The notes beneath the pieces are model-generated. The model was not told the origin of the DNA. It saw nothing but the letters and a program-made list of their open reading frames with translations, and did not search any database. This document shows, one piece after another, positions 1-64,000 of a stretch of 64,000 nt of DNA. Numbering within the stretch: the first letter of the stretch is position 1; each line of letters begins with the position of its first letter. The DNA is from Opitutales bacterium (GTDB lineage Bacteria; Verrucomicrobiota; Verrucomicrobiia; Opitutales; Opitutaceae), in contig JBBRBC010000012.1 of NCBI GenBank assembly GCA_038206205.1, positions 2,518 through 66,517 on the forward strand, written 5' to 3'. The position numbers and the translations under genes were made by a program.

Positions 1-165
1 GGGGCGCGGATTGAAACAAGGCAATTTGATTCTCGTAGGAAAGAGACGCCGCGCATCGCCCGAATCGTCCCCCCCCGTAGCGATTTCAAGAAACGTGAGG
101 CGGGAGGCGCGTTTTGTCTCTTGGTCTTTTAGTCTCTGAGCTCCCTTCAGGTCGCGTGGTGACAC

Positions 166-801
166 TCAGCGCCGTGTGGCAAACGGGGCGATTGTTTCCA
201 GTGCGGGGCGGGGTTTGCGCGGCAGCCAACGCGGGACGGCGCGTTTATAATCTTCGTACATCGCGCCGAATTTATAACCGAGAGCGGATTCCTCGTAGAG
301 TGCAATATAGAGGTGCACCACGCAGACCAGGCAGACGAAGTAGATCGTGAGATCGATCGATCGGAAAAAGAGGGCTTCGCTGCCGACGAGCAGAAAAATG
401 GCCCAAGACATAGGATTACGGACCCAGGCGTACAGACCGCGTTGCACCAGATGTTTGGTTGGAGCGATGGGAGCCGGAGTGCCTCGGGCCTTGGTGGCGA
501 ATAGCCAGACGCAATACAGATAGATCAGTGCGCCGAGGGCGAAACCGAACGCGCTCAATGAGTGAGACCAGCGCCAGATTTCCGGCCACTGGGCGCGGCG
601 CTCAAACCAGTAAAACGGCACCCAGCCGGCGATGAGGCCGGGCACGAGCAGGATAAACAGGAGATTTTTTAGAAAGAGGATCACGCTCGGTGGTGTGACG
701 ATTTGGGCCGGTGTCACCCAAAGCGGGAAGGTGGCGGCGTGCAAGCGTCCGTTCGATCCGGTGGCGGTGCGGGGCCCGTGCCCCGGGGAGCACAAACTCA
801 C
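166..801 (-). CDS. ICMT / phospholipid methyltransferase-family integral membrane protein
   Basis: Multi-TM ORF. The C-terminal half (RGLYAWVRNPMSWAIFLL ... YEESALGYKFGAMYEDYKRAVPRW) fits the isoprenylcysteine carboxyl methyltransferase/PEMT signature. The ORF-track start at 801 is GTG and overlaps a repeat hairpin, so the true start is probably an internal GTG (717 or 684). Confidence 0.7.
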   Translation of the reverse strand: MSLCSPGHGPRTATGSNGRLHAATFPLWVTPAQIVTPPSVILFLKNLLFILLVPGLIAGWVPFYWFERRAQWPEIWRWSHSLSAFGFALGALIYLYCVWLFATKARGTPAPIAPTKHLVQRGLYAWVRNPMSWAIFLLVGSEALFFRSIDLTIYFVCLVCVVHLYIALYEESALGYKFGAMYEDYKRAVPRWLPRKPRPALETIAPFATRR

Positions 802-817
802 GGGTCGGGAGACCCGT

Positions 818-926
818 ACCCAAAACGTGCGCCGAAAAATCTTAGCCGGGATTTTTCAGTGGGTGGGTGTCGGTTTCCACACCGACACTCTGTCGCCGAG
901 GTGGAAATCGGCGACCCCCTTTCCAG
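818..926 (+). repeat. Structured intergenic repeat family R2, short form, copy 1
   Basis: Hairpin GTCGGTTTCCACACCGAC (869-886) followed by GTCGCCG-aggtggaaat-CGGCGAC. Alignable with 42061-42215, 43364-43500 and the reverse complement of 46935-47085. Confidence 0.8.
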
Positions 927-927
927 C

Positions 928-1983
928 TCAGTTGCCGGTCGGAAGCTCGAACCAAAAAATTGAACCGCCTTCAGGAGGAAATTCGGCGCCGACTTTGCCG
1001 CCTTGCAATTCGATCAGCTGCTTGACGATCGACAGGCCGAGCCCGGTGCTCTCTTCGCCGCCGGTGGGGCGAACGGAAAGTTTGGCGTATTCGGTGAAGA
1101 GGCTGGGGCGCTCTGCGGCGGGCACGCCTGGTCCGTCGTCTTGCACTTCGAGGCGGACGAATTTTCCGGCGGTGCTGGTCCGCACGAGAATCCGCTGGCC
1201 AGAGGAAAGGAATTTCACGGCATTGCTGACGTAATTGGTCAGCGCCTGATAGGCATGGCCGGCTTCCGTGCTGACGACGGGGAGGGTTTCGGCGGCTTGG
1301 AGGCTGAGACTGATGTTTTTGTTTTGGGCGGCGGGCTCGTTCTGGGCGACGACGGCTTGGGCCAGCACGTTTAGGTTTACGCGGCTGATGCCGGGTTTTT
1401 GCACATTGAGAAAAGTATCGATGATGCTCTGCATCTGTCGGGCGGAAAAATCGATATTTTCCAATTGCTCGGTGATCGCGGGTGGGGCGCCTTTACGGCG
1501 GGCTTGCGCTCCGGCCATTAAAATCAGGCAGAGTGGATTGCGCAGATCGTGGGCGGCGATGCGCATGAATTTTTGTTTGAGCGCCAATTCTTTTTCCAAT
1601 TCGCGCCGGAGCTGGCAGAGCGTGAGGTGGGTGTTGATGCGGGCGAGGGCTTCGGCGTGCTGGATGGGCTTGGTGATGTAGTCGACCGCGCCGGAGTTGA
1701 ACGCGCGCACTTTTTCCGAGGTGTCGGCGAGCGCGGTCATGAAGATCACCGGAATATCCCGGGTTTCAGCGGAGGCTTTGAAGCGGCGGCAGGTCTCGAA
1801 CCCGTCGATGCCAGGCATCATGACATCCAATAAAATCAGACTGGGTCGCGCGAGTTTGGTTTGAGAGAGGGCTTCTTCGCCATCTTCTGCGACCATCAGG
1901 GCGTAGCCGGCGGTAGATAGACATTCAGCCAGCACACTGAGGTTGGCGGGGGTATCATCGACGATCAAAATGGTGTCGGGCAT
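928..1983 (-). CDS. Hybrid response regulator / histidine kinase (REC-HisKA-HATPase)
   Basis: N-terminal receiver (ILIVDDTPANL ... DVMMPGIDG), H-box AAHDLRNPL, ATPase G-box GLGLSIVKQL. Its start lies 2 nt after the stop of the upstream kinase, so they likely form an operon. Confidence 0.85.
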   Translation of the reverse strand: MPDTILIVDDTPANLSVLAECLSTAGYALMVAEDGEEALSQTKLARPSLILLDVMMPGIDGFETCRRFKASAETRDIPVIFMTALADTSEKVRAFNSGAVDYITKPIQHAEALARINTHLTLCQLRRELEKELALKQKFMRIAAHDLRNPLCLILMAGAQARRKGAPPAITEQLENIDFSARQMQSIIDTFLNVQKPGISRVNLNVLAQAVVAQNEPAAQNKNISLSLQAAETLPVVSTEAGHAYQALTNYVSNAVKFLSSGQRILVRTSTAGKFVRLEVQDDGPGVPAAERPSLFTEYAKLSVRPTGGEESTGLGLSIVKQLIELQGGKVGAEFPPEGGSIFWFELPTGN

Positions 1984-1985
1984 GG

Positions 1986-4900
1986 TCAGTTCGAGGAAGG
2001 TGGCGTGCGATAGCGGGTCACGTAAATGCGGATCGCTTTCATGCGAAAGTGCGTGGCTAGTTCGATAATGTGGTCGGCGAAGTCGGCGTGTTCGGGCAGA
2101 CGGTGGGCGAGGTCTTGCGCATAGGCGCGGACCCCCAGCACATCGCCTTTGGTGGCCAAGTCAAAGATGGCATTGGCTTCCTCCACGGCCGGCGCATTGC
2201 GGAGAATCGGAAACGGATCCCGGGATTCCCCCCCATTTGCGCGTGCACTTGTTCGCCAGGTAATGCCGAGGTGGCGTTCGAGCAGTGTGAAAAGATCTTC
2301 TTCGAAAAATGGCTTGGAGAGAAACGCGGCGCAGCCGGCGGCGAGGGCTGCTTGTTGCGGACCTTCGAGTGTGCTGGCGGAAACGGCGATGATGCAGGGC
2401 GGGCGCGTCTGATAATGGCGGAGGATCGCTTGCGCGGCAGCCATGCCATCGAGACGGGGCATGCGCAGATCCATCAACACGATATCCGGGCGCTGTTTTC
2501 GCGCCAGATCGACGGCTTCCTGTCCATCGTGTGCCGCGAGTATTTCAAAGCCGAGGGGTTGTAGCAGGTCGATTAACACGGTGCGGTTCGGCGCATGATC
2601 ATCGGCGACGAGCACGTGGAGTCTGGGGCCTTCATAACCGATGACGCGACGGGTGACGTTGGGGGTGCGGTTGGCCAGCACGTCGCCGAGTACTTCCGGC
2701 AGGGAGATTTCAAACCAGAACCGTGCGCCCCAACCCAAGCGACTTTCTACGCGTAAGGTGCCGCCCATTTGGTCGACGATATTGCGACTGACGTTTAACC
2801 CGAGACCGGTGCCACCGGCGTGCTGGCTTTGTGCACCGACTTGGGAAAAAGGCTCGAAGAGCCGGGCTTGGTCTTCCGCCGAAATGCCCGGCCCCGTGTC
2901 GCTGATGGAGAAAAGAAACAAGTCGCCGGAGCGTTCGACCGTGAAAATCACCGCTCCTTGCAGGGTAAATTTCATGGCATTGCCCAACAAATTGAAAAGC
3001 ACCTGACGGAGACGTTGGGAGTCGCCCCAAACGATGCGGGGGAGGTCGGGCGCGATTGAGCTTTCGAGGCGCAGGTTCTTTTCCCGGGCCCGGGGCGAGA
3101 AAAACTCCACGGCGGCGTGCGCAAACTCCGGGAGGTTGAATTCCACGGCATGGAGTTCGAGTTTGCCGGCCTCGATTTTAGCGAGATCGAGCACATCATT
3201 GATCAAGGCTAGCAGATGCTCGGCGGATTGATGAATGACCTCCACGCCATCGCGCTGTTTCGCGCTCAGCGTCTGGTCGCGATCCAGAATTTGGGTGTAG
3301 CCCAAGATGCCATTGAGCGGGGTCCGCAATTCATGGCTCATGCTCGCGAGGAATTGCGATTTGGCGCGGTTGGCGGCATCCGCCACCTCCTTGGCCTGAT
3401 GCAGCGCCTGCGCGACTTCGCGTTTACTGGTGATGTCGGCCATGACGCCTTCGAAGTGCTGCAGGCTGCCATTGGCGTTGCGGATTACGCGGATGGATTC
3501 GGTTATCCAGGCGCGGGTGCCATCAGGGCGGATGATTTCCGACTCAAAATCGGTAACCACGTCCGAATCGTGGATGAGTTGGAGAAATTGCGTTCGGCGA
3601 TTATGATCGGCGTACCTCTGGTGGCTCGTGTCATGGGCGGCGGTGAGGAGGGTGGCGGGTGAGGCATAACCTAAAATGCGGGCTAGAGCGGGATTCGCGT
3701 GGATGAGCCGACCTTCGAGAGTGGAAACGTACAGTCCTTCCAAAGCGTTTTCGAAAATGCCGCGATATTGTCTTTCGGCCCGTTGCAAGGCTTCATCTGT
3801 TTCACGTCGGTGCACGGCGCTGGCCGCTTGACCGGCCACGAAGGTCAACAGGCGTTTTTCCTCATCACCATAGGCCTTGGCGTCATGGTAATCCTGGATC
3901 GCGATTACTCCGATGGCGCGACCATCAATGAGGAGTGGTACGCCCAGCCACAGAGGGGCGGGTTGATCGGTGAGTGCCGGGACGTGTTCTTTCGGCAAAA
4001 TGGCGATCTCCCCAGCGGTAGTCAGGAGTGGTTGGCCGCTTTGCAGCACGTATTCAACCAGGCCGAAGCCCAGCTTTCGGTCTTCCGGGGCTGGCAGTTT
4101 TTCGTCGACGAAATACGGGAAATGCAGCGTCGTCCCATCGGCACTGAGCAGGGCGACCGAAAAATTCTTCGCCGACATCAATTCCCCGATTGTCCGGTGA
4201 AGTTCCGCAAAGAGCACGGGCAATTCGGCGTCGGTCAGCAGGACTTGGGAAATTTGGTAGGTGGCGTCTTGCACTTGTTCCCGCCGGCGCCGCTCAGTTA
4301 TATTCATCCCGATGGTTAGCATGCAGGGAATGCCATTCACCTCGATGACCTCGGCACTGAGGAGCAGATGCAGGAAGGCTTTCATCTTGGTATGAAACCG
4401 TCCTTCGAAGTCTCGTACCCGGCCATTACGATGCATCAGGCTGATAAACCGGTCCCGTTGGAAAGTATCGGCCCACAGGCCTATTTCCAAGGTGCTGCGA
4501 CCGATGACTTCGGCACGGCTATAACCCGAATTGCTGACAAAGGCGGCATTGACTTCGATGATTTTCCCGTTGTCGAGCCGAGCCACAATCGCGACTACCG
4601 GGATGGTTTGCAATGACTTGGCGAAATACTCCTGGGATTCACGCTGACGGATTTCACTTTGTAGCCGCCGTACAGCGGCTACGGCTTGATCGGCGACGAA
4701 CAGGAGCAGGCGTTTTTCATCCTCACCATAGGCCTGTGGATTCTGGTAATCCATGACGGCGATCACGCCGATAGCCCGACCATCAAGGAGTAAAGGCACC
4801 GCGAGACTGGCAGCGGCCGGTATGGTCGTGGGATTGAATGAACCGGTACGCCCAAGAATATTACTCATCTCCTCGCTCCGCGCCAGCAAGGGCTGCCCAG

Positions 4901-5570
4901 TACTGAGCACGTGTTCGATGAGGCCATTGCCCAACTGATGGGGTGCTGGAGAAGAAACGGTTTCGTCGGCAAAAAACGGATAATGGATCAAGCCGCTTTC
5001 ACCACTTTGCATGGCCACCTGGAAATTACGCGCCGCCATCAGGCGATTCAGGATGTCTTGCACTTCGGAAAACATCACCTCGCGTTCCCCTCCCGTTAAT
5101 AAAATCCGCGATATCTGGAAAGTCGCCTCCTGTAATTGTTCTCTGCGCCGGCGTTCCGACAGATCGAATGCGGTCAACAGCAGGCAAGAGGCACCAGCAT
5201 GCGTAATAATATTAGCATTGAGCAGAACGTACCGGGGTTCACGTTTTTTAGTGAAGAAAACCGCTTCTAAATCACGGACTTGGCCGCCTTGTTGAAGCCG
5301 TTGAAACAGGTCGGCACGTTGTACCGGATCTTTCCAAATACCAAGTTCAAGCGAAGTCCGACCAAGCACTTCTACACGGGCAAAACCTGAGGCTTGCAGA
5401 AAAGCATCGTTGATTTCGAGAAAAACACCGTCCGGCAGCCGGCTGATCATGAGCATGGCCGGGCTGGCATGAAAAGCTTGAGCAAAATAATCCGGCGTGC
5501 CGCCCAAGCTTATTGCCGGACATGGGTTGTGTGCGTTGTTCGAAGCCAAGTTGCGGGGAGAATCAGGCAT
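1986..5570 (-). CDS. Multi-sensor hybrid histidine kinase (PAS/GAF repeats, HisKA, HATPase, REC, HPt-like C-terminus)
   Basis: 1194 aa. Two internally repeated PAS-then-GAF-like units (ERRRREQxQxATxQIS recurs), a third PAS, H-box [15 protein letters not shown]-boxes DTGPGI/GTGLGL, and a receiver ([10 protein letters not shown] ... DLRMPRLDG). Confidence 0.9.
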
Positions 5571-5736
5571 TTCAGGGGGGAAGCTAACTGCTATCGAAAA
5601 GAGAAATAGGGCGCAGGCAACGGCAGAGTATGCCGACCTACGCCCTATTCATTATCCCCCCCCCCTACCAGAGGCCACAGAGCAGCCTCCGGCAAAAAAA
5701 ATGATATCCTGATTTTATGGTCCGGGGAAAATCATC

Positions 5737-6174
5737 TCACGCCACAGCACGATTGTGTCGGGCCAAGCCGTCGCGCGCCCCGGTCTTGATCGTTTCAGCC
5801 AGCAGCCAGTACGCCTTGGCCCAAGCCTCGCGGGTTTCCTCCGTGAACTCGTTTCTGAGGCATCGGTTTAGAGTCCAAAGCAGGGCTTCGCAGAAAATAT
5901 CATATTGTTCATCGGTGAGATGATAATCCAAATGTCGCAGCCCCATTTGGCGAAGAACGGGCAGAATGACATCGATCTGCTCGAGACTGAAAACGATGAA
6001 GCCGACACTTTGCATCATGTTGCTGCCTTGCGCGGCAATATCACCGCAGAAAGTCGTCCGCAGGGAGGGATCGAGCTCGAAAAGCCGGGCATAGAAAATC
6101 ACTCCGGCATGATCAGCAATTGGGCTGATCTGGCGGAAGGAATTCTTAATCAGAGTAATTTCGCGGGGAGTCAC
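5737..6174 (-). CDS. Single-domain sensor-type globin (haem-binding globin family protein)
   Basis: 145 aa. The pattern IKNSFRQISPIADHAGVIFYARLFELDPSLRTTF ... GLRHLDY ... EAWAKAYWLLA is the bacterial stand-alone globin fold, with a candidate proximal His in LRHLDY. Confidence 0.75.
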   Translation of the reverse strand: MTPREITLIKNSFRQISPIADHAGVIFYARLFELDPSLRTTFCGDIAAQGSNMMQSVGFIVFSLEQIDVILPVLRQMGLRHLDYHLTDEQYDIFCEALLWTLNRCLRNEFTEETREAWAKAYWLLAETIKTGARDGLARHNRAVA

Positions 6175-6513
6175 AAGGGGATGGGTTGAAGCGTCGATGG
6201 TCTGTCCGGATTGAAACTATGCCATAAATTGTGACTTTTTGATATTGACCGGTGGGCGTTAGCCGAACGGCTAACGTGCGGCCACCAAATTTGGGGTGGT
6301 TCACTTAGCGATGCAGTCGAAATTCTGGCCCACTCTGGATTCTCGAAACGAGAAGGTGGGTCCCGGCCACTGGACGGATTTGCTTGAGTCTTAGAGGGGA
6401 AAACCCACCCGGAGGTCGGGCTCCACCTTGGGCAACTGCATCATCCCGGATCAGGCGGGCTTGAAGTACAGGGTGGGCTTTACATCCCGATAATCACGGG
6501 TCAGCTTCCCGGC

Positions 6514-7140
6514 GTGGAAAAAATTCTGGTGATCGACGACGAATCTCGCATGCGCAAGCTAGTGGTTGAAGCCCTAGCCGTGGAAGGCTACGTCATGGTG
6601 GAGGCGAATAATGGCCGAGAGGGCGTGGCTCTGGCCGGCCGGGAATCACCTGATCTGATCGTGTGCGATATCACGATGCCGGAAATGAACGGTCATCGCG
6701 TCTTGCAGACGCTGCGCGATCAGCCTGCCACCGCGCAAATTCCGTTTATCTTTCTGACCGGGTGGAGCGAACGCGATGATGTCCGCGCCGGGATGAATCT
6801 GGGAGCCGACGATTATTTGGTGAAACCGGTTGATCCCGCCGAGTTGCTCGCGGCGGTCCGCTCACGACTGCAGCGGCGCAAACAGACGGCCGGTCCCGCG
6901 AATAACCAACCCAAGGCAGAGGCGACGCCTGCAGCGTTGGCCATCGCGCTTGACCTCACGGCGCGGGAAGCGGAAATCCTTTACTGGGTGGTGCAGGGCA
7001 AAACAAATCCGGAAATCGGTATTATTCTCAGTATCCAGCTCACGACGGTGAAAAAGCATTTGGAAAGCATTTATGCAAAGCTGGGCGTCGAGAACCGCAC
7101 GTCTGCCGTCACCACGGCGCTGGAAAAACTGGGTCGGTAA
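6514..7140 (+). CDS. LuxR/NarL-family response regulator (REC + HTH_LuxR)
   Basis: Receiver motifs (ILVIDDESRMR, DITMPEMNG, K in LVKP) and a C-terminal LuxR HTH (LTAREAEILYWVVQGKTNPEIGIILSIQLTTVKKHLESIYAKLGV). GTG start. Confidence 0.9.
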   Translation: MEKILVIDDESRMRKLVVEALAVEGYVMVEANNGREGVALAGRESPDLIVCDITMPEMNGHRVLQTLRDQPATAQIPFIFLTGWSERDDVRAGMNLGADDYLVKPVDPAELLAAVRSRLQRRKQTAGPANNQPKAEATPAALAIALDLTAREAEILYWVVQGKTNPEIGIILSIQLTTVKKHLESIYAKLGVENRTSAVTTALEKLGR

Positions 7141-7292
7141 ATATACTCCGTTTGTTGACCTGAATCTAATCTGCGCTTTCCCACCTTGATCATTCGGATG
7201 TCCGATTGCGGTTTACCGCAGTAAAAGACCAGATGAGAGGCTTGCCCCTGAAAACGAGCCGTTAGATTTGACCCATTAACGGACGGGTGTGA

Positions 7293-8214
7293 TTAATTCC
7301 GTGTCTGGGCGAGATCGGTCCAGTAGGCGGGCCAGCCGCCGTTTGCGCGGACGGCGCGGGCGTGGGTGATGGCTTCGGAGTTGGCGCGCAGCCACGCTCC
7401 GCCGGCGATTTTGAGGCGGTGCTGGAGGACGTGCCGCTGGCCGCTTTCAATCAGCCCGGAGCCGAGCGGCAGGTCGCGCGCGAGCGCGCGCGGGTAGCCG
7501 AGTTGATCGCGGCGATTATCCAAGCAGCGGTGCGCGGCGCACACGGGGGCGGCGGGGGTGGCGGCGGGTTCGAGCCGGGTGGCGAGTTCGGCGAGAACGG
7601 CGGCGTGCTCGCCGGCGCAGAGCCGCGTTTTCTGCCGGGCGAGATAGTCGGGTTGGTCCGGCGGGGCGGCGGCGGCGAGGTATTCGCTGACGTGGAATAG
7701 ATCGAGGAGGAAATAGCCTCGGGTGCCGAAGCACTGTTTGGTCAGGCGGGCGATCCACTCGGCACCGTCGCCCACGGCGTGAATCGCGCTCGGGCTGGCC
7801 CAGCCGGCTTGCCGGGCGGTGTGTTCCCCTTGGGCGGCCACCTCGCCGAGGTCGCCGCAGCTCACGCCGTAGTAGGTCTGGGTTTGGCCGACGGCTTGGA
7901 CCGCGCACAGCCGGATTTCCCGCCAGACCACCTTACGGCGTTTGCGCCAGACCCAAGGCTCGCAACGGCTTCACTAGGCTCTCCTCCGCTGCGTCGATCG
8001 TGCCCGGGGCTTCGCCGCCCGCGCGCACCACCGCCAGCACCGCCTCCACTTGCCCGGCCAGCGCCGGGTGGGCGCGCAGCACTTCAATCAACTTCGTCTC
8101 CTCTTTACTCAGGGTTATTGATTTCATGCTCTCAGCCCAAACCTGCTTTTCGGAAAAATTGATCGGAATCCACTCCCACCACTTTGGCCCAGATAGAATC
8201 ACCCCCGCCATCAA
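7293..8214 (-). pseudogene. ISKra4-like transposase remnant (N-terminal 93-aa and C-terminal 212-aa pieces, middle missing)
   Basis: The C-terminal piece carries GDGAEWI, LLDLFHVSEYL and LPLGSGLIESGQRHVLQHRLKIAGGAWL ... RANGGW, the ISKra4-type DDE transposase tail as I remember it. The N-terminal piece (7933-8214) ends in AEESLVKPLRALG. The two ORFs abut with a stop between them, and the total length is far below a full transposase. Confidence 0.55.
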
Positions 8215-8365
8215 CAGTCAGCCCTTCATGGTCCGGAAATAATTATTTCTTCATTATTACTGCCACACCTCTTCGCCAGATTGGTCAATGCCTTTACCGG
8301 CTGAACGCTTCCGCGCACTGCCGCTGCCTAACGTCGCTATTTCACCTCAACCCTCCCTTCATTCT

Positions 8366-8833
8366 ATGAACATCAAATCCAGTCTCTCCTCCGCCCGGTT
8401 TATTCCCGTGGCTTTGCTCGCTGTCGGTCTCTCCGCCCTCGCCCTTTCCGGCTGCTCCAAATCGGAGAGCGAAAAGGTCGGCGATAAAGCCAAAGACGCC
8501 TATCAGGACACCAAGACCGCCGTCGCCAATGCTTGGGGCGACGTCAAATCCTACACCTTCGAGAAACGCTCTGATTTCAGCGCGAGCGCCAAGGCCCTCA
8601 GGGCCAAGATGGATTCCCAAATGAGCGAACTGCACGCCAACTATTCCGAAGCCAAAGCCAGCGCCAGCCGCAAGGCCGCCATGGCCGAACTGAAGGATGC
8701 CGACGCCGACTACAAGGCGAAGCTCGATGCCCTCGGCAGCGCCACCGCCGACACGTGGGACAGCGCCAAGCAGAACGTGATTGCCTCGTGGGACAAGCTT
8801 CAGGCCAGCTACTACAAAGCGAAGGCTGAGTGA
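8366..8833 (+). CDS. Lipoprotein, helical/Lys-Ala-rich, unknown function
   Basis: ATG at 8366 gives MNIKSSLSSARFIPVALLAVGLSALALSGC, a signal peptide with an LSGC lipobox. An intrinsic terminator follows. Confidence 0.75.
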   Translation: MNIKSSLSSARFIPVALLAVGLSALALSGCSKSESEKVGDKAKDAYQDTKTAVANAWGDVKSYTFEKRSDFSASAKALRAKMDSQMSELHANYSEAKASASRKAAMAELKDADADYKAKLDALGSATADTWDSAKQNVIASWDKLQASYYKAKAE

Positions 8834-8869
8834 GTTTGGAAGAACCTCGTCGCTCAGGTTTTCTCTCGC

Positions 8870-8898
8870 AGACCGGAATAACTTTCCGGTCTTTTTTG
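8870..8898 (+). terminator. Rho-independent terminator
   Basis: AGACCGGAA-ataac-TTCCGGTCT stem followed by TTTTT. Confidence 0.8.
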
Positions 8899-9099
8899 TG
8901 CGTAAAACCAAGCCCGTCAGGCCCGGCGCTTGGGTTCTCGATAAACGAGGGGACCGAAGGCTTTTTCCCGCGTTGACCGGGCTTGGCGGACGGGTAGTTA
9001 AACCAGTTCCTGTTTAATGAACCGAGTTTATCTCAAAACCTCCCGCCTAGGCCTCGCGACTGCTGCCGCGACTCTTCGACGCGGCAAGGCGGGTGCCTC

Positions 9100-10494
9100 A
9101 TGAATCGTGTTTATATCAAAACCTACGGGTGCCAGATGAACGAGCGCGATAGCGAGGCCGTGGCGGCTTTGCTTCGCGCCCGGGGCTACCGCATGGTGGC
9201 GGATGAAAACGCGTGCGATGTCATGCTCTTGAACACCTGCTCGGTTCGCGATGCGGCCGAACAGAAGGCCATCGGCAAAGCGGCCAACGTTTCCCAGAAA
9301 CGGAAACGCAACCCGCGCTTCATCCTCGGCATCCTCGGCTGCATGGCACAAAACCGCGGGGCGGAACTCCTCGATGCGTTGCCGGATGTGGACTTGATCA
9401 TCGGCACCCAGAAATTCCACCAGGTGCCGGACTATCTCGACAATCTGCGCGCTGCGCAGGAAGCCGGTGCCCCGATCGGCAACACGATCATCGATATCGC
9501 GGAAGAAGCCGGTTCGCAAAACACCATCCGCGACCACGTGCTGGAAGAGCATCAAGTCACCGCTTTCGTTTCCATTCAACAGGGCTGCAACATGGATTGT
9601 GCGTTCTGCATCGTGCCGAAGACGCGCGGCGACGAACGTTCGCGGCCGATGGATGAAATCGTGCGCGAATGCGAGCAGCTCGCCGAACGCGGCGTACGCG
9701 AGATCACGCTCCTCGGCCAGATCGTCACCAGCTACGGCCGGCGTTCTGCTGGCCAGCAGAATGCACACCCCCATAAGTACTCTCCTTTCGTCCATTTACT
9801 GGAACGCGTGAACGCCCTTCCCGGAATCCGCCGCATCCGTTTCACTTCGCCGCATCCACGGGGTTTCAAGGACGACCTGATTCAGGCGTACGGTCGGCTC
9901 GAGAAACTCTGCGAATATGTCCACCTGCCCATGCAGTCGGGCAGCGACCGGATTCTCAAGGCGATGAACCGGCCTTACTCGCGTGATCGCTACAAACAGA
10001 TCGTCGACGACCTCCGCCGCGTGCGGCCCGACATGTATTTTTCCACCGATGTGATCGTCGGTTTTCCCGGTGAGACCGACGAAGATTTCTCGCAGACGCG
10101 CGAGCTGTTCGAAACCTGCAACTACGACATGGCGTACGTTTTCAAGTATTCCATCCGCACCGGCACGCCCGCGGCGACGCTGGAAGACCAGATCCCTGAT
10201 GACGTGAAGGAAGCACGCAACGAAACCCTCCTGAAAATTCTCGCCGCCAATTCCGACCGCCGGAACGCCACGCTACTCGGCACCACCCAGGAAGTGCTGG
10301 TGGAGGGGCCGGACAAGAAAGGCCGTGGTTTCATGGGCCGCACCCGGGGTAATCGCATCGTGCATTTCGAAGCGAACGAACGCCTCGTGGGCGAACTTGT
10401 CCCGGTCAAAATCGAACGCGCCTCGACCGCGGTGTTGTACGGCTCGCTGGTGTTGGCGGGAATCGCGGTAGAAAGTCCAGAGACCAGAGCTTAG
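9100..10494 (+). CDS. miaB: tRNA-i6A37 methylthiotransferase MiaB
   Basis: N-terminal YIKTYGCQMNERDSE, radical-SAM cluster motif CNMDCAFCIVP, C-terminal TRAM-like region, and typical length (464 aa). Confidence 0.93.
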   Translation: MNRVYIKTYGCQMNERDSEAVAALLRARGYRMVADENACDVMLLNTCSVRDAAEQKAIGKAANVSQKRKRNPRFILGILGCMAQNRGAELLDALPDVDLIIGTQKFHQVPDYLDNLRAAQEAGAPIGNTIIDIAEEAGSQNTIRDHVLEEHQVTAFVSIQQGCNMDCAFCIVPKTRGDERSRPMDEIVRECEQLAERGVREITLLGQIVTSYGRRSAGQQNAHPHKYSPFVHLLERVNALPGIRRIRFTSPHPRGFKDDLIQAYGRLEKLCEYVHLPMQSGSDRILKAMNRPYSRDRYKQIVDDLRRVRPDMYFSTDVIVGFPGETDEDFSQTRELFETCNYDMAYVFKYSIRTGTPAATLEDQIPDDVKEARNETLLKILAANSDRRNATLLGTTQEVLVEGPDKKGRGFMGRTRGNRIVHFEANERLVGELVPVKIERASTAVLYGSLVLAGIAVESPETRA

Positions 10495-10505
10495 AGTCCA
10501 GAGAC
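10471..10505 (+). repeat. Heptanucleotide-periodic array (CAGAGNC-type, about 5 units)
   Basis: GAAAGTC CAGAGAC CAGAGCT TAGAGTC CAGAGAC. It spans the miaB stop codon (10492-10494). Confidence 0.8.
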
Positions 10506-10542
10506 TAAACCGAACAATTCCGCTCCTGATCACTCCGCCTTT

Positions 10543-10577
10543 GACTCTCAGCTCTCAGCCCTAAACTCTCAATTTTT
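10543..10577 (+). repeat. Heptanucleotide-periodic array (NNCTCTC-type) abutting a start codon
   Basis: GACTCTC AGCTCTC AGCCCTA AACTCTC AATTTTT, then CCG-ATG (10581). Close relative of the array upstream of the SIS gene (37386-37427, minus strand). Confidence 0.8.
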
Positions 10578-10580
10578 CCG

Positions 10581-11126
10581 ATGCCACTCTTCCTCGCGGT
10601 TCTTCTTCCCGGACTTTTTCTCGCCCTGCTCGGCGGCGTGCTGTTGTGGAATGATCCACGGATCAGCTCCGCGGCGAAAGCCTTGCCGCGCTCGCAACGT
10701 TGCGCGTGGGTGTTTTTCGGCGCGAGCGCGGCGTGGTTCATCTGGCGGCTTTCACGGGTGGGAGAATCCGATCTGATTTTCTTCCAACAACCGCTGCCGC
10801 TGATGATTGGTTTTGGCGTGCTGGCGGTACTGGCGTTCATCTACACGCCGGACTTTCTCGCCGTGCGCGGGCTCAGCGTGCTGCTGCTACTGGTCGGCGA
10901 GCCGCTGCTTAAATCCGCGTACATGGAGTGGACGCATCCGTGGCGCTTGCTGATGGTCACGGCGGTTTATATCGGACTGGCACTGGCGCTTTATCTCGCC
11001 GCTGCCCCGTTCCGGCTCCGTGATTTTTTTGCGTGGCTGTACGGCTCAGCCAGCCGGCCCCGCGCGCTCGGTGCGGGGCTGCTGGTTTACGGCCTCGCCA
11101 CTTCGGCGGCGGCTTTCACCTGCTGA
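10581..11126 (+). CDS. Integral membrane protein, unknown function
   Basis: 181-aa ORF with about 5 hydrophobic helices, sitting tightly between miaB and gmk on the same strand. Confidence 0.6.
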   Translation: MPLFLAVLLPGLFLALLGGVLLWNDPRISSAAKALPRSQRCAWVFFGASAAWFIWRLSRVGESDLIFFQQPLPLMIGFGVLAVLAFIYTPDFLAVRGLSVLLLLVGEPLLKSAYMEWTHPWRLLMVTAVYIGLALALYLAAAPFRLRDFFAWLYGSASRPRALGAGLLVYGLATSAAAFTC

Positions 11127-11129
11127 ACC

Positions 11130-11732
11130 ATGACGGCGAATCATACCGCGCTGCTGATTCTCGCCGGCCCGGCCGGAGTGGGTAAAAGCACGCTGTGTGA
11201 ACGTCTCGTCCAGGAAGTGCCCGGATTCGAGCGCGTGGTCACGGCCACGACGCGGCCTCATCGACCCAACGAAGTCGAGGGCCGCGATTATCATTTTCTC
11301 GGCGAGGCGCAGTTCGACACCAAACTCGCCGCCGGCGATTTTCTCGAATGGGCGTGGGTCCACCAACGCTATCGCTACGGCACGCTCAAGTCGGCGGTGC
11401 TCGACCGGTTGTCGCACACCAGCCTGATCATGAACATCGACGTCCAGGGCGTGCGCAACATCCGCACGGCGGCGCAATCGGTGCCGCTGCTCAAGGGCAA
11501 GGTCGTCACGATGTTCGTCGCGCCTGACTCGCTGGAGGTACTTCGCGAGCGGATGCTCGGTCGCGGAGAGATGAGCGACGCCGAGCTGCAACGCCGGATG
11601 CAGAGCGCCGAAATCGAAATGGCCGAGCGGAATTCCTTCGACTACATCATCCACAGCAAGACGAAGGAGCAGGATTTTCTGGCCCTCCGGGATTTTTGGG
11701 AACAAGCGCAAAAGAAATTATCCGTCCCATGA
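11130..11732 (+). CDS. gmk: Guanylate kinase
   Basis: P-loop [10 protein letters not shown] and [17 protein letters not shown], the GMP-binding signature. Confidence 0.92.
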
Positions 11733-12688
11733 GCGACTCGCTGGCCCCTTTAACGTTGGAAGAAACCTTGGCGGCGCTGACCCGCGCGAATGATGAAATG
11801 CCTCGGGCCGCGTTCGCCGCGGCCGAAACTCACCGCGCGGCGATCACGCCGGCATTGATCGCCAGTATCGAGGCGCTGACGATTGCTACCGCCAACAACA
11901 CGATTGATCCCGAAGATCAGCTGCCGATTTATGCGATGTATTTGGGCGCAGTCTGGCGGGAGAAAAAAATTCATGCACCCTTGCTGGCGTTCCTTTCCCT
12001 GCCAGGAGACCTCGCCCTGAATGCCACGGAAGATATTCTAACCGAACAGGGCGATAAGCTGCTGGCCCAGACTTGCGGAGGGGACTGGAGTGGCGTGACC
12101 CGGTTAGCGGAAAATTCCGAGGTCGACCTCTTTGTGCGCTGCGCGGCCCTGCGCGCGCTCGGCTTGCTCATGCATTGGGGCGAGATGCCCCGCGCCGTCC
12201 TACTCACGCGTTATCTAACACTGATTTCCACTTACCCTCGTCTACCGGACAAAGAAACCTCCAGCCATATCCTCGGTGAAATTGCCAACCTCACTATTGA
12301 TTTTGGATTGGTGGAATTACGCGAACCGTTGCTCGCTCTTTTCGATCAGGATTTAATCGACGAATTTATCGCCGGCCGCAGTGAAGTGGAAGAGCTGGGG
12401 ACGACGCCGTATATACCGGATGAGTTTTTGCCGATCACTGATGTCGCCGACGCGATTTCCTGGTGGGCTTGTTTCTCACCTGAGTGGGACGAAAACCTTG
12501 AGGAAGACGATCTGATGGACGAGGTCTTGGATGAACCGAGGCCGATCCCCCCAGCCGTGCCGTATTCCTATGAGCCGCAGGTGCCGTATCGTGCCCCGGT
12601 GAAGGTCGGCCGCAACGATCCCTGTCCGTGCGGCACCGGCAAGAAATTTAAAAAATGCTGCGGCGCCGCATTGCCTTTCGTTCCCTAA
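11729..12688 (+). CDS. DUF1186-like protein with C-terminal SEC-C metal-binding motif
   Basis: The ATG at 11729 overlaps the gmk stop (ATGA). The C-terminus [19 protein letters not shown] is a SEC-C Zn-binding motif. Confidence 0.75.
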
Positions 12689-12706
12689 TTTTCCTCGCTT
12701 CTCCTT

Positions 12707-13762
12707 ATGGCCAAATCTTCCCAGCCCACCTACCCCGTCGTACCCTTGCCAGTCTGGCGCGAGTTGCTCGATGCCGCGCTGGCGTTTCGCGCCGCGAAAC
12801 CGTGGGAGCGACGGCACGACAACGATCTCTTCGCGTTGATCGACGACCAGCAACGCCCGTGGTTTCCCTCGGTGCTTGGCGCGGCCGGGCAGGTTTTCGG
12901 CGTGGTGCTTTATCGCGGTGAAGCCGGCCTGCGTTTTCTTTTTGAAAATGTGCAGACCTTGCCAGGCAACGATCCCGATCTGGGTTTCCTGCAGGATGCG
13001 CTGATGCTGGACTGGGGCGCGAAGAAGGCCCTCGTGCCGGAGGAAATCGCCCTCCTCGCGCAACTCGGCTACACGCCCAAGCCACGGGAGCGTCAGGCTT
13101 GGCCATGCTTTCGGACGCATACGCCGGGGCTGTATCCTTGGTCGCTCAACGAAACGGAAGCTCGCGAACTCACGCTCGGCCTGCGCGCCACGCTGGCGTG
13201 CCTTCTTTTCGCAGACACGCGGCCGTATTTTTTTATGCCCGGCGAAGAACGCAGCGATTTGTTGCCCACCGTGCTGATGCGCGACGCACTCGCCGGACCC
13301 TTGCAGCCGGAGCAAGTCGAGTGGCGTCAGTGGCAATTGCCCGCGCCGGCCAGCCCGGCCAGTCCGCAACCGTCGCCCCGTTGGTTGGCCGAGCTCAAGG
13401 CGCTGCCCCAAGTGAAAGGCAGCCTGATGGAGTTCGATCAATTTTATATGTTCACTCCGATCTTGGAAGACGGGCGTCCGTATTTTCCGCGGATGGCCTT
13501 GGTCGTCGATGGCGGCACCGGTTTTATCTATGGCATGGAAACGGTTTCGCCCAAAACCTCTTGGGGCGACATCGTGCTGGCAGTCTGGAGCAAGGCGCTG
13601 CTCAGCGCCCGTGCGCGGCCGGAATTTATCGCCATCGGTCAGGGACCTTGGCTTTCCTCGCTCAAACCGCTCGCGTCAGCCCTCGGCATCAAGCTCCTGC
13701 TGAATGAAAAGCTGCCCTATATCGCCGAGGCTCGGGCCTCGTTGAGGCAATTTTCCCAATAA
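12707..13762 (+). CDS. Conserved hypothetical protein
   Basis: 351-aa ORF with non-repetitive, protein-like composition, co-directional with and 18 nt downstream of the SEC-C gene. I recognise no family. Confidence 0.6.
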   Translation: MAKSSQPTYPVVPLPVWRELLDAALAFRAAKPWERRHDNDLFALIDDQQRPWFPSVLGAAGQVFGVVLYRGEAGLRFLFENVQTLPGNDPDLGFLQDALMLDWGAKKALVPEEIALLAQLGYTPKPRERQAWPCFRTHTPGLYPWSLNETEARELTLGLRATLACLLFADTRPYFFMPGEERSDLLPTVLMRDALAGPLQPEQVEWRQWQLPAPASPASPQPSPRWLAELKALPQVKGSLMEFDQFYMFTPILEDGRPYFPRMALVVDGGTGFIYGMETVSPKTSWGDIVLAVWSKALLSARARPEFIAIGQGPWLSSLKPLASALGIKLLLNEKLPYIAEARASLRQFSQ

Positions 13763-13799
13763 GACGCTGAAGCGCTGCGGGAACGAACCGGCCGACACG

Positions 13800-14783
13800 A
13801 TGCGCTTGCCCTTTCCGATCACCGACCACTGCGACGGCCAACGATTTTTCAATCCCGATGGCGTGCAGGCGCGTTCGTTTGCGAATTTGCCGAAGTGGTG
13901 GTGGCAACGGTTGGTCTTGCGCCAGGGAGAACGTTGGCCGAAGTCGGTTCCGGCGGTGGCGCACGCGCTATTGCCAATCTTGGTTCCAACCGGACAAGTC
14001 GCAGTGACCTGGATTGGCCACGCCACGTGCCTGCTCCAATTTCCCCGCTTCACTCTGCTGACCGATCCGATTTTTTCTGAGCGCGCCAGTCCCGTTTCGT
14101 GGGCCGGACCCAAACGCGTGCGGCCACCCGCGCTGAGATTACACCAACTGCCCCGCATCGACGTCGTGCTGGTGAGTCACAATCATTACGACCATCTCGA
14201 CCTGTCCACGCTGCGATGGCTCGCGCGGGAGCATCAGCCTTTGATTGTCACCACGCTGGGCAACAAGGCGTGGTTGGAAAAACGCGGGGTGGGCAACGTG
14301 GTGGAGCTCGATTGGTGGCAAACGCACCGGGCCTCGGCCGATCTCGATGTGCTCTGTACGCCCGCCCATCATTTCGCCGCGCGCTGGCCCTGGGATCGTT
14401 GCCAAACACTTTGGGGCGGCTTCATGCTGCAAACGGCGGATCAGTTGATTTTCTTCGCTGGAGATACCGGTTGGGGCTCCCATTTCGCCATGATTCGCCG
14501 GCTGCTCGGCGCGCCGGATCTCGCGTTGTTGCCCATCGGAGCATACGAGCCGCGCTGGTTTCTTGAGCCCGTGCACATGAATCCCGATGAAGCCGTGCGC
14601 GCTCATCTCGCCCTTGGTGCGCGCCAAAGCATCGGCATGCACTACGGCACCTTTCAACTCACCAATGAAGCGATCGACGCGCCATTGCACGATCTGGCCA
14701 AGGCTCGAATTGAACACGGTTTGGTCGCACGGGTTTTCCCAGCTGCACAAACCGGCGAGACCTTTGCCGTGTCGTTGGCTTAG
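13800..14783 (+). CDS. MBL-fold metallo-hydrolase (NAPE-PLD-like subgroup)
   Basis: Metallo-beta-lactamase motif VLVSHNHYDHLD, plus later conserved His/Asp positions (TPAHHF, FFAGDTG, GMHYGTF). Confidence 0.8.
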   Translation: MRLPFPITDHCDGQRFFNPDGVQARSFANLPKWWWQRLVLRQGERWPKSVPAVAHALLPILVPTGQVAVTWIGHATCLLQFPRFTLLTDPIFSERASPVSWAGPKRVRPPALRLHQLPRIDVVLVSHNHYDHLDLSTLRWLAREHQPLIVTTLGNKAWLEKRGVGNVVELDWWQTHRASADLDVLCTPAHHFAARWPWDRCQTLWGGFMLQTADQLIFFAGDTGWGSHFAMIRRLLGAPDLALLPIGAYEPRWFLEPVHMNPDEAVRAHLALGARQSIGMHYGTFQLTNEAIDAPLHDLAKARIEHGLVARVFPAAQTGETFAVSLA

Positions 14784-14861
14784 TGGTTTCGCCAAACCTG
14801 CCTCGACACGCGCGGAAACTTCCTGCTCTATGCGCTGGACGGGCCAAGATATTCCTTAAGC

Positions 14862-16097
14862 ATGAAACCCCTCCTGTTTACGCTGCTGGCCGTCTCCTTG
14901 GTCGCCAATGTTGTGCTGAGTGTGCGGTCCCGGCACTCGGCCTCTTCACCTTCGTCTGACGCATCCGCGCCGGTGTCCGCCCCGGGCACGATGGTTTCTT
15001 CCACGACTCCCGATCAATCGCCCGCCTCCGGCCTGGCTGAGGGTGCGCCGCTTGCCCAAACGTGGGCGCAACTGCCCTCGGGTGACCTCAAGGGGCTTGT
15101 CGGGCGGCTGCGGACCGCCGGCTTTTCTGAGTCAATGATTCGCGCGATCATCGCGGCTCAAGTTAACGAGCAGTTTTCCGCTCGACGGAAAGCACTGCTC
15201 GCGCAACAGGAAGAAACGCCCTATTGGAATTCGCCGCAGCGTTTTGGTCTGGACCCAAAAACGATGTCCGCTCTCCGAGAACTTAATCGCGAACAAAAAG
15301 AATTACTCCAGCAATTACTCGGGCCCGACGGCGCTACCAGGAATGACGAGAGGCAAGCCTATCAGCGCCGTCAGTACGGCCCGCTCGCGCAAGACAAAGT
15401 CGATCAGTTGCAAAACATCGTCAGTGACTACGGCGAGCTCCGGCAGCAGATCTACTCTGCGGCTAACGGCGTCATCCTACCCGAGGACCGAGAGAAACTC
15501 ACTCTGCTGGAAAAGGAGCAGCGAGCCGACTTGGCTGCGATGCTCACCCCGCAGGAACTCGAAAACTATGAACTGCGCCGTAGTAGCACGGCCAGTCTCT
15601 TGCACTCGCAACTCGGCACCTTCAAACCGACAGAGGAAGAGTTCCGCGCCATCTTCCACGCAACCCGGGCAGCGGAGAATCAATTCGGCTCGATCAGTCC
15701 GGGCGGGGGCACGCAGATCCAGCAAATCCGGACCGCCGTGCTCGATCAGGCCAAAATACTTCTTACGCCCGAACGCTTCGCCGATCTCAAGCAGGCCACC
15801 GACCCTGTCTATCAACAAGCCAACCGCCTTGTTGCCCGGCTCGAACTGCCTGCTTCCGCCGCGATCCAAATTGTCGCAGTGCAGCAGGACATCGCTAAAC
15901 GGGCTGGCGCCCTTCGCGCCGATTCCAGTCTGAGCCCCGCACAACGGAATATCCAGCTCTCTGGACTTTTACAGGAAGCCACGACCAACCTGACCGCCGC
16001 TCTCGGTGGCGCGCGCGGTCTTGAAGCCTACAAGCAATACGGTGGCCAATGGCTGCAAATCCTCCAGCCGCGGCCCGTCCAGCCGCCGAAAAGTTGA
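14862..16097 (+). CDS. Secreted or membrane-anchored hypothetical protein
   Basis: N-terminal hydrophobic anchor MKPLLFTLLAVSLVANVVL, a Ser/Pro-rich linker, then a helical Gln/Leu-rich body. No known motif. Confidence 0.6.
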   Translation: MKPLLFTLLAVSLVANVVLSVRSRHSASSPSSDASAPVSAPGTMVSSTTPDQSPASGLAEGAPLAQTWAQLPSGDLKGLVGRLRTAGFSESMIRAIIAAQVNEQFSARRKALLAQQEETPYWNSPQRFGLDPKTMSALRELNREQKELLQQLLGPDGATRNDERQAYQRRQYGPLAQDKVDQLQNIVSDYGELRQQIYSAANGVILPEDREKLTLLEKEQRADLAAMLTPQELENYELRRSSTASLLHSQLGTFKPTEEEFRAIFHATRAAENQFGSISPGGGTQIQQIRTAVLDQAKILLTPERFADLKQATDPVYQQANRLVARLELPASAAIQIVAVQQDIAKRAGALRADSSLSPAQRNIQLSGLLQEATTNLTAALGGARGLEAYKQYGGQWLQILQPRPVQPPKS

Positions 16098-16154
16098 GGG
16101 GTTTCACCGCGTCCACGATGTGCTGAAAAAATTCTGCTCCCGCCGACCGTGCGC

Positions 16155-17711
16155 TCACTCCTGCGCCGTCACGTAGTGGCAGCCTTTGCTCACGGGGTTG
16201 AGCGAGGCGGCGTGGACGACCAGCAGGGCGGTTTGCACGGCGTTGCGCAACTCGATGAGTTCGCGCGTGGGCTGGCAATCGCGATAGAAGGCCTGGATAT
16301 CTTCGCGGAGTTCGAGCAAAATTCGGCGGGCTCGCGCGAGGCGACGACGTGAGCGAATGATACCGGCGTAATTCCACATCGTCGTCTGGATTTGCTGCAA
16401 ATCCTGACGGATGAGCAACGGATCGGGAATTTTGTCGGGGCTTTGCCAGACCCGCGGCACCGGCAGATGGAAATGATTCACGCGCAATTCCGCGGCATCG
16501 GCCCGCGCAGTGGCCTTGGCGCTGACGAGACATTCGAGCAGCGACGTGCTCGCAAGGCGATTGGCGCCGTGCAAACCGGTGCAGGCGGTTTCGCCAATGG
16601 CGTTGAGATGATGCACGTTTGTGCGGCCGGAAAGATTGGCATGCACGCCACCGCAGGAAAAATGCGCGGCGGGCACGACGGGAATCGGAATTTTTGTGAT
16701 ATCAATGCCGTTAGCCAGACAGCGCTCATGAATGCCGGGGAAACGGTCGCGGATGAACTCCGGCTTCATCGCGGATAAATCGAGATAGACGCAGGCATCG
16801 CCGTTGCCGGCGAGGTGTTGTTGGATCGTGCGCGCCACGATATCGCGCGGAGCGAGCGAACCACGCGGGTGTGCCTCGTCCATGAAGCGTTCGCCACGCA
16901 CATCGACCAAAACCGCACCTTCACCCCGGAGCGCTTCAGTGACGAGAAAGGGTTGCGCGCCTTTTTTATGAAACGCCGTGGGATGAAATTGCACGTACTC
17001 AAGATCGATGAGCCGTGCGCCGACCCGATAAGCCATCGCCACGCCGTGTCCCACGCTGCCGGGTTGATTCGTGCTGTGTTGAAAAATTCCGCCCAAGCCG
17101 CCGGTGGCGAGAATGGTTTTCTTCGCCACCAAGGCCATGACCTCGCCGGTGACGGTGTTTAAGGCGTAACAACCGAAACAGGTGAGCGGTTCGTAGCGAT
17201 CGTGCTGCTCGGAGGAATTGTGCGAGAGCGTCAGCAGATCGACCGCGACAAACCCGCTCCGACGCATGATGTTTTTCGTCGCATCGACGCGTTGCGCGAC
17301 GGCACTGAGAATGGCGTGCCCGGTCGCGTCCTTGGTGTGGATGATACGGCGTTCGCTGTGGCCGCCTTCGCGCGTGAGATGCAACTCGCCGGTGGGTTCA
17401 CGATCAAAACCAACGTGCAGGGAGTCGAGCAACAGCTCCTTGACGGCCGCCGGGCCTTCGCGCACGAGCTGCTCGATGGCCGCAGGATTCGCGGTGCCAT
17501 CGCTGGCCTCGAGGATGTCCTTGGCGAGTTGCTGCGGGTCCGGCGTGGTGTCGTAGATGATCCCGCCCTGCGCCCAATCGCTGTTCGCCTGCAGCGGTTC
17601 TCCGAGGGAAAGCAGTTCGACTTTCAAGCCGGCCTTGGCGGCCTCAAGGGCGTAAGCGGAACCAGCGAGGCCGGCGCCGAGAACGAGACAATCCGTTTGG
17701 ATGGTTTGCAT
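16155..17711 (-). CDS. nadB: L-aspartate oxidase
   Basis: FAD-binding N-terminus DCLVLGAGLAGSAYAL, HFSCGGV motif, length 518 aa. It is the last gene of the nadA-nadC-nadB array. Confidence 0.93.
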   Translation of the reverse strand: MQTIQTDCLVLGAGLAGSAYALEAAKAGLKVELLSLGEPLQANSDWAQGGIIYDTTPDPQQLAKDILEASDGTANPAAIEQLVREGPAAVKELLLDSLHVGFDREPTGELHLTREGGHSERRIIHTKDATGHAILSAVAQRVDATKNIMRRSGFVAVDLLTLSHNSSEQHDRYEPLTCFGCYALNTVTGEVMALVAKKTILATGGLGGIFQHSTNQPGSVGHGVAMAYRVGARLIDLEYVQFHPTAFHKKGAQPFLVTEALRGEGAVLVDVRGERFMDEAHPRGSLAPRDIVARTIQQHLAGNGDACVYLDLSAMKPEFIRDRFPGIHERCLANGIDITKIPIPVVPAAHFSCGGVHANLSGRTNVHHLNAIGETACTGLHGANRLASTSLLECLVSAKATARADAAELRVNHFHLPVPRVWQSPDKIPDPLLIRQDLQQIQTTMWNYAGIIRSRRRLARARRILLELREDIQAFYRDCQPTRELIELRNAVQTALLVVHAASLNPVSKGCHYVTAQE

Positions 17712-17724
17712 GCAGGCGGAGAAA

Positions 17725-18624
17725 TTAACGCCGGCGGCGCCGCGACGTCGGTCGGATGTCCAAACTCAGATCGACGGACATCGCCGAGTGGGTGAGCGCG
17801 CCGATGCTGATGACATTCACGCCGGGCAAAGCGTAATCGCGCAAGGTCTCGAAGCGGACGCCGCCCGAAACTTCCACGATAGCGCAACCGGCGATGATTC
17901 TCACCGCAGCGCGCACCTGATCAGGCGTCATGTTATCCAACAAAATAACTCCGGCTCCAGCGTGGCAGGCCTCGCGAACTTCAGCCATCGTCTTCGCTTC
18001 CACTTCTATCTTCGCCGCATGGGGTGCGGCCAGCCGGCAAAGTTTCACGGCCTTGGTGAGCGAACCGGCGGCGGCGATGTGGTTATCTTTGATCAACACC
18101 TGCTCGCCCAAAGAAGAGCGATGATTGAAACAACCGCCGGTGCGGACTGCATATTTTTCCAGCGCGCGATAGCCGGGTGTGGTTTTGCGCGTATCGACGA
18201 TGCGCACCTCGGTACCCTTGACGACCTCGGCGTAACGGCGCGCTTGCGTGGCAATCCCCGAGAGACGCTGGATGAAATTGAGTGCGGTGCGTTCCGCGGT
18301 AAGCAACGAAGCCGTGGGGCCTTCAATCTCCAGAATCGCTTGGCCGGGTTTGGCGCGGGCACCGTCGCGCACGAGCGCTTTGGTTTTAAGCGTGGGATCG
18401 ACCCGCCAGAAAACGCGCGCCGCCACTTCGAGACCACAGACAATAAGATCTTGCTTGGCATCCATGATAGCCCGGCTGCGATGCGTGGGAGAGAAAATCG
18501 CCCGGCTCGTGACATCGCCAAGCCCGGCATCTTCTTCAAGGGCGAGATCAATCAAAAGGTCGGTGCGAGGAGTAAGCATGGGACGGGGAAAAGTGGTTAT
18601 GGGGGTAAGAGACGGCACGGCCAC
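17725..18624 (-). CDS. nadC: Nicotinate-nucleotide (quinolinate) pyrophosphorylase
   Basis: QPRTase motifs (LIDLALEEDAG, DTRKTTPG, LIKDNHI, LLDNM). An alternative start is the ATG at 18579. Confidence 0.9.
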   Translation of the reverse strand: MAVPSLTPITTFPRPMLTPRTDLLIDLALEEDAGLGDVTSRAIFSPTHRSRAIMDAKQDLIVCGLEVAARVFWRVDPTLKTKALVRDGARAKPGQAILEIEGPTASLLTAERTALNFIQRLSGIATQARRYAEVVKGTEVRIVDTRKTTPGYRALEKYAVRTGGCFNHRSSLGEQVLIKDNHIAAAGSLTKAVKLCRLAAPHAAKIEVEAKTMAEVREACHAGAGVILLDNMTPDQVRAAVRIIAGCAIVEVSGGVRFETLRDYALPGVNVISIGALTHSAMSVDLSLDIRPTSRRRRR

Positions 18625-18647
18625 AAGGGCTGGCCCTACAGGAAGAA

Positions 18648-19709
18648 TCAGTCTTTCGGGGCGAGTTCGAACATCCGATCTATGCAGCGGGCGGCGCGCT
18701 GGCGCAAGGTTTCGTCGAGGGTCACAATCTGGTCGGGGCGCGGGGCGAGAAGGGCATCGCGGACTTTCTCGAGGGAATTAAGCTTCATGTAAGGGCAAAG
18801 CCGACAGCCACCAATGAAATTCTTTTCGGGCGTCTCCACCTGCAACCGCCCGACGAGGCCGCACTCGGTCAGCATAAGGAAGTAAGGCGCCACGGTATTT
18901 TTGACGTATTTCATCATCGCTCCGGTGGAGCCGACGAAATCGGCGGCGGCAGCAACCTCGGGCGCGCATTCGGGATGAGCGACGACTTTCAAGCCGGGAA
19001 AACGAGCACGCGCATCGGTGATGGCCCCCACGTCGAAATCGTCGTGGACGATGCAGGTGCCATCGGAGGAAATGATTTCCTTGTCGACACCGCGATGTTT
19101 CAGCTCGGCCCGGACGTTTTCCGCCATGAGGCGATCGGGCACGAAGAGAATGCGGCGCGCCGGCAAGTTGGCGACGATGTCATAGACATTCCCCGAGGTG
19201 ACGCAGACGTCGCTCTCGGCCTTCACGTCGGCGGTGCTGTTGATGTAGCAGACGACGGTCGCGTCAGGGTAGAGTTGCTTAAGGGCGCGCACGCCGTCGC
19301 CGGTGATGGAGTCGGCCAGCGAGCAACCCGAGCCGCGATCCGGTACGATCACGGTGGCGTCGGGGGAAAGAATTTTTGCCGTCTCCGCCATGAACACCAC
19401 GCCGACGAAAAGGATAATCTTCGCCTTGGATTCACGGGCTTTCAGGCTGAGAAAATAGGAGTCCCCCTTGAAATCACCGACGCCGTAGATGATTTCCGGT
19501 TCGACGTAGGAGTGGGTGAGGATGACGGCATTTTTTTCTTTTTTCAGCCGGTTGATTTCCAAGGTGAGAGGCGCGAAACCCTGGCACGCCTGATAATTCC
19601 ACGAGCGTCCCGGGGTGCAATCGGCGTGCATGAGCGCCTTGAAGAGGCGCTCGGTCTCAGCTTCGAGTTCGGCGGGAGTGAAAATGGGGGCGATCATGCA
19701 GGGTACCAA
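18648..19709 (-). CDS. nadA: Quinolinate synthase
   Basis: 353 aa, typical NadA pattern (ILTHSYVEPEI, VVCYINSTADVKA, HPEC, CPYMK). Confidence 0.92.
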   Translation of the reverse strand: MVPCMIAPIFTPAELEAETERLFKALMHADCTPGRSWNYQACQGFAPLTLEINRLKKEKNAVILTHSYVEPEIIYGVGDFKGDSYFLSLKARESKAKIILFVGVVFMAETAKILSPDATVIVPDRGSGCSLADSITGDGVRALKQLYPDATVVCYINSTADVKAESDVCVTSGNVYDIVANLPARRILFVPDRLMAENVRAELKHRGVDKEIISSDGTCIVHDDFDVGAITDARARFPGLKVVAHPECAPEVAAAADFVGSTGAMMKYVKNTVAPYFLMLTECGLVGRLQVETPEKNFIGGCRLCPYMKLNSLEKVRDALLAPRPDQIVTLDETLRQRAARCIDRMFELAPKD

Positions 19710-19737
19710 TATTATTTTTTAGCCGTTGTTGAACCTG

Positions 19738-19820
19738 AAAGGTAGCGGCGGTTGCCCTCAACCGCCATCTGCCGGAGAGTATATTCGCAAGGCCGTTGAG
19801 GGCAACGGCCCCGACCCGAT
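19738..19820 (-). repeat. Paired-hairpin repeat family R3 (GGCCGTTGCCCTCAACGGCC ... GGCGGTTGAGGGCAACCGCC)
   Basis: The reverse complement aligns end to end with 57786-57870. A half copy lies at 55488-55530. Confidence 0.8.
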
Positions 19821-19857
19821 ATAAATCCAAATATTATGAAAAGTGGGTGTAAGGGAT

Positions 19858-19893
19858 AAAAAAGCCCGCACGCGCGAATGCGCAAACGCGGGC
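19858..19893 (-). terminator. Rho-independent terminator after gnd
   Basis: Minus strand reads GCCCGCGTTTGCGCATTCGCGCGTGCGGGC followed by TTTTTT. Confidence 0.75.
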
Positions 19894-19913
19894 GGAAATT
19901 AGGCCGGGCTATT

Positions 19914-21419
<1,506 letters not shown>

Positions 21420-21501
21420 AAAGAAGCGCTATCAGTAGCAATTGCCGGGCAAAGACCAATCCGTTTTTAGGGGCCGGTGTGTAATAAAAGCCCATGCCAA
21501 C

Positions 21502-21825
21502 TTAGTGATTAGGCTTCGGTTTAGGTTTAGGCTTAGGATTTTTTTTATCGTCCACCCTTAAAGTTTCACTGGAGAAAAAAGGCACGAGTTGATCGATCAG
21601 TGGCGTAAGAAATTTAGGTTCGTTTCTTTGGCTAACCCAGGAAAAGAAAATGATCGTGCTCGCGACAAATCCGATAATGCACAGGATTATCTTGTTCATT
21701 TTGAATACTTTGGGAACGATCACGAACACGACTACGACGACCAAAATACCCGCGCCTATCTTGAGCCAAGTATTTATTGGCATTTCTTTCATAGCTTCTA
21801 TCGCGGTGACGGCAAGTGGCAGCAT
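21502..21825 (-). CDS. Small two-TM membrane protein with (KP)n tail
   Basis: 107 aa, two hydrophobic helices, C-terminal KKNPKPKPKPKPKPNH encoded by a hexamer repeat. Lies in the low-GC block. Confidence 0.5.
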   Translation of the reverse strand: MLPLAVTAIEAMKEMPINTWLKIGAGILVVVVVFVIVPKVFKMNKIILCIIGFVASTIIFFSWVSQRNEPKFLTPLIDQLVPFFSSETLRVDDKKNPKPKPKPKPNH

Positions 21826-21919
21826 GGGATGATCTCTACGATGATATTGGCCGGAGACGAGAAATTTTAAATAGGCGGACGGCTTTAACTAATCCTTGGC
21901 AATTTCTTTCCGGCCTTAC

Positions 21920-22801
21920 TCAGTTATAGCGGCTCGGGAAGCCAAAATAGTCCAGCAACCAAGCTTCCTTCCACACTCGGAAGCGACCTTCGGGCGTGAT
22001 TTTCCCATATTCTTCGCGCTCGGCATTGGGTACCAGAAATCCCAATTGGGTATTAATTTGCTCCATCTGTTGTTGCTGACGATTGAGATCTTCCAGGGGT
22101 TCGGTATCCCAGACCACGGTGGTTTCCTCAGCCACTTTCAATCGTTTGAGGTGGTAGGCGAGCATGTTGGGCAACGTGCGCCGCCAAGGACTTCGGTCGA
22201 CCAACCAATTTTCCGGATAGAAACCACCGAAGGGCAAAAAGAAATTATCGGTCACATACCGCTGCCCACTTTGCGTCTCAGTGGATAAACTGTAGCAAAC
22301 GGTGATGGCACCATTTTCTTGGGGTAGAAAGGCTACTTGCAACCGCACCGTATTTTCGCGGTTTTGATAAACTGAAACCCGCAGCCAAATACCTCCTCCA
22401 ATCTCAGATTTAAGCGCTTGCACCGTGGTGAAATGATTGGTCCGAAGCCAGTCGCGGACTTTCAGCAGGCGGCGATTCGTCGGCCATTCGCCACCACTCG
22501 CATTTAAAATAAACTTCGGAAATAAAGGCAGAGGACTGAGGCTGATCGCACTTACCCGGAGCCAATTAAAAACCGATTCTGCGAGTAACCAGAGAAGAAA
22601 CGCCGTGGTTAATAAAACCCAGTAGGGCCGATCAATCCAACCACTGCGCAGACTTGCTTCTGCTGCAAACAAAGTGAAAAGCAGCCAGCGCAACCAGCGG
22701 ATAGGAATGGCCAATAGCGGTGAGGCTATTCGCAAATTTACGTAAAGCAGAAGCAACAGGGCTGTGGTGGCGGCGAGTAACCATGCGAGGATCTCGGTCA
22801 T
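21920..22801 (-). CDS. Membrane protein (3 N-terminal TM helices plus soluble domain), unknown function
   Basis: 293-aa ORF with protein-like composition, in the low-GC block downstream of dnaN. Confidence 0.6.
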   Translation of the reverse strand: MTEILAWLLAATTALLLLLYVNLRIASPLLAIPIRWLRWLLFTLFAAEASLRSGWIDRPYWVLLTTAFLLWLLAESVFNWLRVSAISLSPLPLFPKFILNASGGEWPTNRRLLKVRDWLRTNHFTTVQALKSEIGGGIWLRVSVYQNRENTVRLQVAFLPQENGAITVCYSLSTETQSGQRYVTDNFFLPFGGFYPENWLVDRSPWRRTLPNMLAYHLKRLKVAEETTVVWDTEPLEDLNRQQQQMEQINTQLGFLVPNAEREEYGKITPEGRFRVWKEAWLLDYFGFPSRYN

Positions 22802-22852
22802 GATTATTCTCGGGATAAAATGTCCGGCTAAAACCGTGATATTTCTCGCCGT

Positions 22853-23977
22853 TTAACTCAGCCGCACCGGCATAATCACGCATACGAAGTTTTCGAGTGT
22901 TTTAAAAACACCCGGACTTACCTCATCCTTCACCTCGAAAAATACCTCGTCTTTGGTCAAGGCGCGCAACGGATCCATGATGAACTGAGGATTAAAGGCC
23001 ACTTGGAGTTCCGGACCGCTATAGGCAATGGCCATTGATTCATGCGCTTCACCGAAATCAGGGGAAGACGCGGATATTTCCAACAGATTGGTGCTGACCT
23101 TTACTTTGACGGAATTTGATTTTTCCGAAGTAACAAGCGCCGCACGATGGACGCATTGCAAGAATAGCTCCCGTTCCAATTTAATGCGCTGATGGGTTTC
23201 TTTCGGGATAACCTGATGATAATTCGGATAATTTCCCTCCACGACCTTGGAAAAAAGATAGATGCTATCGCAGAGTCCACTGGTGTCTTTACCGGTCTCA
23301 ATTTGGAAAGCCGCGCGGCGTTCGTTAAACGAGATGGTCAATTTGTCGCCTTTACCCAGTAAACGAAGTAATTCCGCGACCGTTTTGGCCGGAAGAATAA
23401 TCGCGCCCGCATTGGCCGCGGGAACAGGCAGTTCTTTGCTCACTAAGGCCAAACGTCGGCCATCCGTCGCTACAAGTGAGAGCTTACCATCCTTAAAATT
23501 GAAATAGACACCTGCGAGGATGTAACGGGTTTCATCGGTAGACTGCGCGTAAGCGACGTTGCCCAACATCGTGGCCAATTCACCTTGTTCGAGCGTATAG
23601 GTCTTGTCGTCGCCTGTATCTGGTAACTTGGGAAATTCCTCAGCGCCGATTCCCATGATCTTGAAATGAGAACCACCTGAAGAAAGTTTAACCTGATGGT
23701 TAGTCGCTACATCAAGCGTGACATCGACATTGGGTAGTTCCCGAACAATGCCGGCCAACCGTTTGACCGGCAACGTGACACTGCCGCCTTCCTTGACCTC
23801 CGCCTTGATTTTGCAACGGATGCCCAAATCAAGATTGGTCGTGGAAAGAGAGATGTAATCCTTTTCGGCTTCGATGAGCACATTGCTCAGGATAGGCATC
23901 GCGGCTTTGGAGCCAACGACGTTGAGGACTTGGGCAAGACCGTTGCTGAAGTGATCGCGATTGATCTTAAATTTCAT
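22853..23977 (-). CDS. dnaN: DNA polymerase III beta sliding clamp
   Basis: [10 protein letters not shown]... start at 23977 (the ORF track extends to a TTG at 24016). Three-domain clamp pattern, with ATDGRRLAL and a C-terminal MPVRL. Confidence 0.9.
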
Positions 23978-24175
23978 CGGGGCAGGGGTGGCGTTAATGG
24001 AGTTCTTCCCAGACAATGGATGAATAGATAGTATTCAATAAGGAAGTATCACTATTACTATGGTCTGCGAATATCTGGGTAACCAGCTTATTTCCGAGTG
24101 AACAGGGTTACGCGAAACGTTGCGAGTAGTTTTGGCCGGGGTGCGAATAAGCCAAGGGTTGTTCACAGCCGGGAG

Positions 24176-25090
24176 TTATTCAGAAGATTCCTGACGCATC
24201 TTCACAACCTTATTGCGAAGCATGCGGCGTTGGCCGTGACGCACGCTGCGCTGATAATGCGCGAAGAGTCCGTAGATAATATAACCGAGAAAAAGGAAGA
24301 AAAAGGAGATTTCGTGCCAGCGCCAAACCACTACCCCGATAATGAAGAGCAGCACCGCATATTTCAGTCGGGCCTTCATTTGAAAATCCACCTGTTTAAA
24401 GCTGGGATAGCGCACGGTGCTGACCATTAGAAAGGAAACGAGTACCAAAATGAAAGGCAGCGCCAAAGCCCATTGCCCAAGTTCCCGGTCATTCGCCGAT
24501 AAATTCAACAATAATAAAACCAAGGAGGCGACCGTTCCGGCGGCCGCCGGTATCGGCAAACCAACGAAATCTTTACTAGATTCCGCTTCGCCCCGGTAAA
24601 GGAGTGGATGGGTAATCACATTGAAACGGGCGAGCCGCACCGCCCCACAAAGCAGATAAATAAAGGCGATTAACCAGCCAAATTCGCGAAACCACTGATA
24701 GTTTTCCCGGGGTGACAGAATCAGGAAAAAAACCATCAAAGCCGGTGCCATACCAAAAGAAATCACATCAGCCAGGGAATCAAACTCGGCACCAAAAAGC
24801 GAACTGCGCCCACTCATCCGGGCCAGCCGCCCATCGAGCATATCAAAAACGACTGCGATCAATATAAACCACACCGCCTGAGTATAAAGTGTGTTGGCCG
24901 ACAGGAACTCATACGTTTTGTAGTAGTCACCGGAATCGGTGATTAACCGGGCTTGAATACATTTGATGATGGCAATGAACCCGCAAAACAGGTTTCCCGC
25001 CGTCATTAGATTCGGCAGAAAATAAATCCGGCTCGCTTGATTGACGTGATTGGGATGGTCGCGTTGGACGGGCTGGACGGGATCAGGCAT
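24176..25090 (-). CDS. pssA: CDP-diacylglycerol--serine O-phosphatidyltransferase
   Basis: CDP-alcohol phosphatidyltransferase motif DGRLARMSGRSSLFGAEFDSLADVISFG. Multi-TM. Confidence 0.85.
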   Translation of the reverse strand: MPDPVQPVQRDHPNHVNQASRIYFLPNLMTAGNLFCGFIAIIKCIQARLITDSGDYYKTYEFLSANTLYTQAVWFILIAVVFDMLDGRLARMSGRSSLFGAEFDSLADVISFGMAPALMVFFLILSPRENYQWFREFGWLIAFIYLLCGAVRLARFNVITHPLLYRGEAESSKDFVGLPIPAAAGTVASLVLLLLNLSANDRELGQWALALPFILVLVSFLMVSTVRYPSFKQVDFQMKARLKYAVLLFIIGVVVWRWHEISFFFLFLGYIIYGLFAHYQRSVRHGQRRMLRNKVVKMRQESSE

Positions 25091-25099
25091 GACGTGGGT

Positions 25100-25450
25100 T
25101 TATTTGGTGAGACTTTCGAGATATTTCCAGAACTTGCTGTGCTGTTCGACTAGTTGCTGCTCGGAAACAGGCAACTTTAGTCGGAAAAGCGCATCTTCCA
25201 AGGAATCCTTGTGCAGGATATAGTGGGTGTGAAGCTTGTCCTCATCCACCGTGAAATAAAACCGGAAATCGCCCGCGCGCAGTCGGTAGAAATCGATGCC
25301 TTTGCGGTTAAACTTACCCAAGGGCTCACGCGGATGGGCCAAAGCGTCCGGCGTAATTAGGCTGATCGGTTCGATGGCGGACATCTGCGTGAGTTTATCG
25401 AGCCGGTTGAGCTCGCGCATACTTTGTTCGGAGAAGGTGACTTGATACAT
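25100..25450 (-). CDS. Hypothetical protein with weak RelE/ParE-like core
   Basis: 116 aa. YRLRAGDFRFYFTVDEDKLHTHYI resembles the RelE/ParE beta-sheet core (yRiRvGdyRviY). No adjacent antitoxin ORF. Confidence 0.4.
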   Translation of the reverse strand: MYQVTFSEQSMRELNRLDKLTQMSAIEPISLITPDALAHPREPLGKFNRKGIDFYRLRAGDFRFYFTVDEDKLHTHYILHKDSLEDALFRLKLPVSEQQLVEQHSKFWKYLESLTK

Positions 25451-25556
25451 GGCGGAGAAGAATAAACCTGTGAAAGACTGCGTTAATCAACCCCACACTG
25501 TCAGCAACGTTTATCCCCAGGAGGAAAGTATCTTTCTCTGAGTCGGCAATCAACCG

Positions 25557-26831
25557 CTACGGTTTCTTTCCATAAGCAGGTTCCACTTTAATTAAGGCAG
25601 TGATGATGAACGACGGGATGGTGGCGACACACACCCAGAGGAAGAATTTTTCGTAGCCGAGGTGATCTTGAATCCAGCCGGCGGCCAGCCCTGGCAGCAT
25701 GATTCCCGCCGCCATGAAGCCCGTGCAAAGTGCGTAGTGGGCCGTCTTATGCTCACCGTCAGCGATCATCATCATGTAAACCATGTAAGCGGTGAACCCG
25801 AAGCCGTAGCCGAATTGCTCCACCGCGAGAGCCGCGCTGATAAGCGGCAGGCTTTCTGGCTGCGTTTTTGCCAGTAGAAAAAAAACGGCAATCGGCGCAT
25901 GCATGATCAAGATCATCGGCCAGAGCATCCGCTTCAACCCGTGGCGCGAAATCAAGTAGCCGCCGAGCAGGCCACCCGCGAGCAACGCGATGACGCCGAC
26001 GCCGCCGTAGGCCAGGCCCAACTGTTGATTGGTCAGACCCAGCCCGCCGATCACCCGGGCATCGAGCAGAAAAGGCTCCACGAGTTTTAAAGCCAAAGCT
26101 TCGGCCAGTCGATAGGTGAGCAGAAAGCAGAGAGCGATGATGATTCCTGGCTTGGAAAAAAATGAACCGAACACGCGAAAAAAATCTCCAGCTGAACGGT
26201 TTTTCTTTTTTGTGACCGTGTCAGCGGGCAAAACCGGCAAACTCCAGCGGTGATAAAACCCCGCCAGCAAAAAAACGGTGGCGAGCAGCAAAAAAATCAG
26301 ACTCCACGCCTTGGTGGGATTACCCGTGACGCCCATTAGCCAGCCCGCCAGCCAGACGAGACCGCCTTTGCCGGTGAGGATGGCGAGACGAAAGCAGGTG
26401 CTGCGCACCCCGACAAACGCCGCCTGTTGATCAGGGGAAAGCGCGAGGAGATAAAAGCCATCCGCCGCAATATCGTGCGTGGCGGAACTGAAGGCCATGA
26501 GCCAAAGGAGCACGAGGGCAAACCGGACAAAATCCGGAGCCGGGATGGTCAGGGCCATCAGGCCAAAAGCCAGACTCAGGACGAATTGCAGGCCCACGAT
26601 CCAGTGCCGCTTTTTTCCAAATAGATCAATCAACGGTGACCAGAGCGGTTTGATCACCCAGGGCCAATACGCCATGCTCGTATAAAACGCGATGTCGGTG
26701 TTCGAGACGTGCAGGTTTTTGAACATGACAACCGACAAGCTCGTCACCACCACGTTGGGCAGACCCTGGCAAAAATACAGCGACGGCACCCAGCGCCATG
26801 CGAGCAGTGCCTTCGGTTTGGGATTTTCCAT
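25557..26831 (-). CDS. MFS transporter, AmpG-like (muropeptide permease family)
   Basis: About 12-14 TM helices with an AmpG-like N-terminus (WRWVPSLYFCQGLP ... WSPLIDLFGKKRHW). I prefer the start at ATG 26831 (MENPKPK); the ORF track extends to 26873. Confidence 0.75.
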   Translation of the reverse strand: MENPKPKALLAWRWVPSLYFCQGLPNVVVTSLSVVMFKNLHVSNTDIAFYTSMAYWPWVIKPLWSPLIDLFGKKRHWIVGLQFVLSLAFGLMALTIPAPDFVRFALVLLWLMAFSSATHDIAADGFYLLALSPDQQAAFVGVRSTCFRLAILTGKGGLVWLAGWLMGVTGNPTKAWSLIFLLLATVFLLAGFYHRWSLPVLPADTVTKKKNRSAGDFFRVFGSFFSKPGIIIALCFLLTYRLAEALALKLVEPFLLDARVIGGLGLTNQQLGLAYGGVGVIALLAGGLLGGYLISRHGLKRMLWPMILIMHAPIAVFFLLAKTQPESLPLISAALAVEQFGYGFGFTAYMVYMMMIADGEHKTAHYALCTGFMAAGIMLPGLAAGWIQDHLGYEKFFLWVCVATIPSFIITALIKVEPAYGKKP

Positions 26832-27089
26832 CAGATTAAGTCTCAGGGGAAGTGACGAGGAATGGGGCTGCAAGAAATGCGGCCGGTCTAGGGCTTGGAA
26901 CCGGACGATGGGGCCTTGTCAGTCTGGTGCAACGGCAGAGCGTTGAAAACTTCCAACCAAGACCAAGCGGTCTTTGAGAGACACGCGGGAGTTTGTTGTT
27001 TGTTGCCAAAAAACAGCGCAATAATTAAATCTGCGGAATTTCTGGAATAAGACTGGTCGCCGTGGCCTGAAATTTGCTAGAGCAATGCC

Positions 27090-27680
27090 ATGAAACGCCA
27101 CCCTGCCTTCGTTGTCCTGCTCGCCCTGTTTCTCGCTGCTGCGCCTGCCGCCCTCGCTCATCCGGGCCACGAGGGCCACGAATTGACTTGGGATTTTACC
27201 ACCGGGTTCACCCATCCGCTTTTTGGCTGGGACCATCTTGTCGCCATGCTGGCAGTCGGTCTTTGGGCCGCGCAACTTGGTGGCCGCGCGCGCTGGTTCG
27301 TGCCGGCGGCGTTCGTCACGGTGATGGCCATCGGCGCCGCGCTCGCGCAGAACCGGTTGATGATACCCGCAGTGGAGCAAGCCATCGCGGCCTCGGTGCT
27401 GGTGTTGGGTTTGCTGATTGCGAATGCCACCAAGGTGTCGGTTGGCGTGGGCATGGCGTTGGTCGGACTCTTTGCGATGTTTCACGGTTTTGCTCACGGA
27501 GCTGAGATGCCAGCCACCGCTCGTGGGTTCAGCTATGGCGCTGGTTTTATTTTTGCTACCGCGCTCATTCACGCTGTTGGTGTGAGTGTGGGCCTGCTGG
27601 CTGCACCGCGTGCCAAGCAAGTGACTCTAGCCGCCGGCTGGGCCATCACGGCTTGTGGCATCGCGTTGTTCGCGGTTTGA
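27090..27680 (+). CDS. hupE: HupE/UreJ-family nickel transporter
   Basis: Signal peptide, then HPGHEGHE and GFTHPLFGWDHLVAMLAVGLWAA, the HupE/UreJ signature. Lies next to the urease accessory genes. Confidence 0.85.
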   Translation: MKRHPAFVVLLALFLAAAPAALAHPGHEGHELTWDFTTGFTHPLFGWDHLVAMLAVGLWAAQLGGRARWFVPAAFVTVMAIGAALAQNRLMIPAVEQAIAASVLVLGLLIANATKVSVGVGMALVGLFAMFHGFAHGAEMPATARGFSYGAGFIFATALIHAVGVSVGLLAAPRAKQVTLAAGWAITACGIALFAV

Positions 27681-27691
27681 AGGATTCTGCG

Positions 27692-27771
27692 TTGGAGGCG
27701 GGGTGCCCTCACCCCGCAGGTTTCAATTCTCGGAGCGTCCGTCTCGCGGGGTGGGGGCACCCCGCCTCCAA
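27692..27771. terminator. Long inverted repeat (26-bp arms, 1 mismatch) between convergent hupE and ureD
   Basis: TTGGAGGCGGGGTGCCCTCACCCCGC ... GCGGGGTGGGGGCACCCCGCCTCCAA. Its position between convergent gene ends suggests a bidirectional terminator or a palindromic repeat element. Confidence 0.6.
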
Positions 27772-27787
27772 CAAGGCATTGATCGCC

Positions 27788-28603
27788 TCACAATTTTCGC
27801 AGATCGCACGCGAGTTTTGGAAAATGTCCCGCCAGAATCCGGCGCAACTCCAGCATGGTTTGCCGCAAGCGAAGACTGTCCGGTGCCACGCACTTGAGGC
27901 TCCAACCGCCGCGCCGCAGCGCGCTCACACCGAGCCAAATCCCTGCGCGATGCAGCGCCGTCACGGCCGGAATCCACGTGGCTGTGCCCTCGGCTAGCAG
28001 CACGGCATTGCCAAAACAGGCCGTCGGCCCGGAGCCGTTGAGCTCGGCCAGTGCGCGCAGTGCGGCTCCGGAATGCGTGAAACGTTCCCGTAAAATAAGT
28101 TCTCCACTCAGACGTACATCGATTTCCAGACAGAGTTTTTCCCACGCCCACGCCTCGCCGTGCCCTACGCGACCGGGCATCAACAGATCCGCGAAAAACA
28201 GCGCGCCGCCGGTGGCGACCTCGATGTGCGTCATCTGCCGATACACACATCCACGATGCGGCACGAGCGGCTCGGGCAGGACCTCCAGCCAGCCACCGGA
28301 CGCGACCGTAAAATGTTGCCGGCACTCGGCGGTGCCATCCTTCATTTTGAATACCCGGCTGGCGCTCGGCGTTGTAACCAACAACGCGGCATTCTCGGCG
28401 ACGGTGATATTCGATTCGAGCCGGTCGCCCGAAAGAATTCCCGCCGTGGGATTCACCACTTGCACGAGCAAAGTGCGCGCGGCCTCATCCCAGTACGGTT
28501 TGCTGATATGGTACGGCGCGCGAAACGATTGCGTGGCCAGCACGGTGCGGCCATCGGGTCGCGCCTCGGCGCGCAGCGTCAGTTGTCCGGAGAATTCAGC
28601 CAT
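27788..28603 (-). CDS. ureD: Urease accessory protein UreD/UreH
   Basis: 271 aa. Its position after ureG, and its pattern (YHISKPYWD ... VNPTAGILSGD ... TPSASRVF), fit UreD. Confidence 0.8.
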   Translation of the reverse strand: MAEFSGQLTLRAEARPDGRTVLATQSFRAPYHISKPYWDEAARTLLVQVVNPTAGILSGDRLESNITVAENAALLVTTPSASRVFKMKDGTAECRQHFTVASGGWLEVLPEPLVPHRGCVYRQMTHIEVATGGALFFADLLMPGRVGHGEAWAWEKLCLEIDVRLSGELILRERFTHSGAALRALAELNGSGPTACFGNAVLLAEGTATWIPAVTALHRAGIWLGVSALRRGGWSLKCVAPDSLRLRQTMLELRRILAGHFPKLACDLRKL

Positions 28604-28688
28604 GATGCTTATAAGGGTAGGGCGAATCGTCCCGATGAGCCGGGAGTTTGTGGTGTGCTCATCGCTCGGCTCATCCGGAGGATTCGCC

Positions 28689-29315
28689 CTACCTTTTGGC
28701 CTTCTGTCCGAACAGTACCTCGCGCTCGATCCAAGCGATCACTTGGTCGAGGTTATGTTCGCGTTTCAGGTCGCAAAAGAGAAATGGCCGCGTGCCGCGC
28801 TGGATTTTGGCATCGCGTTCCATCACGCCGAGATCGGCCCCGACGAGCGGGGCAAGATCGATTTTGTTGATGATGAGTAGATCGCTAAACCGGATCGCCG
28901 GTCCCCCCTTGCGCGGGATTTTGTCTCCTTCGGCCACGTCGATCACGTAGATAAACGCATCGACCAGCTCCGGCGAAAACGTGGCGGTGAGATTATCGCC
29001 GCCGCTTTCGACCAAGAGCAGTTGCAGGTCGGGGAACTTCGCCTCGAGCGCGCGACACGCTTGTTCGTTCATCGTGGTGTCGTCGCGGATGGCGGTGTGC
29101 GGGCAGCCACCCGTTTCCACGCCGGCAATGCGCTCTGCCGTCAGGGCACTTTGCTTGATAAGAAACTGCGCGTCTTCGGAACAATAAATATCGTTCGTCA
29201 CGACTGCCATCGAGTAGCGCTCGCGCAGCCGCTGACAAAGTTTGAGACAAAGCATGGTCTTGCCGGAGCCAACCGGGCCACCGATGCCAATTCGAGGAGA
29301 GCGAGAGGGAGCCAT
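28689..29315 (-). CDS. ureG: Urease accessory GTPase UreG
   Basis: P-loop [35 protein letters not shown]. Confidence 0.93.
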
Positions 29316-29321
29316 AGGAAA

Positions 29322-29405
29322 TTAACCACTAAGCCACACTAATGACCACTGGTGGAGACAAAACATTTCTGAGATTAGTGATCATTAGGGTGGCTTAGTG
29401 GTTAA
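29322..29405. repeat. 84-bp palindromic insert (28-bp arms, 2 mismatches) in the ureF-ureG junction
   Basis: TTAACCACTAAGCCACACTAATGACCAC ... GTGATCATTAGGGTGGCTTAGTGGTTAA. The right arm overlaps the ureF stop codon (29402-29404). Confidence 0.85.
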
Positions 29406-30184
29406 GAAATAAACATCCGCGCTTCAGCCGTCTCATGCCGGGCCGCGGCAATATCCAACCAGGGATTAAACCAACCGATCTCCGTGAACGGCACTTGCTC
29501 CGCCGCCGCGATGATGGCCGGAGCGGCGCCGAGCGCTTCCGTCAGTAGCGACTGGCTGGCATTCTGACCGAGCCGCAGCACTTTCATCGCGGCCGAAAGC
29601 AAGGCAGCGACCGTCGAGTAAGTGATGCCCGATAAAACTGCCGGCAACGGCGCGCCCAGCACGCGGCCTTCGAGGGCCGCCGAAACGGCTGGCGAACAGG
29701 GCCACGTTTCCGCGGTGGCCCGTTGGAGAAATTCGCGGGCCACCGGACTTTCCCGCAGCGTAGCCATCAACTCTGCGCGTTGCCGACCGATATTCTCGGC
29801 GGCGAAGCGGGCTTCCTTGGCTGTCTTCAGTGCGGAGGAAAGCCGGCAGATTTCACCAAGTTGTTTCCAATCCGGTCCCTCAAAGGCACGCCAAGCGTGG
29901 GCTGCCAGCGGTAACTCGGTGTTTTGCAGAGTGGGTAAAGTGGAGCGAAAAATAAATTCCCTTAACGTGGCCCGATCCCGCACGACGCCTTCCTGTACGA
30001 GCGCTTCGAGCCCGAAGGAATGCGCGTAGCTGCCCGTGGGATAAAAAGAATCCCCGGCCTGCAGAAGTCCAACCAGCCACGCGGCGGATGAGGGAGTCTC
30101 GACCGTTGTAGGTGGCGAGCTCGTCGCGTAACGTGGCGCGACGAGCTCGCCACCTACCCCGGAATTCATCGTGCCTTCTGCCAT
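29402..30184 (-). CDS. ureF: Urease accessory protein UreF
   Basis: LLQAGDSFYPTGSYAHSFGLEALV is the UreF signature. I prefer the ATG at 30184, just after the ureE stop (30186-30188). An alternative is the ATG at 30214. The ORF-track start at 30319 overlaps ureE. Confidence 0.8.
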   Translation of the reverse strand: MAEGTMNSGVGGELVAPRYATSSPPTTVETPSSAAWLVGLLQAGDSFYPTGSYAHSFGLEALVQEGVVRDRATLREFIFRSTLPTLQNTELPLAAHAWRAFEGPDWKQLGEICRLSSALKTAKEARFAAENIGRQRAELMATLRESPVAREFLQRATAETWPCSPAVSAALEGRVLGAPLPAVLSGITYSTVAALLSAAMKVLRLGQNASQSLLTEALGAAPAIIAAAEQVPFTEIGWFNPWLDIAAARHETAEARMFIS

Positions 30185-30185
30185 T

Positions 30186-30650
30186 TCAATGCTTGTGGCT
30201 GGTTCCGAGTTCATCCGTGGATTTATTTCCGCGCGCGAAACGTCCGGGGCGAAAAAGCGCCGTAGTCGGAGTAAAGGGGACTTGCAAGCGGTCGAGCAAC
30301 TGCCGCACGGCGGGTTCATCCGCCGTCAGGAGCCGCTCGGTTTCAGCCGAAAGTTCGAGATGCAGATTGCCTATCGCCCAACCGATGCCCGCAGCGGCCG
30401 CAGGGGTGATCTCCAGGGAAATTTCCAGCACCGCTTCAGGTAATTGGCGGATGAGATAACGCGCGATGCTGGTCTGCCAGACCACCGCGCCGTCTTTGAG
30501 CGGGGCATGCAGTTCAAAACCAAACTCCAGTCCATCTGCCGCCGACCCCCGCCACCGTCGCTTGGCGAGTTTTAATCGTTCGACCGGTACCGCCACCTTG
30601 GACAAAGTGGGGTCGGGCTGGGCAACGGGGTGTTGAATTATTTGCAGCAT
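30186..30650 (-). CDS. ureE: Urease accessory metallochaperone UreE (no His-rich tail)
   Basis: Fits by position in the ureE-F-G-D order and by the central GWAIGNLHLEL (UreE GNRH-type motif). Confidence 0.7.
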   Translation of the reverse strand: MLQIIQHPVAQPDPTLSKVAVPVERLKLAKRRWRGSAADGLEFGFELHAPLKDGAVVWQTSIARYLIRQLPEAVLEISLEITPAAAAGIGWAIGNLHLELSAETERLLTADEPAVRQLLDRLQVPFTPTTALFRPGRFARGNKSTDELGTSHKH

Positions 30651-30765
30651 GGAACGGAGAGCAGGGTTAACGATCGTGAAATCAAAACGCCGGGGCGCAA
30701 GACTCGAGGCGATCGCGGGGTTACTGGTAGTGCCCAGTGCTTTGGCTGGAGACGGTTTGCGCGCG

Positions 30766-31851
30766 TTACAACATCAGCTCTGCCGGAGTGGGTGGGGTTT
30801 GCTGTTCGATATGCTGCCGGATCGTAATGAGATTTTCGCGCACGAGTGCGCCCATGGATTCGCAGCGCAGGTAGCGGTCCGAGCTGAAATGTTGTGCGAG
30901 GCCTTCGCGGAGTTGAATGACGTGGGCTTCGGGTGCGATGGGATCGAGCATCATGGCGTCGAGCACGAGTTTGAGTCGGGAGGCGGAGAGATCGGCGCGC
31001 TGGAGCATGAGCGCCTGTTCTTCGCGTTGGTATTGATAAGCTGATTGGGGATTGAGCAATCGCTGGCAGAATTTTACCACGGCCGCGTTCTCGGTAAAGA
31101 ACTGGGGCAGATAAAAGTTTTTCTTACCGAAGTAAGTCTGCTGGTCAAAATCCATGGCGCGAATACGAATCTGCCAGCCCTCGAAATCCGGCGTGAGTAC
31201 GACCACGTAATTGTAGCTGCGCATATCGCCGAGCAGGCGGATGAAGCAGCGTTCGTTGAACTTGACGAGTTCCTTGGCGATGCGGATGGGTTTGAGATCG
31301 TGGTTTTCCAGCCAGCGTTCGCTAAAAATATCTCCGGGGACGCCGGCGATGTGTTCCTCAACCAGCGTATCGCCGTGCGTGAGATAGTTGAGGCGGTTGG
31401 GGGACAGCAGATGTTCCAGCTCGAGACCATAGAGACGGGAGGCATCGGCTTTTTTGATATAGAAATAATCCTGATTTTCGTTGTAGGCATTCACGATCCG
31501 GATGCGGAAGGGCATCGAGTTGCCGAAACTGCAAAAATCCACGCGATCAATATAGAGATGGCGTACGACCGAGAGATCCCCGTCGACTTTCAGCAACGCA
31601 TAGACGCGTTTTAAGTTTTCGTTGAGCTCGTGGATCTCGAAGGAATCGTAGATGACGGAGTCCCAGAGCGTGGGTTTCCCATCGGTGCCGGTGAGAGGAA
31701 TGGTGTCCTTGAAGGCGCGCAGTTTTTCGTAGGTGATGGGCAGCTCACGCTCGCGCCGGTAGCGGTTCAGGTATTCGCGTAACAGCCCTGAGATCGGGTA
31801 ACTGGGTTTTTTGCGGGTACGAAACCCGGGGAGATCGTGAGCCTGATCCAT
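30766..31851 (-). CDS. Hypothetical protein with protein-kinase-like motifs
   Basis: 361 aa, soluble. It has a hinge-like LVEEHIAGVP, a catalytic-loop-like GDMRSYNYVV (D-x4-N) and a DFG-like IRAMDFDQ. I recognise no named family. Confidence 0.6.
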   Translation of the reverse strand: MDQAHDLPGFRTRKKPSYPISGLLREYLNRYRRERELPITYEKLRAFKDTIPLTGTDGKPTLWDSVIYDSFEIHELNENLKRVYALLKVDGDLSVVRHLYIDRVDFCSFGNSMPFRIRIVNAYNENQDYFYIKKADASRLYGLELEHLLSPNRLNYLTHGDTLVEEHIAGVPGDIFSERWLENHDLKPIRIAKELVKFNERCFIRLLGDMRSYNYVVVLTPDFEGWQIRIRAMDFDQQTYFGKKNFYLPQFFTENAAVVKFCQRLLNPQSAYQYQREEQALMLQRADLSASRLKLVLDAMMLDPIAPEAHVIQLREGLAQHFSSDRYLRCESMGALVRENLITIRQHIEQQTPPTPAELML

Positions 31852-32091
31852 GCCGACAACGTAGGCCCTGAGCGTTGCGAGGCAATGCGCGAGTCAGCGG
31901 GATCGTAAGAGAAAGATTATTCGCGAGTGAACGCGAAGGGCCGCGACTGAAAGACCGGCAATCGAGGCTCGTGCTAGTGACTGACGTGGGGTGGAACGGA
32001 TTAACCCGAATGCGTTAGCCTGGCCAGAGGTGACATTTAGCGTTTGAGGTCAAGCCGCTCAAATTTAGGTCGTGCGACTGCTTGGCGAGTT

Positions 32092-32991
32092 TCAACGGCA
32101 GACTGCACGCAGCAATCGTTCGCACAACGCCACGAGCCGCGCACGCAACGGCTGGCTGCGCTCCGCAAAACTGCGCTGATGAATCTCGTATTCGACGCGG
32201 CCTTCGGGGGTTTCGATTTTGATCGGAGCGTAGTTGAGTTTGGCGAGATCGTACGGACTCGCCCGCATGTCGATCTCGCGGATGTCGCGGGCGAGAGCGA
32301 AGCAGTCGCCGATCAACTCGCTCGGCGTGAATGGCGCGAGTTTGAAGGCCCATTTGTAGAGATCCATGTTGGCGTGCAGGCAGCCGCGCTGCTCGAACTG
32401 CGCCGTGGTGGCGCGCTCGGGTTGCAATCGGTTGAGCGGACGCGCGGGTGGCGTGAAAAAACGAAACGCATCGAAATGCGAACAGCGGATGGGTTGGGCT
32501 TCGACGATGCGCGCGATCTCGTCGGGTGCGAAGCGCAGTGGCAAACGGTCGTGGCGGATTTCGTCCGGCGTCTGCCGGTAAACCATCGCCCACTCATGCA
32601 GGCCGAAGCACGCGAATTGCGGCGGACGTTCGGCAGTGGTCCGCAGGAGATGCAAAATCCACGCGAGACTGTCGCGGCGTTTCGGATCGAACGCCGCAGG
32701 GTTGAGGGCGACACCCTTGTTGGTCGCGTAATATTCCGGCCAGCGCAGAAATTCGCGGGCGGCCTCGCCGAGCAACACGACATCCGGGCCGGGGTGCCAG
32801 CGCTTCAGCCAGCTCGGCCGGAAGCGGTAATATTCAAAAAGAAAATCCTCCACCGGATGTTTTTCGCTGCGGGTCGCGCGTTGTTGATGCGGATCGGTCC
32901 ACGCACAGATGCGTTGCTCATGCGCCGCGCGGCGTGGTTGCCAGTCGGATTCAGCGAGGAGCAGGAAAGAGGCGGTGCCTGATCCACTCAC
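32092..32991 (-). CDS. Conserved protein of unknown function (relatives sometimes labelled 3-methyladenine DNA glycosylase; from memory, unverified)
   Basis: Conserved-looking core FLFEYYRFRPSWLKRWHPG ... CFGLHEWAMVY ... CLHANMDLYKWA. The GTG at 32991 overlaps the vapC stop (GTGA). The longer ORF-track N-terminus overlaps vapC and is Arg/Pro-rich. Confidence 0.6.
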   Translation of the reverse strand: MSGSGTASFLLLAESDWQPRRAAHEQRICAWTDPHQQRATRSEKHPVEDFLFEYYRFRPSWLKRWHPGPDVVLLGEAAREFLRWPEYYATNKGVALNPAAFDPKRRDSLAWILHLLRTTAERPPQFACFGLHEWAMVYRQTPDEIRHDRLPLRFAPDEIARIVEAQPIRCSHFDAFRFFTPPARPLNRLQPERATTAQFEQRGCLHANMDLYKWAFKLAPFTPSELIGDCFALARDIREIDMRASPYDLAKLNYAPIKIETPEGRVEYEIHQRSFAERSQPLRARLVALCERLLRAVCR

Positions 32992-33386
32992 GGCTGCCAG
33001 ATTTTGAGTTGTTTGAAGAAATCCCGCAGGTAACCGCGATCCCGGACGAGTAAACGGTCGGCATGAAACTGCGCGTGCGCGGCGATCAGAAAATCCGGCA
33101 CAATCCGGCCGCCTTTGCCACCTCTGGTCAGAGAAGAGGCAAACAGCCGGCCGGCGAGTCGGGCGCTGTCGGCGGTGGAAGGTTCGAAGCGAATATTCCA
33201 ATCGCGGAGAAATTCATCCAGGTGCCGCTCGCCGATGACCGGAGAAATTTCCGCGAGGACACATTCACCAATCACCAAGCTGCCTTCCTTGGCGGCAATA
33301 CGCAGGGCCGCTTCGGAGGCATCCGCCCACTTGGGATCGTCGGTCACGACATCCAGCAGGATGGAACTGTCAATCGCGGTGACCAT
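32988..33386 (-). CDS. vapC: PIN-domain ribonuclease toxin VapC
   Basis: MVTAIDSSILLDV... with acidic PIN residues, 132 aa, overlapping the upstream antitoxin gene. Confidence 0.85.
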   Translation of the reverse strand: MVTAIDSSILLDVVTDDPKWADASEAALRIAAKEGSLVIGECVLAEISPVIGERHLDEFLRDWNIRFEPSTADSARLAGRLFASSLTRGGKGGRIVPDFLIAAHAQFHADRLLVRDRGYLRDFFKQLKIWQP

Positions 33387-33603
33387 CGCGAACCTTTTTT
33401 AGATAACCATCGACGTTGAGCTTGCCTGGCAGGCGGCCGTGCCCGCGCCATTTGGTGAGGTGATCCGTTGTTTCCGTCTTGGTGGCGACCAAGCGACCGT
33501 TCTCAGCCGCAAAAGTGAGGCGGGTGCCCGGACGAATCCCGAGTTTGGTCCGGACTCCCTTGGGAATCGTAACCTGGCCTTTTTCGGTGACGGCAAAAGT
33601 CAT
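33370..33603 (-). CDS. vapB: AbrB/SpoVT-type antitoxin VapB
   Basis: MTFAVTEKGQVTIPKGVRTKLGIRPG is an AbrB/MazE swapped-hairpin motif. An alternative start is at 33624. Confidence 0.8.
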   Translation of the reverse strand: MTFAVTEKGQVTIPKGVRTKLGIRPGTRLTFAAENGRLVATKTETTDHLTKWRGHGRLPGKLNVDGYLKKVRDGHRD

Positions 33604-33923
33604 ACTTTCTGGATAATGAGTCATACTTTGTCGGCAAGGGCAAAGACGGTGTCACCGAGATTGGGAGTAGCGGCAGGGGTCCCGGCCTGCCGGAGTAGCC
33701 GTACTTGCGCCGAAAGTGAAAGTGCGGTGCTTGCGCGCTTGTGGCTCCATTTTCGGGCTGCGCCCTCTGATGCGGCTACCAGGGGCCAAGTGGAAGTTCA
33801 GGTTTTTCACTATGGCAGGTCGCACGCTCGTCGCGCTATTCTGCTGGCCAGCAGAACGAGGCAAGCTCGCAACCTACAGATTCTGCAATCCCGTCGCACC
33901 ACAGTTTTAAGGGGGGGGGCCTC

Positions 33924-34895
33924 TCACGCCTTCATCAACAGCCGACGCACGCCTTCGATGGGCGAGGTGGTGATGAAGTTCAACTCCACCGGCCAGGCCA
34001 GCTTTTCGGCGAGCGAGCGCAGCGCGAAGTTGCCGGCCGTGCTGTTTAAAATCCGTCCGCTGACACCGCAGGGAATTTTTCCGGTGGGTTGCGGGAAATA
34101 TTTATGGATCACCGTATCGGCCAACCGGGCCAGATCCGTGATCGAATCGGCCACGACTTGCTGAGCCGGTCCGCAATTTTCTTCAGCGAGCGCGAGGACA
34201 CGTGGCGCGAAAGAGGCGATCGTGGCGTTCGCGGAGGAATCGGTGTAGAAGTAGCGTGAGTTGGCGGCGTAATCCATCAGGCCCGTATGATTGACCAAGG
34301 CTTCGGCGAGAGGGGATGGTCGGGTATCGGCCATCAGGTTCGTCGCTTGCAGTTCGAGCAGGGCGAGGGCGAGCGCGCGGCGGCCAAGATCGAAGCCGCT
34401 GCCCGGATCGCCGAATTTCCAGCCGAGCCCGCCGGTGTAATGGATCAAGCCATCCAGCGCACGCGTGATGACAAAAGAGCCCGTGCCCGCATGCAGCACG
34501 AGTCCGGGGGCGCCGGCCGTCGCGAGCTCCAGCACGGGCGCAGAATCGGCGGTGGTGTGGACGGTGCCGTAGCCTGTGAGTGAAGCCGCGACTTCCGACC
34601 AGAATGGCGGACTCCCCGCCATGCAGAGGAGTGTGCGGCAGATTTTCGATGGGAGATTGGATGTCGCTCCGCTCGGTAATTCGATTTTGGTTTGGGCCAG
34701 CAGCGCAGCGAGGCCCTCGGTGAGAATCGTGCGTGCTTGTTCTGGACCAATTTGGCTGGGGTTGGAGCCGGTTGTGAGCTGCCGGGCCACGATCTCGCCG
34801 GTCGAATCGACGAGAATCAGTTCGGTCTTAGTGCCGCCACCATCGACGCCGATCTTGTATGAATTGAGATTAGCCACGGAAGACACGGAATACAC
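33924..34895 (-). CDS. BadF/BadG/BcrA/BcrD-type ATPase (N-acetylglucosamine kinase-like)
   Basis: KIGVDGGGTKTELILVD phosphate-1 motif and LHAGTGSF. ASKHA-fold sugar kinase family. Confidence 0.75.
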   Translation of the reverse strand: MYSVSSVANLNSYKIGVDGGGTKTELILVDSTGEIVARQLTTGSNPSQIGPEQARTILTEGLAALLAQTKIELPSGATSNLPSKICRTLLCMAGSPPFWSEVAASLTGYGTVHTTADSAPVLELATAGAPGLVLHAGTGSFVITRALDGLIHYTGGLGWKFGDPGSGFDLGRRALALALLELQATNLMADTRPSPLAEALVNHTGLMDYAANSRYFYTDSSANATIASFAPRVLALAEENCGPAQQVVADSITDLARLADTVIHKYFPQPTGKIPCGVSGRILNSTAGNFALRSLAEKLAWPVELNFITTSPIEGVRRLLMKA

Positions 34896-35139
34896 AGAAG
34901 AAAGGTGGAAGGAATTCTTTTCGGCGCGGGCGGTGAGCCCGGGGTGCGTGACCGGAAAGTAACCTCCTCAGGGCAAGTTGTGTGTGGACTGATATAACAT
35001 AATCCAATGCTCCCTCTGAAAAGCTCGAAAACTGGTTACTTTCCGGTCTCACACCCGTGAGCCCGTCTGGCTGTTGCACGGTGATTACATGAGATGCAAC
35101 CGAGCTTGCGGCTAAGAGTTCGGTGGGTAGGGTTGGGCC

Positions 35140-35358
35140 ATGACGGAAATTATTTTCGAAGTGCAGGAAGACAAGGTCGATGGAGGCTTCGTCGCTTCAG
35201 CGCTCGGGCCGTCGATTCACACCCAGGGCGAAACGCTCGAAGAGTTGCGGGAGATGGTGCGCGACGCCGTGCAATGTCACTATGGCGACAGTCAGGCGGG
35301 CGAGAAACCCAAGATGATCCGGCTGCACTTCGTGCGCGACGAAGTTTTGTCGGTGTGA
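35140..35358 (+). CDS. hicB: HicB-family antitoxin (small, no DNA-binding extension)
   Basis: MTEIIFEVQEDKVDGGFVASALGPSIHTQGETLEELREMVRDAVQCHYG ... IRLHFVRDEV matches the short HicB-like family. Confidence 0.75.
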   Translation: MTEIIFEVQEDKVDGGFVASALGPSIHTQGETLEELREMVRDAVQCHYGDSQAGEKPKMIRLHFVRDEVLSV

Positions 35359-35600
35359 AAATCCCCGCGATCTTGTAGCCGGTGAACTTGCGAAGGCTCT
35401 GCGTTGGCTCGGCTACGAGCGCGTGCGGCAGGAAGGAAGGTTCGCACATCCGCTTCACGACTGCGGTCAACGGCACGCATCATATCACTGTGCCGAATCA
35501 CCGCCCGATCAAAACCGGCACGCTGCACGGTATTCTCAAAAGCATCGCCGCCCACCACAAGTTGACGGTCGAAGAGCTGATCCGGAAGGTGGGATTGTAA
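35355..35600 (+). pseudogene. hicA: HicA-family toxin disrupted by two frameshifts
   Basis: The HicA-like sequence is split over two frames: VKIP (frame A), RDLVAGELAKALRWLGYERVRQEG (frame B), then GSHIRFTTAVNGTHHITVPNHRPIKTGTLHGILKSIAAH (frame A). This fits a 1-nt loss in the C-run at 35363-35366 and a 4-nt AAGG tandem duplication near 35434-35441. Confidence 0.65.
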
Positions 35601-35646
35601 TCAAGGTCCGGATTGACCGCGGATGGCACCCGGCTAGATTGCGGCC

Positions 35647-35859
35647 ATGAGTCTCGCCCAGTTCCCCGAGCTTGCCAAACTGCCCAAGCGCCAACGCATG
35701 AAACTGGCGGAGGTGTTGTGGTTTTCCGGCGACAACGACAAACTACCGGCCAGCCCATTGCATAAGAAAATCTTGGATGAACGCTGGACGTCGTATCGCA
35801 GCGGTAAGATCAAGCGGATTAGTCTGCCGGAGCTGGAGCAACGCCTCGTCCGTTCGTGA
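35647..35859 (+). CDS. Putative addiction-module antitoxin component (orphan)
   Basis: 70 aa. LPKRQRMKLAEVLWFS ... ILDERWTSYRSG resembles the small 'putative addiction module component' family that normally precedes a RelE/ParE toxin. No toxin-like ORF follows. Confidence 0.55.
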   Translation: MSLAQFPELAKLPKRQRMKLAEVLWFSGDNDKLPASPLHKKILDERWTSYRSGKIKRISLPELEQRLVRS

Positions 35860-36106
35860 ATCCGTCGGGTGATCATTTGTCGAACTTACTTTGCGGTCTA
35901 TTTTGCGAATGTGTCGTCTCGGCTGCTTGTCAAAAGTCGAGACCTGACGTCTTCGGCTTACTTGCGACGTCTTCGGTTTTCTGTCTGGTGGGTTCGGCGG
36001 TCTCATCATTCTCCGCTTACTTTCTTTTTTTGCTTCGCTTTGTGCTCCCTATAAGCGCCGACGAATGAAATCCAGGAAACCATCAATGGGAACCAGACAT
36101 TGATAC

Positions 36107-36442
36107 TTATGATCGCCTTGAGGAAGCGGCTGACGACATGCTCACCGTATCGACCACCTTCGCCAGGGCCTCGCCGGCTTTCTTGCCGTCTTGCGAGATA
36201 GTGCCTGAAAAGACCGACATTATGTTCTCGTAGTTCCTTTTCTGCTCAGGCGTCAATTGGGTCGGATCGACCTGTAATAGCACAGCTCGCATTAGTATGA
36301 TGTCAGCAGGGCGATAGGTATATTCTACATTTCCTCCGGCACTCGAGATTTCACCTAGGATTTCTTTCTTCTTTTTGTCGAGAGTCTCGGTGAAATTCGA
36401 GATCGCAATCACAAGGGTCAGCAGAGCAAGGAGTAGTTTCAT
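36107..36442 (-). CDS. Small secreted hypothetical protein (low-GC islet)
   Basis: 111 aa with signal peptide MKLLLALLTLVIAISNF. Local composition is clearly more AT-rich than the flanks. Confidence 0.5.
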   Translation of the reverse strand: MKLLLALLTLVIAISNFTETLDKKKKEILGEISSAGGNVEYTYRPADIILMRAVLLQVDPTQLTPEQKRNYENIMSVFSGTISQDGKKAGEALAKVVDTVSMSSAASSRRS

Positions 36443-36647
36443 AAAAGGTTTGCCGAACGCCTCAGATCAGCCACGCCCGCCGGGCGGGCGAGCCGTCTTT
36501 TTGAATGACAGGGCCATGTGGAGCGGAAGCATCATCGACGATTCAGGTGAGATTAAGGGTGTTGCGCTGTGGCTGGGATCGGGCCGTTGTCGCCGATGAT
36601 GGGGTAAAGCAAATGGTAATCCGCATCTCTCGAAACGGATAATTGGC

Positions 36648-37376
36648 TCACGCTAGCTGGCGGCTCAGGCGGCCTTTGTATTTTTTGCCGAGCTCGCGGT
36701 TGTGTTCGATGGCGTTGGGCATGTTTTGGCTGCGAAGAATGGGGAGATGATGGCCGTTGGTTTTCAACCATTCGATGGTTTCGAGCATCAGCAGATTCAG
36801 CAGTGTGGTGCCGATCAGGGTTGAGGTGGGGCCGGCGTTGATGGTGTCGGTCACGGGGGTGATGGCGTCGCCAGGAAGTCCCAGATTATCGAGCGTGTTG
36901 TCGGCGATCTCGTGGAGCTTCTTGCCGCTGGGATGGACGGTGGCGGCGATCTTCGCCATCTCGACGCTGGTGAGGGCGATCACGTTCATGCCTTTTTGCT
37001 TCGCGTAGAGCGCGACCTCGATGGGCGAGGAATTTTTTCCGGAGTTGGAAATCACGATGATCGTTTCGCCGGCAAGCAGGCCGTGGGCGCGATCATAGCG
37101 TTCCGCGAGTTTGGTGCCGTAGCCGACGAGGTTTTCGATGAAGCCACCAGTGGCGTCGTAGATGCCGCTGACGCAGACGAGACCGCCGGCGCGGCCGATG
37201 ATCTCGCGGCCGATGACATCGCTGTGGCCGCTGCCGAAAGTGTGGATCACGCCGCCGTTGGCGACGGACTGGCCGAGGATCACGCCGAGTTTTTTAATCG
37301 TGGCAGCGTTGGTGTCACGCGCGCGGGCGAGGAGGGCGGTGGCGGTGGCGTAGTAGGTGTCGGCGAGGGAGGGCAT
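36648..37376 (-). CDS. SIS (sugar isomerase) domain protein
   Basis: VIHTFGSGHSDVIGRE ... VISNSGKNSSPIE are SIS phosphosugar-binding motifs. 242 aa. Confidence 0.8.
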   Translation of the reverse strand: MPSLADTYYATATALLARARDTNAATIKKLGVILGQSVANGGVIHTFGSGHSDVIGREIIGRAGGLVCVSGIYDATGGFIENLVGYGTKLAERYDRAHGLLAGETIIVISNSGKNSSPIEVALYAKQKGMNVIALTSVEMAKIAATVHPSGKKLHEIADNTLDNLGLPGDAITPVTDTINAGPTSTLIGTTLLNLLMLETIEWLKTNGHHLPILRSQNMPNAIEHNRELGKKYKGRLSRQLA

Positions 37377-37385
37377 GGGTGCGGA

Positions 37386-37427
37386 AAAGTTGAGAGTCTA
37401 GAGCTGAGAGTGGAGAGCCAGAAAAGC
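37386..37427 (-). repeat. Heptanucleotide-periodic array (CTCT-NNN type) abutting the SIS gene start
   Basis: Sense strand reads GCTTTTC TGGCTCT CCACTCT CAGCTCT AGACTCT CAACTTT, then TCCGCACCC-ATG (37376). Confidence 0.8.
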
Positions 37428-37616
37428 AAGGCCGGTAGATCTTGGCTAGTAGCGAAGGAGATCTTGAGGGTGGCACGCATTGACCTCAAGGCGTAGGTCA
37501 GGGGCGAGCGAGAGAAGCGTCTTTAGGTCAACGCTCCACCTCGAGGTGGCTGGGACCAGGCGCTACGTTGCGAGGCAAGCTCGCAACCTACATTGTTGGC
37601 ACTTGTCCGTAGGACA

Positions 37617-38654
37617 TCAGTGAGAGAACGAGATTCCGACGGAGCCAAACACATCGCGCTGGGGTTGCCCGTAAAATTCTTTGGTGCGGTAATTCTGGGT
37701 GTAGGCGATCTGGAAACTCGGCCAGCTGAGAACAAAGCCAAGACTGAGATCGGCCACGACCGGACGTTTGGCAATCGAGGGACTGTCGCGCCAGGTGTTA
37801 CCATCCAGAAAAATATCGCGGGCGATTATGCGGGTTTCGCCACTGGCGTAGATTTGGGCCGAGAAACGCCGGGGCACGCCACCGTTGGGGGTGCTGCCTC
37901 CGGTGGGACGAATCAGGTCCGCGCCGAAATCGGCGGGCAGCCGCCAGCCCAGCCGCACCACCACACCACCGGCCACATGAGTGGCGACGTTACCGATGGT
38001 CACGCGATGCCGGAGGATCAGATCGCAGCCGAAGGGTGTGGCCGCGGCGGGAGCAAATTGCCAGGTGCGGTAGCGTCGCTCCCAGGAAATTTGCAGGCCG
38101 GGCTCATCGTGCAGTTGGTTGTCCCAGCCTTTCGCGTGCGGTACATTGATGACATCGTGCCAGGAGTTTTGGACGGCTTCGCCCATGGCCGAGGGACCGA
38201 CGACGCCGGCGGAAATTTCGATCAGCCGAAGCTGATTGTCCAATTGGGCCTGCAGGAGGATCGAGCCATAGAGCCAACCGGCGTAGGGTCGGTCGTTTGG
38301 TTGGAGTGCGGTGGTGCTCGTGTCGGTCGGGGTATAGATATTGTGGCCCAGTGCGAAGCCGACTTTGTAACGCCAGTCCTTGTTTTGCTGATCCATCCAA
38401 GGTAGCAGGCGGGTGACGAGCTGCACAAAATCCGCTGATTGGTTCAGATCGGTTTCGCCCAGCCAAGTCAGCTTGAAGCCGTTGGTGTAATGTCGGTCGG
38501 TACCGGCGAAATACTTGTCGTTTTCGCTGATCAGTGTGAGCGTGTAGTGCTCGATTTTCAGCTCAGGCAGCTCGGCGCGCAGAGCTGCGGCTGCTGGAGC
38601 CAGCAAGACCGCCAGCAGAAGGCAACGCATGCAGCGGGAAATACTCATACTCAT
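37617..38654 (-). CDS. LpxR-family (DUF2219) outer-membrane lipid A deacylase-like protein
   Basis: Signal peptide, then SENDKYFAGTDRHYTNGFKLTW, the LpxR/DUF2219 signature. The start overlaps the ridA stop (ATGA). Confidence 0.75.
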   Translation of the reverse strand: MSMSISRCMRCLLLAVLLAPAAAALRAELPELKIEHYTLTLISENDKYFAGTDRHYTNGFKLTWLGETDLNQSADFVQLVTRLLPWMDQQNKDWRYKVGFALGHNIYTPTDTSTTALQPNDRPYAGWLYGSILLQAQLDNQLRLIEISAGVVGPSAMGEAVQNSWHDVINVPHAKGWDNQLHDEPGLQISWERRYRTWQFAPAAATPFGCDLILRHRVTIGNVATHVAGGVVVRLGWRLPADFGADLIRPTGGSTPNGGVPRRFSAQIYASGETRIIARDIFLDGNTWRDSPSIAKRPVVADLSLGFVLSWPSFQIAYTQNYRTKEFYGQPQRDVFGSVGISFSH

Positions 38655-39028
38655 GCTCGGTAAGCAATGACCTCGATCTCGACGCGGGCGTCGAGCGGAA
38701 GCTTGGCAACCTGCACGGTGGAGCGCGCGGGTTTGTGCGGCGCGAAAGCGGCTTCGTAGAGCGCGTTCATCTTGGGGAAATCCGCCATGTCTTTCAGGAA
38801 CACCGTGGATTTCACCACCTGCTGCAGCGTGACGCCACCGGCCGAGAGGACGGCTGCGATGTTGGCGAGCACTTGGCTGGTTTGGGTTTCGATGTCGTCA
38901 GCCACGAGTTTGCCGGTCTTGGGATCGAGGGGAATCTGGCCGGAAGTGTAGAGGAGATGGCCGGCGGTGACGGCGTGCGAGTAAGGGCCGATGGCGGCCG
39001 GAGCGTCGGGAGCGGTGATGATTTTCAT
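38651..39028 (-). CDS. ridA: RidA/YjgF-family reactive intermediate deaminase
   Basis: APAAIGPYSHAV ... SGQIPLDP ... ARSTVQVAKLP ... VEIEVIA, typical RidA, 125 aa. Confidence 0.92.
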   Translation of the reverse strand: MKIITAPDAPAAIGPYSHAVTAGHLLYTSGQIPLDPKTGKLVADDIETQTSQVLANIAAVLSAGGVTLQQVVKSTVFLKDMADFPKMNALYEAAFAPHKPARSTVQVAKLPLDARVEIEVIAYRA

Positions 39029-39029
39029 A

Positions 39030-39078
39030 TTGGAAATTGGGTCTGGGTGCTGGGATCTGGGATTTCAGAGCTGGATTA
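39030..39078 (-). repeat. Heptanucleotide-periodic array (CCCA-NNN on the sense strand) abutting the ridA start
   Basis: Plus strand reads TTGGAAA TTGGGTC TGGGTGC TGGGATC TGGGATT TCAGAGC TGGATTA. It begins 1 nt from the ridA ATG (39028). Confidence 0.8.
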
Positions 39079-39099
39079 ACAAGAATGATGCCGTCAAGT

Positions 39100-39216
39100 G
39101 CGAGAGTTGAGAGACCAGAGCCAAACCATGCCGTGAATACGGCGTTCCGCGACAAAACCACGCGCACCAGTTTTGAAGATCGGGCTCTCAGCGCTCGACT
39201 CTGGACTCTCGACTTC
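39100..39216. repeat. Two opposed heptamer arrays (GCGAGAG TTGAGAG ACCAGAG; GGGCTCT CAGCGCT CGACTCT GGACTCT CGACTTC)
   Basis: Arrays at 39100-39120 and 39182-39216, of opposite polarity, in the ridA-methyltransferase intergenic region. Confidence 0.75.
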
Positions 39217-39225
39217 ATCGTTGGC

Positions 39226-40119
39226 TCACGCCGATTCCCAGCGGCCGTAGATGCCGCAGGGGAGGATTTTTCCGTCGCGTTGAATCGGCAGGCCGACTTC
39301 GCCGCCGTGGATGCGGCCACGGGTGTCGTGCATCAGGCCATCGAGGAGATTGATGACAACCGAAGGAGAGAGGCGCGCGGTGTAGGCGTTGATCAGGAAA
39401 AACAGCGGGCGATCGGTGAGCAATTGTTTGCACTCGCTGAGCAGTTCCCAGAGGTGATCTTCGAGTTTCCACATTTCACCAGTGGCGCCGCGACCATAGG
39501 TGGGCGGGTCCATGATGATGCCGTCGTACTTGCGGCCGCGTTTGATTTCGCGACGCACGAATTTCAAGCAATCATCCGTGATGTAGCGGATCGGCGCGGC
39601 GGCGAGGCCGGAGAGAGCGGCGTTTTCTTTGCACCATTTCACCATACCCTCGGCGGCATCGACGTGGCAAACGCTGGCCCCGGCGTGGGCGGCTGCGACC
39701 GTGGCGGCCCCGGTGTAGCCGAAGAGATTCAACACACTCACTTCACGGTTGGCGGCACGGGCCGTTTTGATTTTGGCGGAGAACCAATCCCAGTTCACCG
39801 CTTGCTCAGGGAAAAGCCCGGTGTGCTTAAAACTGGTCGGATGGATTTTGAAAGTGAGCGCGCCGTAGGTGACGGTCCAGTGATCGGGGAGAGGTTTGCG
39901 ATATTCCCATTTGCCGCCGCCCGTTTCGCTGCGGTGGTAGTAGCCGTCCCAGCCTTCCCATTTCGTCGCGCCGCCGCTGCGGGGCCAGATGATCTGCGGA
40001 TCGGGACGCACGAGCGTGTAAGGGCCCCATTTTTCCTGCTTCAAGCCGTCGCCGCAATCGAGCAACTGGTAGTCCTTCCAGTGGTCGGCGACGATGAGTC
40101 CGGGGCGTTCGATTTTCAT
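39226..40119 (-). CDS. Class I SAM-dependent (rRNA-type) methyltransferase
   Basis: SAM-binding VLNLFGYTGAATVAAA and catalytic IIMDPPTYG. I prefer the start at ATG 40119 (MKIERPG); the ORF track extends to 40158. Confidence 0.8.
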   Translation of the reverse strand: MKIERPGLIVADHWKDYQLLDCGDGLKQEKWGPYTLVRPDPQIIWPRSGGATKWEGWDGYYHRSETGGGKWEYRKPLPDHWTVTYGALTFKIHPTSFKHTGLFPEQAVNWDWFSAKIKTARAANREVSVLNLFGYTGAATVAAAHAGASVCHVDAAEGMVKWCKENAALSGLAAAPIRYITDDCLKFVRREIKRGRKYDGIIMDPPTYGRGATGEMWKLEDHLWELLSECKQLLTDRPLFFLINAYTARLSPSVVINLLDGLMHDTRGRIHGGEVGLPIQRDGKILPCGIYGRWESA

Positions 40120-40199
40120 GTAAGAGAATATTTGCCCACGAATCACGCGAATGAACACGAAAAAATGAAATACTCTGCCACCTGCGTGCTCTCATCCGT

Positions 40200-40907
40200 A
40201 TGCGCCACATAATTCTCTCTTGCCTACTGCTGTTGATCGCAACAGCCAGTCTGGCCAGCTCGCTAAAATTCTCCAGTGGGGAAAACCGCACCCATTTGAT
40301 TGAGCTCTATAGTTCCGAAGGTTGCAGCAGTTGTCCGCCAGCCGAGCGGTGGCTGGGTGAATTGCACGATGCCCCGGGACTATGGCGTGATTTCGTGCCG
40401 GTGGCGTTCCATGTCAGTTACTGGGACCGACTCGGCTGGCCCGATCGGTTTGCCAACAAAGAATTCACCGCCCGCCAATATGCTTATTCGCGTCAGTGGC
40501 ATAGCGGCAGCGTCTACACGCCGGAGTTTGTGTTGAATGGCGAGGAGTGGCGGGCGCGGCAGACGCCCACGGCTTCGACGGAGAAAGTCGGCGTGCTGTC
40601 TGTTGAGTACACGGCAGAAGGGGAGTGCGAGGTAATGTTTCCAATCGTCGGTGATGGCGAAGTCCATGTCGCTCTGCTCGGAGCCGGGATTTCCTCGGTG
40701 GTGCGAGCCGGCGAGAATCGCGGTCGTACCTTGCGGCATGATTCTGTGGTGCTGGAATTGAAGTCGGTCCGCTTGGTCAACGGCAGAGCTGAATTGCGTC
40801 TGCCCAAATCGAGTGAACCCGACATCCCGCGCCAAGCCTTGGCCCTATGGGTTACGCGCCGAGGTGAACTCACCCCGCTGCAGGCGACGGGCGGCTGGCT
40901 CAACTGA
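40200..40907 (+). CDS. DUF1223 family secreted protein
   Basis: Signal peptide and the DUF1223 hallmark ELYSSEGCSSCPPAE. Confidence 0.8.
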   Translation: MRHIILSCLLLLIATASLASSLKFSSGENRTHLIELYSSEGCSSCPPAERWLGELHDAPGLWRDFVPVAFHVSYWDRLGWPDRFANKEFTARQYAYSRQWHSGSVYTPEFVLNGEEWRARQTPTASTEKVGVLSVEYTAEGECEVMFPIVGDGEVHVALLGAGISSVVRAGENRGRTLRHDSVVLELKSVRLVNGRAELRLPKSSEPDIPRQALALWVTRRGELTPLQATGGWLN

Positions 40908-40921
40908 GCCAGCGCGCCGCC

Positions 40922-41017
40922 CCAACGGCAAAGTAACCTATTGGGTTACTTGTGAATTGGATCTTTGGAGGGGCCAAAGTGAAGAAGCCACAAGTACCCT
41001 ATTGGGGTACTTGTGGC
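40922..41017 (+). repeat. Composite double-palindrome element R1, copy A
   Basis: CCAACGGCAAAGTAACCTATTGGGTTACTTGTGAATT, a 22-nt spacer (itself CTTTGG-agggg-CCAAAG), then GAAGAAGCCACAAGTACCCTATTGGGGTACTTGTGGC (12-bp stem). Confidence 0.9.
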
Positions 41018-41247
41018 AGGGTGACGCAGGGCTGATTCATTCTCGGCTCGCCCAGAGGGAATTCTTGGTTGCACCACCAGGGACCGATGTTTGCAGAGCC
41101 TGTGTCTCTTGTCGGGCCGTAGCCATGGCGAAGGCTGATGTACGGGCCGGGTACGCGCGCCTCCATCCTCGCTCGCGGCGTCTGCAAGACAGACGCTCTG
41201 CCAGGAGGTCACAACGGAAATAGAATGAATCAGTGCGGCGACCAAAA

Positions 41248-41357
41248 CGAAAAAGTGACCTATTGGGGTACTTGTGAATTGAGTCTTTTTTTTTTGGGGG
41301 GGGGGGGGGGGAGCAAAACTGAAGAAGCCACAAGTACCCTATTGGGGTACTTGTGGC
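41248..41357 (+). repeat. Composite double-palindrome element R1, copy B (spacer holds a T10 G16 tract)
   Basis: Same two modules as copy A. The spacer is GAGTC-T10-G16-AGCAAAACT (homopolymers at 41286-41311). Confidence 0.9.
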
Positions 41358-41412
41358 GGGGGGAGGGCTCTCTCCATAAAGGATTATTGACCCGAACCTA
41401 ACTGTCAGACAT

Positions 41413-41685
41413 TTGTCAGGCATGGATACAACGGCCCGAGAATTCGCGCGAAACTTTCGCAAGCTTCGCGCTTTGGCGGCCCGGGGTAAGACGGTGCGGG
41501 TAAAGGCTCCGGAGGGAGTCTACTTGTTTACCCGAGAGAAACCGGCCAAGACTTGTGGGGTGGTGTTGGCCGGGTTGGAGGCTTATGCTGGTCGCGGATT
41601 TCTGACGGATGCGGGAGCCGAAGCTCTGAAAGCAGTGAAGCGCAAGCCAGCTCCGGCCAAATCGCCTTGGGATGCGACGCCGTGA
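41413..41685 (+). CDS. Antitoxin of a VapBC-type module
   Basis: 90-aa ORF whose stop overlaps the GTG start of the downstream PIN gene (GTGA). N-terminal TAREFARNFRKL resembles Phd/VapB-type antitoxins. Confidence 0.6.
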   Translation: MSGMDTTAREFARNFRKLRALAARGKTVRVKAPEGVYLFTREKPAKTCGVVLAGLEAYAGRGFLTDAGAEALKAVKRKPAPAKSPWDATP

Positions 41686-42062
41686 TTTTCGACTCCACCT
41701 TCTTCGTTACGCTTCATCGAGAATTACAACGCGGGGAGCGCGGACCCGCTCAGGAATTTCTCGCGCGTCATGCTGATGAAATTCCGGGCATGAGTGAAAT
41801 CACCCGAGGAGAGCTGGCGCGTGGTTTCGCCTCGAAAGCGGCGTGGACTCATTTTTGCGATCGGTTTGTGAGTTATCCTTTCAACGATGCGGTGGCTTGG
41901 CGAGCAGCGGAAATTTTCAACGACCTGCGCAAACGTGGGGTGATGATGGGAGAAAACGACCTGTGGATTGGGGCCACCGCCTTGGAGGCGGGTGGGGTGC
42001 TGGTCACCCGTAACGTGAAACATTTTCAAAACATCCGAGGTTTGAAAGTGGTGGCACATTGA
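41682..42062 (+). CDS. vapC: PIN-domain toxin VapC
   Basis: VIFDSTFFV ... ENDLWIGATALEAGGVLVTRNVKHF, the PIN-domain pattern. GTG start at 41682. Confidence 0.8.
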   Translation: MIFDSTFFVTLHRELQRGERGPAQEFLARHADEIPGMSEITRGELARGFASKAAWTHFCDRFVSYPFNDAVAWRAAEIFNDLRKRGVMMGENDLWIGATALEAGGVLVTRNVKHFQNIRGLKVVAH

Positions 42063-42215
42063 GCCGGGTTCATGCCGTGGGTGGACGTCGGTTTCCACAC
42101 CGACGCTTTGTCGCCGGGGTGGACAGCCTTCGCCGGGCTTCGGCCCGACAAGAACCGGCGACTCCCTTTCAGTTTGCATCGGCTCATTCGGAATAATGAG
42201 TTCAACGTCATAAGC
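42061..42215 (+). repeat. Structured repeat family R2, long form, copy 2
   Basis: Core hairpin at 42087-42104. The loop of the second hairpin carries an extra CGGGC-TTCG-GCCCG hairpin, as in copy 4. Confidence 0.85.
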
Positions 42216-42232
42216 CCGGCTGAGTGGTAACG

Positions 42233-42850
42233 TCACGTCCCGTACAACCGGTCGCCGAAATCGCCGAGGCCGGGGAGAATGTATTTCTTGGCGTTGAGCG
42301 TGCGGTCTACGGCCGCAGTGAAGATGGGGACATTGGGGTGAGCTTTGTCCAGAGCCGCAACGCCCTCGGGTGAAGCGACGATACAGATGAAGCTGATATC
42401 TTTCGCGCCTGCCGCATTCACCACCTCGAGGGCTTGGATCGCGGAGCCACCCGTCGCGAGCATGGGATCGAGCACGAGTACGCGTTTGCCATCGAGCGGC
42501 GGCAGTTTGCAGTAATAGCTGCGGGCAATCGCGGTGGTGTGGTCGCGCTCGAGCCCGACATAGCCGACCGAGACATCAGGAAAAATATCCTGAAACGGCT
42601 GCACCATGCCGAGACCGGCGCGTAAGATCGGCACGATAGCGAGTGGCATCGCGAGCACGCGGCCGGTCATCGGTTCCATCGGGGTTTCGATTAATTTATC
42701 CTCGGTGGCGAGATCGCGGGTGGCTTCCAATGCGAGCAGCAGCGATATCTGGTAGCTGAGCGTGCGGAACAGCACGGGCTTGGTGGATTTATCGCGCAGG
42801 TGGGTGAGGACGTGAGTGCCGAGGGGATGATTCAGGAGGTGGAGTGGCAT
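42233..42850 (-). CDS. upp: Uracil phosphoribosyltransferase
   Basis: MPLHLLNHPL start at 42850. PRPP-binding VLVLDPMLATGGSA and C-terminal YILPGLGDFGDRLYGT. Confidence 0.92.
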   Translation of the reverse strand: MPLHLLNHPLGTHVLTHLRDKSTKPVLFRTLSYQISLLLALEATRDLATEDKLIETPMEPMTGRVLAMPLAIVPILRAGLGMVQPFQDIFPDVSVGYVGLERDHTTAIARSYYCKLPPLDGKRVLVLDPMLATGGSAIQALEVVNAAGAKDISFICIVASPEGVAALDKAHPNVPIFTAAVDRTLNAKKYILPGLGDFGDRLYGT

Positions 42851-42852
42851 GG

Positions 42853-42887
42853 GGGATTTTCGATTTTGGATTGGCGATTTTCGAATC
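42853..42887 (-). repeat. Heptanucleotide-periodic array abutting the upp start
   Basis: Plus strand reads GGGATTT TCGATTT TGGATTG GCGATTT TCGAATC, beginning 3 nt from the upp ATG. Confidence 0.8.
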
Positions 42888-43363
42888 CTGAAACCAGCGG
42901 ACACTCATACGGATAACGAGTATGAGAAGGAGAACGAGAAAGATAATTTCAGCCGCCACTCGTCACACGGTTCCGCCAGTCACGACTTTGAGCCCAGGGA
43001 AATCAGGGTATACCGTTTGGTGGCGCGGCAGAAAAATTATATCTCTTCTCTCTTTCGCGTTGGTGGTTGCGACCATCTCGCTTTGTTCAGTCGCGGAAAC
43101 AACATCGTTTCAGGTCAAGGTCACCGACACGGCGAACGGCCGCGTCGGGACAGCCGACGCTTATTCGCGTCTTCGTCCGCGATGGGAATCGTTGTGGGTT
43201 CGCGACGCTCAGCAACGGTCACAAAAAAGCAAGGTCCCGCCGCCAGTCTCTGCGGTTGCGGGAAATCATGGCGCGGTGAGGGTGGGGGGAGTCATGGAAC
43301 CCGGCCGCCGGACGGGTTGGGCTTGAAACGCAGATCTGAAAACGCGTCCGGGGGTGTTGTTCC

Positions 43364-43500
43364 ACCCAAAACAATTGGCTGGCGGGATCATGCAGTTGGT
43401 GGGCGTCGGTTTCCAAACCGACGCTCTATCGCCGATGTGGAAATCGGCGACCACCTTATCGATTGTCTCTGCTCATTCGGAAAAACACATTCAATCAGTC
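43364..43500 (+). repeat. Structured repeat family R2, short form, copy 3
   Basis: Core GTCGGTTTCCAAACCGAC at 43405-43422, then ATCGCCGA-tgtggaaa-TCGGCGAC. GGTGG and CCACC flank both hairpins. Confidence 0.85.
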
Positions 43501-43503
43501 CGC

Positions 43504-45918
43504 CTACGGTTTCAGCACCAGCGTGTGCTGCGTGGGACCGGGGAGCAGGGGCGTGGCTTCACCTTTAACCCAAGTTTCGTGACCGGCCCGGTAATAGGGC
43601 GAGAGGGGATGGCCGCTTTGGCCGCCGGGCATGGTCAGAATTCCTTCCGCTTCACGGCCGGGGGCAACGACCAAGCGTTGGGTTTGGCCGAAACTCGGGC
43701 CTTGCACGCGAGGCATGTCGCTGTCGCCGGGCAATTGATGCGGCGGCATGTCGAGGAAGGTGGAAATAAATTTTGGCAGCATCCGGCTGAAGGGATGCAG
43801 CATCGCGAGGGTGTTGCGCCGGCCCCACGTGAAATTGGCGGGGGAAACTCCGGCTTCATCCGCGTCGTTCAAGACATCGTCTGCTGCGGAGAGCAGCAGC
43901 GCCTTCCACGAGGTGTGTTCGGGATTGAGCAGACGGGCGGGCTGTTCGTGGACGAGTTGCCAGAGCGCATCTTCATAGGGAAAGGCGGTGTAAGTGAACG
44001 CTTCGTAGTGGGCAGTGGCTTGTTCGACGAAGGGAGCGAAGGCGCGCTCGGTGACGTGGCTGCGAAACGATTTCACGATGCGGTACGCGGCGGAGTCGGT
44101 GCTGGCGTGACCGTTCCATTGGCGCACGACGTGGCGCAACTTGGCGCGAGCGGACTTTTGTTCGACGGCTTTATCGTCGAGGACTTCGAGCAGGAATTTC
44201 TGCCAGCGTTCGAGGAAGACGGCGCGATCATCGAGCTGGATGGCGTGCAAATCGGCGGGCGCGGCTTTTTTCCCGGAGGCGACGAGAGTACGAAGGTCGT
44301 CGCGAATCTGGCCGGCTCGAGCACCGTTGTCGTAGCCGTTGTCGCCGAGGAGGGCGTAATCCTTGCCGCCGACCGCGCGATTATTGCCGTTCCACAGCAG
44401 GCCATCGGCGGGATCGAGGATGACGGGGATTTCTTCTGGTTTCAGCCAGCCAGCCCAGCGGCGATCACCGTAAGCCCAGGAAACCGGCAAGCGGCCATCG
44501 TAACCGACGCGGCGCGGGATTAATCCGGCAATGGTCCAGGCGATGTGGCCGTCGGTATCGGCGAGGAAAATGTTTTGGTTGGGTAGGCCAGTGCGATGGG
44601 CAATCGCGATGGCTTGGGTGGCGTCGGTCGCGGTTTCGAGTTCTAGCAACTTCAGATTGGTGGCTTCGACGTCATGCGCCGACCAACGAAGGACCGGGTA
44701 GCGGTCGGCGTTGAGTTCCCCGATGATGGGGCCCCAGTCGGTCCAGCGGGTGGTGAGGGAGAGGGCCGGCTTGCCTTTGACTTTGATTTCTTCGGTCAGG
44801 TCATGGATGAGATTCCAACCTTCAGGCGTCCGATACTTGATATTGGCGATGCCGTCGGGCTCGACCAGAATGACGTCGGTGGTATCGACGTAGGCATCCG
44901 TGAAACCCCACGCGAGCTGACCATTGGAGCCGGCGACGATAAGCGGCATGCCGGGCAACATCACGCCGATGACGCGGTGCGGGCCAGTGGCATCGCTCCA
45001 TTGGAGAACGCTGCGATACCACACTTGCGGCACGTACAGGCCGAGGTGCATGTCGTTCGCGAGGAGAGCCGTGCCGGTGGCGGTGTGGCGACCAGCCACG
45101 ACAAACGCGTTGGACCCATAGACGTGACGCGAGGCAACTTCGGGAGGAGAAATGTTTCCGACCGCGGCAGATTTTTCCGATGGGGCAAAACGCAAGGTGG
45201 GCAGGGCGGGTGGAGCAAATTTGCTGTTATCGTAGGCGGCGTCCCAAGAGTTTCCGGGCGGCGCGAGAAAATCGAGCGAGGCTTGCCCGAGGCTTTGCCG
45301 CACCGCATCGCGATTCAACTCATAGCTGCCGGTGGAATCCTGCAAATCAAACCACAGGGTGTAGACGCAGAGGAAGGAATCTTCTTCACGCCACGGTTGG
45401 GGCGGGGTGCGGAGCACGAGATATTCCCAGGGCGTGTTGCCTAGTGAGGCGAGACCGGCGTTCACGCCGGCGGTGTAGGCTTCGAGCAGTTCGCGTTCGG
45501 GGCCGGGGAGTTTTTCGAGGACTTGATGGGCGAGCCGGCGAAAGCCGTGCAGGCGGGCCTTTTTGTCCAGCTCGAGGGCGGCGGGGCCGAAGAGTTCTGC
45601 GAGTTCGCCGGCGCCGCGCCGACGAAGCAGATCCATTTGAAAGAAACGATCCTGCGCATGAACGAAACCGGTGGCGCGGGCGACATCGTTGCGGGTCGCG
45701 CCGGCGATCGTGGGTACGCCGAGGGCATCGCGGGTGATTTTGACCGGCGCGGAAAGTCCGGCCACAGCGTGCTCGCCATCGAGCTGCGCGAGACGGTGGC
45801 GCATTTGCTGCCAACCGTAGAACAGCAAAGCCGCGGCGATGAGGGCCAGCACGCTCAAGAGCGAGAGCAGGAGCGAGAGCAGGAGCGAGAAACGCTTTTT
45901 GGTCGGACTCATCAGCAA
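43504..45918 (-). CDS. Penicillin acylase-family Ntn hydrolase (possible acyl-homoserine-lactone acylase)
   Basis: 804 aa with signal peptide. Candidate Ntn nucleophile in YGSNAFVVAG. Overall penicillin amidase/PvdQ-like layout. Confidence 0.85.
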   Translation of the reverse strand: MLMSPTKKRFSLLLSLLLSLLSVLALIAAALLFYGWQQMRHRLAQLDGEHAVAGLSAPVKITRDALGVPTIAGATRNDVARATGFVHAQDRFFQMDLLRRRGAGELAELFGPAALELDKKARLHGFRRLAHQVLEKLPGPERELLEAYTAGVNAGLASLGNTPWEYLVLRTPPQPWREEDSFLCVYTLWFDLQDSTGSYELNRDAVRQSLGQASLDFLAPPGNSWDAAYDNSKFAPPALPTLRFAPSEKSAAVGNISPPEVASRHVYGSNAFVVAGRHTATGTALLANDMHLGLYVPQVWYRSVLQWSDATGPHRVIGVMLPGMPLIVAGSNGQLAWGFTDAYVDTTDVILVEPDGIANIKYRTPEGWNLIHDLTEEIKVKGKPALSLTTRWTDWGPIIGELNADRYPVLRWSAHDVEATNLKLLELETATDATQAIAIAHRTGLPNQNIFLADTDGHIAWTIAGLIPRRVGYDGRLPVSWAYGDRRWAGWLKPEEIPVILDPADGLLWNGNNRAVGGKDYALLGDNGYDNGARAGQIRDDLRTLVASGKKAAPADLHAIQLDDRAVFLERWQKFLLEVLDDKAVEQKSARAKLRHVVRQWNGHASTDSAAYRIVKSFRSHVTERAFAPFVEQATAHYEAFTYTAFPYEDALWQLVHEQPARLLNPEHTSWKALLLSAADDVLNDADEAGVSPANFTWGRRNTLAMLHPFSRMLPKFISTFLDMPPHQLPGDSDMPRVQGPSFGQTQRLVVAPGREAEGILTMPGGQSGHPLSPYYRAGHETWVKGEATPLLPGPTQHTLVLKP

Positions 45919-46071
45919 GGCACTTTGCTTGGGGATTTTGGAGGGCTGCCGCTTGCCCGTTCGAAAGGCTCAGGGTCCCGAGCTTGTCGAGGGATGGCAC
46001 GCCAGGCCGGCGCAAGCACCGGCCCTACAAATCGGAAGGAAATCGTGCAGGGTGACATACGCCGCAGACGT

Positions 46072-46530
46072 TTATTTTAGCCAATTCTGTGCGGCGACGG
46101 GATCGCGGCCTTCGTCGAAATCGATGTAGTCGAAGAAGGTTTCGATGGTTTTATCCTGGAGACCGGATTCGATGATGCGTTGGCGCAGGCGGACCTGGGC
46201 GGCATCGCGCCAGCCGCGTTTCATCATGAAGCCGTTCCAGATCTCGCAGTCTTGATCGGAGCGTTTCGCGCCGCGCGGTTCGCACCACGTCAGGATTTCG
46301 TCATCGGTGCCATCGGCGAGGGTGCGGGTTTGGATCTCGGCGAATTTCACGCCGAGGAAAAGACAGCAACGCGTATCGAAGACGCCCGGCTGGGTATCGC
46401 CAAGGTTCGCGACATAGTCAGCCGGAAGTTGGCCGGCAGCGTGCAGGCGGATCTTATCGAGCATGCGGCCGAAGTAGACGAGACGACCGACTTTGACGTA
46501 GGGACTGCGGAGACCGGGTATGTTGGGCAT
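46072..46530 (-). CDS. DUF5069-like protein
   Basis: 152 aa. N-terminal LRSPYVKVGRLVYFGRMLDKIRLH resembles DUF5069 (family name from memory). Confidence 0.6.
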   Translation of the reverse strand: MPNIPGLRSPYVKVGRLVYFGRMLDKIRLHAAGQLPADYVANLGDTQPGVFDTRCCLFLGVKFAEIQTRTLADGTDDEILTWCEPRGAKRSDQDCEIWNGFMMKRGWRDAAQVRLRQRIIESGLQDKTIETFFDYIDFDEGRDPVAAQNWLK

Positions 46531-46536
46531 GGTGTG

Positions 46537-46578
46537 GACAAGAATCAGTATTCAGAATCCAGAAGCCAGAAGGAAAAG
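46537..46578 (-). repeat. Heptanucleotide-periodic array (TTCTGNN on the sense strand) abutting the DUF5069 start
   Basis: Plus strand reads GACAAGA ATCAGTA TTCAGAA TCCAGAA GCCAGAA GGAAAAG. It fills most of the 61-nt intergenic gap. Confidence 0.8.
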
Positions 46579-46591
46579 ACGCCGGGCGCGC

Positions 46592-46867
46592 TCAATCTCG
46601 CCGGTGGTGGTAATAGTAGATGATCGTGGCGCTGACCGCGAAAATCCACGTGGGCGCATTCACCCAGAGCTGGTGGAACGGAATATGGTAGCGCGGCACG
46701 GCCCAGATGACGGCGACGTGTTTGATCGCGATCAGAATCCAGCAGATAAGAATGAGTCGTTCGACGCGTGGATCAGGCGCGGATGATTCTCGCGCGTTCA
46801 CCTCGTCCACAAAGGCGCGTTCGTAGTCGGGGTTGGGGCGGTGGGATGGGAAGAAATCGGCGAGCAT
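46592..46867 (-). CDS. Small two-TM membrane protein
   Basis: ATG at 46867 (MLADFFPSHRPNPDYERAF...), two hydrophobic helices. The longer ORF-track N-terminus is read through repeat R2 copy 4. Confidence 0.5.
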   Translation of the reverse strand: MLADFFPSHRPNPDYERAFVDEVNARESSAPDPRVERLILICWILIAIKHVAVIWAVPRYHIPFHQLWVNAPTWIFAVSATIIYYYHHRRD

Positions 46868-46934
46868 AACGAGGCAAACAATATAGCCAGCAGAGCGGAA
46901 AAGGGAAAGGGGAACTTGGTTTAGGCGGACGAAG

Positions 46935-47085
46935 GCAGTCGAATGCGCTGTTCCATATGAGCTGAAGCAAGAATTGAGGCGGTCGCCGATGCTTGTCGGG
47001 CCGAAGCCCGGCGAAGGCTGATCCACCTCGGCGACAGAGCGTCGGTGTGGAAACCGACGCCCACCTACTGCACGATCATGGATTG
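46935..47085 (-). repeat. Structured repeat family R2, long form, copy 4
   Basis: The reverse complement aligns with copy 2, including the UUCG-hairpin insertion. Core hairpin at 47041-47058. Confidence 0.85.
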
Positions 47086-47130
47086 GGCTCGAAGCGTTCG
47101 ACTCTGGACTCTTGACCGGATTGTTCCGCC

Positions 47131-48027
47131 TCACCCCACCACCGTCAGAATGATCCCAGCTACGATGCCGAGCGCTGCGGGAAGTTTGCGCAGGCCGTGG
47201 GTTTCATGAAACAGCCAGATGCTGCCAGCAAAGGCCACGAGCGTACTGCCCCGGCGCAGGCTGGAGACGAGCGAAACCAGCGCGGCGGGATTTCGGAGGG
47301 CATCGAAATAGACAAAGTCCGCTATGAGCAGAGTGAGCGCGATCAAAGGGATGCTCCAGCGCCAGTGAAATTCTTGACGCGGCCACCAACGCCGCCACCA
47401 GCCGACCGCGAGCGGCAGCAGTACGATTGGCAAATAGAGCGTGAACCATGATTGAACCGCCGCAGCGCTGAAGCCCGCGCGGCCGAGGAGAAACTTATCG
47501 TAGAGGCCGCTGACCGCACCGCACAAGGTGCCGGCGATCATGTAGCCAACCCATTTGTTGCGGAGGAAATGCACGCCTTCAGCGCGGCCGGCAACCGACA
47601 GGCCGAAAAATGAGCCGAGCGTGATCATAATGCCGGTGATCTCGAGCCCCGAGGGTCGCTCGCCCAAAAGCAACAAGGCACCGAAGAGCGTCCAGATTGG
47701 ACCGGTGGCGCGGATGGGCGCGGCAAGCGAGAGGGGCAGATGCTTGATCCCAAAATAAGTGAAGGCCCACGAGGAGGCGACGATCATGGATTTCAGGAAA
47801 ATCAGGCCGTGTTGTGCGAGGGTGAGCGGTTCCGGTTTGAAAGCCGCCGGCAGCCAGCCGGGGTTCGTCTGGCCGAGCAGCAACAGACCAATCCAAATAA
47901 CGGCGCCGCAAACCGTGGCAAAAAACAAGACAGGCACCACGGCATTGTCGCGCAGCGCATGCTTCTTCGTCAGGTCATAGAGCCCGAGGAAGAAAGCGGA
48001 GATAAGACTGGCGACGATCCAATGCAT
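47131..48027 (-). CDS. EamA/DMT-family transporter
   Basis: Start at ATG 48027 (MHWIVASLISAFFLGLYDLTKKHALR). About 10 TM helices in two EamA-like halves. Confidence 0.8.
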   Translation of the reverse strand: MHWIVASLISAFFLGLYDLTKKHALRDNAVVPVLFFATVCGAVIWIGLLLLGQTNPGWLPAAFKPEPLTLAQHGLIFLKSMIVASSWAFTYFGIKHLPLSLAAPIRATGPIWTLFGALLLLGERPSGLEITGIMITLGSFFGLSVAGRAEGVHFLRNKWVGYMIAGTLCGAVSGLYDKFLLGRAGFSAAAVQSWFTLYLPIVLLPLAVGWWRRWWPRQEFHWRWSIPLIALTLLIADFVYFDALRNPAALVSLVSSLRRGSTLVAFAGSIWLFHETHGLRKLPAALGIVAGIILTVVG

Positions 48028-48107
48028 GAAAGGCGAGATGTGGTGCCGGTTGGACGCCACGGCAAGCGGCAAGCCTCGCTCGATGATATGTTGGACTGGG
48101 CTGATAC

Positions 48108-48388
48108 ATTCTCTTTGGGTCCGATACCCCGGAGCTCGCTTCGGTTTGGTTGGGAAGTGGCACGGGTCTTCTGCCCCGTGAGGGAAGGGATCGCGGGTCC
48201 AGAGACCCGTGGTACGACAGCGGCGATGAACGAGGGTTGGCCTGAGGGGTTTGATCAAAAATCCGGAGCTTGCTACGGGGATCTTTACTCTCAACTGCTC
48301 GTTTTTTTAATTCTTCCCTGAAAAATCAGTGAGCGGATGCATCTGGCAAAATCGAGTCTTCCCTCGGGGAACGCCGAGAATGAATCCA
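48108..48388 (+). repeat. Duplicated module pair A1-B1
   Basis: A1 (48108-48295) aligns with A2 (48702-48853). B1 (48296-48388) aligns with B2 (48588-48679). Confidence 0.85.
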
Positions 48389-48398
48389 TTTCCCCCCG

Positions 48399-48492
48399 GC
48401 CACAAGTACCCTAATAGGGTACTTGTGGCTTACCCAATTTTCCTGCGGGAGAGGTAATTCACAAATAACCCAATAGGTTACTTTGCCGTTGG
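48399..48492 (-). repeat. Composite double-palindrome element R1, copy C (inverted orientation)
   Basis: The reverse complement reads CCAACGGCAAAGTAACCTATTGGGTTATTTGTGAATT, a spacer, then AAGCCACAAGTACCCTATTAGGGTACTTGTGGC. Confidence 0.9.
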
Positions 48493-48587
48493 TCGCGACT
48501 GCTGGCTTGCCTAGCAGTCAGGAGTTTTATCTGACTGCTTCGAGCAAGTCACTCCGCGCCTCAGCGCCAAGGCGGATTCATTCCATG

Positions 48588-48853
48588 CTGCTCGTTTTTA
48601 ATTCTTCACTGAAGAATCAGGGAGCGGACGGAGCTGGCAAAATCGAGTCTTCCCTCGGGGAACGCCGAGAATGAATCCACCCGGGTGAGCTGGAGGGATT
48701 GATTCTCTTTGGGTCCGATACCCCGGAGCTCGCTCCGGTTTGGTGGGGAAGTGGCACGGGTCACGAGACCTGTGCCACGACAGCGGTGATGAACGAGGGT
48801 TGGCCTGAGGGGTTTGATTAAATACTCTGGTGCTTGCTCCGGGGTTCTTTACT
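48588..48853 (+). repeat. Duplicated module pair B2-A2
   Basis: Same modules as A1-B1 but in the order B then A, joined by a 22-nt linker. Confidence 0.85.
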
Positions 48854-48980
48854 TGGGCTAAAGCCAAAAACAGTGGTTTCCTGATGAGGAGTATTTGAAG
48901 CGGTGATATTCTTGAAGGAATGATGTCCGCCGTATTGCGGTCTTGCCGAGCAGGGGTGCAGGTGTTTGCCTCGGGGTCTT

Positions 48981-49712
48981 ATGGGACGTCAATGGCTCCA
49001 TGCAAAACGCGCGATCGTTAACCTCAAGAAAGGTCAGACGGTCGGCAAACTCGTCAAAGAAATCACGGTCGCAGCCAAACTCGGCGGCGGCGATCCGACC
49101 GGGAATGCCCGGTTGCACGCCGTCCTCGAAAAGGCGCGCAAGGCCAACGTTACCCGCGACGTGATCGAGCGCGCCATTGCCAAAGGCACCGGGGTGGGCG
49201 GCGATAAAATCGTCATGGACCACATCGTCTATGAAGGTTACGCGCCGCACAAAGTGCCGGTGATTATCGAAGTCTATACGGATAATCCTCAGCGCACGGC
49301 ACCCGAGGTCCGGAATGTATTCAGGCGCGGGGTTTTGGGAGCGGGTGGCAGCAATAAATTTTTGTTTGATCACGTGGGGATTGTGGAAGCGTACACGACC
49401 GCAGCGGCCGCCGATCTCGAAGCGGCGGCCATCGAGGCGGGCGCGAATGATTTCAGCCCATTGAGCCATGCGCAGAATGACGATATTCCCGAGGGTGTCA
49501 CCGGCGCGCACTTTGTCACGGAGCGTACCGCGGTGCATGCGGTTTCAGTCTGGTTGAAGGCGAATGGCTGGCATGTGATCACCAGTGAAATCGGCTACGT
49601 GGCGAAACAATACCCGGAATTGACGGACGCTTTCCGCGCGGACGTTGGGGAATTTCTTCAGGATTTGGAGGAGCTCGACGACGTCCAGCGCGTCTGGGCG
49701 GCGGTGAAATAA
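48981..49712 (+). CDS. yebC: YebC/PmpR-family transcriptional regulator
   Basis: MGRQWLHAKRAIVNLKKGQTVGKLVKEITVAAKLGGGDPTGNARL ... is the YebC-family pattern. ATG at 48981. Confidence 0.88.
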   Translation: MGRQWLHAKRAIVNLKKGQTVGKLVKEITVAAKLGGGDPTGNARLHAVLEKARKANVTRDVIERAIAKGTGVGGDKIVMDHIVYEGYAPHKVPVIIEVYTDNPQRTAPEVRNVFRRGVLGAGGSNKFLFDHVGIVEAYTTAAAADLEAAAIEAGANDFSPLSHAQNDDIPEGVTGAHFVTERTAVHAVSVWLKANGWHVITSEIGYVAKQYPELTDAFRADVGEFLQDLEELDDVQRVWAAVK

Positions 49713-49716
49713 AAAA

Positions 49717-49748
49717 ATCCGCGCCCGTTAAGGCGCGGATTATTTTTT
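49717..49748. terminator. Bidirectional intrinsic terminator
   Basis: A7-ATCCGCGCC-cgttaa-GGCGCGGAT-TATTTTTT, with U-tracts available on both strands. Confidence 0.8.
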
Positions 49749-49777
49749 AAAAACGTCGGCCCGTTTTAAACGGGCCG
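49746..49777 (-). terminator. Intrinsic terminator for the minus-strand micro-ORF
   Basis: Minus strand reads CGGCCCG-tttaaaa-CGGGCCG followed by ACGTTTTT. Confidence 0.6.
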
Positions 49778-49803
49778 GCGGTGGGGGAAAAAGTAACCAA
49801 AGG

Positions 49804-49854
49804 TTACTTCTTCTTCTTCTTAGCAACTTTCTTAGCAGGTTGTTTCTTAGCCAT
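49804..49854 (-). CDS. Candidate 16-aa lysine-rich micro-protein
   Basis: ATG GCT AAG AAA CAA CCT GCT AAG AAA GTT GCT AAG AAG AAG AAG AAG TAA encodes MAKKQPAKKVAKKKKK. An AT-rich TATAAAT lies about 10 nt upstream, and two hairpin terminators follow. It is too short for the ORF track. Speculative. Confidence 0.3.
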   Translation of the reverse strand: MAKKQPAKKVAKKKKK

Positions 49855-49925
49855 GGGAAAATATTTATACGAGATCGCGCCAAGAAGCACGACATTTTTT
49901 CATGACGGAGTTTTGTGCGCTGAAT

Positions 49926-51617
49926 TCAGCGTCCGAATAATGCGGCGAGTTCGCGCAAATATTCCGAAGTGGGGCCGTTGAGCCGGTCGAGTTGTTCGCG
50001 TGTGCAACGCCAATGCCAGTTGCCATCCGCGCGACCGGGTGAGTTGAAACGTGCTTCAGTTCCGAGTGAAAGCAGGTCGGGCAACGTGACGACGGCGAGT
50101 CGTGCCGGAGAAGCAAAGGCCGAGCGAATGAAGTCCCACGGAATTTCCGCCCCGCTGATCCGCAGATAACAATTCACGTGGTCGCGGGCTTTGTCGTTGA
50201 GTGCGCGATACCAGCCGAGCGAGGTGTCGTTGTCGTGCGTGCCGGGATAAACGGCGGCATTTTGCGTATGCAGGTGAGGGAGGTAGGTGTTGGTGGCGTC
50301 GCCGCCGAAGGCGAATTGGAGCACGACCATGCCGGGCAGACCGGTGTCGTGGAGGAGTTGGCGGACGGAATCTGTCAGGAGGCCGAGATCTTCGGCGATG
50401 ATACGGGCCGAGGGAAAACGACGTTGGATCGCGGCGAAAAGGGCGAGTCCGGGCCCAGCGGTCCACGTGCCGCGACGCGCGGTCTTGGCGGGGGAAGGAA
50501 TGCGCCAATAAGAATCGAAACCGCGGAAGTGATCGATGCGGACGATATCGTAGAGCGCGAAGGAGGCTTCCAAGCGCGCGAGCCACCAGTGGTACCCGTC
50601 GGCGGCGTGGGTTTTCCAGCGGTAGAGTGGATTGCCCCAGAGTTGGCCATCAGCGGAAAAATAATCCGGGGGCACCCCGGCCACGGCGAGCGGCCGACCG
50701 GTTTGCGCATCGAGTTCGAAGAGATGCGGTGCGGCCCACGCATCGGCTGAATCGCCGGCGACAAAGATGGGCAAATCGCCGATGATCGAGATCCCGCGAG
50801 TCTGGGCGGCGGCGTGAATTTGGGTCCACTGGCCGAAGAACAAATATTGCGTGAAGGCGTGGGCGTCGATCGCGGTCGCGAGTTTTTGGTAGAGCGGAGA
50901 GTGGCGGGCGGTCTGGTGTTGGCGGACATCGGCGGGCCAGTTTTGCCACGCAGTGCCACCGAAGTGATCTTTCAATGATCGAAAATAGCCGTATGCATCG
51001 AGCCAACTGGCGTGCTGTTGCTTGAAGGCGGAAAAATCACCGTAGGGCAGCGCAGGTTTGTTTTCAAGGAAGCGGCGGTGCGCGGTGTAGAGCAGCGGCC
51101 ATTTCAGTTGAAAGAGCGCGCCGTAGTCGACGCGCTCAGCGGGTAAGGCCGCGAGCGGAGCCAGTTCTTCTTTCGTCAGCAAGCCTGCCGAAACGAGAAC
51201 GGTAAGATCGATGAGCAGGGGATTGCCCGCAAAAGCTGAGAAGCATTGGTACGGGGAATCACCGTAGCCGGTGGGGCCGAGGGGACAAATCTGCCAGTGC
51301 TTGAAACCCGCATTTTTCAACTGATCGAGAAAGGAGATCAGGTTTTCATCCAAGGTTCCGATGCCGTGGGCGCCGGGAAGACAGGTGGGATGGAGCAGGA
51401 CGCCTGCGCTACGATCTTTTAGCCAATTAAAAAGCGGCAAGGCGGCAGTCGTAGGGAGCGGTGGAGTGGGTGGCTTGGGGACCGGGGGCCGGGAGGAGAT
51501 TTTAATCGGGGCAGTCGAAAGGGGGCGAACGGGCGCTTTTTCTATCGCGGCTTTTTGGGGAGCAGGCAGACGCTTGGGCTTAGCGGGCGAGGTGGGCTGG
51601 GAACGAGAAGACTTCAT
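49926..51617 (-). CDS. malQ: 4-alpha-glucanotransferase (amylomaltase, GH77) with Pro-rich N-terminal extension
   Basis: GVLLHPTCLPGAHGIGTL ... and the GH77 catalytic region (RIDHFRGF, IIAEDLG). N-terminal about 60 aa are Pro/Lys-rich. Confidence 0.9.
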   Translation of the reverse strand: MKSSRSQPTSPAKPKRLPAPQKAAIEKAPVRPLSTAPIKISSRPPVPKPPTPPLPTTAALPLFNWLKDRSAGVLLHPTCLPGAHGIGTLDENLISFLDQLKNAGFKHWQICPLGPTGYGDSPYQCFSAFAGNPLLIDLTVLVSAGLLTKEELAPLAALPAERVDYGALFQLKWPLLYTAHRRFLENKPALPYGDFSAFKQQHASWLDAYGYFRSLKDHFGGTAWQNWPADVRQHQTARHSPLYQKLATAIDAHAFTQYLFFGQWTQIHAAAQTRGISIIGDLPIFVAGDSADAWAAPHLFELDAQTGRPLAVAGVPPDYFSADGQLWGNPLYRWKTHAADGYHWWLARLEASFALYDIVRIDHFRGFDSYWRIPSPAKTARRGTWTAGPGLALFAAIQRRFPSARIIAEDLGLLTDSVRQLLHDTGLPGMVVLQFAFGGDATNTYLPHLHTQNAAVYPGTHDNDTSLGWYRALNDKARDHVNCYLRISGAEIPWDFIRSAFASPARLAVVTLPDLLSLGTEARFNSPGRADGNWHWRCTREQLDRLNGPTSEYLRELAALFGR

Positions 51618-51778
51618 AACGGGTGGGATCGAAGGACGACGACGTTGGTCACGCGTTCAGCAAAGCCGGAAAACACGGCAAGAACGAGGATGATTTCGAC
51701 CGGAGTGGGAAGAGTATCAAGCAGGATTCACCTGATTATTTCTCCTACTGGACGCAACCGCCCACGTTGTTCAGCAGC

Positions 51779-52174
51779 TCAAGTCGCGGGTTCAGCGGAC
51801 GCCGGTGGCGCTTCCAAGGTGGCTTTGACTGCCTCCAAGAGCTCTTGGGGACTGAACGGTTTTCTTAACACCCGGTCAGCGCCAAAGCGGGTCGCCATGT
51901 GGAGATAAAGCTTGGGATCGTAGGCGAAGCCGCCGGACATCGCGATGATCTTAACCGTGGGGTTAAGTTTTCGCAGCTCGAGAATAGTGGCGAGACCCTC
52001 CTTCTCCGGCATGACAAGATCAGTAAGCACGAGATCGGCCGCCTTGAATCGGTACATTTCCATTCCTTCGACGCCATTGGAGGCCTGCCGGATATCATGG
52101 GCACCCCGGGCTAACATCGCGGCGATCGTCGGGCGGACGTCGTCGTCATCATCAATTAGAAGTATGGAGGCCAT
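51779..52174 (-). CDS. Single-domain (CheY-like) response regulator
   Basis: ILLIDDDDDVRP, DLVMPEKEG and K in LRKPF. 131 aa. Confidence 0.88.
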   Translation of the reverse strand: MASILLIDDDDDVRPTIAAMLARGAHDIRQASNGVEGMEMYRFKAADLVLTDLVMPEKEGLATILELRKLNPTVKIIAMSGGFAYDPKLYLHMATRFGADRVLRKPFSPQELLEAVKATLEAPPASAEPAT

Positions 52175-52795
52175 GGGGTGGGAAAATCTAGTGGAGTCGT
52201 AGGTTGGGCCGTTATGGCGTCTACGCCAATGATAATTACGTGGGGGAAAAATTATCGCTGAATCAATTCATGGGTGGGTCGACAAGGAGATTAGCGGGAG
52301 GCGAGAATGATGGGCAAACCGACCACCCTATGGGAGGTGATGCGAGGGTTGTTAGCTCTATTGTTAGCTCAAACTGGCTTGATTCTTTTTCCGGTAACCA
52401 ACGGGTGATTTTGGCACGGACTGAATCATGGCGCGGGGCTTTTTAAGCGGCTTTTTCTTCGGCGGCTGCGGCGACGATCGCCCGGTTTTACCGGAGTTTG
52501 AGGGGGGGGCGAGCAGCCAGAGGTTGTGCGGGAGCATCGCCCACTCACCGCGCGTTCGCGGCCGGCAAATCCTTTCGCGCGGCAGGGCTGCCGGCGAAAC
52601 AGTGCTGGAAGATCGCGATGCGCGCCTCGGTGGTGTCGCGGCGACGGAGGTCGGCGCAAATGATACGACAATTTAATAATGATGAAAAACCAATGATTGC
52701 GACCTATCGCCTTCACCCACTTTTCGCGTGATCGTTGGTCCTTGGCTGCGGTTAAAAATTCGGCGACGCGCGAGCCCATTTTGCCTCGCTCGCCC

Positions 52796-52947
52796 ACGGC
52801 GGATTTTTGCACGGTCTTTCGCGCTGGAGGAGCGGTTTTACGCCGCGATGGAAATCCGCATACACTGGATCGCGGCATAAAGCCGCTCCTGCAAGAGGGA
52901 TTCGACGGGTCAATTCCGCGCCAGCTCGCCGTGCAAAAATCCGCCGT
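52796..52947. repeat. 152-bp nested palindrome (MITE-like)
   Basis: Perfect 19-bp termini ACGGCGGATTTTTGCACGG / CCGTGCAAAAATCCGCCGT. Inner 22-bp arms at 52828-52849 / 52869-52890. TCGCTCGC is present just outside both ends. Confidence 0.8.
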
Positions 52948-53086
52948 ATCGCTCGCTTCGCAAGAGCGATTCGTGCTCGCGTTGTGGAGCGACTTCGCGA
53001 ACCTTTTTGGCCCCCCCCTCTAATTCGGTTTAAAACATTAGCCAGCGTTCTTCATCGAATTTTCCTTAACCGCAGGAATATCCCCA

Positions 53087-55027
53087 ATGAAAATCACGCT
53101 GCTAAAATCACTCCTCGATCTGACCGGTCAGATCGCCTATGAACTCGAGATCACGAGCGGTCTCGTCACGTGGTACGGCACCCAGGCCATCGAGCCCATC
53201 ACCGGTTATACTACGGAAGAAATCACCGGGGACGGGTTGGCCGGCTGGCAGACCTTGGTGCATCCCGATGATCAAACAACCGTCCGCGTCTGGGAGAAAA
53301 ACAGTCTTATTACCAGTGAGCCTTTTCACGCGGAATACCGTCTGCGCCATAAAGACGGGAGTTATCGTATGCTGGTTGAGCAGGGAGCAGTGCGCCGCGA
53401 TGAAACCGGCCAAGCCACTCAGGTGATTGGGTGCATCAGCGACATTACCGAGCGCGTGCAAGTGAACGCCGCCCTTGTACGGGAGCGCGCGTTGCTCCGC
53501 CAGATCATCGACCTCGTGCCGCATTTCATTTTTGCCAAAGATAGCGGCGGAAAATATATCTTGGCGAACAAAGCGGTGGCAGAGGGCTATGGCACCACGG
53601 TGGAGGGGCTGATTGGCAAGACCGACGCCGATTTCTCCGCTCGCGCGCATGAGGTGAAGCGCTTTCGCTCCGATGATCTTGAGGTGATCCGCAATGGCCG
53701 CATCAAGATAATCCCGGAGGAAACCACGACCGATGCGACCGGTAACGTGCGGATTCTTTCCACCATCAAGATCCCGTTTCTATTCGAGCACGCCGAGATT
53801 CCCGCAGTTTTGGGCGTGTGCGTGGATATTACCGATCTGAAAAAGGCCGATGAGCACCGGCAGAAAATTGACCGAAAACTACTGGAGACGCAGAAATTGG
53901 AAAGCCTCGGCGTGTTGGCTGGCGGCATTGCCCACGATTTCAACAATCTCCTGACGGGGATTTTGGGCAACGCCAGCTTGGCGCGCATGGATTTGCCTCC
54001 GGAATCGCCCCTTTTATCGTACGTTGAACAAATCGAACAAGCGGCCCATCGCGCCGCCGATTTGTGCAAGCAGATGCTCGCGTACTCCGGCAAGGGCCGT
54101 TTCGTGGTGCAGCACTTGAGTTTGAATCAGCTGATTGAAGAAACCACGCACCTGCTCAATATCTCGATCAGCAAAAATTGTGTGCTCCGATTTAATTTGG
54201 CGAAGGCGCTGCCTGCGATCGAGGCGGATGCCACGCAAATCCGTCAAATCATCATGAATCTGGTGATCAATGCCTCCGAAGCCATCGGCGTGCGCAGTGG
54301 TGTCATTGCCCTCTCGACCGGGGTGGCCCGGGTTGACCACGACTACATCGCCACGCTGTTGCACCCGGGGAAGATTGCGGAGGGTGATTACGTGTTTTTG
54401 GAAGTGAGTGATAATGGCAGTGGCATGAGCGCCGCGACGATCGAGAAGATCTTCGAGCCGTTCTTCACCACCAAATTCACCGGGCGCGGACTTGGGCTGG
54501 CTGCGGTTCTGGGCATCATCCGCGGACACAAGGGCGGCTTGAAAATCTATAGCGAGCTCGGCCACGGGACGACGTTTAAGATTATGCTGCCTTGCGCCAA
54601 CATTTCGTCGGAAGATCTGGATTCTGCGCGCCCGCCGGAGGCAACGTCGTGGCGGGGTCAGGGAACGGTGCTCGTCGTGGACGATGAAGAAACCATTCGG
54701 ACGGTTTCCGCCCGCATTTTGGAGTCGTTGGGGTTTTCGGTGGTCTTGGCTTCCGATGGCCGCGATGCGCTCGAAATCTACCGGCAGGATCCGGCGCGTT
54801 TTGCCGTGGTGCTGCTCGATTTGACCATGCCGCATCTCGACGGTGAAGAAACTTTCCGGCAGCTCCGGCACATTAATCCGGGAGTGAAGGTTGTGCTTAT
54901 GAGCGGTTTTAATCAGCATGACGCCGTGAGTCGTTTCAACGGCAAAGGCCTCGGCGGATTTCTGCAAAAGCCCTTTGAGGTCGGCGGCATTTTGGCTGCT
55001 ATGCAGGAAACCTTGATGAAATCCTGA
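53087..55027 (+). CDS. PAS-PAS hybrid sensor histidine kinase with C-terminal receiver
   Basis: Two PAS-like segments, H-box IAHDFNNLLTGILG, ATPase motifs (DNGSGM, GRGLGLAAV), and a receiver (VLVVDDEETIR ... DLTMPHLDG). Confidence 0.9.
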   Translation: MKITLLKSLLDLTGQIAYELEITSGLVTWYGTQAIEPITGYTTEEITGDGLAGWQTLVHPDDQTTVRVWEKNSLITSEPFHAEYRLRHKDGSYRMLVEQGAVRRDETGQATQVIGCISDITERVQVNAALVRERALLRQIIDLVPHFIFAKDSGGKYILANKAVAEGYGTTVEGLIGKTDADFSARAHEVKRFRSDDLEVIRNGRIKIIPEETTTDATGNVRILSTIKIPFLFEHAEIPAVLGVCVDITDLKKADEHRQKIDRKLLETQKLESLGVLAGGIAHDFNNLLTGILGNASLARMDLPPESPLLSYVEQIEQAAHRAADLCKQMLAYSGKGRFVVQHLSLNQLIEETTHLLNISISKNCVLRFNLAKALPAIEADATQIRQIIMNLVINASEAIGVRSGVIALSTGVARVDHDYIATLLHPGKIAEGDYVFLEVSDNGSGMSAATIEKIFEPFFTTKFTGRGLGLAAVLGIIRGHKGGLKIYSELGHGTTFKIMLPCANISSEDLDSARPPEATSWRGQGTVLVVDDEETIRTVSARILESLGFSVVLASDGRDALEIYRQDPARFAVVLLDLTMPHLDGEETFRQLRHINPGVKVVLMSGFNQHDAVSRFNGKGLGGFLQKPFEVGGILAAMQETLMKS

Positions 55028-55077
55028 GCAACCCGCGACGGCGGCGTCGGCCCTCAACGCTTATGAAAAAACAGCCG

Positions 55078-55597
55078 CAGACCTCCTGATCCCAGCCCGG
55101 GAGAGACTCGGGACGAGAAAACGAGCTGAACCTGTCACGGCGCAAACCGGATGAACGGTATCGAGGCGGAGCGCGACCTTTCGACTTCGCCAAGGCACAG
55201 ACATCCAGACCCCGAGGAATTCGGGTGAGCTCAACTCCGTCGTGAATCGGGATAAAATACATTTAACGCGGAGGACGCGTCCGTTCGACTTTGCTCAGGA
55301 CGGCCTGAGCCTGTCGAATGGCCGGAGAGCGCGGAGCCTGAAGTGATTGTAGCACGGGTCTCCCGACCCGTGTGGGAGGTTTTGCCGGGTGCGTGTAGCC
55401 TCGTTTGAGGGCGCAGCCCGAAAACGGGGCCGGAAGACACCGCGCTTTCGCCTGCGGCTCAAACGCGGCTACACTCCGGCTTCCCCGTGGCGAGTGGCCG
55501 TTGAGGGCAACGGCCGCTACCTGATACCCATCGCCCTGACAGGTTCAGCTCGTTTCCTCGTGCCTCCTTTCTCCACGGGCTGGGATCAGGATGTCTG
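55078..55597. mobile_element. MITE-like element bounded by about 60-bp imperfect inverted repeats
   Basis: The left end CAGACCTCCTGATCCCAGCCCGG...ACGAGCTGAACCTGTCA (55078-55137) is the reverse complement of the right end (55537-55597). No ORF with coding character lies inside. The interior holds an R3 half copy and a CACGGGTC-tccc-GACCCGTG hairpin. Confidence 0.6.
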
Positions 55598-55675
55598 AGG
55601 CGAATGGCGCTAAGTTAAGGAGGTTGGTCGTCATGCTACCGTGCGTGATCAGGCCAACCATTTTGCATGAGGAAG

Positions 55676-55745
55676 GTAGGGCCGGCCCTTGTGGCCGTGC
55701 CGGAGTACGCCACTGAAACGGCACGCCCACAAGGGGCGGTCCTAC
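55676..55745. repeat. Long hairpin (27-bp arms, 3 mismatches) nested inside an 18-bp IR pair (55603-55620 / 55803-55820)
   Basis: GTAGGGCCGGCCCTTGTGGCCGTGCCG ... CGGCACGCCCACAAGGGGCGGTCCTAC. The outer pair is GAATGGCGCTAAGTTAAG / CTTAACTTAGCGCCATTC. Confidence 0.8.
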
Positions 55746-55917
55746 AAAATTCCGCAGCAAATCATCCTAGACGAAACGTCAGGCAGGCGACGATCATGCT
55801 GCTTAACTTAGCGCCATTCAGGTCTGAGGCTGATCGCGGCATGGCACTGGGGTGCCCTCCGCCGCGACCGGATGCCGGTTAATACCAATTCCTCCCGAAA
55901 ATTACACCAGCGCCGGC

Positions 55918-57642
55918 TCACAAGCACTTGTCGGTCACGGCGCCTTCGGAGGCGGTGCTGACGAGCTTGGCGTACTTGGCGAGAACGCCGCGGGTCTCGC
56001 GGGGCGGGAGCGGTTTATACGCCGCCATTCGCGCCGCATAATCTGTGTCGGGAATTAGGAGACTGATCGTGTTTTTCACGGCGTCGATTTCGATCAGGTC
56101 GCCATGGCGCACGATGCCGATCGGGCCGCCTCGCGCTGCTTCGGGTGTGATGTGGCCGACGTCGAAGCCGTGGCTGCCGCCGGAGAAACGGCCATCGGTG
56201 ATGAGTGCCACTTCCTTGATGAGCCCGCGACCGGCGACCGCGCTGGTGGGTGAAAGCATTTCGCGCATACCGGGACCGCCGACCGGTCCTTCGTTGCGGA
56301 TGACCACGACATCACCTTTGACGACGTCGCCCCGGAGGATGCCTTTCAGCGCGTCCTCTTCGCTTTCATAAACTTTGGCGGTGCCTTTGAAGTAGAGTCC
56401 TTCCTTGCCGGTGATTTTGCCCACGGCACCAGCGGGAGCCAAGTTGCCGTGGAGGATGCGGAGATGGGTTTCCTTTTTGATCGGTTGGTCCCACGGGCGA
56501 ATGATGTCCTGTTGATCAGGGTAAGACGGATAGGGCTGCACGTCTTTGAGGGATTCGGCCATTGTCTCGCCGGTGACGGTGAGGCATTCGCCGTGGAGCA
56601 GGCCGCGATCGAGGAGCAGCTTCATCATCGGGCGGATACCGCCGACGCGGATGAGGTGGCTCATGCCGTATTTGCCAAAGGGCTTCACATCGGCGAGGAG
56701 GGGGATTTTTTCGCCGATGATTTTGAAATCTTCGAGGGAAAGCGGGACTTCGGCCGAGTGCGCGATGGCCAGCAGGTGGAGAATGAGGTTTGTGGAGCCG
56801 CCGAGAGCGAGGCAAACCATGATGGCGTTTTCGAAAGCGTGGCGCGTGAGGATATCGCGCGGCTTGGTGCCTTGGCGCAGCATGGCCATCACGGCGGCAC
56901 CCGCGCGCTGACAGTCCTGGCGCTTGGCTTCGCTGATGGCGAGTTGGGCGCTGCTGTTGGGGAGACTCATGCCGAGGGCCTCGATGGCGCTGGCCATGGT
57001 GTTGGCCGTGTACATGCCGCCGCAGGAACCGGGTCCGGGGATGGCGTTGGCCTCGACTTCGCGCAAGCCGGCATCGTCGAGTTCCCCTTTCGCGTGTTTA
57101 CCGACTGCTTCGAAAACCGAAACGATATCGAGCGGCGTTTTGTGATCGCAGTCACCGGGGGTGAAGCCGGGAAGTATGGTGCCGCCGTAAATGAACACGG
57201 CGGGGCGGTTCAGGCGCGCGATGGCGATCATGGCGCCCGGCATGTTTTTATCGCAGCCCCCGATCGCGATCAGACCATCGAAACCTTCGGCGGCCACGGC
57301 GGTCTCGATGGAATCGGCGATGACATCGCGCGAGACGAGACTGTAGCGCATGCCTTGCGTGCCCATGCTGATGCCATCGGTGACGGTGATGGTGTTGAAA
57401 TAAACCGCTTTGCCGCCAGCGGCGTTGACGCCCTTGCGCGCGTGCTCGCTGAGGTCGCCGAGATGGACGTTGCACGGCGTCATGTCGCTGGGTGAAGAGG
57501 CGACGGCGATCTGGGGTTTCTTAAAATCGTCGTCCGTGAAGCCCACGGCGCGCAACATGGACCGGGCCGGGGCGCGGTCGTGGCCGTCAACGACGACGGA
57601 GGAATGGGGACGGGGCGTGACGTTCGAAGGAAGGGAGCACAT
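55918..57642 (-). CDS. ilvD: Dihydroxy-acid dehydratase
   Basis: AIGGCDKNMPGA, the Fe-S ligand context and a typical IlvD C-terminus (TDGRFSGG). I prefer the start at ATG 57642. Confidence 0.93.
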   Translation of the reverse strand: MCSLPSNVTPRPHSSVVVDGHDRAPARSMLRAVGFTDDDFKKPQIAVASSPSDMTPCNVHLGDLSEHARKGVNAAGGKAVYFNTITVTDGISMGTQGMRYSLVSRDVIADSIETAVAAEGFDGLIAIGGCDKNMPGAMIAIARLNRPAVFIYGGTILPGFTPGDCDHKTPLDIVSVFEAVGKHAKGELDDAGLREVEANAIPGPGSCGGMYTANTMASAIEALGMSLPNSSAQLAISEAKRQDCQRAGAAVMAMLRQGTKPRDILTRHAFENAIMVCLALGGSTNLILHLLAIAHSAEVPLSLEDFKIIGEKIPLLADVKPFGKYGMSHLIRVGGIRPMMKLLLDRGLLHGECLTVTGETMAESLKDVQPYPSYPDQQDIIRPWDQPIKKETHLRILHGNLAPAGAVGKITGKEGLYFKGTAKVYESEEDALKGILRGDVVKGDVVVIRNEGPVGGPGMREMLSPTSAVAGRGLIKEVALITDGRFSGGSHGFDVGHITPEAARGGPIGIVRHGDLIEIDAVKNTISLLIPDTDYAARMAAYKPLPPRETRGVLAKYAKLVSTASEGAVTDKCL

Positions 57643-57785
57643 GGGAGGATGAGCAGTAGAGAGAAAAGCGGGGCCCGGCGGCAAGGGGAGATTTGCGGGG
57701 GGGCTGGAGCCTGCATTTCAAAGTCAGGCCGCTTCGCCGCGCGATGCGCTAAACCGCTTCGACCAACCGCGCCTGATCATCGGGC

Positions 57786-57870
57786 TTAGGGTAGGGGCCG
57801 TTGCCCGCAACGGTCTGGCAGGATGTGGTCCACGGTATCATTGGCGGTTGAGGGCAACCGCCGCTATCTT
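57786..57870 (+). repeat. Paired-hairpin repeat family R3, copy 2
   Basis: GGGGCCGTTGCCCGCAACGG ... GGCGGTTGAGGGCAACCGCCGCTATCTTT aligns with the reverse complement of 19738-19820. Confidence 0.8.
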
Positions 57871-58732
57871 TGGGGTTCGGTGAAGGCAAAAAAACAGTCA
57901 ATCAATCAAGCGTGACGTGTCAGGGTTTCGCGGGCGTGGGTTGGGCCGGCGTGAGAGAAAGCAAAATATTGCCCGGGGTGGTCGGGGCGTTTTCCCGCAT
58001 GGTGATTAAAGCGGCATCGATTATTTTCGCGGCAGCGGAGGAAAACCGCGCTACGGAAAACCATTCCGCCACGCAGCCAACGCGCCGGCTTCATCAGATG
58101 GGACAAGGCATTATTAAACATCGAATCAGTCTCAGTCATCCTGCTTCCGAAGAATCAGGGTGAGCTCAACTCCGCCGCGAAGCGGATTAAAATTAACGCG
58201 GAGGCGGCGAAGCTTGATGTGATGGCGCTCCGCGTTGTGCGGGGCCGGGTCGTTTTCATTGGTGGAGATTCGTGCTTCGGAGGAAAACCGAGGTTCGTTC
58301 TCTGAAGTTTTGCCTCCGAATCACGAATTGACGAAGGAAGGCCTGATGCCGAACGGTCTCCGGATTAAGACCCAGCGCTGGGGTTCGGAGATTTTTTGCG
58401 CGTTGATTGGCGTGATTCGCGGGCCAACCCGAGTGCGTTGAGGTCAACTCCCTCCACCTTTTCTTATCCAGTGCTTAGCGCCTGCTCGGTCGCAAACCCT
58501 GAGCTGGCCGAAGGGGGCTCAGATGATTAACTCGCCACCCTTTCCGCACGGGCTGGACTCAGGATGTCTAAGCAGAAGCTGACCTCAGGGCTGGCCAAGT
58601 CACGGATAGATTGTATTTTTATCAGTTGTTAAATATTTGTGGAGCAACTGTTAGCAATTAGTAATTGAGATGATTTATTCGGCATTCACCGCCTTCTCTC
58701 TGATCGATCAGCTTGGTTGAATTGGAGGAAAT

Positions 58733-58822
58733 GTGTTTATAGAGAATTTCTTGCCGAACTTTGAACGTTTCGGCTGCCAGTGCGTCTTACCCTGTGTAGT
58801 TCAATGGTTAGTTTGGTGTTAG
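58733..58822 (+). CDS. Candidate 29-aa Cys-rich hydrophobic micro-protein
   Basis: GGAGG at 58724-58728, GTG at 58733, encoding (M)FIENFLPNFERFGCQCVLPCVVQWLVWC. A terminator hairpin follows at 58834-58862. It lies in the AT-rich leader upstream of the protease/exosortase cluster. Speculative. Confidence 0.25.
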   Translation: MFIENFLPNFERFGCQCVLPCVVQWLVWC

Positions 58823-58833
58823 TTAGGGTAGTG

Positions 58834-58862
58834 AAGCCGCTCAGGGGTGAGCGGCTTTTCTG
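58834..58862 (+). terminator. Intrinsic terminator-like hairpin
   Basis: AAGCCGCTCA-gggg-TGAGCGGCTT followed by TTCTG (short U-tract). Confidence 0.5.
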
Positions 58863-59053
58863 CGTCTAGACACGAAGATTTGCAGTGAACGTCGTCGGCT
58901 GCGTTTCTGGAAGATTGCAGTTTATAGAGTTCACCTGGAATTCACCCAGCTCACTTGTCATGATTGCAGGAAAATCAGATGAATACACGGGTGCTATCCA
59001 TGCGCCTATTCAGTAAATTGATTGCTTTTGTTCTGCTATATAAAGCTGGAAGG

Positions 59054-59971
59054 ATGGAGTTAAGCAAATGGGGCCGACGCATGATGCTGATCGCTGTCCT
59101 CGTTGCCGGGTCGTCATCACCAGTTCATGCGATCATTTTTTATTCCACCGCTGATGCGAACTATAACACGACCGCACCCACCGGCCTGCTCGCTGATAGC
59201 GGTTGGCAATGGGTCGGACATTGGGGCGGTTTTCAAGGCGTGCCGATCGGTCCGCATCATTTCATCACGGCGCGCCATGTGGGTGGCGCGGTGGGCGAGG
59301 CGTTTGTGCTGAACGGCGTTTCCTGCACGACCACGGCATTTTTTGATGACACCGCGAGCGATCTGCGAATCTGGCAAGTGAGCGGCACTTTCCCCTCGTG
59401 GGCTCCGCTTTATCGGGCGAATAATGAAGTGGGTCGCAAACTCGTTGTTTTCGGTCGCGGTCTGACTCGGGGAGCGGAGGTTCGTGACGTCGCCACGCAC
59501 ACGCTGCGTGGCTGGCAATGGGGCGCGGGCGATGGTCGAATGCGCTGGGGGCAGAATGGCGTCGTCGCGGTGGTTGATCGCGGCGCTTATTGGGGCGCGT
59601 TGCTCTATGCGGTTTTTAATCCGACGGGCGGGAGCAATGTCGCCCATCTCGCTCAAGGGGATTCCAGTGGTCCGGTTTTCATGAACGATGGGTCCGGCTG
59701 GAAACTGGCCGGGGTGGCGGCAGTCGTGGACGCGGCGTTTAATACCACGGACAAAGGGGAAGGTTTCAACGCGGCCCTCTTCGAGCTGCGTGGTCTCTAT
59801 GTCGGCAACAGCAGCAAATGGACTCCGATCTCGGGTGCGAAGCCAGTGCTGAGTGGGTTTTACGCCTCACGGATTTCGGTGCACCTAGATTGGATCGAAA
59901 GCGTGTTGGCGCAGGAAAGTCCCGTCCTTGCCCGCCAAACCTTGCCTTCATCGGTTGCTCCTTTGCCGTGA
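59054..59971 (+). CDS. Secreted trypsin-like (S1/chymotrypsin-fold) serine protease, paralog 1
   Basis: Signal peptide MELSKWGRRMMLIAVLVAGSSSPVHA. Candidate triad H (ITARHVGG), D (ASDLRIW), S (GDSSGPVF). Alternative upstream starts at 58979 and 58964. Confidence 0.8.
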   Translation: MELSKWGRRMMLIAVLVAGSSSPVHAIIFYSTADANYNTTAPTGLLADSGWQWVGHWGGFQGVPIGPHHFITARHVGGAVGEAFVLNGVSCTTTAFFDDTASDLRIWQVSGTFPSWAPLYRANNEVGRKLVVFGRGLTRGAEVRDVATHTLRGWQWGAGDGRMRWGQNGVVAVVDRGAYWGALLYAVFNPTGGSNVAHLAQGDSSGPVFMNDGSGWKLAGVAAVVDAAFNTTDKGEGFNAALFELRGLYVGNSSKWTPISGAKPVLSGFYASRISVHLDWIESVLAQESPVLARQTLPSSVAPLP

Positions 59972-60417
59972 TAGTGTTGGTGACCGGCAAGGTTCTGCCA
60001 CCTACCTGATGCACGGCTGTCGGGCAATCGTTGCGTGATTGAAACGTGGATTTCACGCAGGCCCACTTGCCAGAATAGTTGGGGGCTTTTCTCTTCGGGC
60101 GTGCAAGCAACACCTCCTGCTCGTAACGCAGGCCGAGATTTCTTTTCTTCGGCAAAATTGACGGCCAAAATTGACCCCGTGCCTATTCTGGGTACGGGCC
60201 TGTTCCCGCGGCCACAGTGGCCCAAGCGCACCACTTGGGTGCGTAGCTTTGGCCCGACCCTCGCCCAGCCCTACACGCGTATTCAGCGCGTGGGCTGATG
60301 GGGCCAAACCCGTCTTGGCCGACACATGAGTGGCCTGACAATTCTGCCTTCAAAGTGCGTTTCCCAGGTCGAGTCCAATTTAGGAATGCCGGCATCAGGC
60401 GTAGCCGGAGTGACGTA

Positions 60418-60458
60418 GTCCAGAGTCGAGAGCTGAGAGCTCGATCCTCAGAGCTGGT
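60418..60458 (+). repeat. Heptanucleotide-periodic array abutting the protease-2 start
   Basis: GTCCAGA GTCGAGA GCTGAGA GCTCGAT CCTCAGA GCTGGT, then ATG (60459). An opposed partial array CAACTCT CAGCTCT GGACTGC lies at 60514-60534, inside the N-terminal coding region. Confidence 0.8.
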
Positions 60459-61545
60459 ATGCGTGATTTTGTGACGGGAAACTGTATTTACTGTATGGTC
60501 GGGCTCGAGACGCTCAACTCTCAGCTCTGGACTGCATCGTTCCGGCTGAAGCTACCTAGTCGTGCGCTCCTCGTGGTGTTATTTTTCGTCGGGTCATTCT
60601 CATCGCTGCAGGCGATGATTTTTTATTCCACGGCCGATCCGAATTACAACACCACGGCACCGACCGGAATGTTGGCTAACAGCGGCTGGCAATGGGTGGG
60701 CGTGTGGCGGGGGCTTTCAGGGCGTGCCGATCGGACCCAAACATTTTATCGCCGCCCGCCACATCGGCGGAACCGTGGGCGATCCATTCATTCTCAATGG
60801 CGTCACCTACACCACGGTCGCGGTGTTTGACAACACCCTGAGCGATCTGCGCATCTGGCAAATCAGCGGAACTTTTCCTTCGTGGGCACCGCTCTACCGG
60901 ACGGGTATTGAAGCGGGCAAGCCACTGATCGTCTTCGGCCGAGGGCTGACCCGGGGCACCGAGGTGCGCGATGCCGCCACCAACACGCTCCGCGGTTGGC
61001 AGTGGGGTGTGGGCGATGGCTTATTGCGGTGGGGCCAAAACACGGTCGCTGCGGTGGTGAACGGGGGTTCGTATTGGGGTGCCCTTTTGAATGCCACGTT
61101 GGATGCGTCGGGTGGAATCAACGAGGCGCACCTCGCGGTGGGCGACTCAAGCGGGCCGGTCTTCCTCGACGACGGTTCGGGCTGGAAGCTCGCCGGGGTC
61201 GCGGCGGCCGTTGATGCGTATTTTAATACCACAAACTTAGGCGCAGGTTTCAACGCGGCGATCTTTGACGCACGCGGACTCTATTCTGGCAGCAGTGGCA
61301 GTTGGAATTTGGTCGGCGGAACTTCTCCGGTGCCCAGTGGATTCTACGCGACCCGCATATCGGTTCGTGCCGCGTGGATCGATGGAGTGGTTCCTCCGGT
61401 CGTGGCCAGTCAGCCGACCAGCGTTCCGGTGATGTCTCCGGCCTGGTCTCTCCTGCTGGTGGCGCTGCTGTTCGGCAGCGGGGTTGTGTTTGCGCGTCCG
61501 TGCCGGTCGGACGATCAAGCCAAAGAGCTGGATACGCTATTGTAA
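60459..61545 (+). pseudogene. Trypsin-like serine protease, paralog 2, with C-terminal sorting-signal-like tail; interrupted by a +1 frameshift near 60708
   Basis: The N-terminal ORF (60459-60830) and the main ORF (60724-61545) each align with paralog 1 on either side of GWQWVGVW|GGFQGVPIG. Removing one base at about 60708 restores the frame. The tail is VPVMSPAWS + LLLVALLFGSGVVF + ARPCR. It could also be a sequencing error. Confidence 0.7.
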
Positions 61546-61638
61546 CAATCGGAACCTTGCTTGGCCGAGAGATTCTTCGCGACGCTGCTTTGCTGCCGCA
61601 GGCCAGAGCTGTAGACGCAAAATAAATCTCTTCTTTGC

Positions 61639-62352
61639 ATGATGCGAAAACGTCGTCCTCGTAAACCCGCTGATTCCGACGCCCGGCCAGCCGGCGGTAT
61701 AATATCCGCAGGATCCGATCATGACCGGGCTTGGTGGAGCATGTCGGCCAGGGCCGCCGGAAATCGACCGGTGTTGTGCTTTATCTTCACCTTTAGCGGG
61801 GCTTTGGGCCTGTACTTTTTGTTGACGCTCAGTCTGCGCATGCCGGACGAGGGGTATGCGAGCAAACATCCGCTCGTGGCGCGGCTGGTGGCTGTGAATG
61901 AATGGACCCAAGATCACGTCTTCCGGCCATATCAACGGCTGATCGCCAGCGCTTCCTCTGGGACAGTGAATTTGTTCGGTTACCACACGACGGTTGATGA
62001 GCGCGAGATTCGTTCGGCCCAATTCGCAGTGACCGTCACCAACGGATGCGACGGCATCGAACTTTCCCTCCTACTTGCAGCGGCCATTGTGGTGTTCCCG
62101 GCGTCCGCTCGTCGGAAAATGGCCGGACTTGCCGCCGGCTTGGTCCTCATCGCGCTGCTAAATTATCTGCGCGTGGTCAGTCTCTGGCTTATCGGGGTGC
62201 ATTGGCGCGCGGGTTTTGATCTCGTCCATTACAATCTCTGGCCGCTGCTGCTCATCTGCGTTGTTCTCCTCTTTTTTGTTTCCTGGCTGAAGCATGCCAC
62301 GTCGGTCCTCACCGATTTAACGGAGCCGGCCGATGGAGCTGCGCAAAGCTAG
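61639..62352 (+). CDS. Exosortase/archaeosortase-family transpeptidase (minimal form)
   Basis: Multi-TM protein with the family's three hallmark residues in order: Cys in VTNGCDGIEL, Arg in LLNYLRVVSL, His in FDLVHYNLWP. Confidence 0.7.
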   Translation: MMRKRRPRKPADSDARPAGGIISAGSDHDRAWWSMSARAAGNRPVLCFIFTFSGALGLYFLLTLSLRMPDEGYASKHPLVARLVAVNEWTQDHVFRPYQRLIASASSGTVNLFGYHTTVDEREIRSAQFAVTVTNGCDGIELSLLLAAAIVVFPASARRKMAGLAAGLVLIALLNYLRVVSLWLIGVHWRAGFDLVHYNLWPLLLICVVLLFFVSWLKHATSVLTDLTEPADGAAQS

Positions 62353-62453
62353 ACCGGCACCATGCTCGCGATGAAACCAAGGCGGGGCCGGCCCGGTGCA
62401 GAGGGAAGTATCGTCAGAAAAAACCTGCGGCGCGCCTCGCGATCGGTCCGCGT

Positions 62454-63086
62454 TTGATCTGGCCCTTCATCGGTCGGCTCATCGGCTGGTATCTCGGGCT
62501 CCTGTTGCTCTGGTTGCCGTTGGGCCACCTCTACCGGGCAGGATTGATTGGAGCCGGCAATCTGACCTTGGGAAAAATTTTGCCTGGAAAGGAAATTCTT
62601 TTTCAGCATCACACCCAAGAGAAGGCGCTCGGTATCACCGAAGGGGTGGACCTCGTTGTGTTAGTCCGAACCGATGACATGTATGATCGCGACCACCACA
62701 AACAATACGTGTTGGCGAAACCGGTGATCACTTTCTATCAGCCCTACACGGCGGCGGCATTTCTTGGCGCACTGTTTTTGGCCGGTCGGCCGCGTTGGCG
62801 AACGCGTTTGCTCAAGGGTGTGCCTGCGATGGCCGGGCTGCATTGCTTGATGCTCGTCTGCGTTCTGGTCGAGGTGAACTACACCATCGGCCTGCACCTG
62901 CCTGCTGCGTCAAGCCAGGGACCGTGGGTGAAGACTGCGTGCCAGTTGTTGCATTCGTCGGTCACGGACTGGTCGGCCGGGGTGTTTTTGGTCCCGTTGA
63001 TACTTTGGACGCTGTCCAATTGGCCCGCGCGACGGTCCGGTGGCACGGCGGAAAAACAGCAGACGCTCCAAGAGGATCAGCGGTAA
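62454..63086 (+). CDS. Multi-pass membrane protein, candidate exosortase-associated partner
   Basis: 210 aa, TTG start, 4-5 hydrophobic helices, co-directional and 100 nt downstream of the exosortase-family gene. Confidence 0.55.
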   Translation: MIWPFIGRLIGWYLGLLLLWLPLGHLYRAGLIGAGNLTLGKILPGKEILFQHHTQEKALGITEGVDLVVLVRTDDMYDRDHHKQYVLAKPVITFYQPYTAAAFLGALFLAGRPRWRTRLLKGVPAMAGLHCLMLVCVLVEVNYTIGLHLPAASSQGPWVKTACQLLHSSVTDWSAGVFLVPLILWTLSNWPARRSGGTAEKQQTLQEDQR

Positions 63087-63313
63087 TTCCAATTGCTCGC
63101 TGCCATTCCCGTGTCATGGCGAGGAGCCTCGCGTTACAGGACGATAAAGCGGTCCGGCCTCTTTTCACCCGGAGACATCCAGGTTCGCTCGACTGGCGAC
63201 TGTTCACGCGCAAAACACCTGCCAAGCATCCGCCCAATAATGGTTCGATGGACTCTGCGCGCCAAGCCCGTCCTCACTCCGCATCGGCACGATAGCGCAC
63301 GGTGGCACCGGCA

Positions 63314-64000
63314 TCACGGAGTGGTTTCATAGTTTGTCCGGGTGGCGCTTTGCAGCAGGAGCTGGTCGTTGAAGGAGAGATAGGTCGCGTCTTCCGCCAT
63401 CACGGAGACGAGTGTGCCGGCGACAATTTTCACATAACAAGCGCGCGCGTCGGTCGTCAGTCGGCCAAATTCGGCGGCATTGAACGTGAGTGATCCGCCA
63501 GCAGAATTCAGTGACGCCAGCTCTATCCCTGCATTGGTGTTGATCAACACGGCGGCCGTCCCGGGTTGATCCAGCAAGATCCTGATGCCCTGCGCCAGGG
63601 TCGTTTCATCGCCCACCCGGACATGGGGAAATAGCACCTGCACAAACTGGAGCCGTTGCCCCGGACTGACGTCGCCCGTCCAGGCGTAGCGGGTTTTTTT
63701 CATCGGACCCTGGCCCGAAGGACCATCGGGAATGTCTTCCACCGTCATCGCCGCGCCCTCTTTGTTGCCGTAATAGATGAGCAGGTCCATCGGCGGAACC
63801 GTGTAGCGCAGGACATTTTGGAAGGAGTGCGTCTCAAACCAAGTGTTCACCCAATTATTCCCGCTGGCCTCACTCACGTTCTGGGTATTCCAAACCGGAC
63901 CCACGGTTGCCCGGAAGGAGTCGTTGAAAACGGTTTCGTCGCGCACGAGTACGAAACGATTTTTCACCAGCAGAAATTCCCGCGTTTGGGTCGCCTCGTA
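63314..64000 (-). CDS. Hypothetical protein, C-terminal part (open to the window edge); possibly heparinase II/III-like beta-sandwich
   Basis: The frame stays open from 63967 to 64000, so the gene starts outside the window. NRFVLVRDETVF weakly resembles the C-terminal domain of heparinase II/III-like lyases. Confidence 0.45.
   Translation of the reverse strand, partial: YEATQTREFLLVKNRFVLVRDETVFNDSFRATVGPVWNTQNVSEASGNNWVNTWFETHSFQNVLRYTVPPMDLLIYYGNKEGAAMTVEDIPDGPSGQGPMKKTRYAWTGDVSPGQRLQFVQVLFPHVRVGDETTLAQGIRILLDQPGTAAVLINTNAGIELASLNSAGGSLTFNAAEFGRLTTDARACYVKIVAGTLVSVMAEDATYLSFNDQLLLQSATRTNYETTP

Follow-up and report, generated by a model that had tools for sequence, protein, structure and literature searches.

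Short heptanucleotide arrays immediately upstream of Shine-Dalgarno-less start codons in the Opitutaceae

Throughout the family, the Opitutaceae carry short, imperfect arrays of seven-base units that lie, in a fixed orientation, directly 5' of start codons lacking a Shine-Dalgarno (SD) sequence. We analyzed these arrays in a 64,000-nucleotide stretch of DNA from an Opitutales bacterium (hereafter, the window) and in orthologous neighborhoods of related species. We tentatively favor the view that they are cis-acting expression modules serving as unstructured, SD-independent leaders. They bear on how start codons are recognized in SD-less bacteria, among them the Bacteroidia, the Verrucomicrobiales and some cyanobacteria, since the Opitutaceae arrays would offer a conspicuous, conserved and easily mutated feature at the very place of the missing SD signal. 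A single genome would contain array copies by the hundreds if the window is representative.

Heptad arrays and their placement at start codons

The window has 12 period-7 tracts, defined by at least 18 matches out of 28 at lag 7, where dinucleotide shuffles give 0.4; a stricter cut-off (at least 80% lag-7 identity) yielded almost no tracts and was hence relaxed. Periods 5, 8, 10 and 11 were unenriched, the signal at periods 6, 9 and 12 is a reflection of coding, and (AGAGNNN)3 with at most one mismatch matched 13 times where 0.15 matches were expected. The preliminary description of this DNA had reported at least ten arrays of strict 7-nt periodicity. The arrays are indeed non-random and period-7-specific, and we recovered ten intergenic arrays where it had placed them (Table 1). 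Each consists of 3-6 imperfect heptads, with units 57-80% alike and unit matches of 68-85% in Tandem Repeats Finder. An Rfam scan of the whole window at gathering thresholds returned no family matches, and no tRNA or tmRNA genes were found in it.

Table 1. Heptad arrays of the window and the gene adjoining the first inverted pair
Feature	Positions	Strand	Arrangement and neighbors
CTCT-module copy, + strand reading AGAGNNN x4-5	10472-10505	-	Distal arm, inverted pair with 10541-10577
CTCT-module copy CTCTCAG CTCTCAG CCCTAAA CTCTCAA	10541-10577	+	Proximal arm; 3 nt to ATG 10581
181-aa membrane-protein gene, conserved	10581-11126	+	Start adjoins 10541-10577 array
CTCT-module copy, single	37386-37427	-	9 nt to ATG 37376, SIS-domain gene
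CCCAGAN heptad array	39030-39078	-	Abuts ATG of ridA (39028)
CTCT-module copy	39100-39125	-	Inverted-pair arm nearer ridA
CTCT-module copy, AGAG in local minus-strand sense	39182-39216	+	Distal arm, inverted pair with 39100-39125
AAAATCS (AATC-core) heptad array	42853-42887	-	2 nt to upp ATG (42850)
TTCTGRN heptad array	46537-46578	-	6 nt to ATG 46530, DUF5069 gene
CTCT-module copy, AGAG on + strand	60412-60449	-	Distal arm, inverted pair with 60505-60530
CTCT-module copy	60505-60530	+	Proximal arm, inverted pair with 60412-60449

Seven of the arrays are copies of one CTCT module of about 35 nt with defined ends, six of them arranged in three head-to-head inverted pairs (118-133 nt overall) and one single. 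The paired arrangement had been missed in the preliminary description. That account had also called some 40 nt upstream of two unrelated genes near-identical; the stretches, 10541-10580 and 37377-37427, do align over 41 nt, but at about 83% identity. The distal arm at 10472-10505 overlaps the stop codon of miaB (TAG 10492-10494; miaB domains were detected) and thus encodes the last seven or so codons of MiaB, the array at 39182-39216 lies 10 nt past the stop (39226) of the upstream methyltransferase gene, and that at 46537-46578 takes up the 61 nt that separate a 91-aa ORF from the DUF5069 gene.

The signal extends across the lineage. In 1.38 Mb of Opitutaceae DNA we counted 123 period-7 tracts, against 22-38 each for periods 5, 8, 10 and 11, and 75 of the 123 fall in the noncoding 13.6% of the sequence, where the control periods yield 4-11 across the 80 related species. 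The 80 compared loci are orthologous neighborhoods from this one lineage, so that the arrays are partly non-independent events. At least one cultured relative with a complete genome, Oleiharenicola sp. Vm1, also carries arrays (loci L038 and L095), and the population of the window is present in Antarctic mat samples (JGI 3300007799 and related). In aggregate, autocorrelation 5' of starts shows a slight excess at lags 7 and 14 (0.292 versus about 0.275-0.28), which is real but weak.

The units follow a common plan, a conserved core of 4-5 nt and a variable spacer of 2-3 nt. Inter-unit mismatches are clustered in few phases (variance 4.82 versus 3.11 ± 0.19), mostly those of the spacer. At least ten unit families share this plan: CTCTCAG, AAAATCS, CCCAGAN, TTCTGRN, CCTCTGT, TTTGGCG, CTTGCCA, GTTGAAN, TTTCGTG and GTCACTC.

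With gene starts beyond the window taken as predicted by a simple ORF caller, 38 of 68 testable Opitutaceae arrays overlap a predicted start or finish no more than 12 nt from one, whereas random placement inside the same gaps gives 16.8 ± 3.3, and never above 28 in 2000 trials. The concentration of arrays against starts seen in the preliminary description is supported, and it persists with upp left out (21 of 41 arrays versus 9.05 ± 2.5, in at least 12 gene families). Orientation is nearly uniform, the sense strand having less G than C in 36 of the 38 start-adjacent arrays (p = 5e-9); sense-strand composition is A.21, C.35, G.16 and T.29, and the proximal arms of the TTTGGCG, GTTGAAN and TTTCGTG families are exceptions without a G-poor sense strand. 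The arrays span -45 to -5 relative to the start codon and can fill tandem gaps of only 51-75 nt; in several tandem gaps, the distal arm adjoins or extends over the stop codon of the preceding gene.

Six window arrays had been assigned to start codons, and five of these starts are well supported. ATG 10581 has 861 homologues, with a length of 181 aa in all but 3 of the 120 matches listed; at ATG 42850, the N-terminus MPLH of Upp is kept in about 80 species; and at ATGs 39028, 46530 and 37376, Pfam matches start at residues 7-8. The sixth, 60459, is doubtful: this ATG, like ATG 60495, sits inside the loop of the 60412-60449/60505-60530 pair, and its ORF is apparently a paralogue of 59081-59971 that has undergone a frameshift. 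For the gene downstream of 60505-60530, the actual start codon is uncertain.

Initiation context, conservation and turnover

No SD sequence is visible at the five supported window starts, and the absence noted there proved to be lineage-wide: SD-like 4-mers precede 9.6% of starts, compared with 12.5% in a control window. The upstream base signal of the lineage is instead C-rich at -1 to -6, with C at position -1 in 58% of starts. Published work describes the Verrucomicrobiales as lacking SD sequences (PMC10798248) and Verrucomicrobia bacterium IMCC26134 as SD-scarce (PMC10783764). Predicted folding of the -45 to +15 region is weaker with arrays than without (-7.7 versus -14.2 kcal/mol, p = 5e-11), by 4.1 kcal/mol after controlling for GC content, and in 36 tandem gaps out of 48 the sense RNA is less stably folded than its antisense counterpart. 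Against mononucleotide shuffles, however, the folding z-score of array regions is about 0; weak folding and strand asymmetry both follow from G-poor composition and are not independent evidence.

Signs of selection, besides the phasing of mismatches, are seen upstream of upp, where AATC cores are kept in 19 species that share 70-87% Upp identity and whose flanking intergenic DNA does not align. Of 51 steps between cores, 41 measure exactly 7 nt, in a register of -8/-15/-22 (±1). Across lineages the same site changes family, with AATC, CCTCTGT, TTTGGCG or GTTGAAN arrays upstream of upp and CTCTCAG, TTTCGTG or GTCACTC arrays upstream of the 181-aa gene; the array is likewise kept while its family is switched at the DUF5069 gene and at a gene whose product starts with MWWT. 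At strain level, the slippage that the preliminary description had envisaged was not observed: copy number is constant in 10 assemblies for four arrays and in 10 assemblies at the 10541-10577 locus, while a T10G16 tract at 41286-41311 on the same contigs varies from C8 to C16 and serves as a positive control.

Candidate roles of the arrays

The explanation that we tentatively favor takes as its module some 30-45 nt comprising 4-6 imperfect heptads in one orientation, immediately 5' of the start. The array would be transcribed as the final 40 nt or so of a leader or intercistronic spacer. Being G-poor and repetitive, its sense strand cannot fold on itself, and the open RNA could let the 30S subunit land without an SD sequence. 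The spacing of 7 nt might stem from a bias toward heptanucleotide duplication or from the footprint of about 7 nt of single OB-fold RNA binders (such as bS1 domains or cold-shock proteins). Where a complementary arm lies upstream, often over the preceding stop codon, it could form a hairpin with the proximal array; ribosomes that finish translating the upstream gene would open this hairpin, coupling the translation of the two genes. At 10472-10577 such coupling is unsupported, since the sense-strand hairpin is no more stable than shuffles (z = -0.66). More generally, a period of 7 is not needed for an unstructured leader alone, the ten or more different cores demand either many binders or one sequence-nonspecific binder, the three families noted above have proximal arms that are not G-poor, and weak folding is explained by composition. 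The span of the arrays, moreover, is that of a leaderless-type promoter, and TTG is commoner where arrays are present.

A broader form of this proposal, which we consider improbable, would make heptad arrays a general substitute for the SD sequence: a periodic RNA platform on which successive OB-fold units spanning about 7 nt each, possibly cold-shock proteins or bS1 domains, assemble and bring the 30S subunit to the neighboring start codon. Such platforms would have arisen repeatedly in SD-poor lineages, with the Opitutaceae, the Beggiatoaceae, Bacteroidetes and Cyanobacteria that bear TAACTGA repeats, and metagenome contigs with (CTCTNNN)n-ATG as candidates, and versions with inverted arms would act as translational-coupling or regulatory switches. 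Arrangements of the type (CTCTNNN)n-ATG do occur in unrelated metagenome contigs among the matches listed.

It is possible, if somewhat doubtful, that the arrays are promoter-embedded DNA modules, with array and 5' flank together acting as the core promoter for a transcript whose leader is very short or absent; the tight coupling between array and ATG would then result from the leaderless architecture. The flank or first unit would supply a TTG -35 element, a later TA-containing unit the -10 element, and the heptads the spacer; in a variant, a protein recognizing 7-bp repeats along the promoter would use the arrays as its operators. Upstream regions of the lineage do contain such elements at fixed distances, with TANNNT starts peaking at -15 to -12 (0.023-0.038 versus about 0.004) and TTG at -41 to -34 (0.03-0.056 versus about 0.015). 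The arrays match a core promoter in length and position, both occupying -45 to -5. The elements are also commoner with arrays. TTG at -43 to -33 is present in 53% of array-bearing regions, 34% of array-less regions and 17% of background, and the strict pattern TTGNNN-16..18-TANNNT, its -10 ending 4-12 nt from the ATG, in 9.3%, 4.2% and at most 0.3% (controls), respectively; on a fixed-position promoter score, array-bearing regions reach 8.06, array-less regions 6.80 and shuffles 6.1. The CTTGCCA family reads TTGCCA-16-TACCCT-7/8-ATG, and the two start-adjacent CTCT modules carry TAAACT (10541-10577) and TAGACT (37386-37427, as TTCTGG-17 nt-TAGACT), while TANNNT is missing from four of the five hairpin-arm copies.

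Other observations speak against the promoter explanation. Even the relaxed pattern TTG-16..18-NANNNT is found in 14% of array-bearing regions, leaving about 86% without a correctly placed match. The 10541-10577 region reads TTGACT-15 nt-TAAACT-13-ATG, with a spacer of just 15 nt, and the AATC family has its -10-like GAAAAT ending 4-7 nt from the first base of the ATG, nearer than the 6-9 nt of array-less promoters. A scan of 36.5-47.2 kb for sigma-70 consensus promoters and terminators was at background level at the array region, and therefore uninformative, with no sigma-70 match at the window arrays. Finally, neither the G-poor sense strand in unrelated families nor the periodic conserved cores are explained by promoter elements.

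Alternatively, the arrays could be mostly non-adaptive repeats, seeded into intergenic DNA by heptanucleotide duplication or slippage or by a REP- or MITE-like element with heptad arms, with selection merely removing harmful insertions so that the survivors present their G-poor strand to the next gene. We regard this as unlikely. The dispersal of a single module of about 35 nt to seven sites in 64 kb, as three inverted pairs and a single copy, is what such seeding would produce, as are near-identical 38-nt modules before unrelated genes of one genome (L013 at 9957 and 14451) and the occupation of one orthologous gap by different families in different lineages. Metagenomes from many habitats, of very different GC content, also contain (CTCTNNN)4 arrays (at least 120 matches), although the pattern scanned, (CTCTNNN)4-ACT, collects heterogeneous arrays and informs on breadth and orientation bias only. 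Furthermore, polymerase slippage has been invoked to explain the bacterial excess of heptanucleotide repeats (Mrazek 2007, as cited in PMC4679880 and PMC4692102). The retention of upp cores and their register in 19 species amid unalignable flanks argues against this explanation, as does the core-plus-spacer pattern, which uniform decay would not yield. Array lengths are uniform among strains in which a nearby homopolymer tract varies; inspection of the three window pairs revealed no target-site duplications, and none of the ten ORFs adjoining arrays encodes a transposase.

It is very unlikely that the inverted pairs are intrinsic terminators or mRNA-stabilizing hairpins of the upstream gene, with the single arrays as decayed halves. 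The pairs do fold into long hairpins (-44 to -55 kcal/mol, z -2.1 to -4.6), the distal arm often lies 0-20 nt from the upstream stop, a T-run follows some of the proximal arms, and convergent gaps contain pairs as well (L013 10637/10697). Against this, sense folding is weaker than antisense in most tandem gaps, the sense hairpin at 10472-10577 is indistinguishable from shuffles, the terminator scan is at background, and most arrays are single and start-abutting, which this explanation does not address. Phase variation, in which unit number would switch the downstream gene, is suggested by tandem repeats adjoining start codons but is highly improbable and largely refuted by strain-level invariance of copy number, the units being too dissimilar (57-80%) and the downstream genes including housekeeping functions (upp, ridA).

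Three further candidates were set aside: G-poor arrays are unable to pair with the C/U-rich 3' tail of 16S rRNA, the GGA and UAG cores of CsrA-, TRAP- and HutP-type sites are absent, and the G-runs needed for G-quadruplexes occur only on the antisense strand of some families. Judging by composition, tracts with more C than G might possibly act as rut sites for Rho.

Relation to known repeats and initiation systems

Among known repeats, the short tandem heptanucleotides of cyanobacteria (STRR) are intergenic, comprise several families per genome and have no established function; reportedly, Mazel and colleagues described them in 1990 with the units CCCCAGT, TTGGTCA and CAACAGT. The preliminary description had likened the arrays to STRR. 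They do resemble them in being short, intergenic and of several families per genome, but they are not members, because the unit sequences differ from STRR1-3 of heterocystous cyanobacteria and the Opitutaceae belong to another phylum. We know of no documented case of STRR adjacency to start codons. REP/BIME elements and MITEs are short modules scattered between genes, either single or in inverted pairs that form hairpins, and the CTCT module is similarly dispersed, with defined ends and inverted arms (seven copies in 64 kb). It departs from them in that its arms are internally 7-periodic and oriented toward the downstream start, and in that neither target-site duplications (three pairs inspected) nor RAYT or transposase genes (ten adjoining ORFs) were seen.

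The omega repressor of plasmid pSM19035, a ribbon-helix-helix protein, cooperatively binds direct and inverted arrays of 7-bp units over promoters, demonstrating that a 7-bp array can serve as a DNA operator. It reads one unit, WATCACW, at few plasmid promoters, whereas the Opitutaceae have many unit families. The initiation signal of the Bacteroidia is A-rich and Kozak-like, in contrast to the C-rich signal at -1 to -6 reported here. The Opitutaceae nonetheless resemble the SD-independent Bacteroidia and Verrucomicrobiales, as described in the accessible parts of PMC10798248 and PMC10783764, in having SD motifs below chance upstream of starts; those parts make no mention of periodic arrays.

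Heptanucleotides are over-represented among long simple sequence repeats (Mrazek et al. 2007, as cited in PMC4679880 and PMC4692102), which agree with the arrays in being intergenic and in favoring 7 as a long unit in many bacteria. Those repeats are near-perfect and slippage-prone, whereas the Opitutaceae arrays are imperfect, core-plus-spacer and length-stable. The GGGAATC or (GGGANTN)n repeats of Xanthomonas and GGGGA(T/C)T repeats of Nostoc (Rehm et al. 2015, PMC4692102) are similar in structure: in the accessible part of that article they are intergenic heptamers, conserved at positions 1-4 and 6 and variable elsewhere, typically of four units and with some inverted pairs capable of forming stem-loops. 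They are, however, G-rich, studied as quadruplex formers and extensively variable in length between close relatives, whereas the Opitutaceae arrays have a G-poor sense strand and are strain-invariant. The same part mentions three tandem heptanucleotides for Calothrix PCC 7601 and contains no statement of tight coupling to start codons.

The preliminary description had found no precedent for such arrays. This holds for the Verrucomicrobia, since searches of the literature on heptanucleotide, heptamer or tandem repeats in Verrucomicrobia and Opitutaceae yielded nothing relevant, and those on leaderless mRNAs in Verrucomicrobia nothing specific; more broadly, however, TAACTGA heptamers near starts without ribosome-binding sites have been published (PMC4679880). 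These heptamers of marine Beggiatoaceae, some Cyanobacteria and Bacteroidetes (MacGregor 2015, PMC4679880), for which binding by S1, Csp or CsrA was proposed, are the closest precedent. They form sets of 2-6 direct units (3-6 here) that are overwhelmingly intergenic and in forward orientation (36 of 38 here), the largest class ends 1 nt before the start (38 of 68 within 12 nt here), a canonical ribosome-binding site is usually lacking, as SD-like motifs are depleted here, and the downstream genes have no functional theme. The TAACTGA repeats, in contrast, consist of a single exact heptamer, related heptamers being rare as repeats, and a single inverted pair was reported for them, whereas the Opitutaceae, in a different phylum, have at least ten core-plus-spacer families, switch families at orthologous sites and frequently form inverted pairs. 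A leader or promoter role, if true, would make 7-nt repeats the building blocks of a new type of bacterial expression signal and would provide a function for a class of repeats, including STRR, long heptanucleotide and TAACTGA repeats, that has been without one since 1990. Together with the leaderless-type promoter signature, the arrays should also help start-codon calling in metagenome-assembled genomes of Verrucomicrobia.

Period-7 arrays in the window and its lineage

Ten intergenic arrays of imperfect 7-nt units (heptads) were located in the window, bearing out the preliminary description, which had counted at least ten with a strict period. At a threshold of at least 18 of 28 lag-7 matches, the window (about 58% GC) holds 12 period-7 tracts, compared with 0.4 in dinucleotide shuffles, and (AGAGNNN)3 at no more than one mismatch yields 13 matches against 0.15 expected. 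There is no surplus at periods 5, 8, 10 and 11; periods 6, 9 and 12 reflect the coding signal. The window derives from an Opitutaceae bacterium of the Verrucomicrobiota. Its Upp protein is 86-87% identical to those of Opitutaceae metagenome-assembled genomes, with Lacunisphaera and Oleiharenicola next, and we sampled the lineage through 1.31 Mb of sequence around upp from 80 species, most of them Opitutaceae. When the window is added, the set contains 123 period-7 tracts versus 22-38 for periods 5, 8, 10 and 11; noncoding DNA, 13.6% of the sequence, holds 75 of the 123, compared with 4-11 for the control periods. Heptad arrays are a real, statistically strong and lineage-wide feature.

Hexamer-periodic arrays also occur, at 42915-42940 just 5' of the upp heptad array (AACGAG; CTCGTT in the gene sense), and in related species (L094 2978-3000, L098 482-503) similar GAGAAC GAGAAC tracts lie after 23S_rRNA_IVP-family genes, directly before the 181-aa gene found at 10581 in the window. 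A TTAGGC hexamer is repeated 4.8 times at 21509-21537, within surroundings (20-24 kb) of lower GC (0.51).

All seven CTCT/AGAG arrays of the window align as copies of one module of about 35 nt (consensus TTTGG CTCTCAG CTCTCAG CTCTnGA CTCTCnA CTT), AGAG being its opposite-strand reading. Six of the seven form three inverted pairs, 118-133 nt in overall length and with 5' ends toward the loop; read along local transcription, every pair opens with its AGAG arm and has the CTCT arm beside the downstream gene. In another genome (L013), near-identical 38-nt modules at 9957 and 14451 precede unrelated genes. The arrays before the window's starts at 10581 and 37376, previously called near-identical over 40 nt, are alike, but only to about 83% over 41 nt by our count.

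The pair upstream of 10581 is separated by about 35 nt, and its proximal array is followed by TTTTTCCG and then the ATG. The gene has 861 homologues, and among the 120 listed only 3 depart from a length of 181 aa; judged from sequence comparison, it is genuine and its start sound. MiaB takes its final seven codons (VESPETRA) and its stop codon, at 10465-10494, from the distal arm. A VESPETRA-type C-terminal extension is shared by the MiaB of one relative (L093), and MiaB ends differently in other species; in L093 an insertion bearing a further inverted heptad pair (CACAGAG / CTCTGTG) widens the gap between miaB and the 181-aa gene (2648-3000) to 353 nt.

Features at the inverted array pair upstream of the 181-aa gene
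Feature	Coordinates	Strand	Units	Remark
miaB	9100-10494	+		3' end inside heptad array
Distal array	10472-10505		+ strand reading AGAGTCC AGAGACC AGAGCTT AGAGTCC AGAGACT	overlaps miaB end
Proximal array	10541-10577	+	CTCTCAG CTCTCAG CCCTAAA CTCTCAA	complement type of distal array

Position at start codons and turnover between species

Genes in the loci were predicted with our own simple codon-usage ORF finder, on which the start-proximity counts rest. Among 68 testable arrays, lying in gaps with a start codon at one end, 38 overlap the predicted start or end no more than 12 nt away, whereas random placement within the same gaps gave 16.8 ± 3.3 (maximum 28 in 2000 trials); the enrichment at start codons suggested for the window is thus upheld over the 80 loci and the window. 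Because upp-linked arrays share ancestry, they were left out of a recount, in which 21 of 41 arrays, before at least a dozen different genes, were start-proximal versus 9.05 ± 2.5. Of the 38 start-proximal arrays, 36 have less G than C in the sense strand (p = 5e-9); sense-strand composition is A.21, C.35, G.16 and T.29. Five of the six starts originally cited are backed by Pfam alignment starts or conserved N-termini, whereas ATG 60459 is insecure: two inverted arms flank it, placing it in their loop, and its ORF resembles the beginning of a paralogue of 59081-59971 broken by a frameshift. Both paralogues (59081-59971 and 60459-61545) encode a signal peptide and then A(I/M)IFYSTAD..., and the second is seemingly split over two frames (60459-60830 and 60724-61545) by a frameshift or an assembly error.

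In 19 species upp is preceded by AATC-core arrays, in a register of -8/-15/-22/-29 (± 1) relative to the ATG; the cores step by exactly 7 nt in 41 of 51 cases and by 14 or 21 nt in five more, and neither the 3-nt spacers nor the DNA farther upstream is conserved. In other species the same site carries the families CCTCTGT, TTTGGCG, GTTGAAN or TCCTGAA, and the array is absent where upp directly follows another gene. Before the 181-aa gene, CTCTCAG (window, L091, L093) is replaced by TTTCGTG (L092, L095, L097) or GTCACTC (L096, where the distal arm overlaps the miaB stop codon as in the window), and families likewise turn over before two further genes, the DUF5069 gene and one encoding a product that begins MWWT. 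Mismatches between neighbouring units cluster in few of the seven phases (summed variance 4.82 versus 3.11 ± 0.19 in permutations); the arrays therefore consist of a conserved core and a variable spacer rather than of perfect repeats in decay.

Promoter signature, folding and candidate explanations

Upstream of starts, Shine-Dalgarno-like 4-mers are less frequent (9.6%) than in a control window (12.5%), confirming the reported lack of such sequences, and the six nucleotides preceding the start are rich in C (up to 58% at -1). One study reports Verrucomicrobiales without Shine-Dalgarno sequences (PMC10798248), in agreement with these counts, and another describes the Verrucomicrobia isolate IMCC26134 as Shine-Dalgarno-scarce (PMC10783764). 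Predicted folding from -45 to +15 is much weaker with arrays (-7.7 kcal/mol) than without (-14.2 kcal/mol; p = 5e-11), and still weaker by 4.1 kcal/mol once GC is taken into account; the effect is compositional, as mononucleotide shuffles give a z-score of about 0. Of 48 tandem gaps, 36 have a sense RNA with weaker predicted folding than the antisense. We tentatively favor a reading in which the arrays would be transcribed as G-poor, structure-free leaders that would serve Shine-Dalgarno-independent initiation. It would account for the position, orientation and composition common to unrelated families, for the filling of very short tandem gaps and for the retention of architecture rather than sequence.

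The main rival, that the arrays are part of compact promoters, is somewhat less likely. Across the 80 loci and the window, TANNNT starts peak at -15..-12 from the ATG (about eight-fold over background) and TTG at -41..-34 (about three-fold), and many upstream regions read TTGNNN-17-TANNNT-6..9-ATG (for example TTGCCG-17-TATCCT-9-ATG). This fixed-distance signature implies that leaderless or very short-leader transcripts are to be predicted for the Opitutaceae loci; we found no published description of such a signature for Verrucomicrobia. The arrays cover exactly its span, and three measures speak for the promoter reading: TTG at -43..-33 is commoner in array-bearing upstream regions (53%) than in the rest (34%; background 17%), as is a strict TTGNNN-16..18-TANNNT at the right distance (9.3% versus 4.2%; controls at most 0.3%), and the CTTGCCA family can be read as a promoter (TTGCCA-16-TACCCT-8-ATG). 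The array before 10581 reads TTGACT-15-TAAACT-13-ATG and its relative at 37386-37427 TTCTGG-17-TAGACT-18-ATG. Most arrays, however, lack a TTG/TANNNT-type match, and the -10-like GAAAAT of the AATC family is separated from the A of the ATG by 4-7 nt (our count), closer than the -10 of array-less promoters.

It is unlikely that the arrays are selfish or slippage-born repeats, merely orientation-filtered by selection. The period of 7 has been proposed to reflect the footprint of the slipping polymerase (Mrazek 2007, via PMC4679880 and PMC4692102) or, alternatively, the binding of a single OB-fold protein, Csp or an S1 domain, to each heptamer (PMC4679880). The window's population recurs in many public assemblies (JGI 3300007799, 3300009084, 3300015360 and MAG GCA_964549715.1 among them), and the slippage in copy number proposed earlier was not borne out: unit number was constant at four arrays (10 assemblies) and at the 10581 locus (10 assemblies). 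A T10G16 homopolymer tract at 41286-41311, flanked on either side by the palindrome CACAAGTACCCnnnnGGGTACTTGTG, is genuinely hypervariable, differing in length among strain-level assemblies (C8-C16, A8-A10); as it varies in the same contigs, the data are able to show slippage where present. The inverted pairs are predicted to form long hairpins of -44 to -55 kcal/mol, one strand or both giving z-scores of -2.1 to -4.6. At the 10581 locus the hairpin is strong only on the antisense strand (sense -24 kcal/mol, z = -0.66). Terminator hairpins are improbable as a general account. Phase variation, given the constant unit numbers, is more improbable still.

Breadth and comparison with known repeats

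A metagenome scan for (CTCTNNN)4-ACT returned at least 120 stretches, diverse in habitat and GC content; among the matches listed, an ATG and long ORF follow within 30 nt in 14 of 73 in the CTCT sense and 4 of 71 in the AGAG sense. The fetched contigs, from many habitats (GC 0.37 to 0.72), carry perfect and imperfect (CTCTNNN)n arrays, several in the order AGAG arm, loop, CTCT arm, ATG (L108, L136, L139, L157). CTCT-type heptad arrays therefore extend beyond the Opitutaceae. The Opitutaceae arrays are of interest because they may bear on Shine-Dalgarno-independent initiation or on leaderless promoters, and because they are open to direct test.

The preliminary description knew of no such 5'-leader arrays described in this kind of genome; we likewise found no published description for Verrucomicrobia, but similar TAACTGA arrays have been published. 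These heptamers, the closest precedent, form 169 sets of 2-6 units in one Beggiatoaceae genome, mostly forward-oriented and usually without a ribosome-binding site, the largest class ending 1 nt before the start codon (MacGregor 2015, PMC4679880). Rehm et al. 2015 (PMC4692102) describe (GGGANTN)n heptamers in Xanthomonas and Nostoc, in which some positions are conserved and others variable; four units are typical, and some copies form inverted pairs. The Opitutaceae arrays share their architecture with both repeats and, unlike either, comprise numerous families built of a conserved core and a variable spacer, turn over at orthologous sites, have a G-poor sense strand and stable length, and belong to another phylum. 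They represent a known type of repeat, functionally unexplained as a class, in a form that differs from those described.

Follow-up and report, generated by a model that had tools for sequence, protein, structure and literature searches.

The + strand region 58600–63086 of the window, by which we mean the whole analysed stretch of 64,000 nucleotides from an Opitutales bacterium, probably represents a dedicated exosortase H (XrtH) sorting cassette whose cargo is a serine protease of the chymotrypsin fold. This reading is supported by family and fold assignments, by invariant residues, by gene linkage and by the co-variation of the protease tail with XrtH and its membrane partner (P4). The genes are predicted to be a small cassette, conserved in Verrucomicrobia, in which XrtH and a related membrane partner are encoded beside a chymotrypsin-like protease. 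The tail of the protease is most likely cut by XrtH/P4, which would bring the protease to the cell surface. Dedicated sorting systems of this kind were already known, and the cassette is a variant among them.

The locus and its two proteases

As stated in the original prediction, four ORFs, all co-directional, follow an AT-richer leader. This intergenic segment (58500–58978, defined by the GC profile and not assigned to a strand) lies 5′ of the first protease gene and belongs to a gene-free gap of ~1.3 kb downstream of ilvD. Its GC content is 0.468–0.504 (windows 58250–59249) compared with ~0.58–0.63 on either side. An Rfam search of the leader gave a chance-level match only. A candidate hairpin followed by a T-run was noticed by eye in the leader at ~58834–58862.

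The first gene (paralog 1; 58979–59971, + strand, in an ORF that opens at 58964) encodes, as judged from homology and the invariant His/Asp/Ser residues, a predicted secreted homolog of chymotrypsin-fold serine proteases that lacks a sorting tail. Its predicted mature N-terminus, IIFYST, is encoded from 59132, the triad codons lie at 59276 (H), 59360 (D) and 59663 (S), and the protein P0001 (330 aa) is 99% identical to it. Paralog 2 is present as two + strand fragments. The 5′ fragment (60459–60830) stays in frame only to ~60707 and encodes the signal peptide, followed by the mature N-terminus, MIFYSTADPNYNTTAPTG, encoded from 60615. The 3′ fragment (60724–61545) supplies the tail and the greater part of the catalytic domain, with triad codons at 60760 (H), 60844 (D) and 61147 (S). 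Its intact ortholog, P0018, has 361 aa. The proposal that the two are paralogous S1-type proteases is supported by their 67% identity over 297 residues (E 3e-144), by the fold and by the invariant triad. The N-terminal motif and the contexts ARH(V/I)GG, SDLRIWQ and GDSSGP, which had been described as shared, are indeed present in both paralogs. The tail-less paralogs form a clade that includes paralog 1, and members of this clade also adjoin the cassette at L011, L012 and L080.

Both paralogs belong to a family that has no name and comprises at least 784 proteins. The residues H101, D129 and S230 are invariant in 120 homologs and occur in the order His-Asp-Ser, with the Ser in a GDSxGP motif; the assignment of a putative triad to these invariant residues in S1-like order is thus supported. 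The GDSSGP sequence aligns with GDSGGP of chymotrypsin, and weak chymotrypsin/elastase matches around GDSGGP were found in the PDB. Foldseek with the AlphaFold model of P0018 (pLDDT 87.7) returned 1049 PDB matches at E ≤ 1e-3, and the best 50 of the 1049 were all S1 proteases (probability 1.0, TM-score 0.53–0.63 on target). The model supports a predicted chymotrypsin fold (S1/clan PA), i.e. a double β-barrel, for the paralogs. The window's own proteases matched no Pfam or NCBIfam profile, and Pfam Trypsin and Trypsin_2 gave no match to them at E ≤ 1; weak matches were obtained with 23 of 120 family members for Trypsin_2 (best E 4.7e-4) and with 12 of 120 for Trypsin (best E 1.3e-4). The family resembles S1/clan PA proteases (MEROPS) in fold, in the His-Asp-Ser order, in GDSxGP and in the hydrophobic mature N-terminus right at the predicted signal-peptide cut. 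It differs from them in that the relationship is barely detectable by sequence, only relatives reaching E ~1e-4, and in having a conserved N-terminal segment of its own, IFYSTxDPxYNTTAPTG, and a C-terminal sorting tail.

Exosortase H and its membrane partner

The third gene (61639–62352, + strand) had been proposed to encode an exosortase, and its product passed the cut-offs of TIGR04177, TIGR04178 and PF09721 in the profile search. The best exosortase subfamily was TIGR04177, exosortase H (102.6 bits, curated cut-off 86), followed by XrtM (72.8 bits vs cut-off 125); TIGR04178 gave 47.3 bits (cut-off 23) and PF09721 33.8 bits (cut-off 25.7). On these scores, the product is a predicted exosortase H. 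Since the XrtH proteins of relatives scored 82.5, 88.8 and 94.1 bits with TIGR04177, straddling the cut-off of 86, this clade is at the edge of the exosortase H family. The start of XrtH is ambiguous: 61639 gives a protein of 237 aa and 61741, used by gene callers on relatives, one of 203 aa.

The Cys, Arg and His hallmarks, which had been picked out in NGCDG (C 62047), NYLRV (R 62170) and LVHYN (H 62227), proved to be invariant: C103, N141, R144 and H163 (203-aa numbering) are the same in 24 XrtH homologs, down to 26% identity. In exosortases, the suspected catalytic triad consists of Cys, Arg and His residues that hardly vary (Haft, bioRxiv 10.1101/2023.06.07.544157), and the three window residues are the putative catalytic triad of XrtH. 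A simple Kyte-Doolittle hydropathy scan predicted four TM segments, with Cys and His at helix ends and Arg within TM3. The link between exosortase H and IPTLxxWG-CTERM, drawn in the original prediction, is real and appears in the JGI name of homolog P0140, 'exosortase H (IPTLxxWG-CTERM-specific)'. In the literature searched, no experimental work on XrtH was found.

The fourth gene (62454–63086, + strand) encodes P4, the predicted four-TM partner of XrtH. Its description as a 210-aa multi-pass membrane protein was right as to topology, but the 210 aa are the remainder of a truncated gene whose product in relatives has 241 aa; there, the P4 gene starts 10 nt past the XrtH stop. From the TTG start at 62454, the window's P4 keeps all four TM segments. 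NF041730 was the top family for 8 of 26 P4 homologs (best E 1.8e-5), none of which reached the cut-off of 35 bits. The intact P4 ortholog scored 13.8 bits with this model, its relatives included one with E 6.5e-5 (22.7 bits), and the window's 210-aa P4 gave no match to it. P4 is probably a distant relation of the 'exosortase H-associated membrane protein' already known (NF041730). In hhalign, P4 and XrtH aligned with a score of 44.2 (probability 81.5%) vs 8–16 in controls, and both have the same 1+3 TM layout in the Kyte-Doolittle scan. Where the putative catalytic residues of XrtH align with P4, or would fall by extrapolation, P4 has neither Cys nor Arg. Judged from these alignments, P4 looks like an exosortase paralog that has lost its catalytic activity.

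The C-terminal tail and its linkage with XrtH and P4

Among both paralogs, the sorting-like tail is limited to paralog 2, as had been observed. It reads VPVMSPAWS-LLLVALLFGSGVVF-ARPCR (61423–61506, + strand) and has the three parts of a predicted C-terminal sorting signal: the signature VPVMSPAW, a TM helix (61450–61491) and the basic ARPCR. Many homologs have a tail of this type; a signature, a TM helix and a basic cluster are found at the C-terminus of ~92 of 120. The suggested likeness to IPTLxxWG holds in part. By eye, the tail resembles [IV]P.[LM]xx(x)W, and some relatives have the exact IPTLSEW spacing (VPGMNSW, VPATPVW), but TIGR04174 (IPTL_CTERM) matched neither the window tail nor nine VP..W-class homologs at E ≤ 10. 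Weak TIGR04174 matches were found in 5 of 120 family members (best E 7e-4), and the sole NCBIfam match of the tail alone was NF033207, midcut-by-XrtH (E 0.079). The family has another, commoner signature, D[AVT]PL[LF]S, which goes with an XrtH/P4 subfamily of its own. The identity of the tail as PEP-CTERM (TIGR02595) was rejected; it is without the PEP motif, and one of 120 members matched (E 0.31).

The neighbourhood proved to be conserved when checked. The tailed protease lies directly beside XrtH and P4 at 12 genome loci other than the window, and the linkage is also found on several metagenome contigs; the same adjacency was seen in L078, L084, L085 and L087 (XrtH-first samples), in L080 and on the P0141 contig. 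Across 13 linked loci, only the protease, XrtH and P4 families are conserved and the surrounding genes otherwise vary, P4 being present with XrtH at every linked locus. Protease and XrtH are adjacent in every locus with enough flank and an intact XrtH. L021, a 4-kb contig carrying a tailed homolog and no XrtH within ~1 kb downstream or 2 kb upstream, is a possible exception. The hosts of the cassette are nearly all Verrucomicrobiota, whereas canonical XrtH is mainly betaproteobacterial. With the profile match, the aligned residues, the recurring tail and this linkage, the core interpretation of the original prediction is supported.

The tail class varies together with the enzyme. The catalytic domain of the window protease is 80% identical to that of L008, which has a DxPLLS tail, but the L008 proteins gave only 105 bits (XrtH) and ~17 bits (P4) against those of the window. 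The catalytic domains of L078 and L017, with VP..W tails, are only 58–62% identical to that of the window, whereas their XrtH and P4 proteins gave 144–156 and 114–143 bits, respectively. The similarity of XrtH and P4 tracks the tail class (VP..W vs DxPLLS) and not the similarity or phylogeny of the protease, which argues for cognate recognition of the tail by XrtH/P4. The tail could instead be a permanent C-terminal membrane anchor, with XrtH and P4 as neighbours for co-regulation or for other substrates; its cleavage is a prediction, and the curated IPTL-CTERM model does not match it. We consider this very improbable since the tail shows the full three-part design of a sorting signal, is replaced by PEP-CTERM in distant homologs, co-varies in class with the XrtH/P4 subfamilies irrespective of protease phylogeny and, with the possible exception of L021, accompanies an adjacent XrtH wherever flank and an intact gene allow.

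The replacement is seen in homologs of <50% identity: these end in a canonical PEP-CTERM tail (VPEP+TM+RRR) or in another C-terminal domain, and no XrtH gene lies within 10 kb of them. Homologs elsewhere are tail-less (whole clades) or have a different sorting signal (PEP-CTERM). This swap in distant homologs agrees with criterion 8 for sorting signals of Haft (bioRxiv 10.1101/2023.06.07.544157). At L009, L014, L016 and L020, PEP-CTERM proteins are encoded beside the cassette and the protease keeps its XrtH-type tail. By this comparison, the paralog 2 tail appears to behave as a sorting signal. Since the catalytic domain occurs elsewhere with other tails and no XrtH nearby, the protease behaves as modular cargo. 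This occurrence in many lineages, and the position of the tail on the protease itself, make it highly unlikely that the protease belongs to the sorting machinery, e.g. as a maturation protease for XrtH substrates, although its strict linkage with XrtH in the clade and the recurrence of the tail-less paralog beside the cassette would fit such a role.

The protease may not be the only cargo. An unrelated multi-domain 5′-nucleotidase/CBM96/MBG_3 protein adjoins the L008 cassette and ends in DVPLMPWW+TM+RKR, and the curated XrtH-linked models comprise a separate sorting domain (IPTL_CTERM) and a substrate family (midcut-by-XrtH). XrtH might thus serve a wider, genome-wide set of proteins with the same tail class, of which the protease is merely the commonest linked target. 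This is rather unlikely: the L008 protein was the sole other carrier of this tail class in the 64-kb window and in the ~20 kb surrounding each of the 12 linked loci, and the three-gene module is kept in varied genomic settings.

For the preferred reading, a dedicated cassette with the protease as cargo, we infer the following route, in which cleavage, anchoring, surface location and protease activity are predicted. Paralog 2 would be exported via Sec and cut by signal peptidase just before the conserved (V/I/M)IFYST, and the three-part C-terminal signal (VPVMSPAW, TM helix, basic cluster) would retain it in the inner membrane. XrtH, a four-helix membrane Cys enzyme with the Cys/Arg/His set, would cleave at or near the signature and remove the helix and the basic tail, and the protease would probably be transferred to an anchor and reach the cell surface. 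P4, as a non-catalytic exosortase-like partner, would probably add to signal-specific recognition. Paralog 1, the conserved tail-less sister protease, would be released and not anchored, or might associate with paralog 2. An S-layer protein of Methylomirabilis has an IPTL-CTERM domain, which points to a surface destination (PMC8671808).

The arrangement is less unusual than had been claimed because dedicated one-to-one sortase/target cassettes are an already recognised category, in which adjacency of genes serves as pairing evidence (Haft, bioRxiv 10.1101/2023.06.07.544157). As in these dedicated systems (e.g. JDVT-CTERM), the sorting enzyme and its target come from adjacent genes. Unlike in JDVT-CTERM, with its adjacent intramembrane protease of the Rce1-like glutamic type, the enzyme here is an exosortase Cys enzyme, the signal has no invariant Cys and there is an extra exosortase-like partner protein. 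With the exosortase H/IPTLxxWG-CTERM system, the cassette shares an enzyme that passes TIGR04177, a membrane partner gene directly downstream with NF041730 as its best family, and the tail layout [IV]P.[LM]..(.)W + TM helix + Arg. It differs in that TIGR04174 misses the tail, the partner is below the NF041730 cut-off, the cargo is an unnamed protease family and the D[AVT]PL[LF]S signature has its own XrtH/P4 subfamily. The PEP-CTERM/XrtA (exosortase A) system uses an enzyme of the same superfamily and signals built on the same three-part plan, and distant homologs of the same protease bear true PEP-CTERM tails. However, a small 4-TM enzyme is encoded here in a three-gene cassette with its target, whereas in XrtA-type systems one enzyme serves many targets and EPS loci are a frequent setting (Haft, bioRxiv 10.1101/2023.06.07.544157), and distinct tails are found on PEP-CTERM proteins that coexist in cassette genomes.

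Frameshifts in paralog 2 and the P4 gene

Two of the four genes of the cassette are frameshifted in the window, and the original prediction overlooked both frameshifts. Paralog 2 was rightly taken for a gene as regards family and tail, but its ORF is split here. Comparison with relatives revealed an extra C (60708, + strand) within what is a G7 run in the relatives, which causes the +1 shift, and removing C60708 in silico restores the reading WGGFQGVPIGP. Five contigs (L002–L006, 98.8–99.1% identical) have G7 at this site and an intact 361-aa paralog 2 gene. In the fourth gene, the A-run at 62418–62423 is A6 in the window vs A7 in relatives, and the first 31 codons are lost, leaving an out-of-frame remnant (62362–62453, + strand; from comparison with relatives). 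Both genes are intact in the five ~99% identical contigs. Both indels recur in L001, an independent Logan re-assembly of run SRR19962013 that agrees with the window base for base; they are therefore not artefacts of one assembler.

Given the two frameshifts, the cassette may work only in part, or not at all, in the source genome. It might even be a decaying remnant with real frameshifts, no anchored protease, and XrtH and paralog 1 left intact, a possibility to which we give somewhat less than an even chance and which concerns function in the source genome and not the kind of system. The absence of both indels from the five contigs, their presence in the re-assembly and a second cassette (L086) fragmented into several ORFs are consistent with decay. 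So are the non-synonymous and synonymous differences from relatives, 9 and 3 in paralog 2 and 8 and 0 in P4 vs 0 and 2 in XrtH, although these counts are too small to be significant and, of the eight changes in P4, five fall within the 31-codon N-terminal remnant that is restored only by repair. On the other hand, both indels lie in seven-base homopolymer runs, which are typical sites of sequencing errors, P4 retains its four TM segments from the TTG at 62454, and XrtH and paralog 1 are intact in the window.

The exosortase H gene and its conserved neighbours

Four co-directional ORFs lie on the + strand at 58600-63086, and the intergenic stretch before them has a GC content of 0.47-0.50 versus roughly 0.58-0.63 around it, in agreement with the original prediction of four genes behind an AT-rich leader. 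They encode two protease paralogs (paralog 1 at 58979-59971, paralog 2 starting at 60459), exosortase H (XrtH; 61639-62352) and a membrane protein, here called P4. The XrtH protein scored 102.6 bits with TIGR04177 (cut-off 86), 47.3 bits with the exosortase/archaeosortase signature TIGR04178 (cut-off 23) and 33.8 with Pfam PF09721 (cut-off 25.7), and a homolog 62% identical to it is named 'exosortase H (IPTLxxWG-CTERM-specific)' by JGI, which confirms the original classification. In an alignment of 24 homologs reaching down to 26% identity, no variation occurred at the NGCDG Cys, the NYLRV Asn and Arg or the LVHYN His. The ordered Cys, Arg and His, by which the gene had been recognized, are suspected to form the exosortase superfamily's catalytic triad (Haft, bioRxiv 10.1101/2023.06.07.544157). 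By hydropathy, the protein has a single transmembrane segment at its N-terminus, which a loop of about 75 residues separates from three more. Sister XrtH sequences reached 82.5-94.1 bits on TIGR04177, which places the clade at the edge of the curated XrtH family. Exosortase H is known only from curated HMMs; a literature search found no experimental paper on it, and a sequence search found no solved structure for either XrtH or P4.

A scan with the protease profile, in which one genome per species was used, yielded 71 loci, nearly all from Verrucomicrobiota (Opitutaceae, Chthoniobacterales, Limisphaerales and others) and a few from Planctomycetota. Word-indexed protein searches gave 2 matches for P4 and 12 for XrtH, an exhaustive search gave 17 P4 representatives, and both families were extended by iterating HMMs over the fetched loci. 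With these HMMs, XrtH and P4 were found directly adjoining a tailed protease in 12 loci other than the window, always both of them. The search from the XrtH side, which in metagenomes used subfamily A (one of the two XrtH subfamilies), detected the same cassette in the loci L080, L078, L084, L085 and L087 and on the contig of the protein P0141; the contigs of L079 and L083 end too early for a protease call. The linkage on which the original prediction depended is thus conserved. No XrtH lies beside the tailed homolog on the 4 kb contig L021, and XrtH was never found within 10 kb at loci with less than 50% identity.

All-against-all clustering of the ORFs within 7 kb of XrtH in the 13 linked loci found conservation in just three families, those of the protease, XrtH and P4, amid surrounding genes that differ. 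A glycosyl- or lipid-transferase as a further conserved gene was rejected, since none occurred within 7 kb and the additional 'families' were shadow ORFs inside the three genes.

The protease family

The two paralogs are 67% identical over 297 residues and have in common the N-terminal motif and the ARH(V/I)GG, SDLRIWQ and GDSSGP contexts. Neither matched any Pfam or NCBIfam model, and comparison with PDB sequences gave weak matches (E 0.03-0.1), most of them to chymotrypsin or elastase around GDSGGP. A search at E<=1e-3 gave at least 784 family members; wherever a source names one, it is as 'hypothetical protein'. The commonest Pfam matches among 120 members were Trypsin_2 (23/120) and Trypsin (12/120), with a best E of about 1e-4, and His101, Asp129 and Ser230 (numbering of P0018, an intact ortholog of paralog 2) were invariant in all 120. 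The AlphaFold model of P0018, based on the 120-member alignment, had a mean pLDDT of 87.7 (about 98 through the core). A Foldseek search of the PDB with this model gave 1049 matches at E<=1e-3, and the best 50 of these were all chymotrypsin-fold proteases (granzyme M, chymotrypsin, elastase, tryptase) with a TM-score of about 0.6 on the target. Because of the chymotrypsin fold and the invariant triad, the original assignment of the pair to S1-type serine proteases is accepted, their peptidase activity being a prediction. A fold and a probable function are now assigned to this unnamed, mostly verrucomicrobial family. The conserved motif (V/I/M)IFYST nearly always follows directly on an Ala with a hydrophobic stretch ahead of it, so the mature protein probably begins with this motif after cleavage by signal peptidase.

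Paralog 1 is truly without a tail, as had been stated when the sorting-signal-like tail was ascribed to paralog 2 only. In the neighbour-joining tree it groups in a clade of tail-less proteins, some of which have a different C-terminal extension. Members of this clade adjoin the cassette in L011, L012 and L080, and a tail-less paralog is next to the cassette also in L084 and L085, which were not among the tree sequences. The tail-less proteins all retain the H/D/S triad, and paralog 1 might either be released or pair with the anchored protease.

The C-terminal regions of the family are variable. In a sub-lineage of the tail-less clade (P0002, P0003, P0006, P0009, P0029, P0046 and the copy at L007 7476-9134) the extension has about 100 residues; it ends with ...RDRD..RV..CCPVPGR in P0002, P0003, P0006 and P0046 and runs on beyond RDRDNLRKE.CLPQP in P0009, P0029 and the L007 copy. 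No Pfam hit was obtained for this extension in P0002. Many distant homologs (in L027-L064; e.g. L028, L032, L034, L037, L040, L042, L055, L057, L062 and L063) carry other modules in place of the tail, either a domain of about 80-100 residues with a conserved ...RFYRL... or dockerin-like repeats (DVNGDGxVNxxD). An MBG_3 domain (PF18887) separates the protease domain from the sorting tail in 9/120 homologs (P0079, P0080 and others; L017 9908-11413; L078 4753-5979).

Putative sorting tails and the proposed partner protein P4

The type of tail seen in the window does recur: about 92 of the 120 homologs have a C-terminus composed of signature, transmembrane helix and basic cluster. The majority signature is D[AVT]PL[LF]S, whereas the minority, including the window, have VP.[LMF]..(.)W (e.g. 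VPVMSPAW, VPSMSPAW, VPALSTAW, VPGMNSW and VPATPVW); the spacing in VPGMNSW and VPATPVW is exactly that of IPTLSEW. The proposed likeness to IPTLxxWG-CTERM holds for the layout of the motif but not for the curated IPTL_CTERM model (TIGR04174), which matched neither the window tail nor nine other tails of the VP..W class. The VP..W tails scanned gave just weak GPS-CTERM matches or a match to midcut-by-XrtH, and the window tail alone had a single match among 18,950 NCBIfam models, NF033207 'midcut-by-XrtH protein' (E 0.079, 13 bits, cut-off 45). TIGR04174 did match 5 of the 120 members (best E 7e-4). The VP..W class was ruled out as their source, and these five must belong to the DxPLLS class since none of the ten VP..W tails scanned was matched.

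At loci with less than 50% identity, the proteases have other ends, either unrelated C-terminal domains or a canonical PEP-CTERM (VPEP, helix, RRR). This fits the mark of a sorting signal, namely that homologs elsewhere lack the signal or bear a different one (Haft, bioRxiv). Genes for PEP-CTERM proteins are directly beside the cassette in L009, L014, L016 and L020, and the protease there retains its own tail class; the two signals are thus distinct within one genome. The canonical PEP-CTERM proteins (IPEP, helix, RRR) at L016 8687-9835, 12267-13931 and 14293-14736, L014 5361-6188, L009 10948-11475 and L020 2107-2844 hint at a co-location of surface-protein genes with different sorting systems. 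The L008 cassette has upstream of it the gene of an unrelated protein (5'-nucleotidase C-terminal domain, CBM96, MBG_3) whose end is DVPLMPWW, a helix and RKR, and the tail is therefore portable; because of this protein, XrtH may not be strictly one-to-one with the protease. The presence of MBG_3 both in protease homologs and in this unrelated protein (L008 1-3642) suggests a stalk or spacer module common to XrtH-type cargos. The only published IPTL-CTERM protein found, a Methylomirabilis S-layer protein (PMC8671808), would by analogy fit a surface destination of the cassette protease.

Alignments divided XrtH and P4 each into two subfamilies. Subfamily A (window, L009, L017, L078, L080, P0141) always occurs with VP..-type tails and subfamily B (ten loci) always with DxPLLS tails. 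The catalytic domains of the window and L008 (class B) share 80% identity, yet the L008 XrtH and P4 scored only 105 bits and about 17 bits, respectively, against those of the window; the class A loci L078 and L017, with 58-62% identity in the catalytic domain, gave 144-156 bits for XrtH and 114-143 bits for P4. The pairing is therefore not mere shared descent of the whole locus. The tail classes were also interleaved in the neighbour-joining tree of catalytic domains, and thus the tail, XrtH and P4 move as a set that is independent of the cargo domain. Of the evidence obtained, this co-variation speaks most strongly for the tail as the feature that XrtH and P4 would recognize. P4 is more divergent between the tail classes than XrtH, which would fit a role of P4 in the recognition.

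No family match was found for the window P4 in Pfam or NCBIfam. Of 26 P4 homologs, 8 matched NF041730 'exosortase H-associated membrane protein' (best E 1.8e-5), the commonest NCBIfam match, ahead of heimdallarchaeosortase (4), XrtH (3) and XrtX (2), with 0/26 reaching any family cut-off. P4 is read here as belonging, in divergent form, to the XrtH-partner family. A profile-profile comparison between P4 and XrtH gave a probability of 81.5% (E 1e-5, score 44.2) over 75 columns, which correspond to the last three helices; reversed profiles scored 14-16 and 20 column-shuffled profiles 8-16. Both proteins have one transmembrane segment, a loop and three segments. P4 has a hydrophobic residue at the XrtH Arg column in the aligned region, and a Tyr (FYQPY) stands opposite the XrtH Cys when the register is extrapolated a few residues upstream of the alignment. 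P4 is probably a non-catalytic exosortase paralog, which points to a pseudo-exosortase as the XrtH partner protein. A wider reading, which we consider rather unlikely as a whole, is that P4 and the XrtH-associated family are dead exosortase paralogs, that P4 forms a two-subunit sortase with XrtH in which it reads the signal, that the VP..W and DxPLLS sets were exchanged between closely related cargos, and that the signal-peptide cut at (V/I)IFYST might be equivalent to trypsin-style activation. If it were true, the exchange would amount to a natural specificity-swap experiment.

Judging by sequence, the cassette appears to work like, and largely to be, an exosortase H system. Its enzyme passes the curated XrtH test, whereas the tail fails the curated cut-off and P4 is below its own, although both resemble known models; the cargo family is new. 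The compact exosortase cassette with proteases described originally stands, but its architecture is not categorically new, since dedicated sortase-and-target cassettes are an established category (Haft, bioRxiv). It is a minimal case, in which a small enzyme and a partner are combined with a single cargo whose predicted activity is easily assayed. Nearly identical cargos occur with two natural signal/enzyme/partner sets, the cargo also exists in PEP-CTERM versions that can serve as controls, and intact cassettes are present in close relatives. These properties make questions about exosortases testable: the cut site, transpeptidase activity or its absence, the anchor and the reading of the signal.

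Frameshifts and flanking sequences of the window

Two of the four cassette genes are frameshifted in the window, which is a caveat on the cassette here. Paralog 2 is a tailed paralogous protease as originally described, but not one ORF: an extra C60708 splits it into two pieces (60459-60830 and 60724-61545), and after its removal the frame reads WGGFQGVPIGP, as in paralog 1. Similarly, the fourth ORF predicted to encode a multi-pass membrane protein (62454-63086, 210 aa) exists but is a shortened version of a longer gene. In five metagenome/MAG contigs 98.8-99.1% identical to the window (L002-L006), paralog 2 is intact (361 aa), and the fourth gene encodes 241 aa and starts 10 nt past the XrtH stop. 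Compared with these relatives, the window has within the cluster an additional C inside a G7 run, and A6 in place of A7. Both indels recur in an independent assembly of run SRR19962013 by Logan (L001), which matches the window base for base; they are therefore present in the reads. Programmed frameshifting at 60708 was ruled out because the relatives encode the same protein in a single frame.

Codon differences from the relatives were 9 non-synonymous and 3 synonymous in paralog 2, 8 and 0 in P4 (5/8 in the N-terminal 31 codons restored only by the repaired frame) and 0 and 2 in XrtH. Although the counts are small, the mostly non-synonymous changes in paralog 2 and P4 hint at relaxed constraint. 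At another locus (L086 71-1700), an XrtH/P4 pair lies in pieces over several ORFs, and no protease was found within 3 kb of it; alongside the window, this is apparently a second degraded cassette.

The upstream neighbour is the dihydroxy-acid dehydratase gene ilvD (55918-57684, - strand; Pfam ILVD_EDD on the orthologs in L002-L006), after which about 1.3 kb (57685-58963) are without a called gene. In this gap the window differs from the near-identical contigs by a 14-nt indel at about 58383, and a hairpin with a T-run was spotted by eye at about 58834-58862. The spacer between the paralogs (59972-60458, 490 nt) differs from that of the relatives by a 7-nt indel cluster at about 60412-60415. 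No Rfam match overlapped this spacer, and a regulatory RNA in the leader or the spacer was rejected, the sole Rfam match being CRISPR-DR61 (E 0.43), below the gathering score; promoter and terminator scans were at background level. The convergent downstream ORF (63314-64000, - strand), which has 799 aa in relatives and no Pfam hit, does not accompany the cassette in other species. Behind it comes a 127-aa gene in L003-L006 and next an SLT-domain gene in L003-L005 (L006 ends earlier).
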